Source of the DNA: an uncultured Phycisphaerales bacterium
GTDB taxonomy: Bacteria > Planctomycetota > Phycisphaerae > Tepidisphaerales > Tepidisphaeraceae
Direction of reading: 5' to 3'
Length of the DNA: 64,000 nt
NCBI GenBank assembly: GCA_963755915.1
Contig: CAVWLP010000002.1
Coordinates: 3,264,001-3,328,000 of the forward strand
Shown: positions 1 to 64,000 of the stretch, in pieces
Layout of the letters: each line of letters starts with the position of its first letter
How positions within the stretch are numbered: the first letter of the stretch is position 1
Notes under the pieces: generated by a model
What the model saw: only the letters and a program-made list of their open reading frames with translations
Database searches by the model: none
Told to the model about the DNA's origin: nothing
Position numbers and translations under genes: made by a program

Positions 1-2425
1 CCGCCGACGAGCGAGGGAAGTGGCCGCGCAGTCTGTTTTTGAACCGCCCATCCGGCATGTCGTAGGCGATTGTTCCGATGAGCTGCGCGCCTCGTCCGGC
101 GTCGTCAGTGCGAAGTTCGATGGATGGCTTTCCATTTTCGCCGGCGGTGCGTACGTTGGAGTTGAGCCCAATCCATTTTCCTCCGGTGTTCCAGAGGCTT
201 CCGGCGGCGCCGGTGGCATCGGGTTCGAGCCTGGCGAAGTTCTGGTTGAGAAGCTCGACATCTTCAGGTAGTTCGTATTTCTGGGTTGGCACATTCATTC
301 GATTGGGACCGGGATGGTATGCATAAAGTGCTTCGCCCTGCCGGCGATCGATCGGATAGAAGTTCCAGCCGTCGTCGGGATGGAAGAGCACCCGCCAGGC
401 GAGGTCGGCGAGTCTTGGGTCGGGGCCATTGAGAACGTCAACGACGTGCTGTTGTCCGCGCGGGCCGAAGCCAAAGATCAATGACTCGGCAACAACGCGG
501 TATCCCCACTGCTGGTCGTGTCGATTTCCATCCATGCCGTACAATTTTTCCTGCTCAAGCAGTCTCTGGAAAATCGCCTCTCGCAGTTTTCTATCGTCGA
601 GATCGCGAGCGACTTCGCCGCAGGAGAAGGCGGCGGCGTCCTGTACAACTTCGGAGGGATCATCGAGAAGATGAAGCAAGAGTTGTGCTGTTTTGCTATC
701 CGGATAATAAGCGGTTGCGAACGCGGCAATGGAACGGAGTGTGTCGTTCGGATCGGCAGCGGCCTGATCAACCAGCGGGCGAAAGGCGGCGGTCGCCTTG
801 ATGGCCGGCACGGCGCGCTTGGAGACGATCATTTCAACGATCGCCGTGCGAACGTAGGGACTGGTGGTTCGATAATAAAGGGCGATAAGATCGTCTGAAT
901 CGGCAGGAAACATCGCGGCCCAGGCGCTGCGGGCCGCGATGCGCATGCCGGCGACGGGATAAGCCTCGAGTGCCTTTCCGATGGCGGCGACGGTGTTTGG
1001 GCCATGCATCGTTCCCAAGGCGTCGATGACGTTGCAGCGGAAGTTGTTTTCCGGATCCATTGCCGCGCTTTCCATCGCTGGAATCGCGGCGGTCACCCGG
1101 CGCCGGACGAGGGCATCGACCGCCATGTGCCGCACAATCTGATCGCGGTCGTTCAGCAATTGCACGACTTGGGCCACAGGGACGTCAATGCTGCCGTCCC
1201 GAACCTGACGCAGAACACTCATCTTTGCGACGGGATCGCTGCCTTCGAGGGCCGAAACCGGGCTGTTTTCAACCGGGAAATTGGGCGGCATCTCTGGTGA
1301 CCATATATGCCAGCTGAAATCCTGATCTGAAATATTCTGGACGAACTGCGGCATCTCGCCACCGGCAATACCAAGGCGCGTTTTTGTTCCCCGAGTGGCG
1401 TCGATAAAGGGCTGAATATCATTGATGCTGGCAGCGTCGCGCAGCGCCAGCTCGTCCACGAGGCCTTCTTTGACCCACGTTCGCCAATCCATTTTGATTC
1501 GCCCGGGCGTGAGGACTTGGCGGTACGAGGGCCAGTGCATGGGAACTTCCGGATCCTGCGTATCGATATAAAAGGCGATTTTCTTGCCGTATTTGTTGAA
1601 AAGCTGCCGCATCTCCCGCAGATATTGAGTGATATATTCGCCGCGCATTTCCATGTACTTGTCCATGTCGAACGGCTGTGAATAGACATCGACGCCGTAG
1701 CGTCGCTTAAAATCTCTTGCGGCGATGTCACTGTAGATGAACTGGTCGGTGAAACGGGGGAAGAAATTCTCAACGTAAGTATAGAAGATAATGCCATCGT
1801 ATTGGCTGAAGTCTCCGCCCGGCTGAAACTTCTCTTCATATCGGCGGAGATAGTCTCGGCGTACTTCCGGATAGCCAAACTCAAGAGGACCGCCCGTTTC
1901 GATTCCGGCTCGATCGCTGAGGCGATATTCGGGATGATCGGCGCGAAAACGATCTTCAAAATTGTACGGCCCGAAGCCGGACATTGAGGTGACGTCCGCG
2001 CTGGCGCCGACTTCGAAGAGCGGCATGAAGCCCCAGAATGCGAGGCCGCGTTTTTTGGTCTCAGCAGCGGCAACGCGGGTGAGGTGATCCCTGGTTTCCA
2101 GGTTCATCTCCATCCGGTACAGGTCGTCGATTTCTTCGCTTTGGGGCCGGAAGACCGCTCCGTCGGTCATCCACTGCGCCTGCGCTCTGCGCCAAATGAT
2201 TCGATTGACATTGTAAAGGCTCATGAACGCGTCGAACGACGATCCCATCGCTCGTGACGAATCAATGGGAAACCACTTGTAATAAAAGAGATTGTCGCCA
2301 GTGCTGAGGATCATGGCGACGTCGGGCTTCTTCGGCGTGGGTGACGGAGTATCGGCGAAGCTCGCGGCAGCGGCGACCATTAATATTGAAATGAAGATCG
2401 ATTTGACGAAGGACGGGCTTCTCAT
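1..2425 (-). CDS. Secreted GHL10-like (TIM-barrel glycoside hydrolase-like) protein with HEAT repeats; 3' end runs off the window
   Basis: Not in the ORF track because it has no stop inside the window. Segments translated by hand from ATG 2425: signal peptide MRSPSFVKSIFISILMVAAAASFA, then STGDNL...IIWR...FWG...LEFGYPEVR...YDGIIFYTYVENF...RGEYITQYLREM, then HEAT-like LLNDRDQIVRHMAVDAL in the same frame. Colinear with the 20709-24632 protein. Confidence 0.8.
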   Translation of the reverse strand, partial: MRSPSFVKSIFISILMVAAAASFADTPSPTPKKPDVAMILSTGDNLFYYKWFPIDSSRAMGSSFDAFMSLYNVNRIIWRRAQAQWMTDGAVFRPQSEEIDDLYRMEMNLETRDHLTRVAAAETKKRGLAFWGFMPLFEVGASADVTSMSGFGPYNFEDRFRADHPEYRLSDRAGIETGGPLEFGYPEVRRDYLRRYEEKFQPGGDFSQYDGIIFYTYVENFFPRFTDQFIYSDIAARDFKRRYGVDVYSQPFDMDKYMEMRGEYITQYLREMRQLFNKYGKKIAFYIDTQDPEVPMHWPSYRQVLTPGRIKMDWRTWVKEGLVDELALRDAASINDIQPFIDATRGTKTRLGIAGGEMPQFVQNISDQDFSWHIWSPEMPPNFPVENSPVSALEGSDPVAKMSVLRQVRDGSIDVPVAQVVQLLNDRDQIVRHMAVDALVRRRVTAAIPAMESAAMDPENNFRCNVIDALGTMHGPNTVAAIGKALEAYPVAGMRIAARSAWAAMFPADSDDLIALYYRTTSPYVRTAIVEMIVSKRAVPAIKATAAFRPLVDQAAADPNDTLRSIAAFATAYYPDSKTAQLLLHLLDDPSEVVQDAAAFSCGEVARDLDDRKLREAIFQRLLEQEKLYGMDGNRHDQQWGYRVVAESLIFGFGPRGQQHVVDVLNGPDPRLADLAWRVLFHPDDGWNFYPIDRRQGEALYAYHPGPNRMNVPTQKYELPEDVELLNQNFARLEPDATGAAGSLWNTGGKWIGLNSNVRTAGENGKPSIELRTDDAGRGAQLIGTIAYDMPDGRFKNRLRGHFPRSSA

Positions 2426-2448
2426 GTGTTTGATCTCCAAGATCGAAG

Positions 2449-3693
2449 TCACTGTGGGGTTGAACCGTGCTCGAGAACAAGATCGGGATTGTTTGGGCCA
2501 AAATGCTTGAGCATTACGATCGGGTTGGAACGAGACGGATTCCTGATGGTAACCCCGCGCCGGGCCGCTTCTTCGCTTACAAAGTATTCATCGTGCGATA
2601 GCTGTCCAAATCTGATGAGGCGCGGTGCTTCGATGTCCAACGATCCCAAAGTGCCGTGGCCCTGGACCGTGATCAGGCCATATGCGGCGTCGTCGCGGAT
2701 CTGGACCGTTTTTCCCGGAAACACGGTGAGTTCTTTTGCGGAGTAGGCGGTTGATTTGTAGCAGATCCAGTTTTCCTGATAGCCAGAGGCGTGCGTCTCG
2801 CTGTAGCTGCCCACCGGCCGCGGACGCATGAAATGGTTGGAAGCGAAATTGGGATCTACATTGGCGTCCCAGTCCAAAAGCTCGAGGAGAAAGTTTGTGT
2901 CTCCCCGTCTCTCCGGTGGGACGTCCTTCCAGAGCAGTTCGGGCGGAATAATCGCATCATTAACCAGTGACTGATACATCGCAAAGACATCGGAGGCGAC
3001 CTGGGGCTCATACGTGCACAGGCTTCCCGGCGCGTGCAGAATTCCCGGCGGCACATCCCAGCCCGTGCCCGGCTCCAGACGGTAGGCCTGCGACAGATTG
3101 GTGATCTTGTTGTCCCCCCTTTCGAAACCCTTCAAGCATTGAAGCACTTGATCGCGCGTCACTCCCGGCTGGAGGCCAAAGAACGTGTAAGGGAAATCCC
3201 CGCCGTGGTTGTTCAATTGGGGCGGAAAAAAATAAGCCTCAGGCTTGCCCGATTGCCCGACAAGCTTTGCGTGCTCATCCCGGTGATGAATGTGATGCGG
3301 CAAGGGTCCCTGGTTGTCGAAGAATTTGGAGTAGATGGGCCATTTTCCATATTGGCTCCAGAGTCGCGATCCAATGAGCTGATCTTTCAATTCGCTGACG
3401 GCATCGCGAAGCAAAACCTTTTCAACCTGTCCGCTGCGCTCTTCGAAAACAACGAAACTAAGGCCTTCATCGGGCGATGTCAGCGGCCCGTTTTGGGCGG
3501 GGGTTGTGGAACTGAACCAGCGCTCGTCAATTCCACCGCGATTTCCGCCGAGGGCGTAGTAATCCGCGGGATGCAATCCGATGCGCAGGCCAGGTACGCA
3601 GAAGCTGCGCGGGACCCAATTTGGGGCGAGGCGAAGGATTCCATTGCCCTGCTCTATCGCCTTCTCTATGACTGCTTTGGCGGTTGAACTCAT
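2449..3693 (-). CDS. Cupin-fold sugar(-phosphate) isomerase, class I mannose-6-phosphate isomerase-like
   Basis: 414-aa ORF with metal-binding pattern PHHIHH...KPEAYF...GILHAPG...YEPQVASD. Confidence 0.7.
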   Translation of the reverse strand: MSSTAKAVIEKAIEQGNGILRLAPNWVPRSFCVPGLRIGLHPADYYALGGNRGGIDERWFSSTTPAQNGPLTSPDEGLSFVVFEERSGQVEKVLLRDAVSELKDQLIGSRLWSQYGKWPIYSKFFDNQGPLPHHIHHRDEHAKLVGQSGKPEAYFFPPQLNNHGGDFPYTFFGLQPGVTRDQVLQCLKGFERGDNKITNLSQAYRLEPGTGWDVPPGILHAPGSLCTYEPQVASDVFAMYQSLVNDAIIPPELLWKDVPPERRGDTNFLLELLDWDANVDPNFASNHFMRPRPVGSYSETHASGYQENWICYKSTAYSAKELTVFPGKTVQIRDDAAYGLITVQGHGTLGSLDIEAPRLIRFGQLSHDEYFVSEEAARRGVTIRNPSRSNPIVMLKHFGPNNPDLVLEHGSTPQ

Positions 3694-5759
3694 GATTTGT
3701 TCCCCGCGAGTTCGATTTCCAGCATCTCAGCCAACTCCAATCGGGGAATGCAAATCTTGAATCCGCCAGAGGCTTTCTGAGATTCGATGATTTTCTGAGA
3801 TGTGATCGAGCGGCAGAGTGCCGGCGTATCGCCGCCGGGCAGCGCGATCGTCAATTCGATATCGTTGATAGGAATGTTCGGTAATTCGTCCTGGTAATTT
3901 ACAAGGCAAAGGAGATAGGCCGGCTTACCGATCGTGCTTCGAAGCAGAGTGACTTCGACACATTTGGGCAGATTGGTCGCGAGCACGATGGAGGACGGTG
4001 CAAATCGCCGCAAGATCGATTCGAAGAGCGCCTGCTGCGCTTCGGCCTGCCTGGCGAGGATGGAGGAATTCAGATAAACGCATGTCCCCTGACCAAATTT
4101 GTTCACGGCCAAAGCTACGTGTGGGCCGGGCTTTCCGGGCGGGTTACTGTGAGTGGCTGCATAATGCTCAAAATCATCGCGTGGGAACAGAGGCTCGGCT
4201 ACGAACGCGAGCGGTTTGGCAGTGGTTGCATTTACCAGTGGAGCTGGTGCGTCATTGGACACGAGTTCGCCTTCGATTTGAGCGATATAGTTCCAGTGCT
4301 TGGAGAACCGGCCGGTGAAGGAGACGCCGAAAACATCTTTGAGCGCGAAGTCACCCGAGGTATTTCCGTCCGGATCCTGATAGCTGGTTAGACCAGTAGC
4401 GATGAGCGTTCCGCCCCTCTCGACGAATTCACGGAGGCGCTGTACTTCTTCGGCGCTCATGAATGACGCATCGTTAATAATGATCGTTTTCAGACCGCTG
4501 AAATCCGTTGAATGATCGTGGACGATGCGATACGGAATTTTTGCGCGATTCAGGACAATTGCCGTGCCAAGAACTTCCTGCATTGGCCTGAGGTCACTGA
4601 TAGCCAGCATGTTATTTTCGGGGCTCATAATGTGGCGAAGGGAGACGCCGTTGTGGTCCCGGCGTACGTGGGAAGCCATCGAAAAATAGAGGCCGGCGTC
4701 CGCCCGGAGCTTCGGGCGATGCTCCGCCAGCTTCCGTCTAAATGGTTTGAGCGTTTCGCTGATACGGTGGGCCCGTTCGTAGAATCGCGGCTCAAGCGTT
4801 CCGTCTGGATTAATGGCATCAATCAGCAGATAGGTGCCACCGTTGGCGAGAGTTGTGACGCAGGAACAGAGCAGTTCATCGTCCGACTTGGTCGAGGTGT
4901 GATCGCGAAGGTCTACGCAGCGCGAGGTCATGAACTCGAAGGGCAGTTCACGTTCAAATGCGGCAAGCACCTTGGTGCCAAGGCGCTGCTGGTTTTTCCC
5001 GCCATAGAAATCGCCGCTGGGAACATCGTTGGCGAGCGACATTGAGTAAGACTGACCGTACATCCATCCCAGCAGAACAGGCGAGAATTGATGAGCGACG
5101 GCGACGTCGGGATTTACTGACTTGGCCGCGCCGGTCAGCTCGTGCGCAAATTCGCTAAGCCAGCGCTCGCGGCTTCGCTGAAAATGAACCCAACTGGGAT
5201 CGGACCAGTCGACCGTTACAGGAATTTCGCGGCCGGATTCCTTCAAGAAACGAGCCCGGCAACTATCGCACACGCAGATGCCTGGCCAGAAGGTCATGTC
5301 GATGAATATTGAATCGACATCGTAAGCGACGATTTCCTTAATCTGGGCGTTTGCAAAGTTGCGATATCCGTCGCTATTTGGGCAGCAATACCAGGATCGC
5401 CGGTAGCTTTGGGCGCCATCGATCTGAGTGACTCTCCAGGAAGGATGGTCCCGCGCCGCCTGCCGCTGATAGACAACCGAGTAATAGGCACGAGGGAGGA
5501 TGCCCTCTTTTCGAAGCAAGCGGACGGTTTCGCCGAAGACGTCGCGTCCTTTGAGGTTGCGATGCATTCTGCCGACGCGGGTTGGATAGTAGCAGTTGCC
5601 GCAATGGCAGCATCCATACACCATGATGGAATCGGCGCCGGTTTGCCTGACCATCGCGACATAGGCCGACGGGTCGAATTTGCTGAGGAAGGACTCATCA
5701 TGGTCGGTGATGTGACTGTCGACGAGGAAGCTGGCGTAATTGCTTAGAAGTTTGTTCAA
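3690..5759 (-). CDS. GHL6/GH42-like glycoside hydrolase with beta-galactosidase trimerisation-like domain
   Basis: 689 aa; CHCGNCYYPTRVG, CCPNS, IFIDM and CVCDSC in the barrel; C-terminal LREFVERGGTLIATG...GQGTCVY. Confidence 0.75.
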   Translation of the reverse strand: MNKLLSNYASFLVDSHITDHDESFLSKFDPSAYVAMVRQTGADSIMVYGCCHCGNCYYPTRVGRMHRNLKGRDVFGETVRLLRKEGILPRAYYSVVYQRQAARDHPSWRVTQIDGAQSYRRSWYCCPNSDGYRNFANAQIKEIVAYDVDSIFIDMTFWPGICVCDSCRARFLKESGREIPVTVDWSDPSWVHFQRSRERWLSEFAHELTGAAKSVNPDVAVAHQFSPVLLGWMYGQSYSMSLANDVPSGDFYGGKNQQRLGTKVLAAFERELPFEFMTSRCVDLRDHTSTKSDDELLCSCVTTLANGGTYLLIDAINPDGTLEPRFYERAHRISETLKPFRRKLAEHRPKLRADAGLYFSMASHVRRDHNGVSLRHIMSPENNMLAISDLRPMQEVLGTAIVLNRAKIPYRIVHDHSTDFSGLKTIIINDASFMSAEEVQRLREFVERGGTLIATGLTSYQDPDGNTSGDFALKDVFGVSFTGRFSKHWNYIAQIEGELVSNDAPAPLVNATTAKPLAFVAEPLFPRDDFEHYAATHSNPPGKPGPHVALAVNKFGQGTCVYLNSSILARQAEAQQALFESILRRFAPSSIVLATNLPKCVEVTLLRSTIGKPAYLLCLVNYQDELPNIPINDIELTIALPGGDTPALCRSITSQKIIESQKASGGFKICIPRLELAEMLEIELAGNKS

Positions 5760-6835
5760 GGGGCTTTTCTCGCCTCCAGCGTCAGGATCGTGGTTCGATC
5801 AGTGCGAATCGCGGTTGCGCTGGGCTCTCCGCCAGAGAGCCACCATGTATTTGAGCCCATTTGAATTGCAGTAAGACAGCAGGCAGGTATCACCATTCTG
5901 CCGACGGAAGTGACATCGAGCGTGTCGAGATTTACGAGGAAGATTTCGTCGCTCACCTGATCCAGCGACCCAACACGACCCGTCAACATGATTTGCCGGT
6001 TTGGGAGGGCGGTGGCAGACCAGCCGTAGCCCGGGAAGTTCAGGCCGTCGAGACGGTGCCAGTGATCGGATGCCGGATCATATTTATAAACATCTCCGAA
6101 AACAGTCGTTGCCGGTTGGAATGGAGGATAAACGATGCCGCCAAATAGATAGAGACCGGAATCAACGGCCACAAAAGCAGAGAATGCTCGTCCAATGGTC
6201 GGGAGTGGCGATAAACTTTTCCACTGAGCTTGATCTGCGGTGAGATCGAGGGACCAGAGGGCGTTGCTGATTTTGCCTTCCGACATGCCGCCAAAGACGT
6301 AGAACGTTCCGTTTGCGATAGCGCCCGCTGCGCCTTCCACAGGTTCGGGAAGCGAAGCGAGGGGATGCCAGGATGACCCCACCCGGGTGTCGGCCAAGTG
6401 TTGGACGTCGCTGGTTTCGTGGTGGCCCTCCGCCCCGCCGGCGATGTAGAGACCATCCGGCCCCGACACATAGGCGCAATCACTAAGGGGCTGGGCAAGC
6501 GAGGGACCAGGCGCCCAGCGGCCGTCGCGGAAGACGAAGCAGTCGTTTCGCCAGACTTTGTGTTTCTGGCCGGTCTGAGGGTCTTCCGGCCAACTCGATC
6601 CACCCACGACAACCGGAAGCCCGCGGACAAGCCCACCAGCGTGACCGGCCACCGCCAACGGCAAGCGCGGACCTTCACTGATTTGCGCGACGAATGGTGC
6701 ATCGGAAACAGAATTGGTTCCGTCGGCTACGGCGCTGCAAACGATCAGTGCGATCGGCAGCAACATTACCGCCACGGCCCCGTGCAAGGCGTTTTGATGA
6801 TGCGCTAGCGCCTTCATGGACAGAACTTTCCTCAA
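5756..6835 (-). CDS. Secreted Kelch-repeat beta-propeller (NanM mutarotase-like)
   Basis: Repeated VVVGG/LYIAGG/FYVFGG/LYLFGG...W Kelch motifs and an N-terminal hydrophobic segment. Confidence 0.8.
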   Translation of the reverse strand: MRKVLSMKALAHHQNALHGAVAVMLLPIALIVCSAVADGTNSVSDAPFVAQISEGPRLPLAVAGHAGGLVRGLPVVVGGSSWPEDPQTGQKHKVWRNDCFVFRDGRWAPGPSLAQPLSDCAYVSGPDGLYIAGGAEGHHETSDVQHLADTRVGSSWHPLASLPEPVEGAAGAIANGTFYVFGGMSEGKISNALWSLDLTADQAQWKSLSPLPTIGRAFSAFVAVDSGLYLFGGIVYPPFQPATTVFGDVYKYDPASDHWHRLDGLNFPGYGWSATALPNRQIMLTGRVGSLDQVSDEIFLVNLDTLDVTSVGRMVIPACCLTAIQMGSNTWWLSGGEPSATAIRTDRTTILTLEARKAP

Positions 6836-6846
6836 ACGAGTCAGAT

Positions 6847-7695
6847 TTACTTGCTTTGGTCGATGCAGACATCTGCCGGCAGGGGGGCTCCGCCTCCGCC
6901 GTCGCGGTTGTAAGTATCGCCATAAGTTCGGCGGAGCGAGGCGAACTCCGCGTTCATGTGTTCACGCATTTTGATCACGTCGGCGAGGTGGAACATAAAG
7001 TTCATTCCTGCATCAAGAAAGGCTTTGTTCTTGGCCGCGACGAGATCGGTTTGAATACCGACGCCCACACCGGCCCGCCGACATCGCTTAATCACGTCGA
7101 CCACCGTGCGGACAAAATCGGGATTGTCGTATTCCTCGGGGATTCCCATCGAACAGGAAATGTCGTGTGGGCCGAGGAATACACCATCGACGCCAGGAAT
7201 GGAGATCAGTTCCTCCAAGCGACGAATCGCCGGCACGCTCTCGATTCCGATGATCAGATAGTGGTGCTTGTTGAAGCGTCTCCAGAACGCCTGAAGCTTC
7301 TCGTTGGGCTTGGTGGATCCATTCAGAAACCCCTGGAGCACCTCGCCCTTAATCGGCCGATAATGAACCGCACCGACCAGGGCTTTCACCTCTTCGACGG
7401 TTTCGATGTAGGGCACGACGATGCCTTGAGCGCCGCCGTCCAGCGCCATCGCGGCCAGATATTTGCAGGGATAGGGAATTCGCACCATGGGAGAGATGCC
7501 GTGGAGCGCATAAAACTGACACATCATGCTGACTTCCGAGCGATCCAGTGGCATGTGCTCCGTGCAGATAAAAACGGAATCGATTTGCAGCCCGGTCGTC
7601 AGGGCAGCGCCGATGGGATTGCCCGGGCTGACGACGTGTGTCGCATAAACCCGTTCGCCTGCCCGGAGTTTTGTTCGGAATAGATCGCCCTGCAT
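6847..7695 (-). CDS. HpcH/HpaI aldolase family protein
   Basis: FICTEH, MVRIP, ALDGGAQGIVVP, GIES, GVDGVFLGPHDIS motifs. Confidence 0.9.
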   Translation of the reverse strand: MQGDLFRTKLRAGERVYATHVVSPGNPIGAALTTGLQIDSVFICTEHMPLDRSEVSMMCQFYALHGISPMVRIPYPCKYLAAMALDGGAQGIVVPYIETVEEVKALVGAVHYRPIKGEVLQGFLNGSTKPNEKLQAFWRRFNKHHYLIIGIESVPAIRRLEELISIPGVDGVFLGPHDISCSMGIPEEYDNPDFVRTVVDVIKRCRRAGVGVGIQTDLVAAKNKAFLDAGMNFMFHLADVIKMREHMNAEFASLRRTYGDTYNRDGGGGAPLPADVCIDQSK

Positions 7696-7713
7696 GATTG
7701 ATCATCCTTTTCT

Positions 7714-9336
7714 TCAGGTGTATTCGAGCGACAATCGCCCGGCACCGTCGACGGCCTGCGGCTCATTTTTTTCTTCGGTTGATTTGTCGCCTTGGTGCAG
7801 TGTAAAGAGCGTAAGATTTCTAAGCTTTTCTGCCGAGGGACGAACACCAGTGATAAAGGGTGCGATCAAGCCGAACGCGATCGTGCCGACGAAGGCGGGC
7901 ATGGAGACTACCATGAAGCTGATGGGGTTGTGCTCCCATCGGCTTTTGAGATACCACGCGATCATTAAGACCGTAATCGTGACGCCGAACGCCACGGCCG
8001 TGAGCACGTGATTGGCATTGCAGCGCGTGCTGATCACGCCCAGGAAAAAGACCGGGGGAACAACCGTGATTATCGCGCCCCAGATGGTGTTGGATTCGAT
8101 AACGGTCTCCCGCAAACTGTCGGCTGTGATGCTCATGGCGATCGCCATTGCAGTCCCGAGGATGCCAAGGCCGACCGTCGCCCAGCGAGAGTAGACGACC
8201 TGTCGTTCGTCGCTCGCGTCAGGGTCAAAGAATCGGACGCAATAGTCTTTGGTAACGACCGTGGACAAGGACATGATGAGTGCGCCGATGGTTGAGGTGG
8301 CGGCAGACAGCGCCGCCGCCGCCACGAGGCCCGGGATCGGCTGAGGAGTTTCAAGCACAATAAAGCGGAATAACGCCAGGTCTCCCGGCGGATTTCCGCC
8401 CGCCAACGGATGCTGCGCGAAATGAACATAAATTGCCAAGCCGAGGAACCACAGCAGTGCGCCCAGCGGAATGAAAATGAGAACGGACGTAATGAACGAT
8501 CGTCGCGCGGCCTTGTAGGACGCGGTACATAGCAATTGCTGGATAGCGATCTGATCGGAACTGCTGTAAAACATGTATGCAAATACTGACCCCATCATCA
8601 GAACCCAGAAGGTGATTCTCACGTGCGGGTCGAAGGAAAAGAAATTCTGCTCGAACTTAAAGCCTTTGCCGTGCGCGAATGAATATTTGATGACGCTGAC
8701 GGCGCCACCGTCAACGCTTCGAATGGCAAGAAACACCGCTGCCCCGATTCCGGCGACCGTCACTCCGAATTGAAGGACGTGAATCCAGATCACCGCCTTC
8801 AATCCACCGAGGGTGCTGTAGATAATGCTGACAGTTCCGACCAGAAGGGCGGTTACCCAAACCGGCCAGCCGGCCAGGCCCTGGAATATCCTCGCGCACG
8901 AAAACAAAATGATGGCGAGAACGGAGATTCGCGTAAAAAGGTAAATCGTGCTGACCAGCGCTCGCACGCGCGCGTCAAACCGACGTTCGAGGTAGGCGAA
9001 CGGAGTATAGGTTTTTACATTGAAGTAAAATCGCACGAATATGAAGAAGAACAGCAGCCCGGTAAACGGTGCGAACCACTCTAGAACATAAAGACGCAAG
9101 CCGTTGTTGTATGCCTCGCCGGGAGTCGAAACCAGCGACACCGTGCTGAAGAGTGCCATCACATAGGAGATCGCAGCCGCCCACCAGGGCGTGCGACCGC
9201 CGGCCAGGAGGTGTTCATCTGCTTCGGACTCACCGGCGGCTACCAGACGGCGTTTGTGCCGTGTGGTGAACATTCCTCCCATGGCGCAAATCGCCACGAG
9301 AAACGAAGCCATGATCAAATAATCGAGCCAATTCAT
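7714..9336 (-). CDS. Sodium:solute symporter (SSS family)
   Basis: 540-aa polytopic membrane protein; YLERRFD, YSTLGGLKAVIW and DQIAIQQLL motifs. Confidence 0.9.
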   Translation of the reverse strand: MNWLDYLIMASFLVAICAMGGMFTTRHKRRLVAAGESEADEHLLAGGRTPWWAAAISYVMALFSTVSLVSTPGEAYNNGLRLYVLEWFAPFTGLLFFFIFVRFYFNVKTYTPFAYLERRFDARVRALVSTIYLFTRISVLAIILFSCARIFQGLAGWPVWVTALLVGTVSIIYSTLGGLKAVIWIHVLQFGVTVAGIGAAVFLAIRSVDGGAVSVIKYSFAHGKGFKFEQNFFSFDPHVRITFWVLMMGSVFAYMFYSSSDQIAIQQLLCTASYKAARRSFITSVLIFIPLGALLWFLGLAIYVHFAQHPLAGGNPPGDLALFRFIVLETPQPIPGLVAAAALSAATSTIGALIMSLSTVVTKDYCVRFFDPDASDERQVVYSRWATVGLGILGTAMAIAMSITADSLRETVIESNTIWGAIITVVPPVFFLGVISTRCNANHVLTAVAFGVTITVLMIAWYLKSRWEHNPISFMVVSMPAFVGTIAFGLIAPFITGVRPSAEKLRNLTLFTLHQGDKSTEEKNEPQAVDGAGRLSLEYT

Positions 9337-10592
9337 TCGGAACTCTGTGAGGCGGCGAGACTGGTTTGCAGGCCGAACACCTTTTCACGCAAATCGTCGA
9401 GACGAACCGGGGCACCTGATGCGGCGCTTTCATCGGCAGCGAAACTGAGAACCGATGCTTCGATCCCCTCGCGCAGCCCTGGCCGCTCAGGGTTTCGTCG
9501 TCCGGCAAGCGCGTCGAAGAAGTCCCTGGTAAGAATTGAGTCTCCGCCGTTATGGCCGGACTGGTCGGGGGATACGGTAAACGTTTCAATGATTTCGCCA
9601 CCGCGCCGGTCGCGCCGATAAACGCGGAATTCGTTATCGCTGAGTCCCCCATACAATCGTGCCTCCGAGCCCAGGATGTGGATGGTGCGCCGGGTTGCCG
9701 GCTGACACTGCACGACCGAGAAATTGCATAACACCCCGTTATCATAGCGTATATTCAAAACCTGATGATCGGGATAGGTATGGCGAGCGCTGAAGACACA
9801 GGTGTCTTCCTCCAGCTTCTGCAGTACTTCTCTAAGTTCCTTCGGCCAAGCCACTTCATAAATTTCGGGAACACTGCCGTGTACGAAGCGGCAACTATCG
9901 GTGAGGGTGCAATTGCTGCAATTTTCGGCGGCATATGGACGAGGCTTGAGAAATGTGCGTGCCGCGAAAGAGTGGACGAGCTGAGGTTTGCCTCCAACAA
10001 GCCAATTCAAAATGTCCATGTCATGCGAGCATTTTTCAGCCATGAGGCCACCCGACATCTGCCGTTGCGGCCGCCAGTCCCCGCGGGCGAACACGATGGA
10101 CAGATCATCGCCCATTAGTTCCTCTGCATTAATAGCGAGAATCTTTCCGAGGGCACCCGAATCGCAGATTTCCTTAATGCGCATGTAAAAGGGTGTGTAT
10201 CGAAGGCAGAAGCCGAGAACCGGGTCCTGCGCCGTCCGAGTGTGTCCTTCCCACATGGCAGCCATGTCGGAAAGCGATGCGGCGACGGGCTTTTCGAGCA
10301 AACATTTCACGCCATTGTTCATCGCCTCTATGGCGGATTCCCGATGGACATAGTTTGGACTCGCGATCACGACACCGTCGAGATCCTGCGTTGCAGTAAG
10401 GAGTTCAGCGCCTTTTTGAAAGATATCCGCGCGATTATTTGCGAACAGGCGTGATGAGATTTTGGCGTAACGAAGATCAGGATCGGCGACTGCGACGAGC
10501 TCAAAGGGCATTTGAGCCTGTCGAAAATTGTTTATCAGCCATACCCCCCGCAGTCCACACCCAATGAGGCCGATTCGATAAGGTTGGTTCAT
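9333..10592 (-). CDS. Gfo/Idh/MocA family oxidoreductase
   Basis: IGLIGCGLRG, LLEKP, EKCSHDMD, GHNGGD. Start reassigned to MNQPY (10592; 10604 is possible) because the longer ORF start overlaps the divergent promoter region. Confidence 0.9.
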   Translation of the reverse strand: MNQPYRIGLIGCGLRGVWLINNFRQAQMPFELVAVADPDLRYAKISSRLFANNRADIFQKGAELLTATQDLDGVVIASPNYVHRESAIEAMNNGVKCLLEKPVAASLSDMAAMWEGHTRTAQDPVLGFCLRYTPFYMRIKEICDSGALGKILAINAEELMGDDLSIVFARGDWRPQRQMSGGLMAEKCSHDMDILNWLVGGKPQLVHSFAARTFLKPRPYAAENCSNCTLTDSCRFVHGSVPEIYEVAWPKELREVLQKLEEDTCVFSARHTYPDHQVLNIRYDNGVLCNFSVVQCQPATRRTIHILGSEARLYGGLSDNEFRVYRRDRRGGEIIETFTVSPDQSGHNGGDSILTRDFFDALAGRRNPERPGLREGIEASVLSFAADESAASGAPVRLDDLREKVFGLQTSLAASQSSE

Positions 10593-10850
10593 AGATTCAC
10601 ACATTAGGATAATTTGCAGCGAATGCAACAAAATAATCCGACTGGGGTAATGAGGGGCCTTGAAATGACATTCGGGGCAGGGAATAAACGCTGGAATAAC
10701 CAGCGGTTTTTCGGGCTTTCGGCGGGCCAACGGCGGCCATTTTGGCGGTAGTGGATTAGCCCGACGGATTTCGCCGATGTACGATCGCGCGGTCAAAACG
10801 CGGCATTTGCCGCACAAATTGCGTAATTTGCAAAATGCAGCATTTTTTCT

Positions 10851-10889
10851 TTGACACCCGCTAATGATCCGGTAGTATGCCAATTGGCA
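10851..10889 (+). promoter_or_regulatory. Putative sigma70 promoter with overlapping palindromic operator
   Basis: TTGACA (10851-10856), 16-nt spacer, TAGTAT (10873-10878), perfect palindrome TGCCAATTGGCA (10878-10889), 40 nt upstream of the regulator ATG. Confidence 0.5.
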
Positions 10890-10928
10890 ACAGTTTTGGT
10901 TCGTAGGTTTCCCGGTATTATTGCGAAC

Positions 10929-12098
10929 ATGCAAATCCTCTCACGTAAACCGCGATCTAACGTGCGTCTATCGACCGAACTGGAAGATTTGATCCGAGAA
11001 GCCATCTCCACCGGAAAGCTGAAGCCGGGACAGAAGCTTGGATCGGCCAAGGAATTGGCCAAGCAATGGAAAACCAGCTACGGCGCGGTCAGGCAGTCGC
11101 TAGAAACCCTCGCGGTAAAGGGACTTCTGGAGCGCCGGGCAAGAGCGGGAACATTCGTGAGTTCAGATCCCGAAATGATCGGTGCGGGCAAGACCACCAG
11201 AAGCAACGCTATTGGCCTGCTGGTACCCGACATCCGAATCCCCGAATACAGCATGGTCACCCGATGCGTGCAGGATGCTGCCAATCAAGCGGGACTCGAA
11301 GTGCTGGTCAGCAGTACTGACAATGAAAGATCCCGCTACGATCAGAGCATCCTGCGTCACCTGCACGCGGGCGTCGGCGGATTAATCCTCACTTCTCCGC
11401 ACCAATCGAAAATATCGCTTCAGGTTCTACTCGATATCGAAAAAAGCGGGATTCCTGCCGTCAATTATGCTCGGACGATCGATGTTGTGCGCTGGCCGAC
11501 GGTTCAATCGAACCTCTTTCGCGTCACGTATCTCGCTATTCAGCACCTGTGCGAACTGGGGCGTGAGCACATTGCGTTCTTTACTTATGGAAGCCCCGAA
11601 GTCCATTTCACCGAAACACATTATGGCCTGTACCGTGCGATCGCAGATTCCGGACTTTCCGCCAGAAATGTTGCTGAATTCACAATTCCGGACTCTTTTT
11701 ATCTCAATGGCTGGACCGACAACCAGGCGCTGGCGCGAGCTATCGATGAGTGGCTCGACCAGAATCCGAAAATCGACGCGATTTGCTGCATGCACGACCA
11801 CATTGCCGCGGTCGTACTTGGCCTTCTCCAGCAGCGATCGATCCGTGTGCCGGACGATATCGCCGTTACCGGCTGTGGCAATCTAGCCAGAATGTTCGGA
11901 CTTCCACCAGGAACGCTGACCACTGTTGATACGCACGTGGACAAGGCCGCGGTAGAGATGATTCGTCTGCTCCAATCACCACCTGACGACGTCAAATCCG
12001 ATAGCCAACTTTCCGTAATAACCATTCCCCCCGAGCTTGTATTGGGAAATTCAACCCGTGTGAACGGAGGTTCCCTCGCATCAAAACAAGATGCTTGA
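10929..12098 (+). CDS. GntR-HTH / LacI-type sugar-binding domain transcriptional regulator (AraR-like)
   Basis: LKPGQKLGSAKELAKQW...VRQSLETL...GTFV followed by a periplasmic-binding-protein-like domain (RVPDDIAVTG...LTTVD). Confidence 0.9.
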   Translation: MQILSRKPRSNVRLSTELEDLIREAISTGKLKPGQKLGSAKELAKQWKTSYGAVRQSLETLAVKGLLERRARAGTFVSSDPEMIGAGKTTRSNAIGLLVPDIRIPEYSMVTRCVQDAANQAGLEVLVSSTDNERSRYDQSILRHLHAGVGGLILTSPHQSKISLQVLLDIEKSGIPAVNYARTIDVVRWPTVQSNLFRVTYLAIQHLCELGREHIAFFTYGSPEVHFTETHYGLYRAIADSGLSARNVAEFTIPDSFYLNGWTDNQALARAIDEWLDQNPKIDAICCMHDHIAAVVLGLLQQRSIRVPDDIAVTGCGNLARMFGLPPGTLTTVDTHVDKAAVEMIRLLQSPPDDVKSDSQLSVITIPPELVLGNSTRVNGGSLASKQDA

Positions 12099-12168
12099 TG
12101 GAGAGCTACACAATCGTGTGGATTGTGTGGGCGAAAATGCACCTTTTCTTCTAATACAGGTTTATGTC

Positions 12169-13044
12169 ATGAAAGCAATTATATATGCGGGTTTAGCGGC
12201 CATAGTACCAGGCCTGTTTCTCAAGAGCGCTTCCGCGGATGTGATTCCAACGGAGCCTTATACGTATTTCGCGGATAACTTTGATTCCCAAACCATTCCA
12301 CTGGGTGCTCCCCAGGTTGGAAACGGGTACAGCACTGCCGGAACTACGGGCAGCCCGTTCAGTCTCTCGACAAATCCGGCGCTTGGCACCCAGTCGCTGG
12401 AGGTTCAGCGTAATACCAATCCGCCTCCGCCGTTTCCCAACCCGACGCTAGCTGCAGAGTCGCTTAACGGCGCGCTGGTCGATGGTAACACTGTCGTCTT
12501 TAGTTGGGATGAGTACGCGAACTACTTGTACAACGCTCCGATTCAGGTCCAGCTTGGCTACAGCCCCCTGAGTACGGGTGTGCTCGAGTTCGTTGGAGTT
12601 AATGACCTACCGGCCGGCGACATCTTCTACACCAATTCGAGCGGAACCCAGGTCTCCACCGGCGTCCATCCGTCTTTGAACGCGTGGGACCACCTTACCG
12701 TGGTCATGAACTTGTCCGAGTTCGTTGTGGCCGGTGGTCCCAATTACATGACAGGAACAATGGATTTCTGGGTTGCCCAAAATGGGGGACCGGAAACCGA
12801 GCTGGCGAGCGATGTTGCGTTGCCGTATGCGCAAATCCCGGCGGCAGATATTGTAGACGGGCTCGATCCATCGACTTCAGCGACGCTTCAGATTCAGAAG
12901 GGATCGTCCTCCGGAATCGACTATTACGACAACCTCAGCATCACCGGAGCGGACGCGCCGACGTTCGTTCCTGAGCCGGTGTCGCTAATGGGTCTGGTGG
13001 TTTGCAGTATTTTTGGTTTTTCACGCCGAACCGTTCGGCGTTGA
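12169..13044 (+). CDS. PEP-CTERM surface protein with a beta-sandwich domain
   Basis: Signal peptide MKAIIYAGLAAIV...; C-terminal VPEP, hydrophobic stretch, RRTVRR. Confidence 0.85.
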   Translation: MKAIIYAGLAAIVPGLFLKSASADVIPTEPYTYFADNFDSQTIPLGAPQVGNGYSTAGTTGSPFSLSTNPALGTQSLEVQRNTNPPPPFPNPTLAAESLNGALVDGNTVVFSWDEYANYLYNAPIQVQLGYSPLSTGVLEFVGVNDLPAGDIFYTNSSGTQVSTGVHPSLNAWDHLTVVMNLSEFVVAGGPNYMTGTMDFWVAQNGGPETELASDVALPYAQIPAADIVDGLDPSTSATLQIQKGSSSGIDYYDNLSITGADAPTFVPEPVSLMGLVVCSIFGFSRRTVRR

Positions 13045-13218
13045 TTCCTTCGATGCGGTGCCTCGCATCGCCCTGATGCGGGGCATCGCTTCTCTTTCAG
13101 ACCAGACGACCTCCTGGCCAGTTTTCCTTCGGGCGGCGGAACGAGTTAAGGATAAGGATTATTTGTCATGCTTTACTCTTGCACTCGAAACCATGTCGTC
13201 CGAACCAAAGGTGGATCT

Positions 13219-14001
13219 ATGCGTCGAACACATAGTCCAGGATTCACGCTCGTGGAATTACTGGTTGTCATCGGAATCATCGCTGTGCTTGTCGGCATTC
13301 TACTGCCCGCTCTCACCAAGGCCCGAAAACAGGCTTATACGGTGCAGTGCGCTTCCAATCTTCGTCAGATTGGTATAGCGACTTTGGAGTACTCGAATGA
13401 TTGGGGGGGTGTGCTGATGCCACTGGACCATCCGTTCAATCCACCTCCTTTTCCGCTTGCTCCTTACGACACATGGTTCTGGGATCTCGACAAATACGTG
13501 GGTCTTCCGGATCCAACGGCCGCCAATATCAATTCGATCGACACTATGACTGACGGAAGTGGCGGCAATGTTCGTTTGTTTCACTGCCCATCCCAAGTTG
13601 ATGATTTTGAATTTCAGGGAACTGGATTTAGATACGGGATGAACATTTTCATTTGCAGCTTGGTGCAGGGGAGGGCGTATATCCAACTGAACAAGATTAA
13701 CCAAATACGTCACGCGGCAGACATTATCTACATCACCGACTCAATGGATGCCAACGGCGCAAGCCAGGATCCACGCTTTCTCTATAACACACCTTATCAG
13801 GATGCGTACTTTATTTATTCAAGATGCTGGGGCTTGCCATATGACATTCCTCCTTCGAATCGTCACTCCGGCGGCTCCAATGTTCTGTATCTTGACGGCT
13901 CGGTCCGACTCATGGGGCTGAACGACATCTTCCCGTACTACAACGAGCCCTACGACAATCCGCAGTCGAGAATGTGGGATTACCGGCTTTCCCAGGGTTG
14001 A
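13219..14001 (+). CDS. Prepilin-type N-terminal cleavage/methylation protein (DUF1559-like, H-X9-DG)
   Basis: [54 protein letters not shown]. Confidence 0.92.
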
Positions 14002-14037
14002 CTCTTGCCTTCGCAGTCCGGCGCTTGCAAGAGACGT

Positions 14038-14886
14038 ATGCAATCCACTGAAACAAGACCCGAGAGTTTGACCGCCACCATCGGCGATCTGCTGGTTCGA
14101 ATTGACGGGCCCAAACTCTGGACATTGAGCCGCATCGAATGGCGCGGAAAGCTGATGGCCGTCGAGGATAGCTGCTACGGGACGACGATCATGGTTCCGG
14201 GCGTGGGCCCGATCGGGTCAGGACATTATGAAGTTGAATCGGAAAACGTGACTGAGCTGAGTTTTTCCATCGATGATCAACCGCTCAATTCGATTTCGTC
14301 AACCATGAATATTCGAGGCGATTATTTTCGCGTGAATCGAAAATCGACGATGCGATCGTTGGGATTGGATTCAATGCTGGAAGTGCAAGGCGACACCATC
14401 GTCCAGTCCGTGCACATTACCAATAACCGTCCCATCGAACTCACCGCTCTTTATCCCCTCATGTACGCATGGGCCCCGAGCTGTACTTCTTTCATATTCG
14501 GATGCGAAGACGGCCAGGAAGTCGAAAGACGCTTTCTGACCGAGCGGCAAGAAAAAGCGCAATACACGTTTCAGCGAGGCGCCCGATGGGCAGCCGTTTA
14601 TGATGCGGACAATGGCATCGGTAGCGTCACCCGCGTCCTCGCGGAGGCAACCACCGGAGACAGGGTCTTTCTGCTCTCCGACGCTCCGGAAATCTATCGC
14701 AAGCTTTATTTGAAATGTTTCTCCGACTCCGTAATCCCCGCCGGATTCGACGGCAAGTACCGCGTGATCCTCGGGTTCTTCACTGCAAATCAGGATAACT
14801 GGAAATTACGAGCGAGAGATCGTGCACGCGAACTCGGTGTATCTGAATCGCGATCTGTTTATCAGCGTCAAGGGGCGACGAAGTGA
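14038..14886 (+). CDS. Hypothetical beta-rich protein
   Basis: Long ORF in operon context, overlapping the next start; no recognised motif. Confidence 0.65.
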   Translation: MQSTETRPESLTATIGDLLVRIDGPKLWTLSRIEWRGKLMAVEDSCYGTTIMVPGVGPIGSGHYEVESENVTELSFSIDDQPLNSISSTMNIRGDYFRVNRKSTMRSLGLDSMLEVQGDTIVQSVHITNNRPIELTALYPLMYAWAPSCTSFIFGCEDGQEVERRFLTERQEKAQYTFQRGARWAAVYDADNGIGSVTRVLAEATTGDRVFLLSDAPEIYRKLYLKCFSDSVIPAGFDGKYRVILGFFTANQDNWKLRARDRARELGVSESRSVYQRQGATK

Positions 14887-17578
14887 ATCACAAACTTGGA
14901 GCCTCTTCAATGCGACCAATTGTGCTGGCTGTATTAGTTCTCGGCGCACTCAGCGCTGCCGCCTCCGCTCAACCAGCCCCTTTCAACATGTACGTCATCC
15001 CCAGTTGGGGCGATATGACATTTGTTTATGGTCCCGGCACGGACCCCGCGATGGAAAACGAGCCGGACATGGAAGCAATGGTCCGGCATTGGAAGGATCG
15101 AGGGTTCACCGGCATATTCCTCCGATCCGATCTCAGGCAGTTCCCCCCGGGATCCATCATTCGAAACTCCGCGAACTCGCAGAAAGAGTCCACTCTCGCC
15201 ATCGCCTGGCACATCATCGACGAGGTGCAGGCAAAGTGTGATCCGCACCTCGCCCTCAGCGAGGCTTCGAAGAAGCTCGGGTTCGAATATTGGATCTGGC
15301 ACCCCTACATCTATAGCGACGGCGCACCCCCAAATGTGGGAGTTCCAGGCCCCGGCCGCATGGTCCCATGGTCCTACATGCGCACCTATCAGTACCAGCA
15401 CCCGGAAGTCATCTCCGTCGATCGCGAAGGCAACAAGCAGTGGATGGTCCCCGAATACGCATACCCCGGCGCCGCGCCGACAAGGTCAACGAATTTGCCT
15501 ACATGGCCCGCACCTATCATCCCACCGGAATCATGGCATCGATGCGCAGTGAGTCGAGCCAGTTGATCGATCCCCCCAATAGCGGCGACCAGTACGGCTT
15601 TAACCAGCCCATCGTCGACGCCATGAAAGCCAAGTACAACGTAGACATCCTCACCGATCCGCGTTTCGACTATAAGTCTCCCTCTTTCAACATCCACGAC
15701 CCCATGGTCGAAAACTGGCGCGATCTGCGCGGCACCTACATCACTCAGCTCTACCGCGAAATACGCCAGGCAATGAAGGCCGCCGACCCGAACGTAAAAT
15801 TCGCTGTCTGCCTGTCCGGCGAATACGTCGGCCCCATCATCGGCAACGCCAAACTGGAATGGCGCAAGTGGATCGACGAAGGCATTGTCGATGCGATTGC
15901 CTTGCCGGTTACTTTTGAAGCAACCTACGATCTTGACGCGTCCAACAAAGGTTATCTAACCGACGTTCGCGCAGGCGTGGGGTCGGTAACTACCGATGAG
16001 GTAAAGCAGTACATTCTTCACAGCGCCCATCCTGAAATTAAGGTGATCGAAACCGGCGCACCCGCCTATTTCTACCCCCCTCCGGCCCGGGGCGCCGATG
16101 CCTGGCAGTGCGACATCTGGTATGACACCTACGATATCGCCTGGGCCCAGCGCTGGCAGCAATGGATGAGCGACCTGCGCCAGACCGGTTCCATCAAGTT
16201 CTTCGCCCAAACTTTCGACGATTTCCCCGTGAAAAGCACTGGAATCTCCGGCGGATATGGCGATGGACGATATAATCCCGATCTTCACGCCTGTCCCGGC
16301 GTCTGGTATCCACTCGGCGACGGGTCAAGCGCGCTCGCCTATGTCCAGCAGGATGTCCATCGGGGAGATACCGGTAATGCGATCGAGCTAACCGGAAAGG
16401 ATGTCATGGCAGTTCATCAATGCTGCCCTGATCGAAGCTTGTATGCCGGGACAAACGACACCGCCATCGCCAACGGCAAAGCCACTTTTTCCTTCTGGAT
16501 CAATCGCCAGACCGCTCAAAGTGCGCTTACTGTCTATTTCACCGGCACCACCAATTATGAGAAGGATGTAGCTGTTCGCGTTGAGCCCGGATCGGGAAAT
16601 CTCTCCTATGCCGATCATAGCAATTGGGTAAAAACTGATCAGGTCGTTCCCGTCGGCACGTGGTCAGAGATCACCATTGAAGTGAACCTCGATGCCATGA
16701 CCTATTCCGCGGAATTCGGCGAATCCAGGTCACCAATCTGCCACGATATCGGCATCGCTCCGGCCGTCAAACGATTCGTCGAACTGAACGGCGTAAACCA
16801 ACAAATCGAAGTGCCGTCGTATAGAATCTTCAACGCGTTGATGTTCGTTCCTCCCGAAGGGCAGAAAGACGCCGTCTATCTCGATGACGTGTCGGTGGAT
16901 TGGGTCCCGACCTTGTACTTCTCAGAACCCGGCAAACGCTCGTTCCTCGCCGATACCTTTGAGAACGATTCTGTCGGTTCGTCAGATTTCGGATCAAATT
17001 GGCATGTCGAGAATCCGACCGATTCTCAACGATCGTTTTTCATCCAGAACACGACCTCATTCGGATCTGGTGTTAAATGCGTCGAGGCCAATGGTGGCGG
17101 AAAATTAACCGCCGATTTCGGGCAACAACTCACTCCCGCCTCCGCCAACGGCAAAATCGTCCTCGATCTCGACGTCTTTCTTCGCTCGAACAAGGACTAC
17201 CCTTATCTTCTTCCCGATCCGAGCACCCGATCAGCCCATAGTTTCTCGATTTCGTTCCAACCCTCGGGTTCTGACTCCGCCTTCGTTTCAATAGACAACA
17301 ATGGCGGAACCTGGCGCCTTTGGAACGGCACCCAATTCATCGACACCGGCAAACTGGTCACTTACGACGTTTGGCAGCATCTGCAGGTTGCCGTCGATCT
17401 GAACTCGAAAACTTACGCGCTCGTCGCCCAACCCGTCGGCGGCCTTCCGACACCCATCGGAAGCACGGGTTTCAGCAATACTCTGGACAACAACCAGAGC
17501 ATTCAATTGGTCATCAAGCCCTCGAAAGAGCCGGATCACATTAGCTGTTATGACAACGTGGTTGTAACAAGCAACTGA
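14883..17578 (+). CDS. Secreted GHL10-like hydrolase with two C-terminal beta-sandwich domains; 1-nt frameshift near 15473
   Basis: ORFs 14883-15566 and 15368-17578 join as PEYAYPGA/RADKVNEF if one base is restored. Contains GFNQPIVDAMKAKYNVDILT and WRDLRGTYITQLYREIR, as in the two paralogues. Confidence 0.75.
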
Positions 17579-17611
17579 GAGTGGTTTTATAGTTGTACGC
17601 GGTGGCGGAAT

Positions 17612-18313
17612 ATGAATTCATATATTGAGGAGTTCGATCAAGGTCCTGGAGGCTGGCTGAAGATTGTCGACAACTGGCATGTTCCGGCGCCATTGCCGGT
17701 TCATGACAGTGCAGTCTGGTGCTACGGCCCATGGTGGGTTGACTATAACCATGCCCCTCCGGGAGGGGGGTACCTCCAGTTGTTAGCCTGCCTGGCGACT
17801 CGGGGCCCTGTGGGTGAAGTCGCCCGCGAGGTCGGCGGAACAAACCGATTTGTGGCGGACAAGTTTCCGTGCAATTTCACCGATGCGACGATTTCGGTTC
17901 GCCTTAAAGGTGAACTCGAGCCCTCCGATTCTAAAGTCTACCTGCTGGTACAGGGGATGCAGGAGGGTGTCTGTTCCGGTTGGGTGCTGACCGGGCAGCC
18001 GATCGAAGTGAAGAAGGAATATTCAGAGACAAGGTTAAAAGCGGTCGGCGACGAGCGGAAGTGGACCAGTTTAGGCGCACGGCACGATCGGCGTGAAACT
18101 TACGGATCCAAGCCGCTGGCGAAGGTCCTGAGCAGTGTAGACGTGAACATCTATCTGGTGTTCTTCAATCTGAAACCCCGACCGATGGGCCCTGTTCAGG
18201 GCGATCCACACATTCTGCGTGCCGGGCGCGACTATCCAATCTGGCCTTCCAGCATCGCCCAGGGTTATGTGGCGATTGACAGAATTCAAATCGATTTTGC
18301 GAGGACTCGATGA
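17612..18313 (+). CDS. Hypothetical protein
   Basis: 233-aa ORF, translationally coupled (ATGA overlap) to the next gene; WWVDYNHAPPGGGYL segment. Confidence 0.7.
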   Translation: MNSYIEEFDQGPGGWLKIVDNWHVPAPLPVHDSAVWCYGPWWVDYNHAPPGGGYLQLLACLATRGPVGEVAREVGGTNRFVADKFPCNFTDATISVRLKGELEPSDSKVYLLVQGMQEGVCSGWVLTGQPIEVKKEYSETRLKAVGDERKWTSLGARHDRRETYGSKPLAKVLSSVDVNIYLVFFNLKPRPMGPVQGDPHILRAGRDYPIWPSSIAQGYVAIDRIQIDFARTR

Positions 18314-20674
18314 GCAACTCCACAATCGTTACTCCAGCGGCCAAGATTCCGTTTTGTTACGATCCGACGCAATTCCAGGTAACCGAGCGCGATCGTGAAC
18401 TATTCGAAAAGTTTTTGGCCAGCTTTGTTCCGCCAGACGCCTTTGATGCGCACGGGCACTGGTATGACCAGCGCATCTTCGCACCGGATGCCGCCGCCGA
18501 ACAATTTGATGGCGGCCCCTGGGTTGGACACCAGCGTTATGAATCGTCGGTCAGTGGCTGGATGGGCGAAAAATGTCCGCGCAACGGTCTGTTTTTTCCA
18601 ATGCCTGCGCGGCTTGGATAGTGCCGCGGCCAATAGACAAATTCTGCAGGAAACCAGCCTATACGCGGGAAGCCGCTGCCTGCTCATGGTCACGCCAAAC
18701 GGCGATCCGGCCGATGTGGAAAGACAGGTTCGAAATCGGGCGGTAGCGGGTTTCAAGGTATACCACCTCTTCGCCAGAAGACCGGACTCGTTCAACGCGC
18801 CGCCCGAAGAGTACATTCCGCAATGGGCCTGGGAATTGGCCGATCAGCATGGTCTTAGCATCCTGCTGCATATCGTGATGCAACGATCTCTGGCGGAACC
18901 GCAGAATCAGCAATATATCCGCAAGAATTGCACTCGGTTTCCCAACGCGCGGCTGATTCTCGCGCACGCAGGCAGAGGCTTTTGCGGACGACATACCGTC
19001 GAAGGGATTGACGCTTTGCGCGGGTTGGGCAACCTGTATTTTGACACTTCGGTTGCGTGTGAGCCGGAAGCGATACAGGCAATCATCGCCGCGTTCGGAT
19101 GCAGACGGCTTATGTTCGGCACCGACTTTCCGCTCTCAGAAATACATGCAAGAGCGGTGAACCTTGGCGACGGATTTCAATGGCTGTATGAGCACGAAAT
19201 GTCGCCGTCCGACGCGGACAAGTGCACGTTGGCCGGAATCGAATCGCTCCTGGCGCTTAAACAGGCATGCCAAACCTTGCACCTGTCGGATTCCGATGTT
19301 GAGCAGATATTCAGGACAAACGCCCTCTACTTGCTGAACCTTCGCGCGAGACCCGCCACGGATAACGATGCAAACCAGACGCTGTACCGAGAGGCAAAGC
19401 AATTCATTCCGGGGGGAGTACAGCTCCTCAGCAAACGGCCCGAACAATACGCGCCGGACAAGTGGCCGGCGTATTTCAGCGAGGCGCGGGGCTGCGAAGT
19501 ATTTGATTTGGAGGGACGAAGATATTTGGATTTTGCAACGAACGGAATTGGCAGTTGCCTGTTGGGATATGCGCATCCCGGGGTCACGGCTGCAGTGCTG
19601 CGGCGCGTTCAGCTTGGATCGATGTCGACGCTGAATAGCCCCGAAGAAGTTGAACTTGCCCGAATACTTATAGGAATGCACCCGTGGGCGCAGAAAATTC
19701 GCCTGGGACGAAGCGGGGGTGAGGCACTCGCGATCGCGGTGCGCATTGCTCGAGCCGCTACACGCCGAGATGTTGTCGCCTTCTGCGGATACCACGGGTG
19801 GTCCGACTGGTACCTGGCGGCCAACCTCGGCGACGGGAACGCCTTGGAGGGTCATCTCCTTTCCGGTTTGAATCCCGCAGGAGTTCCACAAGCGCTGCGC
19901 GGAACCGCGCTTCCATTCGCTTACAACAAGATTGATGAGCTCAAGAAGATCGCCAGGGAGCACGGCGGCCGTTTGGCCGCTGTCGTGATGGAGCCCTTGC
20001 GGGCGGTGATGCCGGTCGACGGGTTTCTGCAGGAAGTTCGCCAGCTTTGCGATGAATCCGGATCGCGACTTATTTTTGACGAAGTCACCACCGGTTTTCG
20101 CCTGCATCGCGGCGGTGTGCATCTGGGACTCGGAGTTAATCCAGATGTCGCGGTGTTCGCCAAGGCATTGGGCAACGGACATCCGATCGCAGCCATCATC
20201 GGTAAAGCGTCTACGATGGATGCGGCCCAGGGATCGTTTATTTCAAGCACGTATTGGACCGAAGGCGTCGGCCCCACGGCGGCGACGGCAGTTTTGCGGG
20301 AGATGAATCAAATCGATCTCCCGGCCCACGTTCGACGCATCGGGACATCCGTTCGTCAGATTCTGAGCGCGCTTGCTGCTTCAGGAAATGTTCCTCTGCA
20401 GTTGACTGGGGCGCCGGCCCAGACATACCTGGGCTTCGATCACCCAGAGGCAAATGCTCTCATGACGCTATTCACGACGCGCATGCTGGACAAAGGCTTT
20501 CTATGCGGCGGCGCCTTTTATCCGACCTTGGCGCACAACGACCAGGCGATCGAAGCATTTGCACAAGCGGCGGAGCCGGTGCTGGCCGAATTGTCACAAG
20601 CGATTCGCGCGGGCGATGTCATGCAGCGGATTGGCGGAAAGGTACGGCATTCGGGCTTTCGTCGTTTGAACTGA
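18310..20674 (+). CDS. Amidohydrolase-2 / class III aminotransferase (GSA-aminomutase-like) fusion; frameshift near 18610
   Basis: FDAHGH, GFKVYH, LILAHAG, YFDTS, MFGTDFP, then SGGEA, GYHGW, LIFDEVTTGFR, VFAKALGNG (PLP lysine). Confidence 0.85.
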
Positions 20675-20708
20675 CCCGATCAGTGTTTTTGTTGGAGCGG
20701 GAGTTTTT

Positions 20709-23700
20709 ATGCCTTTCTTACATAACAGTTTGAGCCCTCGTACAAAACGCATTCTGTTCCTTGCGGCGGCGGCGGGGCTGTCGAACTGCATCGCAAGGCC
20801 ATCGATAGTGATGGCGCAGTACAATGCCGATCAATACGTCAGCACCGGTGATAACCTGTTGGAGGGACAGGATCTGCCGATGGACGATGCGGCTGCCATA
20901 ACGGACTCATTCAACCTGATGAAAGCCCTATATGGCACGCAGACCGTTTATTGGCGCGGACTGCAGGAGAGTTCTTACGTCGATACGGTGCCTCGAACGG
21001 ACAACGTCTACATCAATTCGGTCGTCCAGAACTCCACGAACCTTCTGAATAACCAGAACCTGAATCAGACCGCCGTCCAAATCGCTCACTCGCTGGGGAT
21101 GCAGATTTGGGGAACCACCCAACTCTATGACTGGGGAGTACCGGCAAACGATTCGATTTTTTACGGCTATCCCGGCGACTATCAAACGACCTTCGCCGCG
21201 CAAAACCCCCAGTGGGCACCGGTCAACCAATACGGAAACGAGGTTCAGGGCGGGGCGCTCGAACTGGCCTATGCAGGTGCGCGATCAGACATCCTCAACT
21301 GGACGATGAATGCAGTAAACCAGGCCGGATATGACGGTGTTTTGTTCATGAGCTACCAGGAAAATTTCACAAACAAATACAACAATGAATTTGGATATAG
21401 CGCTCCGGTGGTCAACGCATACGAACAGATGTACGGCGTCAATATTCTCACGAATCCCAATTTCAACCAACAGGAGTGGTACAACCTGCGCGGCAGTTAC
21501 ACCACGACGTTTCTCGGCCAGATGGAAAGCGCACTCTCTTCCGACGGCAAGCAGCTTGGCATGGCGCTGGGCGCGACCAACCCGAGCCAGGGAACGTACT
21601 GGGACGGCGAAACCTTTGCCGACGCCGGCAACATGACGCTGGCATGGCAGACCTGGGCACAGCAAGGGGATGTCAACCGATTGGTGGTCTGGGGAAGTGA
21701 CCCAGACACCTTTAACACGGTGGTCGCCGGCGTGCAGGGCACCGGCGTGCAGGTATCAATGGTAACCAGCCAGCCTTATGCTTCGTCTGTCCAGCCTGTC
21801 GGTACGGAGGGGGGAAATATCATTGGTGCAATGAACACGGATGTGGAATATCTGCTTGACAGCAATATGGCAACTCAGCCCATCAGCGCGCTCAGCTCCA
21901 GCAACGAGTACCAGCGGATGCACGTTCTCGCCCAGATCGCGGCGGGTCAGACAACTGCCACATCGGCCGAGGTTTTGCCGCTGCTGAACGATTCGAACAT
22001 CATCACCGTGCGATTGGCCCTCACGGCGCTGGGCACGATCGCCGATCCATCTTCAGTCTCCTCGATTGAGGGCGAGCTCACGAACTCAGAGGAAGCGATC
22101 CGCACCGCCGCCGTCTATGCTCTTGAAGGGGTCAACGGACCCAACAGCGCCCAGGCAATTCTCAACGCCGTCGCCGAATATGGAGAACCGAACTTTGATA
22201 CCGGCGCCGTGGCGGTTTTGAGCGATATTTCGACCGATTTACCACTTCTGCAAAGTTCGATGAGCAGTTCGAACAATTTGGTACGTGACATTGCCATGCA
22301 ATCGATCTATTCGTTCACCGGGGCGGTGCCCTCGTCGATGCTGTCGACAATAACTGCCGGACTATCCGACTCACAGGAGTATGTTCGCAGGTATGCGGTC
22401 GATGCGCTGGGGCGAATTTCGGACGACCCGACCGGGGTCTCAACGCTAATGGGTCTTCTGACCAACACTGACCCGGATCTTTCCGATCAGGCTGCCAGCA
22501 CGCTAAGCACAATGCTTATAACGCACGACCCAGCCGCCGCAGCAGACCGATCGCAAATCGTTACCGACATAACCGCTCTCTTTGAACAGTTCGACACCGG
22601 AAGCACGCGCAGCGATGCGTCTTGGGGATACGAGCCAGTCGGCGAGGCCCTCAAGGCGCTAGTGCCGGATGGGCTCACGCAGCTCGTCGACCTGATGAAT
22701 CAGCGCAACGACGAAACGATTTCCATGAATGCCTGGAACATCATATATGAGCCGCAGACGCCGGGATCGCTCCCCTCAATGACCCAAGCGCAGGACGCGT
22801 ACGCCCAGTTCAAAGCGCCAGTCTGGACGTCCACCGTCGCTTCAGCCGATTCCTTCGACACAAAAGTAAATGGCTCGCAAATCAACGGCCAGACCGACCA
22901 GCTCGGCAACACTTGGACCGTCGTGCAGGGAAACGCCTCGGGTCAGACCATCCAGTCCACCGTGAATCACGGCGGACAAGCGCTGGAGACTACTGCCCCG
23001 GTCGGCGGAAATACTCTCATAACCCTTGCCAGCAACGGGTTCTACGGCCAGGCCCGCGGACTCTCCACCTACATCGCCAAAGCAGATATGCTTCGCCCGA
23101 CAACAACCGATCTCACCACCTTCGGCGTTGACGTCGGAACCGCAAGCACTGAAGCTCAAGTCACAATCGGCGCTAATTCCTACTACGAAGTTTGGGAAAC
23201 CAATGGAACTGCGAACGGCGGCTCGTATGTTCCCACAAACTTCCAGGCAGGCACTGGCGGTTGGGAAAACATCCAGATCGTCATCCATTGGAATGCGGTT
23301 GCCGGCCTGGCCACAAGCGGCGATTCCACCATCACCGGCGATTACGACGTCTATCTCTCGTGCGCTGCGGGCGACTCGCTCGGATACCTCCCGCAGACAA
23401 TGATCGCCAGCGACATCCCGCTCTATAATGTCACTGAACAGATGGCGCAGAGCTTGTTCATTTCTGATCAATCAAACGGCGTAAACGGCGTCACGACCTA
23501 TTGGGACAACGTCTCGCTGACTTTGGCGCCGGCAACTGGTACCGCAAGCGTGCCGATGACCCCGCTAAGCTGGGACAACGCCGGCGCGGCAACTGGCTTC
23601 GGCACCGACACTGTCTGGGATACCGGCGTCAGCCAGAATTGGAGCAACGGCAGCGGGTATCCTACGACCTACGCCGACGGATCGCCGGTGACGTTCAACG

Positions 23701-24632
23701 ACACAAACAACGGCAACTATGCCGTTACGATAAACAGCACGCTTACACCCGGCTCAGTGACAGTCAGCAACAGTTTGGGCAATTACACGTTCAGCGGCGC
23801 CGGCAGCATCGCTGGACGCTCCACGACGCTCACCATGAATGGCTCAGGTGTGCTCACTCTTGCCAATACGGGTGTCAATACCTATGGCGGCGGCACCTTC
23901 ATTAGCAGCGGCACGGTGGTGATCGCCGCTGCCGGTGCGCTTCCCGCCGCCAGCAACGTGACGATCACCGGCGGAGCTCTTCAACTCGCCAACAACACCG
24001 GCGTTGAGACGTTGTCGAGCCTTTCGATCAGTGGAAACGGTGTTTTGGATATAGGCAACAACAGCCTGTTCCTGAGTTACCTAAGTGGGTCAGATCCGAT
24101 CGCTTCGATTGCCACATACCTCAAATCCGGCTTCAACGGAGGTGGCTGGAACGGACCCGGCATCATTTCCTCCGCCGCGCAGACGCTCACCAATGGCCTC
24201 CGATATGGCGTCGGCTGGGCCGACGGGGCCGACAATATCGTCTCGGGGCTAAGCTCCGGCCAGATTGAACTGAAGTACACACTTCTCGGCGACGCGAATC
24301 TTGATGGCGTGGTAAACGGCTCCGACTTCTCGATCCTCGCCGCCAACTTTGGCCTTGGTGTCACCAACTGGGATCAGGGCAATTTCCTATATGGTAGCTC
24401 CGTCAACGGCTCGGATTTCTCGGCTCTGGCCGCCAACTTTGGTCAGGGGGACAGTGGCCCGGATACCAGCATACTTGCCAGCGATCTGACCGCGATCGAT
24501 GCTTTCGCCGTAGCCAACGGCCTCCCGCTGCCGACATTCCATATCGTTCCCGAACCAATGTCTGGCGGATTGCTGGCCTTCGCCGGAATCGCAGCTATCG
24601 GCCGAAGAAAACGAAAAGCCGCGAGCCATTGA
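20709..24632 (+). CDS. Multidomain surface protein: GHL10-like barrel, HEAT repeats, beta-sandwich, autotransporter-type beta repeat, dockerin-like module, PEP-CTERM
   Basis: STGDNL...YDGVLFMSYQENF; VRLALTALG and VRRYAVDALG; NTYGGGTFISSGT; GDANLDGVVNGSDF; VPEP...RRKRK. Confidence 0.85.
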   Translation: MPFLHNSLSPRTKRILFLAAAAGLSNCIARPSIVMAQYNADQYVSTGDNLLEGQDLPMDDAAAITDSFNLMKALYGTQTVYWRGLQESSYVDTVPRTDNVYINSVVQNSTNLLNNQNLNQTAVQIAHSLGMQIWGTTQLYDWGVPANDSIFYGYPGDYQTTFAAQNPQWAPVNQYGNEVQGGALELAYAGARSDILNWTMNAVNQAGYDGVLFMSYQENFTNKYNNEFGYSAPVVNAYEQMYGVNILTNPNFNQQEWYNLRGSYTTTFLGQMESALSSDGKQLGMALGATNPSQGTYWDGETFADAGNMTLAWQTWAQQGDVNRLVVWGSDPDTFNTVVAGVQGTGVQVSMVTSQPYASSVQPVGTEGGNIIGAMNTDVEYLLDSNMATQPISALSSSNEYQRMHVLAQIAAGQTTATSAEVLPLLNDSNIITVRLALTALGTIADPSSVSSIEGELTNSEEAIRTAAVYALEGVNGPNSAQAILNAVAEYGEPNFDTGAVAVLSDISTDLPLLQSSMSSSNNLVRDIAMQSIYSFTGAVPSSMLSTITAGLSDSQEYVRRYAVDALGRISDDPTGVSTLMGLLTNTDPDLSDQAASTLSTMLITHDPAAAADRSQIVTDITALFEQFDTGSTRSDASWGYEPVGEALKALVPDGLTQLVDLMNQRNDETISMNAWNIIYEPQTPGSLPSMTQAQDAYAQFKAPVWTSTVASADSFDTKVNGSQINGQTDQLGNTWTVVQGNASGQTIQSTVNHGGQALETTAPVGGNTLITLASNGFYGQARGLSTYIAKADMLRPTTTDLTTFGVDVGTASTEAQVTIGANSYYEVWETNGTANGGSYVPTNFQAGTGGWENIQIVIHWNAVAGLATSGDSTITGDYDVYLSCAAGDSLGYLPQTMIASDIPLYNVTEQMAQSLFISDQSNGVNGVTTYWDNVSLTLAPATGTASVPMTPLSWDNAGAATGFGTDTVWDTGVSQNWSNGSGYPTTYADGSPVTFNDTNNGNYAVTINSTLTPGSVTVSNSLGNYTFSGAGSIAGRSTTLTMNGSGVLTLANTGVNTYGGGTFISSGTVVIAAAGALPAASNVTITGGALQLANNTGVETLSSLSISGNGVLDIGNNSLFLSYLSGSDPIASIATYLKSGFNGGGWNGPGIISSAAQTLTNGLRYGVGWADGADNIVSGLSSGQIELKYTLLGDANLDGVVNGSDFSILAANFGLGVTNWDQGNFLYGSSVNGSDFSALAANFGQGDSGPDTSILASDLTAIDAFAVANGLPLPTFHIVPEPMSGGLLAFAGIAAIGRRKRKAASH

Positions 24633-24659
24633 GGGTTTTCTGTTCCTGAGGCTCTGGGA

Positions 24660-27221
24660 ATGAACTTTCGCGATGTCACTGTGCTTTATCCATTCACCGC
24701 AAATCCTGCGAATGTAACTCGATCTTTTTTTCGCCGCGGAAGTTGCTTCCTTACCTGGCTGAGCTCCCGCCGCGGCATCATCCTGAGCATCAGCTTCAGT
24801 CTCATCTTTTGCAGCACGGCTTTTTGTCAGGTCAATTATGAACTGACGGTTACGCCCGTGTATGGCAGGATGTACCCAGCGGATTGCTTCGTACCGATTC
24901 GCATCGACGCCAGAAATAACACTGACAGCCCGGTCGATGGCGCAATCATTATTCCGGTCAATGAGCCCAACGCTGCAACCGACTTTCGGGTACCGATTTA
25001 CTCTCCCGCCCGCAGCCTGGTCATTCTGAATGCATATGCATATCTGCCGGCCAAGGTACTGGGCAAACTGAATGAAGGATCGGGATCTGTTCCCGTCGCG
25101 ATGGCCGAGTGGCACAATGCCCAGGGGGCGACCCTGTCGCGCACTGAGGTTCTCGGCCGGCCCGATACGGCAGATCGGCGCGATGTTACGGACACGGGAG
25201 GTTTCCTGATCCTTTCGGTTACCAACGGGCCGGAAGGCCAGTTGAGTGACAATCAAGCGATTCGACAGCTTTCGCAGTTTATCGCTGCGCAGTCGCCGTG
25301 TGCCGTCAATCTGGGAACCGCCACGGCAGAACAGTTGCCACGCCATTGCGCCGGTTATGACGCCGTGCGAGCCATTGTCTTCGATGGGGCCAGTCCCGAT
25401 TCCCTTGACGTAAGTCAGCGAGAGACAATCCTGGAATACCTTCGGCGCGGCGGCACCCTGATCCTGCCCGCGCCTATGGACAATGCCGATCCAACTGGCA
25501 CCTGGCTTGAGCCGTACTTTCCGGTTCAAATTATCGGCAGCCGCGAAATCGATCAGATAATTCCGGCCGGAGATTCGACTGGTGTGGCGCCGGCTCCGCT
25601 AAAGTTCACCAAACATCTAAAAATTGTGGAAGCGATTGACGGCGCCGGCGAAGTACTGCTTCGCGATCGCGACTACGTTCATATTGCCGTTCGTCACATC
25701 GGGCTGGGTCAAATCGTGTTTACCAGCTTTCCGCTTGGTGCCCTCGATTGCTCTGATCAGCGAGTGGCACATTTGTGGCAAACGATTTTGAACCTGCGCG
25801 AGCCAACACAAGAGTTTACCAACACAAGTCTGGGGCAGCATCGCGACGACATCCTGGAATCGATGATCGGCGCGCCGGTATCGCCGTGGTCGTATGCGGC
25901 AGCGATTGTGGGCGTCTACATTCTGCTGACGATGCTGTTTCAATTGTTCGGCCGCGAGGCTCGAAGACCGGCGGCATTCATCGCCGGAACGATTCTGGCC
26001 GCTGGGCTGTTCGCCATGCTGATTGGGATCACGTTTATCCGCCAAGGCCGCAGCGAGCCGCTTTCCGCCGCTCGCATCGCAGCGATCGAGCTCGGCCCTC
26101 AAGGCGGGGGAACGCACCAAGAGACAATCGCATTCCTGGGACGAACCGATCCTGACCTGGCGCTAAAGGCCGACATACGCGCCACGCTGCGTCCGGTCGT
26201 CGCGAATGCGAATGATCCGGTAACGCTCGATCAATTGCCCTTCGCCGCCGAGCACGCCGGAGTTTTCAGGGGGCGGGTTGATCGCGTCTGGCAGGTGGAC
26301 GAAGCGATACCGGTAAATTTTGACTTGCGATGCGAATCGCGTTTTACGCCTGGCGGCGTACAAATTAATGTCGATAACGACACGGGCCAAACGCTGCTGG
26401 CGCCGCTCGTGCTGTGGAACCGAAACTGCTATCGCTTGCCCGCGCTGCCACCGGGCCGCTCGAGTTCTATCCTCGCCGAAAAGAACCCGCCCGGCGACTA
26501 TACGAATATGTCGATCATCGCGGGCGAAGAGTCGACCCTTCGTGGCCGAATCCTCGAAGCCGCGATGACCTCTCAACCGCAAAGCGACAATGGCACAGCC
26601 GACGTGCAGCCGCGGCTGGCGGCCTGGCTCGACCCAACGGCGCCGGGATTGGCAGCGCCGATTCTAGACGCTTCTTCAAAGGTCGAGCTGATGAATGCGG
26701 AACTTCTGGTTTCCGCGCCCATGAGCTTGTTGCCAAGTGAACCGAACACCAGGTTCCATGTGCCGCCGGATTTTGTTACCACGTCCATCGGCCACGTTTC
26801 GCGTAGCCCGCTCTTTGACACCTCAACTCAGAGCTGGCTGGGAACCATACTCATTGGAACCTGGGAGGTTGGATTTCAGATTCCACGGGGGATTGGCAAC
26901 GTGAAGCCAGTCATGGCTACTCTCTCAGCAGATCTCGCCGCTTCGCACCATGACATCGTCCTGCGCAGCGGACAGTGCATTGACGGATCGCTGCACGACG
27001 ATCCGGCGGGCCCCGTTGTCGCCGAATGGAAAGAGGCGACCGGGTCGGAGAAGACCACTTTTAAACTCGGTGATGGAGATGTAGATTCCAACGGCTGCTT
27101 GTGGCTTTGCCTTGCCGTTACTGAAGCAGCCACCGACAACGCGATCGCACCTCCCTGGAAATTCAACGACTTGACCGTTGGATTCGAAGTAGAGACTGAG
27201 TCCGGTTATGAACGTCGATAG
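24660..27221 (+). CDS. Membrane-anchored ABC-associated protein with a class I glutamine-amidotransferase-like domain
   Basis: GYDAVRAIVFDG...LEYLRRGGTLIL...GLGQIVF, two central TM helices, adjacent to ABC genes. Confidence 0.65.
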   Translation: MNFRDVTVLYPFTANPANVTRSFFRRGSCFLTWLSSRRGIILSISFSLIFCSTAFCQVNYELTVTPVYGRMYPADCFVPIRIDARNNTDSPVDGAIIIPVNEPNAATDFRVPIYSPARSLVILNAYAYLPAKVLGKLNEGSGSVPVAMAEWHNAQGATLSRTEVLGRPDTADRRDVTDTGGFLILSVTNGPEGQLSDNQAIRQLSQFIAAQSPCAVNLGTATAEQLPRHCAGYDAVRAIVFDGASPDSLDVSQRETILEYLRRGGTLILPAPMDNADPTGTWLEPYFPVQIIGSREIDQIIPAGDSTGVAPAPLKFTKHLKIVEAIDGAGEVLLRDRDYVHIAVRHIGLGQIVFTSFPLGALDCSDQRVAHLWQTILNLREPTQEFTNTSLGQHRDDILESMIGAPVSPWSYAAAIVGVYILLTMLFQLFGREARRPAAFIAGTILAAGLFAMLIGITFIRQGRSEPLSAARIAAIELGPQGGGTHQETIAFLGRTDPDLALKADIRATLRPVVANANDPVTLDQLPFAAEHAGVFRGRVDRVWQVDEAIPVNFDLRCESRFTPGGVQINVDNDTGQTLLAPLVLWNRNCYRLPALPPGRSSSILAEKNPPGDYTNMSIIAGEESTLRGRILEAAMTSQPQSDNGTADVQPRLAAWLDPTAPGLAAPILDASSKVELMNAELLVSAPMSLLPSEPNTRFHVPPDFVTTSIGHVSRSPLFDTSTQSWLGTILIGTWEVGFQIPRGIGNVKPVMATLSADLAASHHDIVLRSGQCIDGSLHDDPAGPVVAEWKEATGSEKTTFKLGDGDVDSNGCLWLCLAVTEAATDNAIAPPWKFNDLTVGFEVETESGYERR

Positions 27222-28155
27222 CGCCAAACCAATATTGAGGACCGAAGCGTTGACCATGCGGTATGGTCAGCACACCGCGTTGTCCGACCTGAACCTGACG
27301 GTCCGCCGTGGCGAGGTTCTTGGTTACATCGGACCTAACGGCGCAGGCAAAACAACGACCTTCCGCATCCTTTGCGGCTTGCAGGATCCGACCAGCGGCA
27401 GAGCGTTTATCGACGATTTGGATGTGACCGGTAACAAAGATCTCATCAAGCAGCTGGTCGGATATCTGCCAGATAACTTTGGCATTTATCCGACACTTCG
27501 GGCATGGGAATACCTGGATTTCTTTGCGGCTGCTTACCGCATTCCGAAGAAAGAGCGGCCGCAGCGGATCGATGCCTGCCTGACCATCGCCAATGCAAAT
27601 GAGTTTCGCGATAAGTTGATGGGCAGCTTGAGTCGCGGCATGAAGCAGCGGGTGGGGATTGCCAAAACGCTTCTGCACGATCCGGCCGTACTGATTTTGG
27701 ACGAGCCCGCCGCCACTATCGATCCCCGCGCCCGAATCCAGATGCGAGAACTCCTGCGCGATCTGGCCAAACTCGGAAAGGCAGTGCTGGTTTCCAGTCA
27801 CATTCTGCCCGAGCTTGCCGACGTCTGCGACACGGTAGCTTTTCTGAATGCCGGAAAACTTGTCGCTTGCGCCCCTGTGCAGGAAATCATGCGGACGGTG
27901 CGGCAGACCCGGCTGATGGAAATTGTCGTGCTCAGCCCCCGTGATCGAGCCATCGAATTGCTCAAAAAGGCGCCGGGCGAGTGGACGCCAATCGCCGGGC
28001 ACCACGCAAATGGCACTTTAAGATTTGATGTTCGCGCCAACGAGCAGCAATTGGCCGACACACTCCGGCTCCTGGTCGAGAACAAAGTTTCCGTTGGAAG
28101 CTTTCATGAGGTTCCCGCAGATCTCGAGGATGCGTTTATGAGCCTCACAAAGTAG
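27208..28155 (+). CDS. ABC transporter ATP-binding protein
   Basis: GPNGAGKTT, LSRGMKQR, LILDEP, VSSH. Confidence 0.95.
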   Translation: MNVDSAKPILRTEALTMRYGQHTALSDLNLTVRRGEVLGYIGPNGAGKTTTFRILCGLQDPTSGRAFIDDLDVTGNKDLIKQLVGYLPDNFGIYPTLRAWEYLDFFAAAYRIPKKERPQRIDACLTIANANEFRDKLMGSLSRGMKQRVGIAKTLLHDPAVLILDEPAATIDPRARIQMRELLRDLAKLGKAVLVSSHILPELADVCDTVAFLNAGKLVACAPVQEIMRTVRQTRLMEIVVLSPRDRAIELLKKAPGEWTPIAGHHANGTLRFDVRANEQQLADTLRLLVENKVSVGSFHEVPADLEDAFMSLTK

Positions 28156-28175
28156 ACCAATGGAACGGACATGAA

Positions 28176-29879
28176 ATGAATCCAGTCTTTCGAAAAGACA
28201 TGCTCGGGCTTCTTCGGTTCCGGCGAATTGGCGCCATCCAGGTTGCGTTTGTCGCGGTAATCGGTGCGCTCGTCATGGCGACCTGGCCACAAAAGGGCGT
28301 CTTTCCTCTTGCGTCGCATGGGCAGGATTCGCTGGTGTTAGATTTGATTGTCGGGCAGCTCATTCTGCTGATTTTGTTTGTTCCGGGCGTGGCGGCGACA
28401 TCCATTACGTCCGAGCGCGAGCAGGGCACGCTTGAAATGCTCTACGCGAGCCGTCTTTCGGCCGGCCAACTTATCTTTGGCAAGCTTATTTCTGCGATCG
28501 GCTTTCCGCTGATTTTACTGTTAAGCGGACTTCCATTCGTTGGGTTGCTGATTTATCGCGGTGACGTTGACTTACCCGTTCTTTTTTATGCGTATTCAGT
28601 TTTGGTGACCAGCGCGGTGCTGCTCGCCATTGTTTCATTGGCCGTCTCCGCGTTCTGCGATCTGGTTTCGACGGCCATCGTAATATCCTATGCGATTGTT
28701 CTGACGTTGTGCGGGGGCGTGCTGGTTCCGGCCGCTATTATGCTTTCCTCGCAGGGCGGAGTGAGTGCCCAGGTCCTGCACGCGGTCCGGAGCATTTCGC
28801 CCATCGCCGCCACGCTGTCGCTCCTTCGTCCGCACTGGGCTGAATTCGGTGGCCGCGCCGGCGGCATCACGCCGAACACCGGAGAATCCATCGCCGGCCT
28901 GCCTCCCTCCTGGAAGATTTTCTTCCCATTTGCCGCCATGTTGAACGTGGCGGGTTTGATCGCACTGATTTTGAAGTTGCGCAAAGCGCCAGGCCGCGCA
29001 AAGGTCGCCGGCGAAAACCTTTCCGCGGGCAAAGGCGCATGGCGCACATGGGCACGCCGAATATTATTCCTCATCGATCCCGCCGCGCAGCGTAAACCGA
29101 TTGGCAGCCTCAATCCAATCATGGCAAAAGAGGTGCGAACGAATCAATTGCGTTCGGGACGCTGGATGATCCGCATCTTTTACGGAGCATTGTTCGTTTC
29201 GCTCGGATTGGCGTCGATGGCTTTGTACGGCGGCCAGACAGAACACGCCGATCTGCTGCATTATGTCGCCGCAGTTTTGATCGCCTTTCAAATTGGCGTG
29301 ATCTCGATGATTGACCCCTCGCTTACGAGCCCCGCGATCACTTCCGAGCTTGAAACTGGCACATTTGAGATTCTCAAACTCACGCCGCTCTCTTCCGGCG
29401 AGGTCTTCTGGGGAAAGTTGCTGCCGGCTTTGGCGCCGGCCATGTTGCCGATTATCGCGTTACTTCCGGCCTACGGCGTCATCTGTTTTGTAAATCCCAT
29501 CTATCTGCGGTCGGTCCTTATGATTTTGCCAGTGTTCGTGATGGCAGTCGCATTGTGCTGCTCAACTGGATTGGCCTGCTCCACGTTCATGAAGAATAGC
29601 ACCAGCTCCACAATCACAAACTATTTTATTATTGCCGGAATAGTCGTGCTGCCGCTGCTGGCGTGGTTGGCCGCCGGTGGGTTTATCGATGTCCGTTTGG
29701 CAAACTGGATAGCGCAGTTCAGCCCGTTTGTGATGTCCGTCAATCTCTTGCCGGATGGCTCCGCCGACATTGCCCGGCTTTTGCCTCAGCACCTGGTGAC
29801 AATCGGAGGAGTCTGTCTGTTCATGCTTCTGCTCGCCAGGGTGCGTCTGGGTCTGCTTCTCCGAAGAGGCCAATCATGA
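28176..29879 (+). CDS. ABC-2-type permease with duplicated permease domains
   Basis: MNPVFRKDM...SITSEREQGTLEML...GKL repeated as NPIMAKEV...AITSELETGTFEIL...GKL. Confidence 0.88.
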   Translation: MNPVFRKDMLGLLRFRRIGAIQVAFVAVIGALVMATWPQKGVFPLASHGQDSLVLDLIVGQLILLILFVPGVAATSITSEREQGTLEMLYASRLSAGQLIFGKLISAIGFPLILLLSGLPFVGLLIYRGDVDLPVLFYAYSVLVTSAVLLAIVSLAVSAFCDLVSTAIVISYAIVLTLCGGVLVPAAIMLSSQGGVSAQVLHAVRSISPIAATLSLLRPHWAEFGGRAGGITPNTGESIAGLPPSWKIFFPFAAMLNVAGLIALILKLRKAPGRAKVAGENLSAGKGAWRTWARRILFLIDPAAQRKPIGSLNPIMAKEVRTNQLRSGRWMIRIFYGALFVSLGLASMALYGGQTEHADLLHYVAAVLIAFQIGVISMIDPSLTSPAITSELETGTFEILKLTPLSSGEVFWGKLLPALAPAMLPIIALLPAYGVICFVNPIYLRSVLMILPVFVMAVALCCSTGLACSTFMKNSTSSTITNYFIIAGIVVLPLLAWLAAGGFIDVRLANWIAQFSPFVMSVNLLPDGSADIARLLPQHLVTIGGVCLFMLLLARVRLGLLLRRGQS

Positions 29880-31588
29880 GACGCAAGGCGATAATCTGGA
29901 TTTGCTTCTCGCTCTGCATGCCGTTGCCGGCCATAGCGATCATGGCAACAACCAATCCATCATTGGATGAGAATTTCAACTTCGGTTATGTCGACAGCGA
30001 GATTCCGCGGACACTGGTAATCAATTTGACGCCTCCGCGCACGGCCGAACTCCTTGGCCAGGCGTTAGTCGCCGACCCTGCTGCACCCAGGCGGGTGGAA
30101 TTGGTGCAGGATCTTGGCCTTTGCAAGCTACCCGGCGCCGTGCCCGCGGTTCTCGCCGCGATGTCCGATCCAGACGCATCGGTGCGTGCCGAAGCGGCGA
30201 CGGCAGCGGCTATGATTGGCGATATCTCTGCCGTTCGGTCAGGATTACAGAAACTGTTGTCAGACAGCTATCCAGCCGTGCGTCGCGAAGCCGTCGTGGC
30301 AGGCGATTCACTGAACGACGCGACATTTGTGACCGCAGGACTGCAGGATCCGAACGAGTCTGTCTTCGCGGCGGCCTGTGCGCGGGCAACAACCTCGCAG
30401 CACTATTTATTAATAGCCGGCCGCTTTCCGTCCCTATCGCAGCAGGGCAAGTTGGCGGCGATACGCGCGCTAGGCTCCCAGGGCGCTGGCGCGTATGCCC
30501 CGCTTGTTGCCAGTGAACTGAACTCAGATGATCTTGCGCTGGTGATCGCGGCAGTAAAGTCGCTGGAAACCATGAATGCGATCTCGCAGCGCGACAAAAT
30601 TGTTCCGCTACTGAATCACCAGCATCCGACCGTCCGGCGTGTGGCAGTCAAAACATTGTCAAGGCTTGCAGACGCCGACGAGCAAATTGCCGTCGCCAAA
30701 AGGATGTTGGCCGACCCGGATTTCTCCGTCCGCCAGGCCGCCGCGGAATTGCTCATTGCCCATCCATGCGCCGACGCCGTACCTTCTCTGCTCCAGCAAC
30801 TCACTGAAAATTACCCTCCCCTGCGCGATTCAGCCCGCGATGCTCTGGTTGCTGCCGCGACATTACCAATCCCGGCGGTCTTTGACTCGGCTACAACATT
30901 GCTCACGAATGCTGATCCCGATCGGCGAGAGGACGGCTCTTATATCCTGGGCCATGCTCATAGCGATGTTGCGCTCCAGCAGCATATCACGCTGCTGAAC
31001 GACGCAAACTGGATGGTGGTTGGCCAGGCCGCCGAATCGCTGGGACAAATCGGGCGTCCCGAAGCGGGTCCGGCTTTGGCCCAACTCGTCGCAACGGTCA
31101 AAGAGTTTGACGAAACGTGGATGTCCAACGGCCGGTTAACAGCCGTTGAAAGCGCCTTCATTTCGCTGGGGCAATTGCATTACAAGCCGGCCCTTCCACT
31201 ATTGAAATGGGTGATGCCTCAGAAAACCGCGTATCCCGCGGAACTTCGCACGCGTGTTATTTGGGCGGCCGGACTCATCGGTGATCCCGAAGATCGGGAA
31301 CTGGCCGGTATATGTCTCTCAATCTCAAACGACAACAGTCCGTTCGAATCGGAAGACGCGCGTTTCGAGGCGATTAAAGCAATTGGCAATCTTCACTATC
31401 TGCCGGCGCTCGATGAGATGCGTCGGCAGGCAACGGAGTCTCCCTTTCCAACGCTTCGATGGATGGCGCACCTGGTCGCTGATCGCATGGCTGGTGGAAT
31501 GCCGACCACTTACACTCCTCCGACAACGACCGTCGTGGCGGAAACGTCCATTCGAGTTCTTCAACCACCAGACGACAACCGTCACTGA
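29876..31588 (+). CDS. Secreted HEAT-repeat protein
   Basis: Signal-like MRRKAIIWICFSL; repeated DPDASVRAEAA, HPTVRRVAV, DPDFSVRQAAA. Confidence 0.85.
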   Translation: MRRKAIIWICFSLCMPLPAIAIMATTNPSLDENFNFGYVDSEIPRTLVINLTPPRTAELLGQALVADPAAPRRVELVQDLGLCKLPGAVPAVLAAMSDPDASVRAEAATAAAMIGDISAVRSGLQKLLSDSYPAVRREAVVAGDSLNDATFVTAGLQDPNESVFAAACARATTSQHYLLIAGRFPSLSQQGKLAAIRALGSQGAGAYAPLVASELNSDDLALVIAAVKSLETMNAISQRDKIVPLLNHQHPTVRRVAVKTLSRLADADEQIAVAKRMLADPDFSVRQAAAELLIAHPCADAVPSLLQQLTENYPPLRDSARDALVAAATLPIPAVFDSATTLLTNADPDRREDGSYILGHAHSDVALQQHITLLNDANWMVVGQAAESLGQIGRPEAGPALAQLVATVKEFDETWMSNGRLTAVESAFISLGQLHYKPALPLLKWVMPQKTAYPAELRTRVIWAAGLIGDPEDRELAGICLSISNDNSPFESEDARFEAIKAIGNLHYLPALDEMRRQATESPFPTLRWMAHLVADRMAGGMPTTYTPPTTTVVAETSIRVLQPPDDNRH

Positions 31589-31607
31589 TCGGCAGAGCAA
31601 TCGCTAG

Positions 31608-32638
31608 ATGAAAGCCGCAATCGTCGAAAAGTCTGGAACGCTGGTCGTCGGGAATGTTCCCCTTCCGAGGATGGGTGAATATGGCGCGCTATGTCGCTTG
31701 CTCTTTGGCACGACTTGCTCCGCGACCGATCAGCACCTGATCGAAGACAAAATGCCATGGAACGTTCAATACCCCATGGTGCTCGGTCACGAAAGCATTG
31801 GCTATGTCATCGAAGTCGGTCCCCGGGTGAGGCACCTGCGTGTCGGCAATCTGGTGACCCGCGTTGGGATGCCCGCCGCCCCAGAAATTGGAATGAACGT
31901 GAGTTGGGGAGGCTTTTGTGAATTCGGGGTCGCGGTCGATTACCGCGCAATGCGCGAAGATGGAATCCCCAGGGAGCATTGGACCGGCAGTCGCATCAAT
32001 CAGGTCATCCCTCCTTCGTCCGACCTCGCCGCCAGCACAATGATCATCACTTGGCGCGAGACCTTGAGCTATGCCCGTCGCGCAGGGGTTTGCGCAGGCA
32101 GTCGCGTGCTCGTTATCGGCTCCGGCGGAACTGGCCTGGCCTTTGTCGCACACTGCAGGAATCTTGGCGCAACGGAGATCGCTTGCCTTGGAAGCCGGTC
32201 GCGGGAATCAAGCGCGATTGCCGCCGGAGCCGGCCATTTCTTTGCCTACGATGCGCCTGCCGTGGAAGATATGATCGAACGATCGTGCGGCCAATTCGAC
32301 TTCATCATCGACTCTCTCGGCAAAGCCGGACAACTCAATCGCGTTTTGCCACTGCTTGCGCCTGGGGGCACGATTGCCGTGTACGGTTTGGATGACTTTG
32401 ATGCGATCGCGATCAATCCTCTTCGCGCAAAGGGACTTTCACCGTCTACGGAGGCGGCTACGACGAAGAAGAGGCTCACGATGAAGTCATCGCAAATATC
32501 GTCGGCGGAAATTTGGACGCGCGCATTTGGCTCGACCTAGATCATCCGTTCGAGCTCGAAAATATAGGCGAAGCCATGGCAGCCGTCCGACAGCGCAAAT
32601 GCATCAAAGCGCTGGTTCGGTTGAGCGATGGGCCTTAA
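31608..32638 (+). CDS. Zinc-binding (MDR) dehydrogenase; 1-nt frameshift near 32432
   Basis: CSATD, LGHESIG, VIGSGGTG. The C-terminus continues in another frame as TFTVYGGGYDEEEAH...IKALVRLSDGP to TAA 32638. Confidence 0.85.
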
Positions 32639-32656
32639 CTGTAATGCGGAGACCTA

Positions 32657-33433
32657 ATGGGAATACTTGATTCTTTTCGACTTACCGGGAAGGTGGCCCT
32701 CGTTACCGGTGGCGCCGGACTCTTTGGCCGTCAGATTGTTCGGGCCGTTGCCGAAGCGGGCGCCAAAGTCTTCGTCGCCAGCCGCGACCTCGCTAAGTTG
32801 AAGCGGCAGGCAGAAGACTTAACCGCCGAAGGGTTGGATGTAACCGCACTCAGCCTCGATCAGGCATCCGAGGACTCCGTTCATAATCTTCTGGCTGAAA
32901 TCCTCAAACCCGCCGGGAAAATCGACATCCTCGTCAACAACGCGGTCCTCCGCACCATGCGAGGCTGGTCCTCAGAATCGCACAAGTTTGCCCAAAGCAT
33001 GGCCGTCAACGCGACCGGATTGTTCATAATGACGCGAACCTTCGGCGATCACATGGCCAAGCAGGGCGGCGGCAGCATCATCAACGTCGGCTCCATCCAG
33101 GGCTGCATAGGGCCCGACCTCACCCTCTACGAAGGTCTCGACCTGGAAACACCGCCGGACTACTTCTTCCACAAGGGCGGCTTGCTCCAGCTCACCCGAT
33201 ACGCCGCCGCCAAACTCGGGCCCAGTGGTGTTCGGGTGAACGCAATCAGTCCCGGCGGATTCCTGTACGGGCAGAGCGACGCCTTTGTCCAGCGCTATGC
33301 CGCCCGCACATTCCTGGGACGAATGGCCAATGAAACCGATCTCGCCGGGATCATCGTTTTTCTTGCCTCCGATGCGTCCGCTTATATCACCGGCGCCAAT
33401 ATCCCCGTTGATGGTGGCTACACTGCCAAGTGA
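32657..33433 (+). CDS. SDR family oxidoreductase
   Basis: TGGAGLFG, NNA, YFFHK, VRVNAISPGG, VDGGYT. Confidence 0.93.
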   Translation: MGILDSFRLTGKVALVTGGAGLFGRQIVRAVAEAGAKVFVASRDLAKLKRQAEDLTAEGLDVTALSLDQASEDSVHNLLAEILKPAGKIDILVNNAVLRTMRGWSSESHKFAQSMAVNATGLFIMTRTFGDHMAKQGGGSIINVGSIQGCIGPDLTLYEGLDLETPPDYFFHKGGLLQLTRYAAAKLGPSGVRVNAISPGGFLYGQSDAFVQRYAARTFLGRMANETDLAGIIVFLASDASAYITGANIPVDGGYTAK

Positions 33434-33834
33434 CTTCGGCGAAATCACGATATCCCCGATGTTTTATTCCAACTCTTCGAAAGGAAACAATGGACGGCGC
33501 CTACGGTCGCCTGCGCCGAGTTTGATCGTATGCTTTCGGAATACCTTAAAGCGGTTCGCCTAATCGAGCGGCAACGTTGACTTTTCCGCCTTTTGAAGTC
33601 AGGTAGGAAACTCTAAGGTGGCGGTATCTGAAGTGCACTTCATATATTGCTCACGTTGCGCGGTGCAAATTCCGCGCACTATGCCCCAATTTCACGTCAT
33701 TAGAGTGACCGATACGCAAACTGTCAGGCATCACTTAAATCACGCCACGTAACATCACTTCAAATGCCGCCATTTTGGAGAGGCGCAGATTCGGTCCGTA
33801 AGCTTCCCGGCTGCTCGCCGGTGGGAGCTTGCGG

Positions 33835-35487
33835 ATGTCGAATCGGCTCACAATGGCGGAACATCAGACAATCTTGGGACTTGCGCGACTGAACTGGTCG
33901 TATCGCCGGATCGCCGCGGAACTGGGCATCGACCGGGAGACGGTCTCTCGTCACATTAAATCCGCGGTGATCGAACCACCCGGTGCAGGTCCGCCGGATC
34001 CAGATGCCGCCATTCTGATTGCCGGGTCCGAGGTCAGATCGGAGGCAAATGCCACCATTCCGATGACCGGGTCAATGCACGGCGAGGCGGAATCTGTCGG
34101 TTCAAATGCCGCCATTTCGATTACCGGGTTTTCCGGCCGTCACAGCCAGTGCGAGCCATGGCGCACCGTCATCCTTCAGGGTCTTGAGCAAGGCCTGACG
34201 GCCAAGCGTATCTGGCAGGACTTGGCTGCCGATCATGGCTTCGACGGTCCTTACCAACCGGTCCAGCGATTTGTCCAGCGGCTCAACCGTGCCGGAACCA
34301 ACGGATTGCCCTATCGGCGAATGGAATGCGCCCCCGGCGCCGAGGCCCAGGTGGACTTCGGCAAGGGCGCGCCCCTCGTCACACCCGACGGCAAACGAAC
34401 CCGTCCCCACCTGTTCCGCATCGTGCTGAGCTGCTCGCGCAAAGCCTACAGCGAAGTGACGCCCCGGCAGACCACCGAGCAGTTCATCCGCTGCATCGAA
34501 AACGCCTTCATTCACTTCGGCGGTGTTCCCAGAACTCTGGTGATCGACAATCTCAAAGCGGCCGTCACCCATGCCGACTGGTACGATCCCGATCTGAATC
34601 CCAAGATTCAGGAGTTCGCGCGTCACTACGGCACCGTCATTTTGCCGACGCGCCCAAGGACGCCACGGCACAAGGGAAAGATCGAACGCGGCGTCGGATA
34701 CGCCCAGGGGAATGCTCTCAAGGCCCGAACCTTCAAGAGCCTTTCCGAGCAGAACCAATTCCTGGCCGAATGGGAATCGACCATCGCCGACACGCGCATT
34801 CATGGCACCACGCGCAAGCAGGTGGCGAGGATGTTCGCGGAAGTGGAGAAGCCGGCGCTATTGCCTCTTCCGCCGGGACGGTTCCCCTGTTTTCAGGAAG
34901 CCCAGCGGATCGTCAACCGTGATGGCCACGTGGAGGTGGCCAAGGCGTATTACTCGGCGCCGCCGGAGTTCCTCGGCCGGACCATCTGGGCGCGCTGGGA
35001 CGGGCACGTCGTCCGGCTCTTTGATTCTCAGCTTCGGCAGGTTGCCATCCACGTTCAGCACGAGCCGGGACGCTTCGCCACCGATGATCGTCACATCGTT
35101 CCCGAGAAGCGCGGCGGGATCGAACGCGGCGCGGCCTGGTGGATGAACAAGGCCAGCGCCATCGGTCCCCACGCCGGCCAATGGGCTGAAAATGTCCTGA
35201 ATTGCCGGGGGATTCACGCCTTGCGCGTGGTGATGGGGCTGGTCAGTCTCACGCATCGCCATCCCGCCAAAATGATCGAACAGGCCTGTCAGGTGGCTCA
35301 AGGGCACGGCACCCATCGGCTGCGCGACATCCGCAATCTGCTGAAACGATCGGAATCCGCCGCGCAACAGCAACAGTTCGAGTTCGTCGCCGAGCATCCC
35401 CTGATCCGGTCGCTTTCGGATTACTCCCAACTGGTCCATGACGCTTTCGATAACACCCCCGTGGAGGCAAAGCCTCCACTTTTTTGA
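33835..35487 (+). CDS. istA: IS21 transposase IstA
   Basis: HTH (SYRRIAAELGIDRETVSR), AQVDFG, VIDNLKAAV, KGKIERGV. Confidence 0.95.
   Translation: MSNRLTMAEHQTILGLARLNWSYRRIAAELGIDRETVSRHIKSAVIEPPGAGPPDPDAAILIAGSEVRSEANATIPMTGSMHGEAESVGSNAAISITGFSGRHSQCEPWRTVILQGLEQGLTAKRIWQDLAADHGFDGPYQPVQRFVQRLNRAGTNGLPYRRMECAPGAEAQVDFGKGAPLVTPDGKRTRPHLFRIVLSCSRKAYSEVTPRQTTEQFIRCIENAFIHFGGVPRTLVIDNLKAAVTHADWYDPDLNPKIQEFARHYGTVILPTRPRTPRHKGKIERGVGYAQGNALKARTFKSLSEQNQFLAEWESTIADTRIHGTTRKQVARMFAEVEKPALLPLPPGRFPCFQEAQRIVNRDGHVEVAKAYYSAPPEFLGRTIWARWDGHVVRLFDSQLRQVAIHVQHEPGRFATDDRHIVPEKRGGIERGAAWWMNKASAIGPHAGQWAENVLNCRGIHALRVVMGLVSLTHRHPAKMIEQACQVAQGHGTHRLRDIRNLLKRSESAAQQQQFEFVAEHPLIRSLSDYSQLVHDAFDNTPVEAKPPLF
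35461..35485 (+). terminator. Terminator-like hairpin at the istA/istB junction
   Basis: GTGGAGGC-AAA-GCCTCCAC followed by TTTTTT. Confidence 0.55.
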
Positions 35488-35497
35488 AAGGAGATTT

Positions 35498-36409
35498 ATG
35501 AACGAATCGTTACGAACCGCCCTGACCCGCCTTCGGCTTTCGGGCTTGGCCTCCACCTTGGACGTGCGCTTGCAGGAAGCCGCCGGCCATCAGCTTTCCC
35601 ACGGCGAGTTTTTGGAACTGGTGCTTCAGGATGAATTGCTCATTCGCAATGAACGCCTGATCGCCCGGCGCGTCAAGATCGCGGGCTTTCGGGAACTCAA
35701 GACCCTCGACGAGTTCGACTTTTCCTTCAACTCGTCGGTCAAACGCAAGCAGATCTTCGAGCTGGCAACCGGCCGGTTCATCCGCGAGGCGCGGGATGTC
35801 TTGCTGATCGGGCCGCCGGGTCTGGGAAAAAGTCACATCGCCCAGGCACTGGGATACCAAGCCATCAAGAACGGATCGGTCGTGCTTTACCGCTCGATCT
35901 TCGACGTGGTGCGCGACTTCCTGCACGATGAGGCCCTCAACCAGCAGGACAAAATCATGGAGCGGTATCTCCGGCCCGATCTGCTCATCATCGACGATAT
36001 GGGCATGAAGCAATTGCCCAAACGCTCCGGCGAATATCTCTTCGAGATCATCATGCGGCGTTACCAGGTTCGCTCCACCATGATGACCAGCAACCGGCCG
36101 CTCGAAGACTGGGGCAAATTGATCGGCGACGTACCGGCCGCCACGGCAATCCTCGATCGCTTCCTGCACAACGCCGAGGTGATCGCGATCACCGGCAGAA
36201 GCTATCGGTTGCGAGACCGTGCCGCGGAGGCGAAGCCTACCGCTGAAAGCATCGAATCCACCAAACCGCGAGGACGCCGGAGTACCGGCGGCGATGAAGG
36301 GCTTTCCCCTCCGGAAGACACCGATGCCAGAAAGCCATTGTCTTCTGGCGTGGGGGTTCAGCCTGCCGAAGCGGCCTCGCCGGTAGTCAACAACTCGGCG
36401 TCAATTTGA
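35498..36409 (+). CDS. istB: IS21 helper ATPase IstB
   Basis: AAGGAG RBS; GPPGLGKS, LLIIDDMG, AILDRFLH, GRSYR. Confidence 0.95.
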   Translation: MNESLRTALTRLRLSGLASTLDVRLQEAAGHQLSHGEFLELVLQDELLIRNERLIARRVKIAGFRELKTLDEFDFSFNSSVKRKQIFELATGRFIREARDVLLIGPPGLGKSHIAQALGYQAIKNGSVVLYRSIFDVVRDFLHDEALNQQDKIMERYLRPDLLIIDDMGMKQLPKRSGEYLFEIIMRRYQVRSTMMTSNRPLEDWGKLIGDVPAATAILDRFLHNAEVIAITGRSYRLRDRAAEAKPTAESIESTKPRGRRSTGGDEGLSPPEDTDARKPLSSGVGVQPAEAASPVVNNSASI

Positions 36410-36702
36410 AATGGGACGGTCGATTGCGATATATCGGACGTGGTGGCATTTGATCCGATGATCGGTGGTGGCATTTGAAGTGATGACTGACACAAACCGC
36501 GCCTTGTTTCTGATATGATCCGACGGCACACTGCAGGGGCATGAAAGATCACACCATCGGGGAATCGGGTCTTGGCGCCGTTCGCCATCGCGGTGATTTA
36601 TATGCCGGCCCGTTGGCCCGTCTGAAATGCCAGCTCGCGCAAGATGTGTTGTGGATTATTTCGTGACCGATAACGGTCGAAGCCTAATCAAGTGAGGTTT
36701 GC

Positions 36703-36879
36703 GTGCTTCACAAATTCGTCTTGAACGTCCACATCTACGAAGACGACGTGACACGTACCATGCAGGCGGGCTTCAACGATCACCTGACCAAGCCAATCAA
36801 CTTTGTTCGTCTGGAGCAGACCATTCAGCGTGCGTGCAAAAGGCAAGATAGGGTGGACAGCGCTCGCACGCTACATTAG
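36703..36879 (+). pseudogene. Remnant of a response-regulator receiver domain (C-terminal part)
   Basis: Hand translation EDDVTRTMQAGFNDHLTKPINFVRLEQTI; the N-terminal part is absent. Confidence 0.6.
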
Positions 36880-37150
36880 CCGCTGTCGGTGCGCTCCGTT
36901 GGATTTCGCCTGGCACGCGCTATAAGTCGCAAAGAAGCATCGGCATCACGGATCTGCCGATATTAGCAGGAAGTTTTTTTGATTTTAGCATTGATTACTT
37001 ACCTGCAGAAGGCGCAGATCCGGCTCACTGTCACGGGGTGCGCCAAAACCAGCCAGGGCGGGGCGCTTCAAAACCGGCCAATGTGCTGACGTATTCTATA
37101 CCGCATCCGTTCTATCCGACGCAACTGTTCCTTGAGTTATTGGTCCCCGT

Positions 37151-38041
37151 TCACGCCGTCTGGCCGGCGGATACCCCCACATCAGAAGACAACGGCGGCT
37201 CTGTCACGGTGTCTTCCGGGGGGGAGCACCCTTCATCGCCGGCGGTACTCCGCCGTCCTTTTGGATTTGTCTTTTCCGGTGTCCCGGATTGGCCTGCCGT
37301 GAGCGAAGTCGAATGGCCCCCATGCCGAAGGCGGTAGCTCTTGCCGGTGATGTTGATGATCGTGGCGTGCTGCAGGAACCGATCCAGAATGGCCGTGGCC
37401 GCCGGCACGTCGCCGATCAGCTTGGCCCAGTCCTCCAGTGGACGGTTGCTGGTCATCATCGTCGAGCGGTTCTCGTGCCGGCGCATGACGATCTCCAGCA
37501 GGCATTCGCCGCTGCGCCGCGGAAGCTGCTTCATTCCCATGTCGTCGATGATAAGCAGATCAGGCTTGAGATACCGGGCCAGCGTCTTGTCCTGGGCTCC
37601 CAGATCCTCGTCGCCTAAAAAGTCGCGGGCCAGGTCGAAGATGGATCGGTACAGGACCACCAAGCCGCTCTTGATCGCCTGGTGTCCGATGGCCTGGGCC
37701 AAAAACGATTTGCCCACGCCGGGCGGACCCAGCAAGAGCACGTCACGTTTGTCACGAATGAACTGGCCGGCGGCCAGATCGTGAATCTGTTTGCGTTTGA
37801 TGGAGGTGTTGAAGGAGAAGTCGAACTCGTCGAGGTTTTTGGTGTCGCGGAACATCGCCGCCTTGACGCGCCGGCCGATCTGCCGGCTGGATCGGACGTT
37901 CAGTTCATCCTGAAGGATCAGTTCCAAAAACTCACTGTGGTCGAGCCGATTGCCGGCCGCCTCGCTCAGGCGAACTTCAAGGCTGCTCGCCAGACCTGAA
38001 AGCCGAAGTTGCTTGAGCGTCTGCATCAACGAAGGTCTCAT
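37151..38041 (-). CDS. istB: IS21 helper ATPase IstB
   Basis: GPPGVGKS, LLIIDDMG, AILDRFL, GKSYR. Confidence 0.95.
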   Translation of the reverse strand: MRPSLMQTLKQLRLSGLASSLEVRLSEAAGNRLDHSEFLELILQDELNVRSSRQIGRRVKAAMFRDTKNLDEFDFSFNTSIKRKQIHDLAAGQFIRDKRDVLLLGPPGVGKSFLAQAIGHQAIKSGLVVLYRSIFDLARDFLGDEDLGAQDKTLARYLKPDLLIIDDMGMKQLPRRSGECLLEIVMRRHENRSTMMTSNRPLEDWAKLIGDVPAATAILDRFLQHATIINITGKSYRLRHGGHSTSLTAGQSGTPEKTNPKGRRSTAGDEGCSPPEDTVTEPPLSSDVGVSAGQTA

Positions 38042-39745
38042 GGGGTGGACTCCCTTCGGCTCTGCTCAGGGCAGGCCTGTAAAGGTTGTGCGGCAGGCAA
38101 AGCCTCCGCTTGGGTGATTGCGTCGCGTACGAACTGTCCGTAATCGGCCAGTCCGCGGATGATTGGATGTTCCTGAACAAACTCGAAGTGTTGTTGAACC
38201 GGCGCGCCGTTTTGGTGTTCGATGAGCTGCCGCAGGGAGCGCAGGTGATACGCGCCATGCCCCAGAGCAATCTCGCAGGCTCGTTCCACGGCCGGTCGCG
38301 GCTGCTGATTGGCCAGCGACAGCAGCCCCATCAACACGCGCACGCCTTCGATGCCGCGATGCTGAAGCATTGACTGCGCCCACTGCGTGGCGTGCGGCCC
38401 GATGCATTCGATCCGCTGGAGAAGCCAGGTCGTTCCACGCTCGATGCCGCTGATCTTCTCCGGCAGGATATGGGCGTCTTGCGTCGAGAACCTGCCCGGC
38501 GGACGCTGCGCGTGCAGAGCGATCGCACGCATCTTCTGATCGAACAGCCGGACCGTGCGCCGTCCCACCGCGCCCAGACCCGCTGGCCCAAAAACTCCGG
38601 CGGGACCGAATAGTACGCCCCCTTGATCTCCACGTGCCCGTCGCGGTGAACACTGCGCAACGCCTCGGTGAAAAGATCGAATCGCACCGGCGGCAGAGCC
38701 AACAGTGCCGGCTTCTCTACCTGCTCGAAGACTTCCTTCACCTGCCGCCGCGTCGTGCCGTGGATGCGCGTGTCGGCCACGCTCTTCTCCCACGTCAGCA
38801 GATGCGCGTTCTGATCCGAGAGCGAGGCGAATTGCCGGCCTTTGAGAGCATTGCTCTTCACATAGCCGATGCCCCGCTCGATCTTCCCCTTGTGCCGCGG
38901 CGTGTACGGCTTGGTGGGCAGAATGGCGATTCCATAATGTTCGGCGAACGACCGGACCTTGGGACACAACTCCGCCTCGAACCAGTCCGCCCGCGTCACC
39001 GCCGCGCGAAGATTGTCGATCACCAGCGCTGACGGCATCCCGCCGAAGTGCGTAAAGGCATTTTCCAGACAACGCAGAAAATCATCGGTCGTCTGCCGCT
39101 CCACCGCCTCGGCGTACCCCTTGCGGCTGTGGCTCAGCACAATGCGGAAGACCCAGGTTGCTTTGCGTTTGCCGTCAGGACCGACCAGGGCGCACCCCGG
39201 CCGAAGTCCACCTGCGCCTCGGCTCCCGGCTCGCATTCCATCCGGCGAAAGGGCGCCGGCGCGGCAGCCGAGAGCTTCTTGATGAACCGGCGCACGCTGT
39301 AATAGCTGCCGGCATAGCCGTGATCGCTGGAGATGTCTTGATAAATCCGCTGGGCCGTCAGCCCGGCTTCCAACTTCTGAACAATGACCTCACGCCAGGG
39401 CGATGCCGTACTGACCGACCCGATGGGCGCGCCGGATAACCCGGTGGGCGCGCTCTCCGAGCCGCCTGCGGCGAGCACCGTCGAGCCGCCTGCGGCGAGC
39501 ACCGTCGAGCCGCCTGCGGCGAGCACCGTCGAGCCGCCTGCGGCGAGCACCGTCGAGCCGAGGGGCGCGCTGGCCGGTTTTGAATCCGATCCGGGCGCCG
39601 CAGGATCGCCGCCCGACAACCGGATGTGGCGTCCAACGGTCTCCCGGTGAACGCCGAGTTGGCGGGCGATGTTCCGATTGGACCAGCCGCTGCGCACAAG
39701 TGCCAAAATTGCTTGTACTTCCGCCATCTTGAGTTGATTGGCCAT
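38038..39745 (-). CDS. istA: IS21 transposase IstA with two apparent frameshifts (~39190, ~38560)
   Basis: Three ORF pieces (39134-39766, 38331-39236, 38038-39072) together align with the IstA of element A. Confidence 0.88.
39458..39560. repeat. 24-bp perfect tandem repeat, 4 copies plus 7 nt, inside istA
   Basis: Unit CGAGCCGCCTGCGGCGAGCACCGT, encoding STVLAAGG x4 on the minus strand. Confidence 0.95.
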
Positions 39746-39884
39746 CCCACCATTGGCTTGCGGCAACCGCCGAAAGCCAAGGTCGATAACCCAATCTCCT
39801 GTGCCTCAAAATGGCCGGTTTTGGCGCGCCCTCAATTGGCCGGTTTTGCGCCCCATGACAGCTCACCAGACCCCTTAGAGTTTC

Positions 39885-40340
39885 CTACTTGTCTTCAAAA
39901 GGCGGAAAAGCCGGAAGCTCGCCGGCGAGGTGCACGGCGATCAGCTCAAGCAACTGAATCGGATCGACAGGCTTCAACAGGAGCGGCGGAAGCTGGCGCG
40001 AGGGGAGCTGACGGATGTGTTCCTGGATTTCGTCGATGGGCATTCCTGAAAGCAGGATCACGGGCAATCCCGAGCGATTTTTTTGCAGGTACGTCAGCAC
40101 ATGAAAGCCATCCTTGCCGGGCATTTGCAGATCGAGGATCAGGAGGTCGATTGGGCGGTGCTGGAGGAGCTCGACGGCGGACTCGGCATCCGTGGAGACC
40201 TCGACGGTGTAGCCGTTGCCGCGCAAGTAATGGGCGACGGCGAGGCTTTCAATGGGGGAATCGTCGCAGACAAGCAGGCGCCAGGTGCGACCGATTGGCG
40301 GCTCAGGCGGAGGCGCACTTGTGTCGTCCCCTAAATTCAC
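39885..40340 (-). CDS. Single-domain response regulator (receiver)
   Basis: LVCDDS, DLLILDLQMPGKDG, LLSG, LKP. Confidence 0.9.
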   Translation of the reverse strand: MNLGDDTSAPPPEPPIGRTWRLLVCDDSPIESLAVAHYLRGNGYTVEVSTDAESAVELLQHRPIDLLILDLQMPGKDGFHVLTYLQKNRSGLPVILLSGMPIDEIQEHIRQLPSRQLPPLLLKPVDPIQLLELIAVHLAGELPAFPPFEDK

Positions 40341-40542
40341 AATAACCTAGGTTATCTCGCCATAGCGAAGCACCGCAATCGCAAAAATGTGCGTGGGGCC
40401 ACCGCTGCGTTCGCTGGATTCAGATATGATTCGAAATTGGGAAGCCAGTTGATCGCATTTGCCGCAGAGAAAGCACCGCGAAATATATGTTCGCAGAGTT
40501 CATTCCCGTCGTGGTACCCTCCCGACGAAAGCGAGCACGATT

Positions 40543-41358
40543 ATGTACATAAAAGTGGGCTATGAGCTGATCTATGACTGCCCCCAGCCGACGCCAATGC
40601 TGCTAATGCTCAACATCCATTACAGCCATGCCCAAGAAATCGTCACGCCGGATTATCTGGTCTTCAATCCCATCGTGGAGACTACAGCCTACCGAGACGG
40701 GTACGGCAACTGGTGCCACAGGCTCGAATTGCCTCGCGGCCGCACAACCATCAGCACTTTAGCAACGGTGCGCTCGACCGGGATCCCTGATCCGGTCGTG
40801 CCGGCAGCCCAGCAGCATCCGATTTCAGAGTTGCCCGAAGAGGCGCTCGTTTATCTTCTGGCGAGCCGGTATTGCGAGACAGATCTTTTGACGGCAACCG
40901 CATGGAATCAGTTTGGGAATACGCCGCTTGGTTGGCCTCGGCTGCAAGCGATCTGCGATTTTGTACACAACCATATCCGATTCGACTACTCGCAGGCCCG
41001 GGCAACCCGGACAGCGACGGAGGCGTTCAACGAACGGGTCGGCGTGTGCCGGGACTTTGCCCATCTAGCGATCGCGCTTTGCCGGTGCATGAACATTCCG
41101 GCTCGCTATTGCACGGGGTATCTCGGTGACATTGGCATGCCGCCGCCTTATGGTCCTATGGATTTTGCGGCCTGGTTTGAGGCGTTCCTCGGCGGCCAGT
41201 GGTATATCTTCGATCCGCGTAACAACATGCCGCGGATCGGTCGAATACTGATCGCTCGCGGACGGGATGCGGTGGATGTGGCGATTAGCACCACGTTTGG
41301 CCCCACCACACTCGTGGGGTTCACGGTGATATGCGACGAAGTGGAAAAACCGAATTGA
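40543..41358 (+). CDS. Transglutaminase-like family protein
   Basis: SRYCETD, GVCRDFAHL, IPARYCTGYL, AWFEAF, FDP, GRDAVDV. Confidence 0.9.
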   Translation: MYIKVGYELIYDCPQPTPMLLMLNIHYSHAQEIVTPDYLVFNPIVETTAYRDGYGNWCHRLELPRGRTTISTLATVRSTGIPDPVVPAAQQHPISELPEEALVYLLASRYCETDLLTATAWNQFGNTPLGWPRLQAICDFVHNHIRFDYSQARATRTATEAFNERVGVCRDFAHLAIALCRCMNIPARYCTGYLGDIGMPPPYGPMDFAAWFEAFLGGQWYIFDPRNNMPRIGRILIARGRDAVDVAISTTFGPTTLVGFTVICDEVEKPN

Positions 41359-41608
41359 TCGGGCGACGAGGAAACGCCATCCGAACAAGCAGGCACATGA
41401 CCCACGATGCTCTCGATTTTGAAAGCGGGCTTTCCGACCCGGATAAGCAGAATTGTCAGGCGGAATTTCTCTTCTGAGAACGATCTTCGCAAACGAACGC
41501 CAAAGACATTGGGGGATGGGACAAACAAAAAGCCGGCCGAGCCGGCACCTTACGGTTGGAACGATTTCATTGCGCCGGCAGGGTTACCGTGGCAAGCTAT
41601 ACGTGAAG

Positions 41609-41649
41609 CCAGACCCCTTATTAAGCTGTTCGGGGTCTGGTTTCGTTTT
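41609..41649 (+). terminator. Possible intrinsic terminator
   Basis: CCAGACCCC...GGGGTCTGG 9-bp stem with a 14-nt loop, followed by TTTCGTTTT. Confidence 0.4.
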
Positions 41650-41708
41650 GGCTAGGAGGTTGAGAATTAAAAAAAAGCCCGCAGAGATGCGAGCTTGACG
41701 GGCAGGAA

Positions 41709-41975
41709 TTAGGCCTTAATGACGCCGATGGCGATCCGGCCGCCATCCATCGGCGAAAGAATGAGACGGGTGTTACCTGGACCACCTTCGTGAGACGAGG
41801 ATCTGACGAGCACCATGTTCGGGACTTGGTGGCCCAGATCGATATGAATGCGGCCTAATTCCGTCACGATGTCGATCGCATCGAGATCGTTCGGTAATTC
41901 GACCCCCATCCGTCCCTGGCACCTTCGATACGTAAAGGTTTCGGCATATGTTCCTTTCGATGAGTCTGGGGTCAT
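41709..41975 (-). CDS. Small hypothetical protein
   Basis: 88-aa ORF with protein-like composition, followed by an imperfect hairpin and T-run on the minus strand. Confidence 0.45.
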   Translation of the reverse strand: MTPDSSKGTYAETFTYRRCQGRMGVELPNDLDAIDIVTELGRIHIDLGHQVPNMVLVRSSSHEGGPGNTRLILSPMDGGRIAIGVIKA

Positions 41976-42430
41976 GATACTGCGCTCGGGACTTGAGCGC
42001 TACCATTGACTGTTTCTCGGCGGCTGCACAAAATGCGTGGCAATTCGAGAAACTGTCATGCCACATTGGATAGAAAGACATCCAATTCCTGGTGGAACCG
42101 TCGCTGACGCCGATTTCGTGATTCAGGCACCCCCAGGGGCTCCGGTCGTCGCCGTGGCTGTTGAGAACGGCGTCCCAACGTTGCACATTTGGGTTTCCCA
42201 ATAGGATGCTCGGATGCGCCGGACTTTCTTTTTCGTGCATCCGGCGGACCAACTCCCCGCAGTACTGCCAATTGGTTACGTGGGCTGGTATCAAATGAAT
42301 GGAGTGATGGCCCACGTATTCGAAAAACAGCCGGTGGCATCATCTCCATACTTCCATCGAATGTTCTAGTTCTTCGTTTTGTGCGTTTTGACGCAAACGG
42401 TGCAAGTATTCCTCCTTAACCCATTTGGTG

Positions 42431-42657
42431 GGGGCGGAGCCCCTGTCGGTTGGTTCCTCTCCCCTCCCAGAGATCGTGTCGAGAAACCCGTTGCGGTGCT
42501 GTGAAGCACCAACCGAGTCCCCCGTGAGGGGGACGAGGAGCCGGACTTTTTCTCCGAGCGTGAGCGAGAGGAACCGGCGAACGTGAGTGAGGCGGTTCCG
42601 ACAGAGAAAAAGGACGGCTGTCGGGGGGTGCGAGACACCGGCAAACAGCCGGAACCC
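42431..42657 (+). ncRNA. Unidentified highly structured non-coding element (RNA or ssDNA)
   Basis: Hairpins GGTGCT-GTGA-AGCACC, GTCCCCC-GTGA-GGGGGAC, GGGGC-GGA-GCCCC; long stem AGCCG-GA-CTTTTTCTC / GAGAAAAAG-GA-CGGCT; stem GGAACCG/CGGTTCC. Confidence 0.55.
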
Positions 42658-42691
42658 TTTGTAATACAAGGCTCAAACGAAAACAGGGGGT

Positions 42692-43712
42692 ACCGCCAGC
42701 TATGAAGCCCGTCCCTTCGGTTGCCACTCGGCGCAACCAATGGCGGTCGCCAAGCGGCTCTGCCCACAGGCCATCATCTTGCCTGTGAGGATGGAGAGGT
42801 ATCACGCCGTCTCTGAGCAGATGTTCTCGATCCTCGACGAATTTTCGCCGGTGGTTGAACCCCTGAGCATCGACGAAGCCTTCCTCGACCTCGCGGGCAC
42901 AGAGCGAGGCGCTAGGCAAAGCGATGGATGTCGCCTGCAAGCTCAAGGGCCGCATCAAGTCAGACCTGAAGATCACAGCCTCAGTGGGAATTGCACCCAA
43001 CAAGTATCTTGCCAAGCTGGCTTCGGACATGAAGAAGCCCGATGGTCTGGTCCTCATCAGCCCAGACGACATCGACCGTGTCCTGCCGCCGTTGCCGGTG
43101 ACGAAACTCTGGGGCATCGGTACGGCAACGGCAGCACGGCTGGCACCGCTGGGCGTCAGGACCATCGCCGATCTGCGCAAGAAGCCCTTGGATTGGCTGG
43201 AGAAGCACCTCGGCTCTGAGGCAGAGCGGTATTTCTACCTTGCGCACGGAATCGACGATCGGCCTGTCGTTCCCGACCGAGAGGCCAAGAGCATTGGTCA
43301 CGAACAAACCTTTGAGATCAATATCGTCGATGTCGACGAAGTCCGGCGCGTGCTGTTGGATCAGGTGGAGCAGGTTGCCAGCCGTCTTCGCAAAAACCGT
43401 GTTCACGCCGGCGGGATCACGCTGAAGATCAGGTTCGGGCAGTTCAAGACGATCAGCCGGTCGATGACCCTCGGCGTTTCGACCGCCGCTACGAACGAGC
43501 TATGGCAGGCCGCACGACGCTTGTTCGACAATTGGTCATTCCAACCGGTACGACTCATCGGCGTTACCGCTGAACGGCTCACTCGGTTGGAGGGAGAGTC
43601 GGGGTTGTTTGCTGATCCCCAAAGGGAGAGGCAGAAGAAGCTTGATAAGGTGGCAGATCAAATCAACGAAAAGTTCGGAAAGAGAGCGATTCGGCGGGGT
43701 GGGGCGAGTTAA
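42692..43712 (+). pseudogene. dinB: DNA polymerase IV, 5'-truncated and frameshifted (~42915)
   Basis: Begins abruptly at [10 protein letters not shown]; has [33 protein letters not shown] and VRLIGV; the N-terminal catalytic D-x-D-x-F motif is missing. Confidence 0.88.
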
Positions 43713-43944
43713 GCGGTGAAGCGTTAACATCGGTTTTCTGCGGGTCGGCTAACGGTGGCGTGCCAATTACAAATAACGCTTCTGCAAAATCGCGAGTATC
43801 AACCGCGCTGATCGTGCGTTGGGATGTGCCGGGTGGTAAAGGCGAAGACTTTCGAGTGGCTTCGAGAGCGAGGGGACTTCTATCGTCGAATTTCCCCAGT
43901 CGTTTTGCCCGGCCGATTGGTTCAGGGCGAGTATACTCAATGCC

Positions 43945-44223
43945 ATGCCGTGCCTGATTCCAATTTTCGCGATCTTCTTTCCCCGTCTGGTGATGATTGG
44001 CATCGTGATCTTCACCAACTGGTTCAGCCTGGCCTTCGGAACGGTTATTTGGCCGATCCTGGGCTTCCTGTTCATGCCCTACACCACGCTGGCGTATATG
44101 GCGGCGATGCTGAGGAATCATCACTCCGTTGACGGAGGCTGGCTCGTGCTGGTGGTGGTCGCGGTGTTCGTCGACTTGGGTGGGCAAGGCGGCTCCGTGC
44201 GCCGCCGGCGAAGCCGGGACTGA
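43945..44223 (+). CDS. Small membrane protein
   Basis: 92 aa with three hydrophobic segments, FPRL and PYTTLAY motifs, and a basic tail. Confidence 0.75.
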   Translation: MPCLIPIFAIFFPRLVMIGIVIFTNWFSLAFGTVIWPILGFLFMPYTTLAYMAAMLRNHHSVDGGWLVLVVVAVFVDLGGQGGSVRRRRSRD

Positions 44224-44432
44224 CAAGCTGGGACGACGCTCCCTCGGCAATGGCGACACTTCCGCGAGGCAATTGGGAAACTACTTGATGATGAAACCCG
44301 TATTTCAAGCGGGATCTTATCCAGCCGGGGACTGGAGAATCAACTTCGGCGCTGCGATCAGGCGATCGAAGATCCGGATGGTTGGGTGAATAGGATTATG
44401 ACATTTTTCTGTGCGCGTGATTACTTAGCCCG

Positions 44433-47115
44433 TTATGTTTGAAAAATTGACAAGGCGGGAACCTCGGTTATTTCGCCAGGGTCGGACTCCGGTGCGCATG
44501 GCGGATTTGGCGGGTTTGGCGGCAGTGTATCCAATATACCAATTCGTATTGCAATGAATCGCTGCGATTTCCCACGATAGGTTCGCCGAACAGTAAGTTC
44601 GTCGCGGTTTTCATCTGCGATGATCATGCCCGCCTCGGCCAGCCGTTTTCGCAGTGTCGCAGCGGACACGTTCAGGCCGGCTCCGACGCTCCCACCCAAT
44701 CGTTGCGCTACGGCATAAGCTGCATCTGGATCTAGATATATGCTCTCACCGTCGACGAATCCTATCCACTCGCCGACAGGTCGTTGCTCGCCCTCCCCAT
44801 CAGCGTGCGACCACCCCATCTTTCCGGCGCCTGTGGCCTGCCACCCTGGCGATGAGTGAGGTGCGCTTTGCCGCCATTAAGCGCGCTTGTCATCAGTTCT
44901 ATAAATCGGCGTGCAGGCTCCTGCTCGACAACACCGGGGGCCTGTCTGGACGCCGCGGCTTCAAGTGCATCCCAAGCGCGTGTCCACAACCGGTCTCTCC
45001 ATTGCGGTGGAATTGCACCGAAATGAATCGCGAAATCGAGAAAATACTGAATGCCCAGAGCAAGATTCGCGACGATTTCGGGCGTGCGACGGTGGGAAGT
45101 ATCTCCGGTAACAGCATGTGCACAGCCTATCCAACTGTTGTCGAAAATTTGTTTGAATGTCGCCGTAGCGAGGAGCCAGCCATTGCTGGAACGCCGCCAT
45201 CGTTCCCGAATAGAGACCAGAAGAAGCATCGGCTTGGCACGCGGTCAAACGGTCACTCGAAATTTCGCGGGGGGATATCTCAATCACGAAGGTTCGGGCT
45301 CGAATACTCTGCCCACGGGGAATATCTTCCCCCGTTGACATCATGAGTCCACGCGGTGGTCTTGCGGGACGCAGACTGCCATCGGAACGCATGCGCCCCC
45401 GTCCCGTGCGATTACCTTGTGCGCGAATTACGCGATCGGCGCTGATGATAACGGGCCACATCGTACTGACTGCCGCACGGCGCAAAATCATCCACTACGA
45501 CGATTGCATCTTTCGCGCAGAAAAGTAGTCCCTCGATAGCGTTGTCGGTCGAATGCCAGCCGGTCGGGAGATGTCGCGAGTCAAACTCGCGTCCGAAGTG
45601 CTGCTGGATCAATGCCGCCACCTCAGATTTGAAGACACCGGTAGGACCCGCTAAATGGATCGTGAAGTCGCTGGGGGCAAGCACTGATCGCCAGATCGAT
45701 GCGAAAAGAGGCAACATGATTTCCATCGGGGCGAGGCGTAATAGCCGAAGGGTGGCCCGGATGCATTGGACCAACTCGGAACCCGTGGGCGGCGCTGGCA
45801 GCACAAACCTAGAAAGCGAATCGTGAAGCTCGACACGGACACTAGGGATTTGGCCTTCGTTGCCGATCGCGCCACCCGCGTGAAGATATGCCCATCCGCT
45901 AGGCAATTCACGCCAGCCCGTGTGCGTATAGATGTGTATCTGGGGAATAGGTCGTGGAGACGTCAGCTGGATTGCGGCGCGGGCGCGGTCACGCAAACCA
46001 AGTCCGGGATATACTACTGCCTCCGCTCCCAATTTCTGAGCAGGCCAGAGCATCGCACCGAAATCCGCAGCGTGCACCGAGCTAGTCACCTGTCTACCTC
46101 CCACGACGGTCCTTACGTCGTACGCTCGGACAATATCGCCGGATCCATCGTCGCGGAAATTATCGGCGACTATTACCGCGTCGAAGTTAGTCAGCGGGAC
46201 CAAGATCGCGCCGTGCCGTCCGGGCTTCCACCAGGCCACGCCTTCATCCGTACGCTCGTATTCCGGAGTATCTGTATCGGCGTCGTCGGTATATCGGGCG
46301 ACCGAGTTGGCGATCGAAAGAACCTCCTCGACGGGCAGTGGAGGTCGGCATCTCGCCTCATTCTCTGCAGTGAGCGCAGCCAATATCGCAGCATGCGACA
46401 TGCCGCGGTGCACCATACTCCCTGCTAGACTGGCTAATGTCTGATTGCGCCTTTCCTCAGGAATTATGATGTCGCTATCTTCGTTTCCAGTCGGGATCGG
46501 GACCGATGGACGTTCTGCTCGGCGCGGTATTTGCTGCCTCAATTCATCCAGAGAGTATCGCCGTTGTGAATCGCAACTTACAAGCTCACACGGTGCGGGC
46601 GGATCCTTGTGATTGAGGAATCCGGGCAAACGCAATATACGCGCGGGATCGTGCAGCGGATCGGACGACAGAAGCGCAGCCAAATCACGCTGAAGGTCAC
46701 GCCAGGTTTCCAGTTCTTCGATAGCGACGGTGAAAATCCAATAGGCATGCGCGCCGTGGCCGCTCGCAACCAAAATGGTAGGCTCCGGCAGCCGGGCAGC
46801 ACATATTCTGTTTCGCGCCTCTTCAACGGTCGTGTTGTCAAAATCGGCAAAAATACAGCGAGCGCAATTCACATCAGCGTTGGTTCGGCCATGCCGTGAT
46901 CGTGGATTCACCCCCGCATAAATGTTCTGGCCAGCATCGTTTTCGAGTTCTAGTGCGGTAGCGATCGTGTGTATCTGCGAAGCCGGCAACCATCTTGAAG
47001 ACCCCGACGGAAGCGATCTAATCTCTATGAGGTCTTCCGGGGCCCAAATCGCACCGCTGAATATGCGGACGATTTCCGTTGCGGGATACTGAGCCGAGAA
47101 GTACGATGTAATCAT
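44433..47115 (-). pseudogene. Primase-helicase of a mobile element (RepB-primase/AEP, PriCT-1, DUF927-like P-loop), about 3 frameshifts
   Basis: FADFD, SGHGAHAYW, DPARILRLPG; RNQTLASLAGSM...CRPPLPVEEV; GPTGVFKS, VVDDF, MSTGEDIP; continues through ORFs 44961-45491, 44762-45229 and 44433-44819. Confidence 0.8.
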
Positions 47116-47171
47116 AGTCGATTCCTTTCATTGACACGGCGGCGGGAATGCCAGTTCCCGCCGTCGCTGGT

Positions 47172-47510
47172 TTAAAGTCCTTCCTGTTTCAGCCGTTTTT
47201 GCGTTGCGATGGTTCTTCGCTGAGCTGCTCGTGGGGTCGTGTGTGTCCTCTCTCTACGCGCGGGATTCGGATCCCCCAGAGCCTCAAAGAAATCCCTGAG
47301 CCAGGTTTCCGTGGTACACAATGTCCCCCCACACCGAACACTACGCAGACGTATGCCCCGCGATCCACGTAGGCACCACCGCCAGAGGGTCGACATATGA
47401 ATTCTCGCGCCGCCTCGACGAGCTGGAAGCCACGAGAGTGCAGGTACGTCCCCGAGTCGGATTAGCCGGTCATCGCCGGCGGTATCGATGATGTGCGTAC
47501 TCATGCACAC
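47172..47510 (-). CDS. DUF1580-like HTH protein (excisionase-like)
   Basis: IHMSTLWRWCLRGSRGIRLRSVRCGGTLCTTETWLRDFF, typical of planctomycete integrative elements. Confidence 0.8.
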   Translation of the reverse strand: MCMSTHIIDTAGDDRLIRLGDVPALSWLPARRGGARIHMSTLWRWCLRGSRGIRLRSVRCGGTLCTTETWLRDFFEALGDPNPARRERTHTTPRAAQRRTIATQKRLKQEGL

Positions 47511-47614
47511 TTCTATAGCAGGATTCTTGTGGCGGAAATTTCGTGGAATTCCCCAGAATTGAAATGTGCGGAAAATCTGTAGTTCTTTTTATTTTTTGCG
47601 GAAACATCTCAGAA

Positions 47615-48460
47615 TTATTGAAGGCCGTCGCGTTTTTTCCGCATGCCGAATTCGCGCTCTTTAGCTTTACCTTGTTGGATTTCTTCGACTGTAGGATCGA
47701 CCTCTAACGCGCGGATTGCGGCGCACCTGTCAATTTGATTAGAACTGTTGTCGAGACCTATTTTTTTCATCGCCTCGATCACCTTCAGGAACGATTGGGA
47801 TCGGATCAGCTTCCCCGTCTTGTCCCTTACCCAAGGAAACTTCTTACGAATCACGTCGAGGTGGTGACGACGTTTGCGTGGATCCGAAGAAAAAGGCACA
47901 AGATGCGGAAGACAGTCTCGCGGTTTCCAAAGTTGTTCTGTTTGTGCGTTTGAAGGATGGGGGTGAGCTGGCGCATCTCCCGCGTCTTTGCCGGGATCAG
48001 TATCAGGTTTCCGCACCTGAGCCATTCCTGGAGGGATTAAGCGCAACTGAGCCAATGCTTGATCCAGGAGATGCTCCGTTTCCCTTGCTTCGGCGTGATG
48101 AAGTTCCGGACTTGCCTTGATAAGGGCGGCAATACGAAAGAGCTGCTTCTCGACGGACTGCAAACATTGAACGCGATCTGGTGAATCGAGATTCAAAGAC
48201 CGCTTCAAACGGTCGAGCGTCGCAAGGCATTTTGGAAGTAGCCGGTTAATACGTTGAATGGCATTCGCTCTCACTTCGTGGCAATCGCGGCCGCGATAAT
48301 ATTGTGACTTATACCCCCAACCGGTATTGGGATACCCCCGAGCGATTTCATGGTTCGCGTCAAGCATGGCACCGAGGTATTTCTGCAATGCCAAAAGGTT
48401 TCGGAATGATAAGGTCATGATTTTCAACTTTGCGGACAATTGTAAGGACATCGGGTACAC
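47615..48460 (-). CDS. Hypothetical protein of the integrative element
   Basis: 281-aa ORF between the integrase and the DUF1580-like gene; start uncertain. Confidence 0.5.
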   Translation of the reverse strand: MYPMSLQLSAKLKIMTLSFRNLLALQKYLGAMLDANHEIARGYPNTGWGYKSQYYRGRDCHEVRANAIQRINRLLPKCLATLDRLKRSLNLDSPDRVQCLQSVEKQLFRIAALIKASPELHHAEARETEHLLDQALAQLRLIPPGMAQVRKPDTDPGKDAGDAPAHPHPSNAQTEQLWKPRDCLPHLVPFSSDPRKRRHHLDVIRKKFPWVRDKTGKLIRSQSFLKVIEAMKKIGLDNSSNQIDRCAAIRALEVDPTVEEIQQGKAKEREFGMRKKRDGLQ

Positions 48461-48483
48461 AGCATCGTTGAATTTCTCTCCTA

Positions 48484-49708
48484 TTATCCAATCTGCGCCG
48501 CTACTCGTCGTGCGGCCTCAGCATCCCGCTCCGCGTAGATTTCCGTGGCAGTTAGAGTAGCGTGGCCGAGCACATGCTGAGCCGCCTCAATCCCAAATCG
48601 TTTGCGGATCTCAGTCGCCGTCGCGTGCCTGATCTGATGAGGATGTCATCGTGGTATAATCCGTTCGTCGTTGCCAATTACCTTCCCACCTTTGGCCCAA
48701 AGATCGGCTCCGTCGGCAGCTCGCGTGATCGCGCGGCGATATGATGCCACGGTGTAGGATTCCTGTGGCTTGCGTTTTGGCCTTCGTTTGACGTTTCTGC
48801 CCGGATTGTTGCCACAATTCATCGGGGTCTTTCGCTCCGCGCTTCGCCGCTGAAGAACTTCGGCAACGGCATCGGCAGGGGAAAACACGAACGTTTCGGG
48901 GTCCAACTTTCGTAGAAAGGGGAGAAGCATTTCTTGTCCCTGGGGCCCGATGTATATTGCCCTATGGTGCCCATAGTGCACGGTTTTGTGCGACGCCGGA
49001 ACATACGCCCATTCGGGGGCTGAGCGGTCGATTTGCCCAATGCGCATTGAACAAATTTCGCCGGCGCGCGCCGGTGAGTCGCTGAATTTGGACCATCGCC
49101 GCTGTAACCTTCGTGAGGTGGGGAAGTGTCGCTTCAATCACCTCATCGGAAACAGGCCTGACTGGCTCAGATTCCCGGGCTTGACTCCTACCGGCGCGTA
49201 AACCGCTCACAGCTTGTAACCCAAGGTATATCGTCAGAGGGATGAGTTCTTTGGCGACCGCCCATTTGAATAGGGCTTTGATCCGACCGATCTGCATATT
49301 GATCGTGGATCTGCACCAGCCGATTTCGATCATTCCATGTCGGACGGTATCAAGCGCGAGAGGGCCAAAATCGCAGGCATTTATTAGTCCATAGAGGCGG
49401 TTGAGTTGATGAAGAGCGGATTTGATCGGATAAAGTTCCGACGTCGGCGTTCCGTCTGGGTGCCGGTAATACTCTTTAGCGTACTGCCAATAGCGTTCGA
49501 TTAGCTCTGCGATTGATAGGGGGTTGTGCGAAGCGGGAAATCGGCGACCTGCGGCCAGCCATTCCGCTATGATCCGATCGTACTCATCAAAGGATGCCTT
49601 GGACTTCCAGGGTCCGAGATAGAAATCTCGGCCGTCGATAGTGACCACAGCCTGACCGGAAGCTTTGTGTCTGGAATAACGAGGATTATGCTTAATGCAG
49701 CGGGGCAT
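48484..49708 (-). pseudogene. Tyrosine recombinase/integrase with a frameshift (~49070) and an in-frame TGA (48646-48648)
   Basis: HKASGQAVVTIDGRDFYLG, LTGAR/GEI, HKT, then past the stop HPHQIRH...LGH...TEIYAE. Confidence 0.9.
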
Positions 49709-49826
49709 GTGCGATCACGTCCTTTCCGGAAAAACCGTATCTACGGTTTTTTCACCAGGATTCCGTGCCGCACTGCCGACCTCCGGCAGGTACGCTACTT
49801 CAACGTTCGGCAGAATTTACTTCCAA

Positions 49827-49902
49827 TCGGGGCGACAGGATTCGAACCTGCGACCTCTTGACCCCCAGTCAAGCGTTCTAGGCCAAACTGAACTACGCCC
49901 CG
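49827..49902 (-). tRNA. tRNA-Pro(GGG)
   Basis: CGGGGCG acceptor stem, anticodon arm CTTGA-CTGGGGG-TCAAG, T arm GCAGG-TTCGAAT-CCTGT, discriminator A, CCA not encoded. Confidence 0.95.
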
Positions 49903-50023
49903 GAATTACCGCACCCTACTTCCCCCGGCCCCCTGCGTCAACGCCAACGCCTGCAACCGGCAACTTGCCACTTCGCCACCTTGCCTTGCCGCTCAACATT
50001 GCTAATTTACCCCTCTCTAAACT

Positions 50024-51295
50024 ATGACGGTTTTAATCATTGGTAGTGGGGGTCGCGAACATGCCTTGGCCTGGAAGCTTGCCGGCTCCACGCAAGTGAC
50101 CGATCTATTTTGCATCCCCGGAAACCCCGGCATCGCCGAACTCGCAGACTGCTTCCCCATCTCCGTCACCGATTTCCCTTCCATCGAAAAATTCGTCCGC
50201 AACAACGCCGTCGATCTCGTCGTCATCGGCCCGGAAGATCCCCTCGCCCTCGGCCTCGCCGACCGGCTGCGCGACATGGGCGTGATCGTCTTCGGGCCAA
50301 ACAAAGCCGGCGCCCAGATCGAATCCGATAAGTGGTTCGCCAAGGAAATTATGCGCCATCAGTCCATCCCCACTGCCGAGGCGCGCGTCTTCATCGACCC
50401 CGATCAGGCCGACCAATACGTCAAAGTCCGCGACGAACCCCTCGTCATCAAAGCCTCCGGCCTCGCCAAGGGAAAAGGCGTTTCCGTCTGCTATCGCCCC
50501 TCCGATGCCCTGGAAGCCATCGACGCCATCATGCGCAAAAAGCGGTTCGGCGAAGCCGGGAAACGTATCGTCATCGAGGAACTCCTCGTCGGTCCCGAAT
50601 GCTCCGTCATGGCACTCGTCCAAAAACGCACGATCTACCTCCTCGAAACCGCCCAGGACCACAAAACCATCGACGACGGCGACACCGGCCCCATGACCGG
50701 CGGCATGGGCGCCTATTCCCCCACCCCCGTCGTTACCGAAGAAGTCCTCAAGCAAATCGAGCGTGACATCTTCGTCCCCGTCGTCGACGGAATGCTCCGC
50801 GAGGGAATCGAATATCAGGGTTGCCTCTACGCCGGCCTGATGATCACCGCCAACGGCCCCAAGGTGCTGGAATTCAATTGCCGCTTCGGCGACCCCGAAT
50901 GCCAGCCCCTCATGATGCGCCTCAAAACCGATCTCGTCGAAGTCATGACCGCCATGTCCGAAGGCAAGCTCGATCAGGTCGCGCTTGATTGGGATCCGCG
51001 CCCCGCCATGTGCGTCGTCGTCACCAGCAAAGGCTACCCCGGCGAATACCCCACCGGCCTCCCCATCACCGGCATCGCCGACGCCGACGCCATGCCGGAT
51101 GTCAAAGTCTTTCACAGCGGTACAAAATTAAAAGACGGCAAAGTCGTCACCGACGGCGGCCGCGTCCTGGGCATCACCGCCCTGGGCAAAAATATCGCCG
51201 ACGTACGCAAACGCGTTTATCTCGCCATCCAAAAAATTCATTTTGACGGAATGCACTATCGCAAGGATATTGGTCACCAGGCTCTATCAACCTAA
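50024..51295 (+). CDS. purD: Phosphoribosylamine--glycine ligase
   Basis: GSGGREHALAW, GPEDPL, GLAKGKGV, QDHK, TGGMGAYSP, EFNCRFGDPE, GGRVL. Confidence 0.97.
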   Translation: MTVLIIGSGGREHALAWKLAGSTQVTDLFCIPGNPGIAELADCFPISVTDFPSIEKFVRNNAVDLVVIGPEDPLALGLADRLRDMGVIVFGPNKAGAQIESDKWFAKEIMRHQSIPTAEARVFIDPDQADQYVKVRDEPLVIKASGLAKGKGVSVCYRPSDALEAIDAIMRKKRFGEAGKRIVIEELLVGPECSVMALVQKRTIYLLETAQDHKTIDDGDTGPMTGGMGAYSPTPVVTEEVLKQIERDIFVPVVDGMLREGIEYQGCLYAGLMITANGPKVLEFNCRFGDPECQPLMMRLKTDLVEVMTAMSEGKLDQVALDWDPRPAMCVVVTSKGYPGEYPTGLPITGIADADAMPDVKVFHSGTKLKDGKVVTDGGRVLGITALGKNIADVRKRVYLAIQKIHFDGMHYRKDIGHQALST

Positions 51296-51307
51296 AGGGA
51301 GAGAATC

Positions 51308-52015
51308 ATGAAAATGGGGTCAAAGTGGGCAATCGCGCTGATCGTCCCGATGGCGCTGTGCGTCTCGGCCATCACCGCCGAGGCCAAATACGTCAAAGCT
51401 GACGATTTCGATTTCAAAACACTGCTCGGGCCGCCGCCTGCACTTGATTCCCAGCAACAAAAAGACGAAATCACCGCAATGCTCAAACTCCAGGCCGCCC
51501 GCTCCTCCGATGACTCCAAGCGCGTTATGGCCGAGGCCAAGTTCACCCCCTTTGTTTTCTCGCAGGAATTGGGTTCCTGGTTCAACCCCGACGATCTTCC
51601 TCAAACTGCCGCCTTTCTCGTGAAGGTCAACAAAGAAGCCGGGGAAGTCTGCGCCGCGGGGAAGTTAATCTTCCAGCGTCCGCGCCCGTTCCTCACCGAC
51701 CCCAGGATCCACCCCTGCGTGGAAAACGAAAAAACCTTCTCTTACCCCAGCTCCCACTCCACCCGGGCCATGACATTAGCCCTGACTTTGTCGCTGATGT
51801 TCCCCGACCACAAGGACGCCCTGATTGCCCACGGCAAACTGATCGGCGACGACCGCGTGGTCGCCGGCCAGCATTTCCCCAGCGACGTCGCCGCCGGACG
51901 CATTCTCGCTAAGGCAATCTTCGAAAAAATGCAAAAAGACGACGATTTCCAGGCCGATTTCGCGAAAGCCAAGGCCGAATGCCTGGCCAAGGAAAAACAA
52001 CCCGCGACGCCCTGA
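51308..52015 (+). CDS. Secreted PAP2-family (class A non-specific) acid phosphatase
   Basis: KLIFQRPRP, SYPSSH, RVVAGQHFPSDV motifs and a signal peptide. Confidence 0.9.
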   Translation: MKMGSKWAIALIVPMALCVSAITAEAKYVKADDFDFKTLLGPPPALDSQQQKDEITAMLKLQAARSSDDSKRVMAEAKFTPFVFSQELGSWFNPDDLPQTAAFLVKVNKEAGEVCAAGKLIFQRPRPFLTDPRIHPCVENEKTFSYPSSHSTRAMTLALTLSLMFPDHKDALIAHGKLIGDDRVVAGQHFPSDVAAGRILAKAIFEKMQKDDDFQADFAKAKAECLAKEKQPATP

Positions 52016-52022
52016 TCCGCTT

Positions 52023-52733
52023 TCACCGCAATCCCGATCTCAACCTCGCAAAATATCCCCTCGACGTGCCCGTCGACAGCACAATCAAAAGCGCCACCGG
52101 ATAAACCAGCGAAATCGCCGCCATAATCACCGCTTCCACCGTCGCCATCGTGTTGGCAAAACTCGCAGGCGATCCTGGCCCTCCGGTCGTGACGAACATC
52201 CCGCTCATCATACCCGTGTAGATCCACCACGTCGCAATTGCCGCCACGATTACCAGCGGAATTTTCATCGCGACGTAAATCCGGTGCAGCCGATCCGCCC
52301 GCGGCGAATCCCGCAGCATCATGCTCCCGGCGACAATCAGCAGGACCGCGGCACAAACGCTCAATCCCGATTCCACGATCGTCAGCACCGAAGCCCCGCG
52401 CGCCACGTTAAACTGAAACGCCGGCACTGGCGTTGCCACCGCCGTCGCAGCGCCGGGAGCGCTTGTTGCCGTCGTCCCCACGCCCGTCCCCGCCGGCATC
52501 GTCGTCGCCACCGGCACTGCCATCGTCAGGTGCATATGCGCCATTGCGATATACATGATCCCCGACGCAATCCCCGCCAGGCTCGCCAGCGCGCTTAAAG
52601 CTCCCACGACAATGCTGATGACCCCCACAGCCGTCAGAATCCCCGGCCGCGCCGCTATCGGCTGCGCATACCCCAGCGGCTCATAAGGCGGCGGATATCC
52701 ACTCGGTGGTTGCGACATGTCTACCAGGCCCAA
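52023..52733 (-). CDS. Hypothetical membrane protein
   Basis: Pro-rich N-terminus, RPGILTAVGVISIV, four hydrophobic segments. Confidence 0.75.
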   Translation of the reverse strand: MGLVDMSQPPSGYPPPYEPLGYAQPIAARPGILTAVGVISIVVGALSALASLAGIASGIMYIAMAHMHLTMAVPVATTMPAGTGVGTTATSAPGAATAVATPVPAFQFNVARGASVLTIVESGLSVCAAVLLIVAGSMMLRDSPRADRLHRIYVAMKIPLVIVAAIATWWIYTGMMSGMFVTTGGPGSPASFANTMATVEAVIMAAISLVYPVALLIVLSTGTSRGYFARLRSGLR

Positions 52734-53214
52734 ATCCTACACGATTCAATCCGCGACCGAGAAATGTCTCACCGCCGAACACCACCACTCCCCCAACGTG
52801 TTCGGTACCTAAACCGCATCCTTTTCCCCCGACGTGGCTGGCTGGCGTACTCGCGGGCACGAACAAATCACGTCGTCGGGCCGCCGGCATAGAAATGACA
52901 ATGTCCTGTTTTCTCGTCAATACCGAAATAAACGGATAAACCAACTTATCGGCAAAGTTGACAACAATTGTCCAGGTTGCGGTAAATAACTGACTGGCTC
53001 TGCAAAAATCGCGTATTGCGTAGCTTTTCGGCGGATCCGGCCACGCATTTTCCCGTTCGACTTTTCAGAAAAAATCTTGATTTCTCCCACACCTTTCAAT
53101 TAGCATCCGCCTTCGTCCTTTCTTGGCAAATTTGCGTGCCAATTCGTAATTCTTTCCGTTCCGCCGGCGCGGAAATCCGCGCGGGTGGACGTCAAAAAAA
53201 GTGGGAGCAACAAA

Positions 53215-53970
53215 ATGCGCAATCTGACCATTGGAATCGCTTCGGTTCTGTCCTTGGTTCTGGCGTCCCGGACAATGGCGCTGACCACGGCATTTGTTGA
53301 TTTTGAAACGAATCCCCCAATCGCAGCGGGTCCTAGCGAGTTCTCCCTTGCCGGGCCTATGCAAACGATCGTCGTTCCGGGCGTCGCGACCTTCGCCGGC
53401 GGAGTCGTTCTCGGAGACGAAACGAATCTCCCGGCCTTGTCGTACGGAACCCCTCCCAACGTCTACGCCACCGCCTCAACCTCTGTGGTCCCCAAGGCCA
53501 GTGCAACGCTTGATTCATCGATGACGGTAACGATTGTCCCCACCTATACTGTGGACGAAATCAGCTTTCCGTTGTTCAACGGCATGCAGGCTATCGAGTC
53601 TTATACCATCGACGCGTTCGACGGCTCCAACCAGGTTGGCCAGCAGGTCCTGAGTGATCTTGCGGCCAATAACAGCAGCGGTCACGGGCTCGTTGATTTG
53701 AAGGGCACGGACATTACGAGCGTGACCATTACTCCCAGCGTTCTCTCGGCGGGATGGGATTTCTCGATCGACTCCGTCGCGTTCAACGAACCGGTCAGTG
53801 ACGCGATCACGCCCAGCGGTGCGCCGATCACCCCTGGCACCCCTGGCGGCAATCCTGGCACTGGTTCCGCGGTTCCCCTGCCGCCGGCCGTTTGGTCAGT
53901 CGCCGCGATGCTGTCCGGCCTCGGCGCTCTCTCCCTCGTGCTATCGCGCAGGCGTCATCAAATGGCATGA
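53215..53970 (+). CDS. Surface protein with a VPLP-type (PEP-CTERM-like) sorting signal
   Basis: Signal peptide, Pro/Gly linker, VPLPPAVW, TM segment, RRRH. Confidence 0.85.
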   Translation: MRNLTIGIASVLSLVLASRTMALTTAFVDFETNPPIAAGPSEFSLAGPMQTIVVPGVATFAGGVVLGDETNLPALSYGTPPNVYATASTSVVPKASATLDSSMTVTIVPTYTVDEISFPLFNGMQAIESYTIDAFDGSNQVGQQVLSDLAANNSSGHGLVDLKGTDITSVTITPSVLSAGWDFSIDSVAFNEPVSDAITPSGAPITPGTPGGNPGTGSAVPLPPAVWSVAAMLSGLGALSLVLSRRRHQMA

Positions 53971-54126
53971 GGCGAAAAAAATAACCGCACAGCCCTGAAT
54001 TAATCCGCCGCGCTTTCCCTATTTCGCACCCGTGTAGCCGGCGAGCTTGACTTTGGCGAGCCCGGTCGAGCCGCTCGCCGCTCTCCTCGTTGTCATCTCC
54101 GGCGCAAACCGGTACGTACAGAACGA

Positions 54127-54600
54127 ATGCCAACGAATAAACCCGCCGTCACCTTCCGTGTCATGCATGACCACAAACATATTGCGGACGTGGCTGAGAT
54201 GATGCGCCGCCTGTATGCCGAAGACCCCGCGCAACACCCAATCAACCCGCAATCCTTCGCCAAAACGCTGGGGTTTCTCCTCGCCAACCCCTCCCGAGGC
54301 CGCGTGATCCTCCTGAAAAAACACCGCCAACTCGTCGGCTACGCCCTCCTGATTCCCTTCTGGAGCAATGAGTTCGGCGGCACCCTCCTCTTCATCGACG
54401 AACTCTTCGTGTTACCAGAGCACCGCGGCCAGGGCATCGCCAAGACCTTCCTCTCCCGCCTCAAGCGCCGCCCCCCGTTTAACGCCATCGCCCTCGCCTT
54501 GGAAGTCACCCGCGCAAATCGCAGGGCCAAACGTCTCTACCAGTCACTTGGCTTTGTCCGTCGAACAAATGAGGTTCTAGTGCACAGATGGAGTCCCTAA
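54127..54600 (+). CDS. GNAT family N-acetyltransferase
   Basis: FIDELFVLPEHRGQGIA, NRRAKRLYQSLGF. Confidence 0.92.
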   Translation: MPTNKPAVTFRVMHDHKHIADVAEMMRRLYAEDPAQHPINPQSFAKTLGFLLANPSRGRVILLKKHRQLVGYALLIPFWSNEFGGTLLFIDELFVLPEHRGQGIAKTFLSRLKRRPPFNAIALALEVTRANRRAKRLYQSLGFVRRTNEVLVHRWSP

Positions 54601-54952
54601 AAAATCGTATGAGGGTGAATCGCATTCGCGTGACGGTCGGGCCCGGCCACTAATTGTTCCAACAGAATGCTCCCAATTTCTATCATAAACCGCAAAGATG
54701 ATTTCGATGGGCTCGTGGGATGGATTTTCTGTCACGGTTCAAAGTGTAAGTCAATTTTCGATTACGGACGGTGGGGATTGCAGTCGGTATCGCGCACTAT
54801 CATCGGGCGCGTCTTCTGAGGCCTGGAACTTAAGCCGGAACTAACGACGACGCGATTTATTTCTACTGAACCAAAACAATCGCTTCCTCCTTGATCAAAT
54901 TGGGGCGGAGGGCTCTCGACAGCGCCATACCGCTTCGAGTTTAATTCATAGC

Positions 54953-56041
54953 ATGAAGTCAAGTGACGTAATCGCCAAGTATAAACTTCGCGCCCTTGGT
55001 AAGTTTACACGAGACTTCCGACCTCCGTCATTCGAGGAGAACCTCCCCCTAGTCAAGGGCATTCCGCGTGCATTCGAAGTTAACATACAGAGAGTACATG
55101 GCATCGTTGTGAATGGACCCTACAACGTGCAGTTTGGAACAGTTGGCGGCACCGTTTTCTGTTCCGCGGCGCACGAAGCCTGCAATGGTAGATCGGTCAA
55201 TTGGTGGGACGCTGATGATCCAGACGCCCTTATGCCGGATCAAATCCGAATTGCGAAGAAGAAGTTTCCCGAGCATTATGCAAAGATAACAATGTTTGCC
55301 CGAACTCCTCCCGGCGAACGGCAATTCGGTGGTTTTTCGGAATTTCTGTTTCTAAAACTCCTATCGGTCGAGAATCAGCCCGTCTCCCATGGATTCGAGG
55401 CATCGTTGGCAGCCGCATTAATCGGAACGTGGACCGCGTTCGAGGTCTTGGCCGGTGATTTGTGGGAGTTCGTCGTAAATGAAAGAATTATTCTGGCGTT
55501 TGTTGCAATGGACGCCGAACCGTCGCGAAAGGACGATCCCGATACATTTGATCGCAAACGAAAAGTGACTGTTCCGGTGTTGCTCGACAAGCTCAGAGAC
55601 CCAGAATTTAACCCGCACTCTCGAATGGGCACTTTGCTGCGCGAAAGACGGGAGTTTGAGTTCACCAATCGTCACGAAATTCGCAATGCATATCTGAAGA
55701 TATTTCCTCGTGATAAAGAGGAACTGCGGGCTATCCTGGAATCAAAGGTCGTGCGGTGGACATCTGCCACGCGAAACGCATTAGTCCACAAAGCGGGGCT
55801 GGCGGACAAAGAATTTTGCGATTTGGTGCGCGACCATCCTGTACTGCGCAAGACCGGACGAGATGATCGAATTCACCTCGATTGCGAGGTAATGTATGAA
55901 CTAATCCAAGGAATAGTTGACGAGGCGACAAGGCTACTGAAATTTGTTAATAGCTGGATGCAAAGCCATCCGGCAAAAAACATTGCCGCCCGAAACAAAA
56001 AAACGGGAAAGCTCCGAATTGATTTGCCACGCCCTAAATAA
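54953..56041 (+). CDS. Hypothetical protein, possible HEPN-like domain
   Basis: 362 aa; WTAFE helix and an RNALVH (R-X4-H) motif. Confidence 0.55.
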   Translation: MKSSDVIAKYKLRALGKFTRDFRPPSFEENLPLVKGIPRAFEVNIQRVHGIVVNGPYNVQFGTVGGTVFCSAAHEACNGRSVNWWDADDPDALMPDQIRIAKKKFPEHYAKITMFARTPPGERQFGGFSEFLFLKLLSVENQPVSHGFEASLAAALIGTWTAFEVLAGDLWEFVVNERIILAFVAMDAEPSRKDDPDTFDRKRKVTVPVLLDKLRDPEFNPHSRMGTLLRERREFEFTNRHEIRNAYLKIFPRDKEELRAILESKVVRWTSATRNALVHKAGLADKEFCDLVRDHPVLRKTGRDDRIHLDCEVMYELIQGIVDEATRLLKFVNSWMQSHPAKNIAARNKKTGKLRIDLPRPK

Positions 56042-56134
56042 CCTGCGTTTTCCCAGCACAAACGTGTTCCCTCGGAACAATGGCCTATCTTCGTCTCTTT
56101 TTCCACAAACCGCCACGCAGTAAATTACCGCTCA

Positions 56135-56966
56135 ATGAAGCTCCTCCCTCCGCGCCTGCACATCCTGCTCGCCCCCCAAAACAAAAATCGCCGTCGTCAT
56201 TCGCCGCGGACCCTCCAAATCCGTTTGCACGCTCCTTTGGAACCTCCGCACCGACGAATTCACCCTTGGCCAATGGCTCCGCGGACGTATCTACGAACGC
56301 CGTTGCGACATTTCCCCCAACGGAAAATTCATGATCTACTTTGCCATGAACGCCCGCTGGGAATCCCCTTCCGCCGGCACCTGGACCGCCATCTCCCGCG
56401 TACCCTTCCTCAAAGCTATTGCCCTCTACCCCAAAGGAGATTGCTGGCACGGCGGCGGTCTTTTCCTCTCCAATCACACCTTCTGGCTCAATAACGCCCC
56501 CAATCACCGCGAACCCCTTATCGAAAACACCTCCCTGCGTCCCGACCGTCTCCATAAACCCAAAAAATCCTTCGGCGGCGAATGCCCCAGCGTCTACTAC
56601 CACCGGCTCCCGCGCGATGGCTGGCGCCACCTCACCCATCACACCACTGGCCCCGACTCAACCATCGACACCTTCGACAAAACCCTTCCCTCCGGCTGGA
56701 TCCTCCGAAAACACGCCCACGCCACCCTCACCCGCGCACCCGGCAAAGGCGTCTATTACGACACCCATGAACTCCTCCACTCCGAATCCAACTACCGCCA
56801 GAAATTCCCCGATTGGGAATGGGCAGAATACGCAACCCATCGTCTCCTCTGGGCCACTCACGGAAGAATCTTCGCCGCCAAGCTGACCAAATCCGGTCCT
56901 TCAGCTCAAACCGAGTTGCACGATTTCAACAATATGACGTTCCAGGCAATCAAAGCGCCCTATTGA
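56135..56966 (+). CDS. Hypothetical protein; +1 frameshift in a C6 run near 56175
   Basis: Removing one C gives MKLLPPRLHILLAPKTKIAVVIRRGPSK...GQWLRGRIYERRCDISPNGKF, which joins ORF 56331-56966. Confidence 0.7.
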
Positions 56967-56976
56967 AAGAACTAAA

Positions 56977-58654
56977 CCCGGATTTCCCAGATGGCACTGG
57001 ACTCCGCGTATAATGAATTGTCGTTTGGCCGCGTGAATATAGCCCTTTTTCCAACATTCGGGACATGATGTCGGGAGAACCCAATGGGTGCAAGCAGCAC
57101 GGAAGCTCTCGGGATGGTTTTTGACGTGAGTCTGAAGCTCGAATTTCACGGCTCAAGAGTCACCAGCGACGCAGGATTGCTGGTCTATCGGGAACTGGAT
57201 GAAACGCTGGGCTTGACGAGCATGGCTGGAACTCTGCTCCAGGATTGGCGCACCGGGAAGAACACCCAGCACACCCTGGTGGGTCTACTTCGTCAATCCA
57301 TCTACAGCCGACTGGCCGGTTACGAAGATACCAATGACGCCGAGCGATTGGCCGTTGATCCGACGATGCGGCAGTTGGTCGGCGGCAGAGCCAAACAGCG
57401 CACCGCCGCCTCCACCAGCCAGATGGGCAGGTTTGAGACCGACGTGCTGACGCAACCGGAAAACCTCAGAGTGTTGAGCAGCCTGTCGGGCCAATGGATC
57501 GACACGTTACGGCAGCGCAAGCCCAGCGACCGAATCATTCTGGACATGGATAGTTCGGTGAGTGAGACCTACGGCCAGCAGGAGGGATCGGCCTACAACG
57601 GTTACTTCGAATGCACCTGCTACCACCCGGTGTTTTGTTTCAACCAGCATGGAGACCTGGAACGGGCACTGCTTCGCAACGGCAACGTGCACAGCGCCGA
57701 TGATTGGCGGTCGGTACTGGAGCCGGTGGTCGCCCGCTATCGAACCATGCCGGTGAAAAAGTTCTTTCGCGGCGATTCGGCCTTCGCCATTCCCGAGTTG
57801 TACGAGTTTCTCGAAACCGAGGGCTATCAGTATGCGATCCGCCTGAAGTCAAACAGGCTGTTGGAGCAGGAGATTGAGCATCTGCTGAAGCGTCCGGTGG
57901 GCCGTCCGCCGGAGAAGCCGATTGTGCTGTTCCATGACTTCCACTACCGGGCCGCCAGTTGGGATAAGGCCCGCCGGGTGGTGGCCAAAGTCGAATGGCA
58001 TCGGGATGAACTGTTCCCACGCGTAGGGTTCATCGTCACCAACATCGGCGGAGGCGCTGCACCCGTCACCTGGTTCTACAATGGCCGGGGCACGGCGGAG
58101 CAGTGGATCAAGGAGGGCAAGAATGCGGTGCGGTGGACCAAGCTGTCCTGCCACGACTTCGTGGACAACCAGGTTCGCCTGCAACTGTTCGCCCTGGCGT
58201 ACAATCTGGGGAATTTCCTGCGGCGGTTGGCGCTGCCCGGAGCCGTGAAGCATTGGACGCTGACCACGTTGCGGGAGAAGCTGATCAAGATTGGGGCCAA
58301 GGTCGTGCATCACGCCCGCCGGGTGGTCTTTCAGATGGCCGAGGTGGCGATCCCTCGCCCACTGTTCGCGGCGATCCTGAGGCGGATCGAGCGATTGCGT
58401 CTGCTGACCCCGGCCTCACCATGAGCGCGATACCCGCAAAATCGAGGCGGAGACGGGCCGGGGCGCGGTGGGTCTGTCCTCGGGAGGCCGCAAATCGGTT
58501 TTCTGCCGCTGAAACAGCCATTGGCGCAGTGTTTTTGGCCAAGATTCCGAGTCGCTGGGACAGGATTTTGCTTGTTTGCAGTACGCTGGCGCGGTATCAC
58601 GCTTCCCCGTTGCTCGCGACGGTCGCGGGCGGGAAGTCAAATGGGAAATGTCGG
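56977..58654 (+). mobile_element. IS1380-family insertion sequence
   Basis: Imperfect IRs CCCGGATTTCCCA / TGGGAAATGTCGG; flanks CTAAA and ATAAA, so the exact ends and target duplication are uncertain by about 1 nt. Confidence 0.8.
57084..58424 (+). CDS. IS1380-family transposase
   Basis: [49 protein letters not shown]. Confidence 0.95.
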
Positions 58655-58673
58655 ATAAAGGGAGGGCAATGCG

Positions 58674-61600
58674 GTGCACAGGTCCAACTCCGCCGAATTA
58701 TTGAACAAAGATGCTCGCCATCGATTTTCTCGTCGAGGCCTGTTTCTCGTTGCCGCCAGCGCCGCATCCGCGTTTTTTCAACTGACCGATCGGTTGCACG
58801 CTGTCACCGTAGATACCTGGACCAACACGAGTGGGGGAAGTTGGACGTTGATAAGCGATTCGGATTGGTCCCAAGCCCTCCCGCCCGCGAGCGGCCAGTC
58901 GGTTGATATCGGCACACTCGCCAGCAGCACCGTCGACGTCAATTATGATTACAACAATGGCGCCGAGATCAGCCTCGACGCAGTAACCGTTTCCACCACC
59001 GGCGGCGGAACCTATGTTCTGGAACTGGAGACTTCCGGAACCACCGAACTTGAGCCGCAGAATCTTTACGTCGCCGAATCCGGCGGAGACCTTTCCGACG
59101 GCCGTGGCGAAGTCATTCAAGGCACCGGCACGGTTTCGATTAGTTCCACGCTTTATCTTGGAGTTTACCAGACCGACCAGGGAACTTATTCCTTATCCGG
59201 CGGCGTTCTCAGTACATCAGGCGTCGAATTTGTCGGTTATTCCGGCGCCGGCACGCTTACTCAAAGCGGTGGAACCAATAGCTGCACGGGGGCCCTGTAT
59301 GTCTGCGACGGCGGTGGCTCCACCGGACTTTATTCCCTTTCCGGCACCGGATCCCTGAGTGTGACCGGCGAGGAAAATATCGGCGCCGTGGGTAACGCCA
59401 CTTACGATCAAAGCAGCGGTACCAGCACCGTCGCCGGGGTACTTAACCTCGGCAACACATCGGGGTCCAAGGGCGCTTTCAACTTGAGCGGGGGAAGAGC
59501 CGTCTTTGCCTCCCAAATTAATCTCCTCGCAACCGGCTCTCTTTCAGTCTCCTCCACTGGAACCCTTGTGGCTACCGAGGGCGCCGTCACCGGCGGGCTT
59601 CCCGATGGAGAAATTATTGGCGATGCGGGCATGGGCCTTCTTAACCAAATTGGAGGAACTAATTCTGTAGCCACCGCCCTTTACCTCGGCGCTGCAAGCG
59701 GCGGCGCAGGAGCATATTCTCTCAGCGGTGCCAGCCTTCTTAGCGTCAGCGGCGACGAAGACGTCGCCGATTCCGGGTCTGCTTCGCCCGGATCCTTCGG
59801 CACCTTTGTCCAATCCAGCGGCTCCAACAGTGTCTCAGGCGGCCTTCACCTCGCTTCCTGGGCCGATGACAGGCGCAATACACTCTTTCCGGCGGCACAC
59901 TTCACGTCACCAGCAGTGCCGGCGAAACCATTGCCAACAGCGGAACCGCCACCTTCGTCCAAACCGGCGGTTTTAATAACATCTCCAGCGGAAGCCTTAC
60001 TGTCGCCGCTCTTACCGGCTCCAACGCGACCTACAGCCTTTACAGCCTCGGATCGCTCTCGGTCTTCGGCAATGAATATATCGGAAGCCAGGGCAACGGA
60101 ACCTTCAGCCAGGCGACCACCGCCACCAATGCGGTTCTCGGATCGCTCTATCTCGGCGCCGGAAGCGGCGGCGCCGGACTTTATTCTCTCAACGGCACTG
60201 GCCTTCTCAGCGCCGGCGGCGACGAAAACATTGCCGATTCCGGCTCAGCTTCGCCGGGCGCCACCGCCACATTCATTCAAGTCGGCACCGCCACCAACAC
60301 CATTGCCGGCGGACTTCACATTGCTTCCTGGGCCGACGACAATGGACAATATTACATCGATGGGGGTACCTTGACCGTCGAAGGTAGCGCCGGCGAAACC
60401 ATCGGCAACAGCGGACAAGCTATCTTCGGACAAGAAGGTGGATTCAATGATATTACCGCTGGTCCGCTTTATATCGCAGCTCTGTCCGGTTCCGTGGGAA
60501 CTTACACAATCAGCAATTCCAGCTCGACCCTTGCGGTGACTGGAAACATGGAAGTTGGAGCTGGAGGAAGCGGCACGTTCGTTCAATACGGCGGTACGGT
60601 TGGCGTCGGATCGAGTGCGGCGCCCTCAAGCGTGATTGTCGGCGGGGGTACCAGCGGACTGTATAATCTATCGGGCGGTTTAATTGCCGTTAACAACGCG
60701 GTGACGCTCGCGGCCACAGGCAGCTTCGTTCAAGACACGGGGACGCTTGTGGTCAGCAGCGGCCTGATTTCCTCCGGCCTTGCGGACGGCGAATATATCG
60801 GCGATTCGGGCGACGGTTCGTTTGACCAGGTCGGTGGAACCAACACGGACATCGGCACGCTTGTTTTAGGGGTCGCTTTCGGCGGCAATGGAAAATACAC
60901 GCTTGGCAGCGGCAGCCTGCAGGTCACGCAAGACGAAGACATCGCTGATTCCGGCTCCCCCTCGCCCGGGTCAACCGCGAATTTTATCCAAACCACCGGC
61001 ACGAATTACGTCCAGGGCGCGTTTCACATCGCCTCCTGGGCCGACGACAAGGGAACCTACACACTTTCCGGCGGCCTGCTTGAAGTCACCGGCAGCGGCG
61101 GAGAGACCGTCGCCAACAGCGGCACCGCCACCTTCGGCCAAACCGGTGGCACTAATGCCTGCAATGGCAATCTCTTTATCGCCAACCTCTCCGGGTCGGT
61201 TGGAGAATATTCGATGTCCAGCACCGCATCGCTCACCGTCTCGGGCAACGAATACGTCGGCAACGGCGGCGACGGCAGCTTCTACGAAATTGCAGGAAGT
61301 CAAACTGTGACCGACACCTGCACCGTCGGCGGAAGCCCCGGCGCCAGCGGATTTTATTTCATCGAGGGCGGCGCCCTCCATATCGGGGCCGATCTCGACG
61401 TCGCCAACGGCGGTTCGGAGACCTCCACAGGCGCCACCGGCACCTTCGAGCAGACGGGCGGAGCCGTTACCGTCGCAGGAAATCTCAACCTCGGCTACAG
61501 CCCCTACGACGTCGGCTCTTACACCCTCGCCGCCGGCGGCGCCGCGCCTACCCTGTCCGTGACCGGAGCGGCGGTCATCGGCAAGGCCGGCTCCGGCACT

Positions 61601-62701
61601 TTCATTCAAACCACTGGAAACACCACCATCGGAACCCTCGAGATTGGCGCCGGCGTTGGCCATCCCAGCTCCTACAGCTTCAGTGGCAGCGGAACCACCA
61701 CCATCACCGGAAATGCCTACATTGGCGGTGGGACCTCATCGTCGGGTGCAATCGATTCGTCCCTTTCCGCCAACGGCGCTTTCACCGTCGATGGCAACGT
61801 CACCCTCTGGCAGACATCCTCTGCCCTTAATATTCAGGGAGGCAACTTCCAGGCCAACGCCGTGGCCAACTCCGGCGTCATCTCATCAACGGGCGGCAAT
61901 TCATTTTTTAATAGCCTTACCGGCGGCGGCTTCACGAATGTCGGCAACACCTCCGGCGCAACGGCCAATATGTACCTCAATTCCATCAGCACTAATCAAT
62001 TGAACATTGAAAACACCGGAATGGTCAGCATCACCGGCGGCGCCTCCGCTAACACGGTCAATTCGCTGACGATCTCAGGAGATGGTCTGCTGAACATCAA
62101 CAACGGTCATCTCTTCATCGATTATGGATCCGGCGCCGATCCGGTCTCTTCGATCGCCGCATACATCAAGAGCGGCTACAACGACGGCGGGTGGAACGGC
62201 CCGGGAATTATTTCCTCCAACGCCCAAACCCTCACCAATGGCCTCCGCTACGGCATCGGCTGGGCCGACAGCGCAGACCAAATCAATGGCCACCAGATTC
62301 TTTCTGGCCTGACCAATGAGATCGAAATAAAATACACCCTCCTCGGCGACGCCAATCTAGACGGCACCGTCAACGGCTCCGACTTTAGCATCCTCGCCGC
62401 CAACTTCGGTTAGGGCTATACCAATTGGGACCAGGGCAACTTCGAATTCACCCCGGCCGTCAATGGCACCGACTTCGCCGCCCTCGCCGCCAACTTCGGC
62501 CAGGGCGACAGCGGCGCCGAGGTAACCGTCTCCCAGGCCGACATCGCCGCTCTCGATTCCTTCGCCATCGCCAACGGCTTACCCCTCCCCGCCATCGCCG
62601 CCGTCCCCGAGCCGGCGTGTCTCGCTGTGCTCGCGGTCGCCGGTTTGGCTGCATTCCCACGGCGATTCCGAAAGAACCTCAGGCTTTGTGACGCTTCGTA
62701 A
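58674..62701 (+). CDS. Large Gly/Ser/Thr-rich repeat surface protein with dockerin-like module and PEP-CTERM; frameshift ~59872 and in-frame TAG 62411-62413
   Basis: A one-base correction near 59872 gives an open frame into ORF 60371-62413. After the TAG the frame continues GYTNWDQGNF...VPEPACLAVLAVAGLAAFPRRFRK to TAA 62701. Confidence 0.8.
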
Positions 62702-62816
62702 CCTCACCCCTCAGCGCTTCCCCCACCGCGCGCATCGGCGTCTCCCAATCCCCCGCGCGCGATTGCCGAAATAGTCGCATCGTCGGATACCACGGCGAAT
62801 CCTCCCGGCCCAGCAG

Positions 62817-64000
62817 TGTCAGGCATCACTTAAATCACGCCACGTAACATCACTTCAAATGCCGCCATTTTGGAGAGGCGCAGATTCGGTCCGTAAGCTT
62901 CCCGGCTGCTCGCCGGTGGGAGCTTGCGGATGTCGAATCGGCTCACAATGGCGGAACATCAGACAATCTTGGGACTTGCGCGACTGAACTGGTCGTATCG
63001 CCGGATCGCCGCGGAACTGGGCATCGACCGGGAGACGGTCTCTCGTCACATTAAATCCGCGGTGATCGAACCACCCGGTGCAGGTCCGCCGGATCCAGAT
63101 GCCGCCATTCTGATTGCCGGGTCCGAGGTCAGATCGGAGGCAAATGCCACCATTCCGATGACCGGGTCAATGCACGGCGAGGCGGAATCTGTCGGTTCAA
63201 ATGCCGCCATTTCGATTACCGGGTTTTCCGGCCGTCACAGCCAGTGCGAGCCATGGCGCGCCGTCATCCTTCAGGGTCTTGAGCAAGGCCTGACGGCCAA
63301 GCGTATCTGGCAGGACTTGGCTGCCGATCATGGCTTCGACGGTCCTTACCAACCGGTCCAGCGATTTGTCCAGCGGCTCAACCGTGCCGGAACCAACGGA
63401 TTGCCCTATCGGCGAATGGAATGCGCCCCCGGCGCCGAGGCCCAGGTGGACTTCGGCAAGGGCGCGCCCCTCGTCACACCCGACGGCAAACGAACCCGTC
63501 CCCACCTGTTCCGCATCGTGCTGAGCTGCTCGCGCAAAGCCTACAGCGAAGTGACGCCCCGGCAGACCACCGAGCAGTTCATCCGCTGCATCGAAAACGC
63601 CTTCATTCACTTCGGCGGTGTTCCCAGAACTCTGGTGATCGACAATCTCAAAGCGGCCGTCACCCATGCCGACTGGTACGATCCCGATCTGAATCCCAAG
63701 ATTCAGGAGTTCGCGCGTCACTACGGCACCGTCATTTTGCCGACGCGCCCAAGGACGCCACGGCACAAGGGAAAGATCGAACGCGGCGTCGGATACGCCC
63801 AGGGGAATGCTCTCAAGGCCCGAACCTTCAAGAGCCTTTCCGAGCAGAACCAATTCCTGGCCGAATGGGAATCGACCATCGCCGACACGCGCATTCATGG
63901 CACCACGCGCAAGCAGGTGGCGAGGATGTTCGCGGAAGTGGAGAAGCCGGCGCTATTGCCTCTTCCGCCGGGACGGTTCCCCTGTTTTCAGGAAGCCCAG
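62817..64000 (+). mobile_element. istA: Second copy of IS21 element A (left end and partial istA from 62930), cut by the window edge
   Basis: Matches 33722-34905 at offset 29095; the only difference I noticed is A34165 vs G63260. Confidence 0.95.

Follow-up and report, generated by a model that had tools for sequence, protein, structure and literature searches.

A conserved folded element at the attachment-site end of integrative islands in Tepidisphaeraceae

Positions 42431-42657 of the stretch of DNA analysed here (64,000 nucleotides, referred to as the window) are densely filled with hairpins, and the locus raises the question of whether these arose by chance, belong to an RNA or act as folded single-stranded DNA. 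An earlier note had suggested a novel non-coding RNA or switch, or a single-strand origin (sso)-like DNA structure of a mobile element. The folded nucleic-acid element is real and conserved, its hairpins are not due to chance, and it is probably a small non-coding RNA.

Fold, conservation and working strand

All hairpins listed in the earlier note are present where it had placed them. On the plus strand, two hairpins with GUGA loops, P1 (GGTGCT-GTGA-AGCACC, 42495-42510) and P2 (GTCCCCC-GTGA-GGGGGAC, 42517-42534), precede a three-way junction, P3 (42539..42619), whose 16-bp stem with conserved tandem G.A pairs (42539-42554 with 42604-42619) encloses P3a and P3b. P3a (CGAGC-GTGA-GCGAG, 42555-42568) also contains tandem G.A and ends in a GUGA loop. 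P3b (42570-99) is formed by GGAACCG/CGGTTCC (42570-76 with 42593-99) around AC-GTGA-GT, and its GUGA loop was seen in nearly all homologues. Two further plus-strand hairpins are GGGGC-GGA-GCCCC (42431-42443) and GGTG-CGAGA-CACC (42627-42639), the latter already broken in the two other copies of this genome and not conserved. Folded as RNA, the plus strand of 42431-42657 reached -111.7 kcal/mol (z -3.93), which none of 200 shuffles equalled; the minus strand reached -101.7 kcal/mol (z -3.12).

The genome holds three copies of the element (that of the window, B and C) at 93-98% identity. The earlier note had missed that its region is one of three copies, that it is cut at 42699, and that full copies carry a further hairpin, P6, followed by the 3' end of the gene for a large serine recombinase (LSR). 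Homologues, at approximately 70-95% identity, were found in 10 of 141 Tepidisphaeraceae genomes by covariance model and in 17 metagenome contigs, and 11 loci were found in GTDB. Most copies, including that of the window, are of a form termed type-1, which in full is approximately 330 nt long with a core of approximately 190 nt, and the genes to the left vary between lineages. Four of the 13 genomes of the first BLAST within the family (G010, G051, G069 and G101) were rejected, having 26-37-nt matches only that the covariance model did not confirm, and three pattern hits (L028, L046 and L055) were dropped as chance matches within unrelated coding DNA. Weak relatives were seen in G134 and G126. 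A pattern scan of viral contigs yielded no loci, and in the searches made the element family was seen only in Tepidisphaeraceae (Planctomycetota).

RNAalifold gave a poor consensus on raw MAFFT alignments, and therefore hand-drawn and model-based structures were used. With the hand-drawn structure and a 21-sequence MAFFT alignment, 24 of 59 pairs had changed on both sides, a count that neither shuffles (15.8±1.9; 0/500) nor slid controls (3-8) reached. A model-fitted alignment of 24 rows, which is biased towards the model, gave 14 of 38 such pairs compared to 9.3±1.4 (0/500) and 1-3, respectively. Compensatory pairs were found in P1 (5 of 6 in the 21-sequence alignment; loop GUGA, GCUA or GGGA among homologues), P2 (2 of 7, with 91-93% of cells paired and a triloop or CAGA as loop in some lineages) and, in the model-fitted alignment, P3 (5 of 16) and both helices of P3b (outer 4 of 6, inner 3 of 4). 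In divergent G131 copies the tandem G.A columns are replaced by Watson-Crick pairs. The loop of P3a changes from GUGA to CUCG or CUCU among homologues. This pattern of substitution indicates that the structure is kept by selection.

The plus strand is the working strand, as the earlier note had proposed. Read on this strand, the alignment holds 136 G.A/A.G cells and 5 C.T/T.C cells; tandem G.A pairs are conserved along with the GUGA loops. Folding favours the plus strand in 23 of 24 homologues when RNA parameters are used (mean -10.1 kcal/mol) and in 22 of 24 when DNA parameters are used; with the latter, the fold of copy B had a z of -3.7. Helix cells contained 16 G.U and 17 A.C, and such an absence of G.U excess over A.C is unusual for a structured RNA.

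Position in recombinase islands and decay of the window copy

Full copies of the element continue into P6 and then into the last ~25 codons of the LSR gene. In 20 of 28 distinct homologues the element is followed immediately by the stop codon and tail of the LSR, and three more reach a contig end. Synonymous changes and a stop that varies between TGA and TAG show that this tail is truly coding. These last ~25 codons contain the attachment (att, crossover) site, and a complete LSR in the integrated state (L049:2107-3684) continues into a tRNA gene at the expected tail position. It follows from the att site in the tail that the element marks an island's att-proximal end. LSR tails in other genomes adjoin weak or undetectable versions of the element, and the recombinase therefore does not strictly need it.

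T4CP-like genes are divergent from the element at four loci (L027, L042, L056 and G119:C61), and G119:C61 also encodes ParB-like, ArdC-like and Replic_Relax proteins and a second T4CP/VirB4-like ATPase. The islands are integrative and probably conjugative, and the structure belongs to a mobile element, as the earlier note had surmised. No relaxase was found beside the element in L027, L042 and L080, even at E<=1, and the sole relaxase-like gene seen (Replic_Relax) lies approximately 13 kb from the palindrome in G119:C61. This palindrome characterizes a second form of the element, type-2, in which it is found approximately 100 nt upstream of the element beside the divergent T4CP-like gene, and in which approximately 110 nt separate the element from the crossover within the LSR tail. 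The excised circle would be ordered as T4CP-like coupling-protein gene (leftward), palindrome with TATCCACA, extended -10 box, structured element (rightward), opposite-strand terminator hairpin and LSR gene (leftward). After integration, one island end would hold the element and LSR tail, and the opposite end the LSR body.

The window copy as defined by the repeat spans 42410-42699. The earlier limits of 42431..42657 enclosed the structured core and fell short of the unit, which in full copies runs on to the LSR tail. The 5' extension of the type-1 form (42409..42475, plus strand) comprises a conserved polypyrimidine tract (42409-42422), the GGGGC-GGA-GCCCC hairpin and a C-rich tract (42461-42468) that is able to pair with a G-rich tract (42622-42628). 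Alignments place the polypyrimidine tract and an extra hairpin in divergent type-1 homologues also; the closing C/G helix is present in the MFE fold of copy B and was compared across lineages by eye only. The 3' part that is kept (42620..42699, plus strand) consists of the G-rich tract, a variable region, hairpin P5 (42656-42671), a conserved A-rich stretch and the mutated 5' arm alone of P6 (42688-42697). Homology to other copies ends at 42699, inside P6, and the 3' part present in full copies is missing.

Joined directly to this truncated end is a plus-strand dinB-like (IMS family) pseudogene (42700..43712) without ~52 N-terminal profile positions. Its frame shifts near 42900-42925, between an ORF at 42740-43219 with Pfam IMS profile positions 53-113 and an ORF at 42924-43712 with IMS 115-148, IMS_HHH and IMS_C; this frameshift alone is weak evidence, as the assembly may carry indel errors. 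The left part of the three-copy repeat unit (41585..41983, minus strand) matches copies B and C at 93% and 91% identity, respectively, and is not conserved in other genomes. It contains back-to-back terminator-like hairpins at ~41640-41700, including a minus-strand terminator-like site at 41696-41675. Copies B and C also have a short 79-aa ORF here (intact at L002:1163-1402(-)), the window version of which (41709-41975) has a 1-nt deletion. Between this part and the element lies a copy-specific stretch of 426 nt (41984..42409) in place of 62 nt in copies B and C. Neither the rest of the genome nor any of the fetched loci matched this stretch, and its ORFs had no family hit. Neither this insertion nor the 79-aa ORF nor a 125-aa ORF had a Pfam or NCBIfam family or a homologue. 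The genome of the window encodes LSR fragments only, with no coupling-protein gene and no intact island. The window copy is a broken relic that has lost LSR tail and att site, and it is probably inactive at its place.

Non-coding RNA or single-strand DNA origin

We give a probability of about 0.5 to the reading of the element as a gene for a non-coding RNA that has a promoter of its own and is transcribed convergently to the recombinase gene. No same-strand gene is found downstream, which argues for a stand-alone transcript and not a leader. Exactly one extended -10-like box, TGnTAnnnT, was found on the plus strand 26-37 nt 3' of TATCCACA in eight of eight distinct sequences from five lineages, these being all sequences with the upstream TATCCACA (type-2). 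A sixth and far more divergent lineage, G134, showed the same layout of motif and box by eye; type-1 copies had neither this layout nor anything comparable. A two-hexamer promoter scan of the plus strand just upstream of the element gave no hit in L027, L035 and L002, the hits in L037 were both on the minus strand, and the only plus-strand hit of the window (42006-42034) lies ~375 nt upstream, inside the copy-specific insertion. Of the 21 sequencing runs listed, none recorded as RNA contained the stretch.

Loop substitutions in the element go from GNRA to YNMG-type, and one tandem G.A sits in a GGAC context, which is favourable in RNA; both features fit RNA better. The C-GNA-G triloops of the 5' hairpins were counted against RNA, as GNA triloops and sheared G.A pairs are known to stabilise DNA hairpins as well. 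The RNA would be transcribed from its own promoter and fold into a C/G closing helix around two GNRA-capped hairpins and the three-way junction with tandem G.A. No plus-strand terminator was found after the structure, and therefore transcription of the circular form would continue into the recombinase gene from its 3' side. By an antisense effect or by transcription interference the RNA might hold the recombinase in check, a role that we purely infer, and the invariant structured core might be a stability or protein-binding module.

That the element matches no known RNA family, as the earlier note had stated, was confirmed by Rfam and ARAGORN. Rfam 15, with its group II intron domains, tmRNA, HEARO and riboswitches, at gathering thresholds found only a tRNA (49827-49902) in the whole window; at E<=10 nothing in 41400-42900 exceeded 26 bits or covered the element, and at E<=0.1 ten full-length homologue loci had only flanking tRNAs and weak matches on these. 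ARAGORN detected no tRNA or tmRNA gene in L001 and L002, and only a separate tRNA-Ser in L003. A tmRNA was also rejected for copy B, whose T-arm-like end with CCA proved to belong to the LSR tail, where the att side mimics a tRNA. A miniature element of the IS200/IS605 type was rejected as well, since the flanking palindromes are unlike each other and there is no Y1 transposase or TnpB gene.

Omega RNAs of IscB and TnpB, such as HEARO, and the IS110 bridge RNA are likewise large structured RNAs at the extreme end of an element, reading outward. The present element differs from them in having no Rfam match and no partner gene: Pfam searches of the flanks of 15 loci found LSR, T4CP-like, ParB-like, ArdC-like and Replic_Relax proteins along with host genes, and no IscB, TnpB, Cas or IS110-type gene. 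A guide RNA was rejected because the variable region does not co-vary with att type; copies B, C and L005 share the variable loop region and have differing att-side sequences. FinP, RNA-OUT and Anti-Q, short and simple stem-loops, are antisense RNAs that damp transposase, integrase or conjugation genes. Shared with these would be an own-promoter small RNA gene convergent to or overlapping a key gene of the element, and a promoter beside an operator-like palindrome. In contrast to them, the present element is built on a core of ~190 nt with several helices, invariant junctions, tandem G.A and GNRA loops, and it would overlap its target gene at the 3' instead of the 5' end.

The main alternative, a serious though less probable one, is a single-strand DNA origin (sso/ssi-like), with which position and strand of the element are also compatible. 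The transferred or displaced plus strand, nicked near the upstream palindrome, would fold, and host RNA polymerase or a primase would start the complementary strand on it. The extensive secondary structure is indeed strictly specific to one DNA strand and is significant with DNA parameters also; the lack of a G.U excess, the GNA triloops and the tandem G.A pairs, which are good DNA-hairpin motifs, are likewise in favour. In type-2 copies the element lies between palindrome and T4CP-like gene on one side and the LSR crossover on the other. With the tra-like gene directed away from the palindrome and the LSR gene towards it, the plus strand would be the template. Such an orientation of genes is usual around oriT and its leading region. 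The Replic_Relax and ArdC-like proteins of the island further suggest transfer of single-stranded DNA.

In ICEBs1, sso1 lies downstream of oriT, and the authors of that study reason that this placement keeps att single-stranded until recircularisation (PMC4595007); the architecture of the island agrees with this logic. Like sso1 and rolling-circle sso elements, the element is a strand-specific structure of a few hundred nucleotides in a mobile element that carries conjugation-type genes, and it would lie downstream of oriT and before att if the palindrome were oriT (PMC4595007). It differs from the ICEBs1 and plasmid sso in its RNA-like loops and non-canonical pairs, in the putative duplex-type promoter box just upstream, and in its Planctomycetota host and LSR recombinase.

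Several points speak against a single-strand origin. The one relaxase-like gene seen is distant, nick site and oriT are putative, and the palindrome is absent from most copies (type-1). The conserved extended -10 box, a duplex-type signal, would be superfluous for an sso, and the YNMG-type loops and GGAC tandem G.A suit RNA better. No -35/-10-like pair usable as a hairpin promoter was found within the element by a simple, sigma-70-tuned hexamer scan of the window copy, L002, L027 and L035. The absence of such a pair also sets the element apart from the Frpo/ssi promoters (PMC11541004), and type-2 copies moreover have no downstream gene in the reading direction of a single-stranded promoter; points of agreement are several copies per genome and a fold close to the end of the transferred strand that putatively enters first. 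From the earlier proposal, non-coding RNA and sso-like DNA both stand, and the switch is not supported.

No structured motif or conjugative-island module was found described for Tepidisphaeraceae in the literature, and the element would give this family its first reported structured motif and its first candidate for a conjugative-island module. Large serine recombinases are in wide use for genome engineering, and to our knowledge their natural elements are generally considered to require protein factors alone. A conserved and elaborately folded element within ~130 nt of the recombinase's own att site points to a level of control in these islands that is so far unexplored, and this would hold for an RNA as well as for a single-strand DNA origin.

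Less probable readings

A more far-reaching version of the non-coding RNA, which we consider improbable, is a new structured RNA class that works with the LSR island and is not a mere antisense transcript. Such an RNA could be a cofactor or decoy that determines when, or in which direction, integration and excision take place, or it could be needed by the island to establish itself after transfer, with the invariant 8-bp tandem G.A segment and the near-invariant GUGA loop of P3b as a specific protein-recognition surface.

Slightly less probable still is a vegetative replication origin of the excised island, with a structured primer RNA like RNA II of ColE1. The upstream TATCCACA, fullest in L037 and G134, resembles the DnaA-box consensus, AT-rich DNA and then the long structured transcript region follow it, and the ParB-like gene of the island hints at plasmid-like maintenance. 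However, no Rep gene adjoins, the motif is absent from type-1 copies, there is no marked RNA-DNA transition point, and the likeness is based on one short motif.

It is quite unlikely that the minus strand is the functional one, be it as a 3' UTR or insulator after the recombinase or as a leader of small minus-strand genes such as the 79-aa ORF of copies B and C. On the minus strand, P6 with its T-run is terminator-like in every full copy scanned, L035 has a second terminator-like site ~150 nt past the element, and the element ends in a strong Shine-Dalgarno-like sequence. Yet on this strand the conserved G.A pairs become C.U/U.C mismatches, the loops become UCAC and the fold is the worse one in all but one of the 24 homologues; the genes on the left differ among lineages, and by eye the Shine-Dalgarno-like tract has no usable start codon in four of five lineages. 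In the window copy alone, a TTG at +5 of this tract opens a frame of 21 codons.

A riboswitch- or thermometer-like switch with two mutually exclusive folds, an option of the earlier note, is very improbable: its 13-bp alternative helix (42449-42461/42566-42578) exists and is significant in the window (z -2.7) and in copy B (z -3.6), but is confined to the window lineage, being absent in 16 other homologues tested (z -1.3 to +0.8), no Rfam riboswitch matched, and there is no same-strand gene downstream to be controlled, the LSR gene being on the other strand. L005, one of these 16 homologues, carries the core sequence of the window copy behind a different upstream region.

Copies and homologues of the element

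All hairpins that the earlier note had listed within positions 42431-42657 were found exactly where it had placed them. Folded as RNA, the + strand of this stretch reached -111.7 kcal/mol (z -3.93, 0/200 shuffles as good) and the minus strand -101.7 kcal/mol (z -3.12). No known RNA had been recognised here, and no Rfam match was obtained at the gathering score in the whole window or at E<=10 in 41400-42900. ARAGORN found neither a tRNA nor a tmRNA at the element, and nothing in Rfam 15 matches it.

The stretch 42410-42699 is repeated twice more in this genome, on contig C2 at 1292343 (+ strand, copy B) and 4841119 (minus strand, copy C), each 93% identical to the window copy (copy A). Copies B and C share 98% identity across a unit of ~780 bp, which consists of terminator-like hairpins set back to back, a minus-strand ORF of 79 aa that matched nothing in Pfam or NCBIfam, a 62 nt spacer and the structured element. 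The window copy is a truncated remnant of the element. It has 426 nt at the position of the 62 nt spacer of B and C, its small ORF carries a 1-nt deletion relative to theirs, and its homology ends at 42699, in a hairpin loop, whereas B and C have the entire hairpin. Directly after 42699 follows a dinB-like (IMS) gene lacking ~52 N-terminal profile positions and with one frame change; this pseudogene (42700-43712), joined to the truncated element, may belong to the island's cargo and not to the host. To the left, a high-copy insertion-sequence-like repeat occupies 38000-39860 and may reach further left, as the query started at 38000. Elsewhere in the genome it is matched over nearly its full length 24 times (19 on contig C2, 5 on contig C3; 95-99.6% identity), besides fragments, and its copies differ in how often a 24-nt tandem repeat within them recurs. 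Between it and the repeat unit lie two ordinary-looking genes, a response-regulator receiver gene (39885-40340, minus strand) and a transglutaminase-like gene (40459-41358, + strand).

A BLAST search over 141 family genomes recovered diverged copies at 69-93% identity, frequently several per genome and frequently at contig ends. An exact-match pattern drawn from the most conserved blocks was run on GTDB representatives, metagenome contigs and viral contigs. Among the GTDB representatives it gave 12 loci, 11 of them true and all in Tepidisphaeraceae, Phycisphaerales or Planctomycetota MAGs; the remaining one was a chance match inside an actinomycete kinase gene. Metagenome contigs gave 19 loci (17 true, 2 by chance) and viral contigs none. 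A covariance model of the core (R1) was positive in 10 of 141 family/order genomes, and in a class sample it found the element in none of the 130 genomes searched from 20 other families. Weak, more divergent relatives adjoin recombinase tails in genomes G134 (E 0.008) and G126 (E 0.005), so the element family is somewhat wider than this model sees. Conservation across genomes was limited to the structured part; the 79-aa ORF was not conserved. Loci L009 and L018 belong to a genome flagged as unpublished (G062), but no claim depends on it alone, since their core was identical to that of public loci L030 and L037 at de-duplication.

Conserved structure and working strand

The structure comprises hairpins P1 and P2, usually capped by GUGA; a 16-bp stem, P3, whose tandem G.A lies in a GGAC/GGAC context and which closes a three-way junction holding helices P3a (CGAGC-loop-GCGAG, tandem G.A again) and P3b; a small hairpin, P5; and a GC-rich hairpin of 9-10 bp, P6. 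The whole core can be closed by pairing between a C-rich stretch ahead of P1 and a G-rich one behind P3, as in the minimum free energy fold of copy B; lineages were compared in this respect by eye. In a 21-row MAFFT alignment with a hand-drawn structure, 24 of 59 pairs had changes on both sides (shuffles 15.8±1.9, 0/500 reaching this; slid controls 3-8), with 84 such cells against 27.6. A 24-row alignment fitted to R1, and so biased to the model structure, gave 14 of 38 pairs (shuffles 9.3±1.4, 0/500; slid controls 1-3) and 65 cells against 20.6. The tandem G.A columns were non-canonical in 19-20 of 21-23 rows and became Watson-Crick pairs in the divergent copies of genome G131, as expected for true pairing. 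The GUGA loop of P3a was replaced by CUCG or CUCU and that of P2 by a triloop or CAGA, and P3b kept GUGA in all aligned homologues except the second G131 copy (AUGA). The GGTG-CGAGA-CACC hairpin of the earlier note exists in the window copy but is already lost in B and C. Internal tandem duplications of the P3 3' strand (~16-20 nt, 2-4 copies) at L022 (~1700-1730) and L080 (~10380-10440) suggest replication slippage inside the element.

The + strand is the working strand of the element. Helix columns held 136 G.A and A.G cells against 5 C.T and T.C cells, so the conserved purine pairs would become pyrimidine mismatches on the minus strand. When both strands of 24 homologues were folded, the + strand came out ahead in 23 under RNA parameters (by -10.1 kcal/mol on average) and in 22 under DNA parameters (-4.9). 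The + strand had been proposed earlier from GNRA loops and G-U pairs, and both the G.A cells and the folding upheld this choice, but G.U showed no excess over A.C. With G.U/U.G (16 cells) and A.C/C.A (17 cells) equally rare in the helices, the element is without the wobble signature that is usual in RNA families.

Recombinase tail, upstream contexts and island genes

To the right of P6 its 3' arm occurs once more; past an A-rich spacer follows a minus-strand stop codon, before which a conserved peptide ends in ...FFKDNPxWE. This tail is real coding sequence, since TGA/TAG stops and synonymous codons vary. Because L008:1729-2115 runs upstream into a typical C-terminal region of a large serine recombinase (LSR), and L049:2107-3684 encodes a full-length LSR of 526 aa (Resolvase, Recombinase and Zn_ribbon_recom domains), the peptide can be identified as an LSR C-terminus. 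In L049 the conserved tail is swapped for sequence read antisense through a tRNA gene (break after ...HPTQC), whereas in L054, L056, L048 and L022 the same frame runs on into the tail, which places the crossover ~25-27 codons before the recombinase's own stop. Integration parts the LSR body, at one island end, from the structured element and tail at the other, so that the C-terminus of the LSR protein differs between the integrated form and the circle (L049:3560-3700; tails of L054, L056 and L022).

The tail lies directly downstream in 20 of 28 distinct true homologues and three more stop at a contig end; the five that deviate are the truncated window copy, L009, L018, L011 and L057. LSR C-terminal homologues occurred in 38 of the 141 family genomes against 10 with the element, so the recombinase family is the wider one. 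In L027, L035 and L002, P6 with its T-run scored as a minus-strand terminator-like site; the simplest view is that it terminates transcription of the recombinase gene. P6 is followed by the extra 3' arm in all full copies (L002:1781-1819 and the corresponding positions), and this layout is kept in G134 (L116) despite an entirely different arm sequence, which suggests an alternative pairing or a repeated protein site. At L120 the arm motif adjoins the recombinase stop codon and the element is absent. The LSR ORF also contains a perfect GC-rich palindrome of ~13 bp (e.g. L049:3560-3595, L027 ~6334-6351) whose arms are kept while the loop varies among lineages, and which scored as terminator-like on the + strand in L027.

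On the left side, two contexts were distinguished. Type-2 (5 lineages, 8 distinct sequences) has a short palindrome, then the motif TATCCACA and, on the + strand, exactly one TGnTAnnnT box 26-37 nt farther downstream. By eye, this three-part arrangement recurs in the divergent G134 relative, and L010 has the motif and a -10-like hexamer without the TGn spacing. Left of type-2 copies lies a divergent gene for an ATPase like coupling proteins (T4CP), whose TrwB_AAD_bind and TraG-D_C domain matches are weak and far under NCBIfam cut-offs. Most copies, including all three of this genome, are type-1: a polypyrimidine tract that is conserved stands there instead, together with one or two additional hairpins capped by C-GNA-G triloops, and no promoter-like box was found in this context. 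In L035 the tract supplied the T-run of a small hairpin that scored as terminator-like on the + strand.

Contig G119:C61 begins at a type-2 copy, followed by T4CP-like, ParB-like and ArdC-like genes, and also encodes a Replic_Relax (relaxase-type) protein, a second T4CP/VirB4-like ATPase and an XRE regulator. L080 encodes a T4CP/HerA-like ATPase and a CHAP hydrolase, and L027 has umuD/umuC-like and SRAP genes. This gene set is that of a putative integrative conjugative or mobilisable element. In L027, an intact island relative, the umuD-like (Peptidase_S24), IMS-family and SRAP genes lie at 91-1711. The genome under study lacks T4CP homologues and has just three LSR fragments, so copies A, B and C are relics; two of the fragments adjoin B and C, and at copy C both island ends are still within 1.45 kb, beside a tRNA-Ser gene. 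In G131:C133 (L079), two diverged solo copies with tail (23-127 and 8498-8602) stand in direct orientation 8.5 kb apart and bracket two-component-system genes, with no recombinase gene between them.

A structured motif at a mobile-element end, whether non-coding RNA or single-strand origin (sso), is of an already known kind. Titles and abstract openings in the literature on sso in integrative and conjugative elements, on such elements in Tepidisphaeraceae, on large serine recombinases with non-coding RNA and attP, and on structured RNA motifs of Planctomycetes mentioned no such element. As far as these go, neither the element family and its architecture nor its close association with the 3' end of a serine recombinase gene, where attP lies, has been described so far.

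Possible functions of the element

The element is a strand-specific structure under selection, and has a fixed place between a regulatory palindrome beside a conjugation-type gene and the att site at the recombinase 3' end. We favour an RNA gene, with a probability of about one half, because a duplex-type extended -10-like box stands at a fixed offset in six lineages whose surroundings diverged, because loop swaps stay within stable RNA tetraloop classes, and because tandem G.A contexts of this kind are favourable in RNA. Moreover, no same-strand gene follows, so the element transcript would be the putative promoter's only product. With no + strand terminator ahead of the recombinase gene, transcription in the circular form would be expected to continue, antisense, into the recombinase 3' end. 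We conjecture that the RNA might restrain the recombinase, either by antisense pairing or by interfering with transcription, and that the invariant core might be a stabilising or protein-binding domain.

The main rival, which we regard as less likely though serious, is a single-strand DNA origin. It would agree with G.U not being in excess and with a fold that is significant with DNA parameters as well, and the GNA triloops and tandem G.A of the element would suit it too, as both also stabilise DNA hairpins. As a rule, tra genes are transcribed away from oriT and are the last to enter; if the palindrome is a nick site, the + strand would be transferred and the element would enter the recipient first. 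A passage on ICEBs1 (PMC4595007) locates sso1 downstream of oriT and argues that this placement keeps the att site single-stranded until recircularisation; compared with sso1 as described there, the element lies exactly between putative oriT and att site. However, the nick site is putative, the relaxase-type gene is 13 kb off, type-1 copies have no palindrome, and the conserved promoter-like box would serve no purpose in such an origin.

An RNA-primed replication origin and a minus-strand UTR or insulator are of minor weight, and so is the switch between mutually exclusive folds that the earlier note had proposed: among 18 sequences, its alternative 13-bp helix (42449-42461 with 42566-42578) was significant in just two when set against shuffled 5' regions, the window copy (z -2.7) and copy B (z -3.6), and absent from the 16 other homologues (z -1.3 to +0.8; among them L005, with the core of the window copy and a different upstream region), so a conserved switch is unsupported.

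Directly beside a type-1 copy on G119:C61 lies a type I-C-like cas set (L082:6315-14292) of cas2, cas1, cas4, cas3, cas7, a 729-aa ORF and cas5d.
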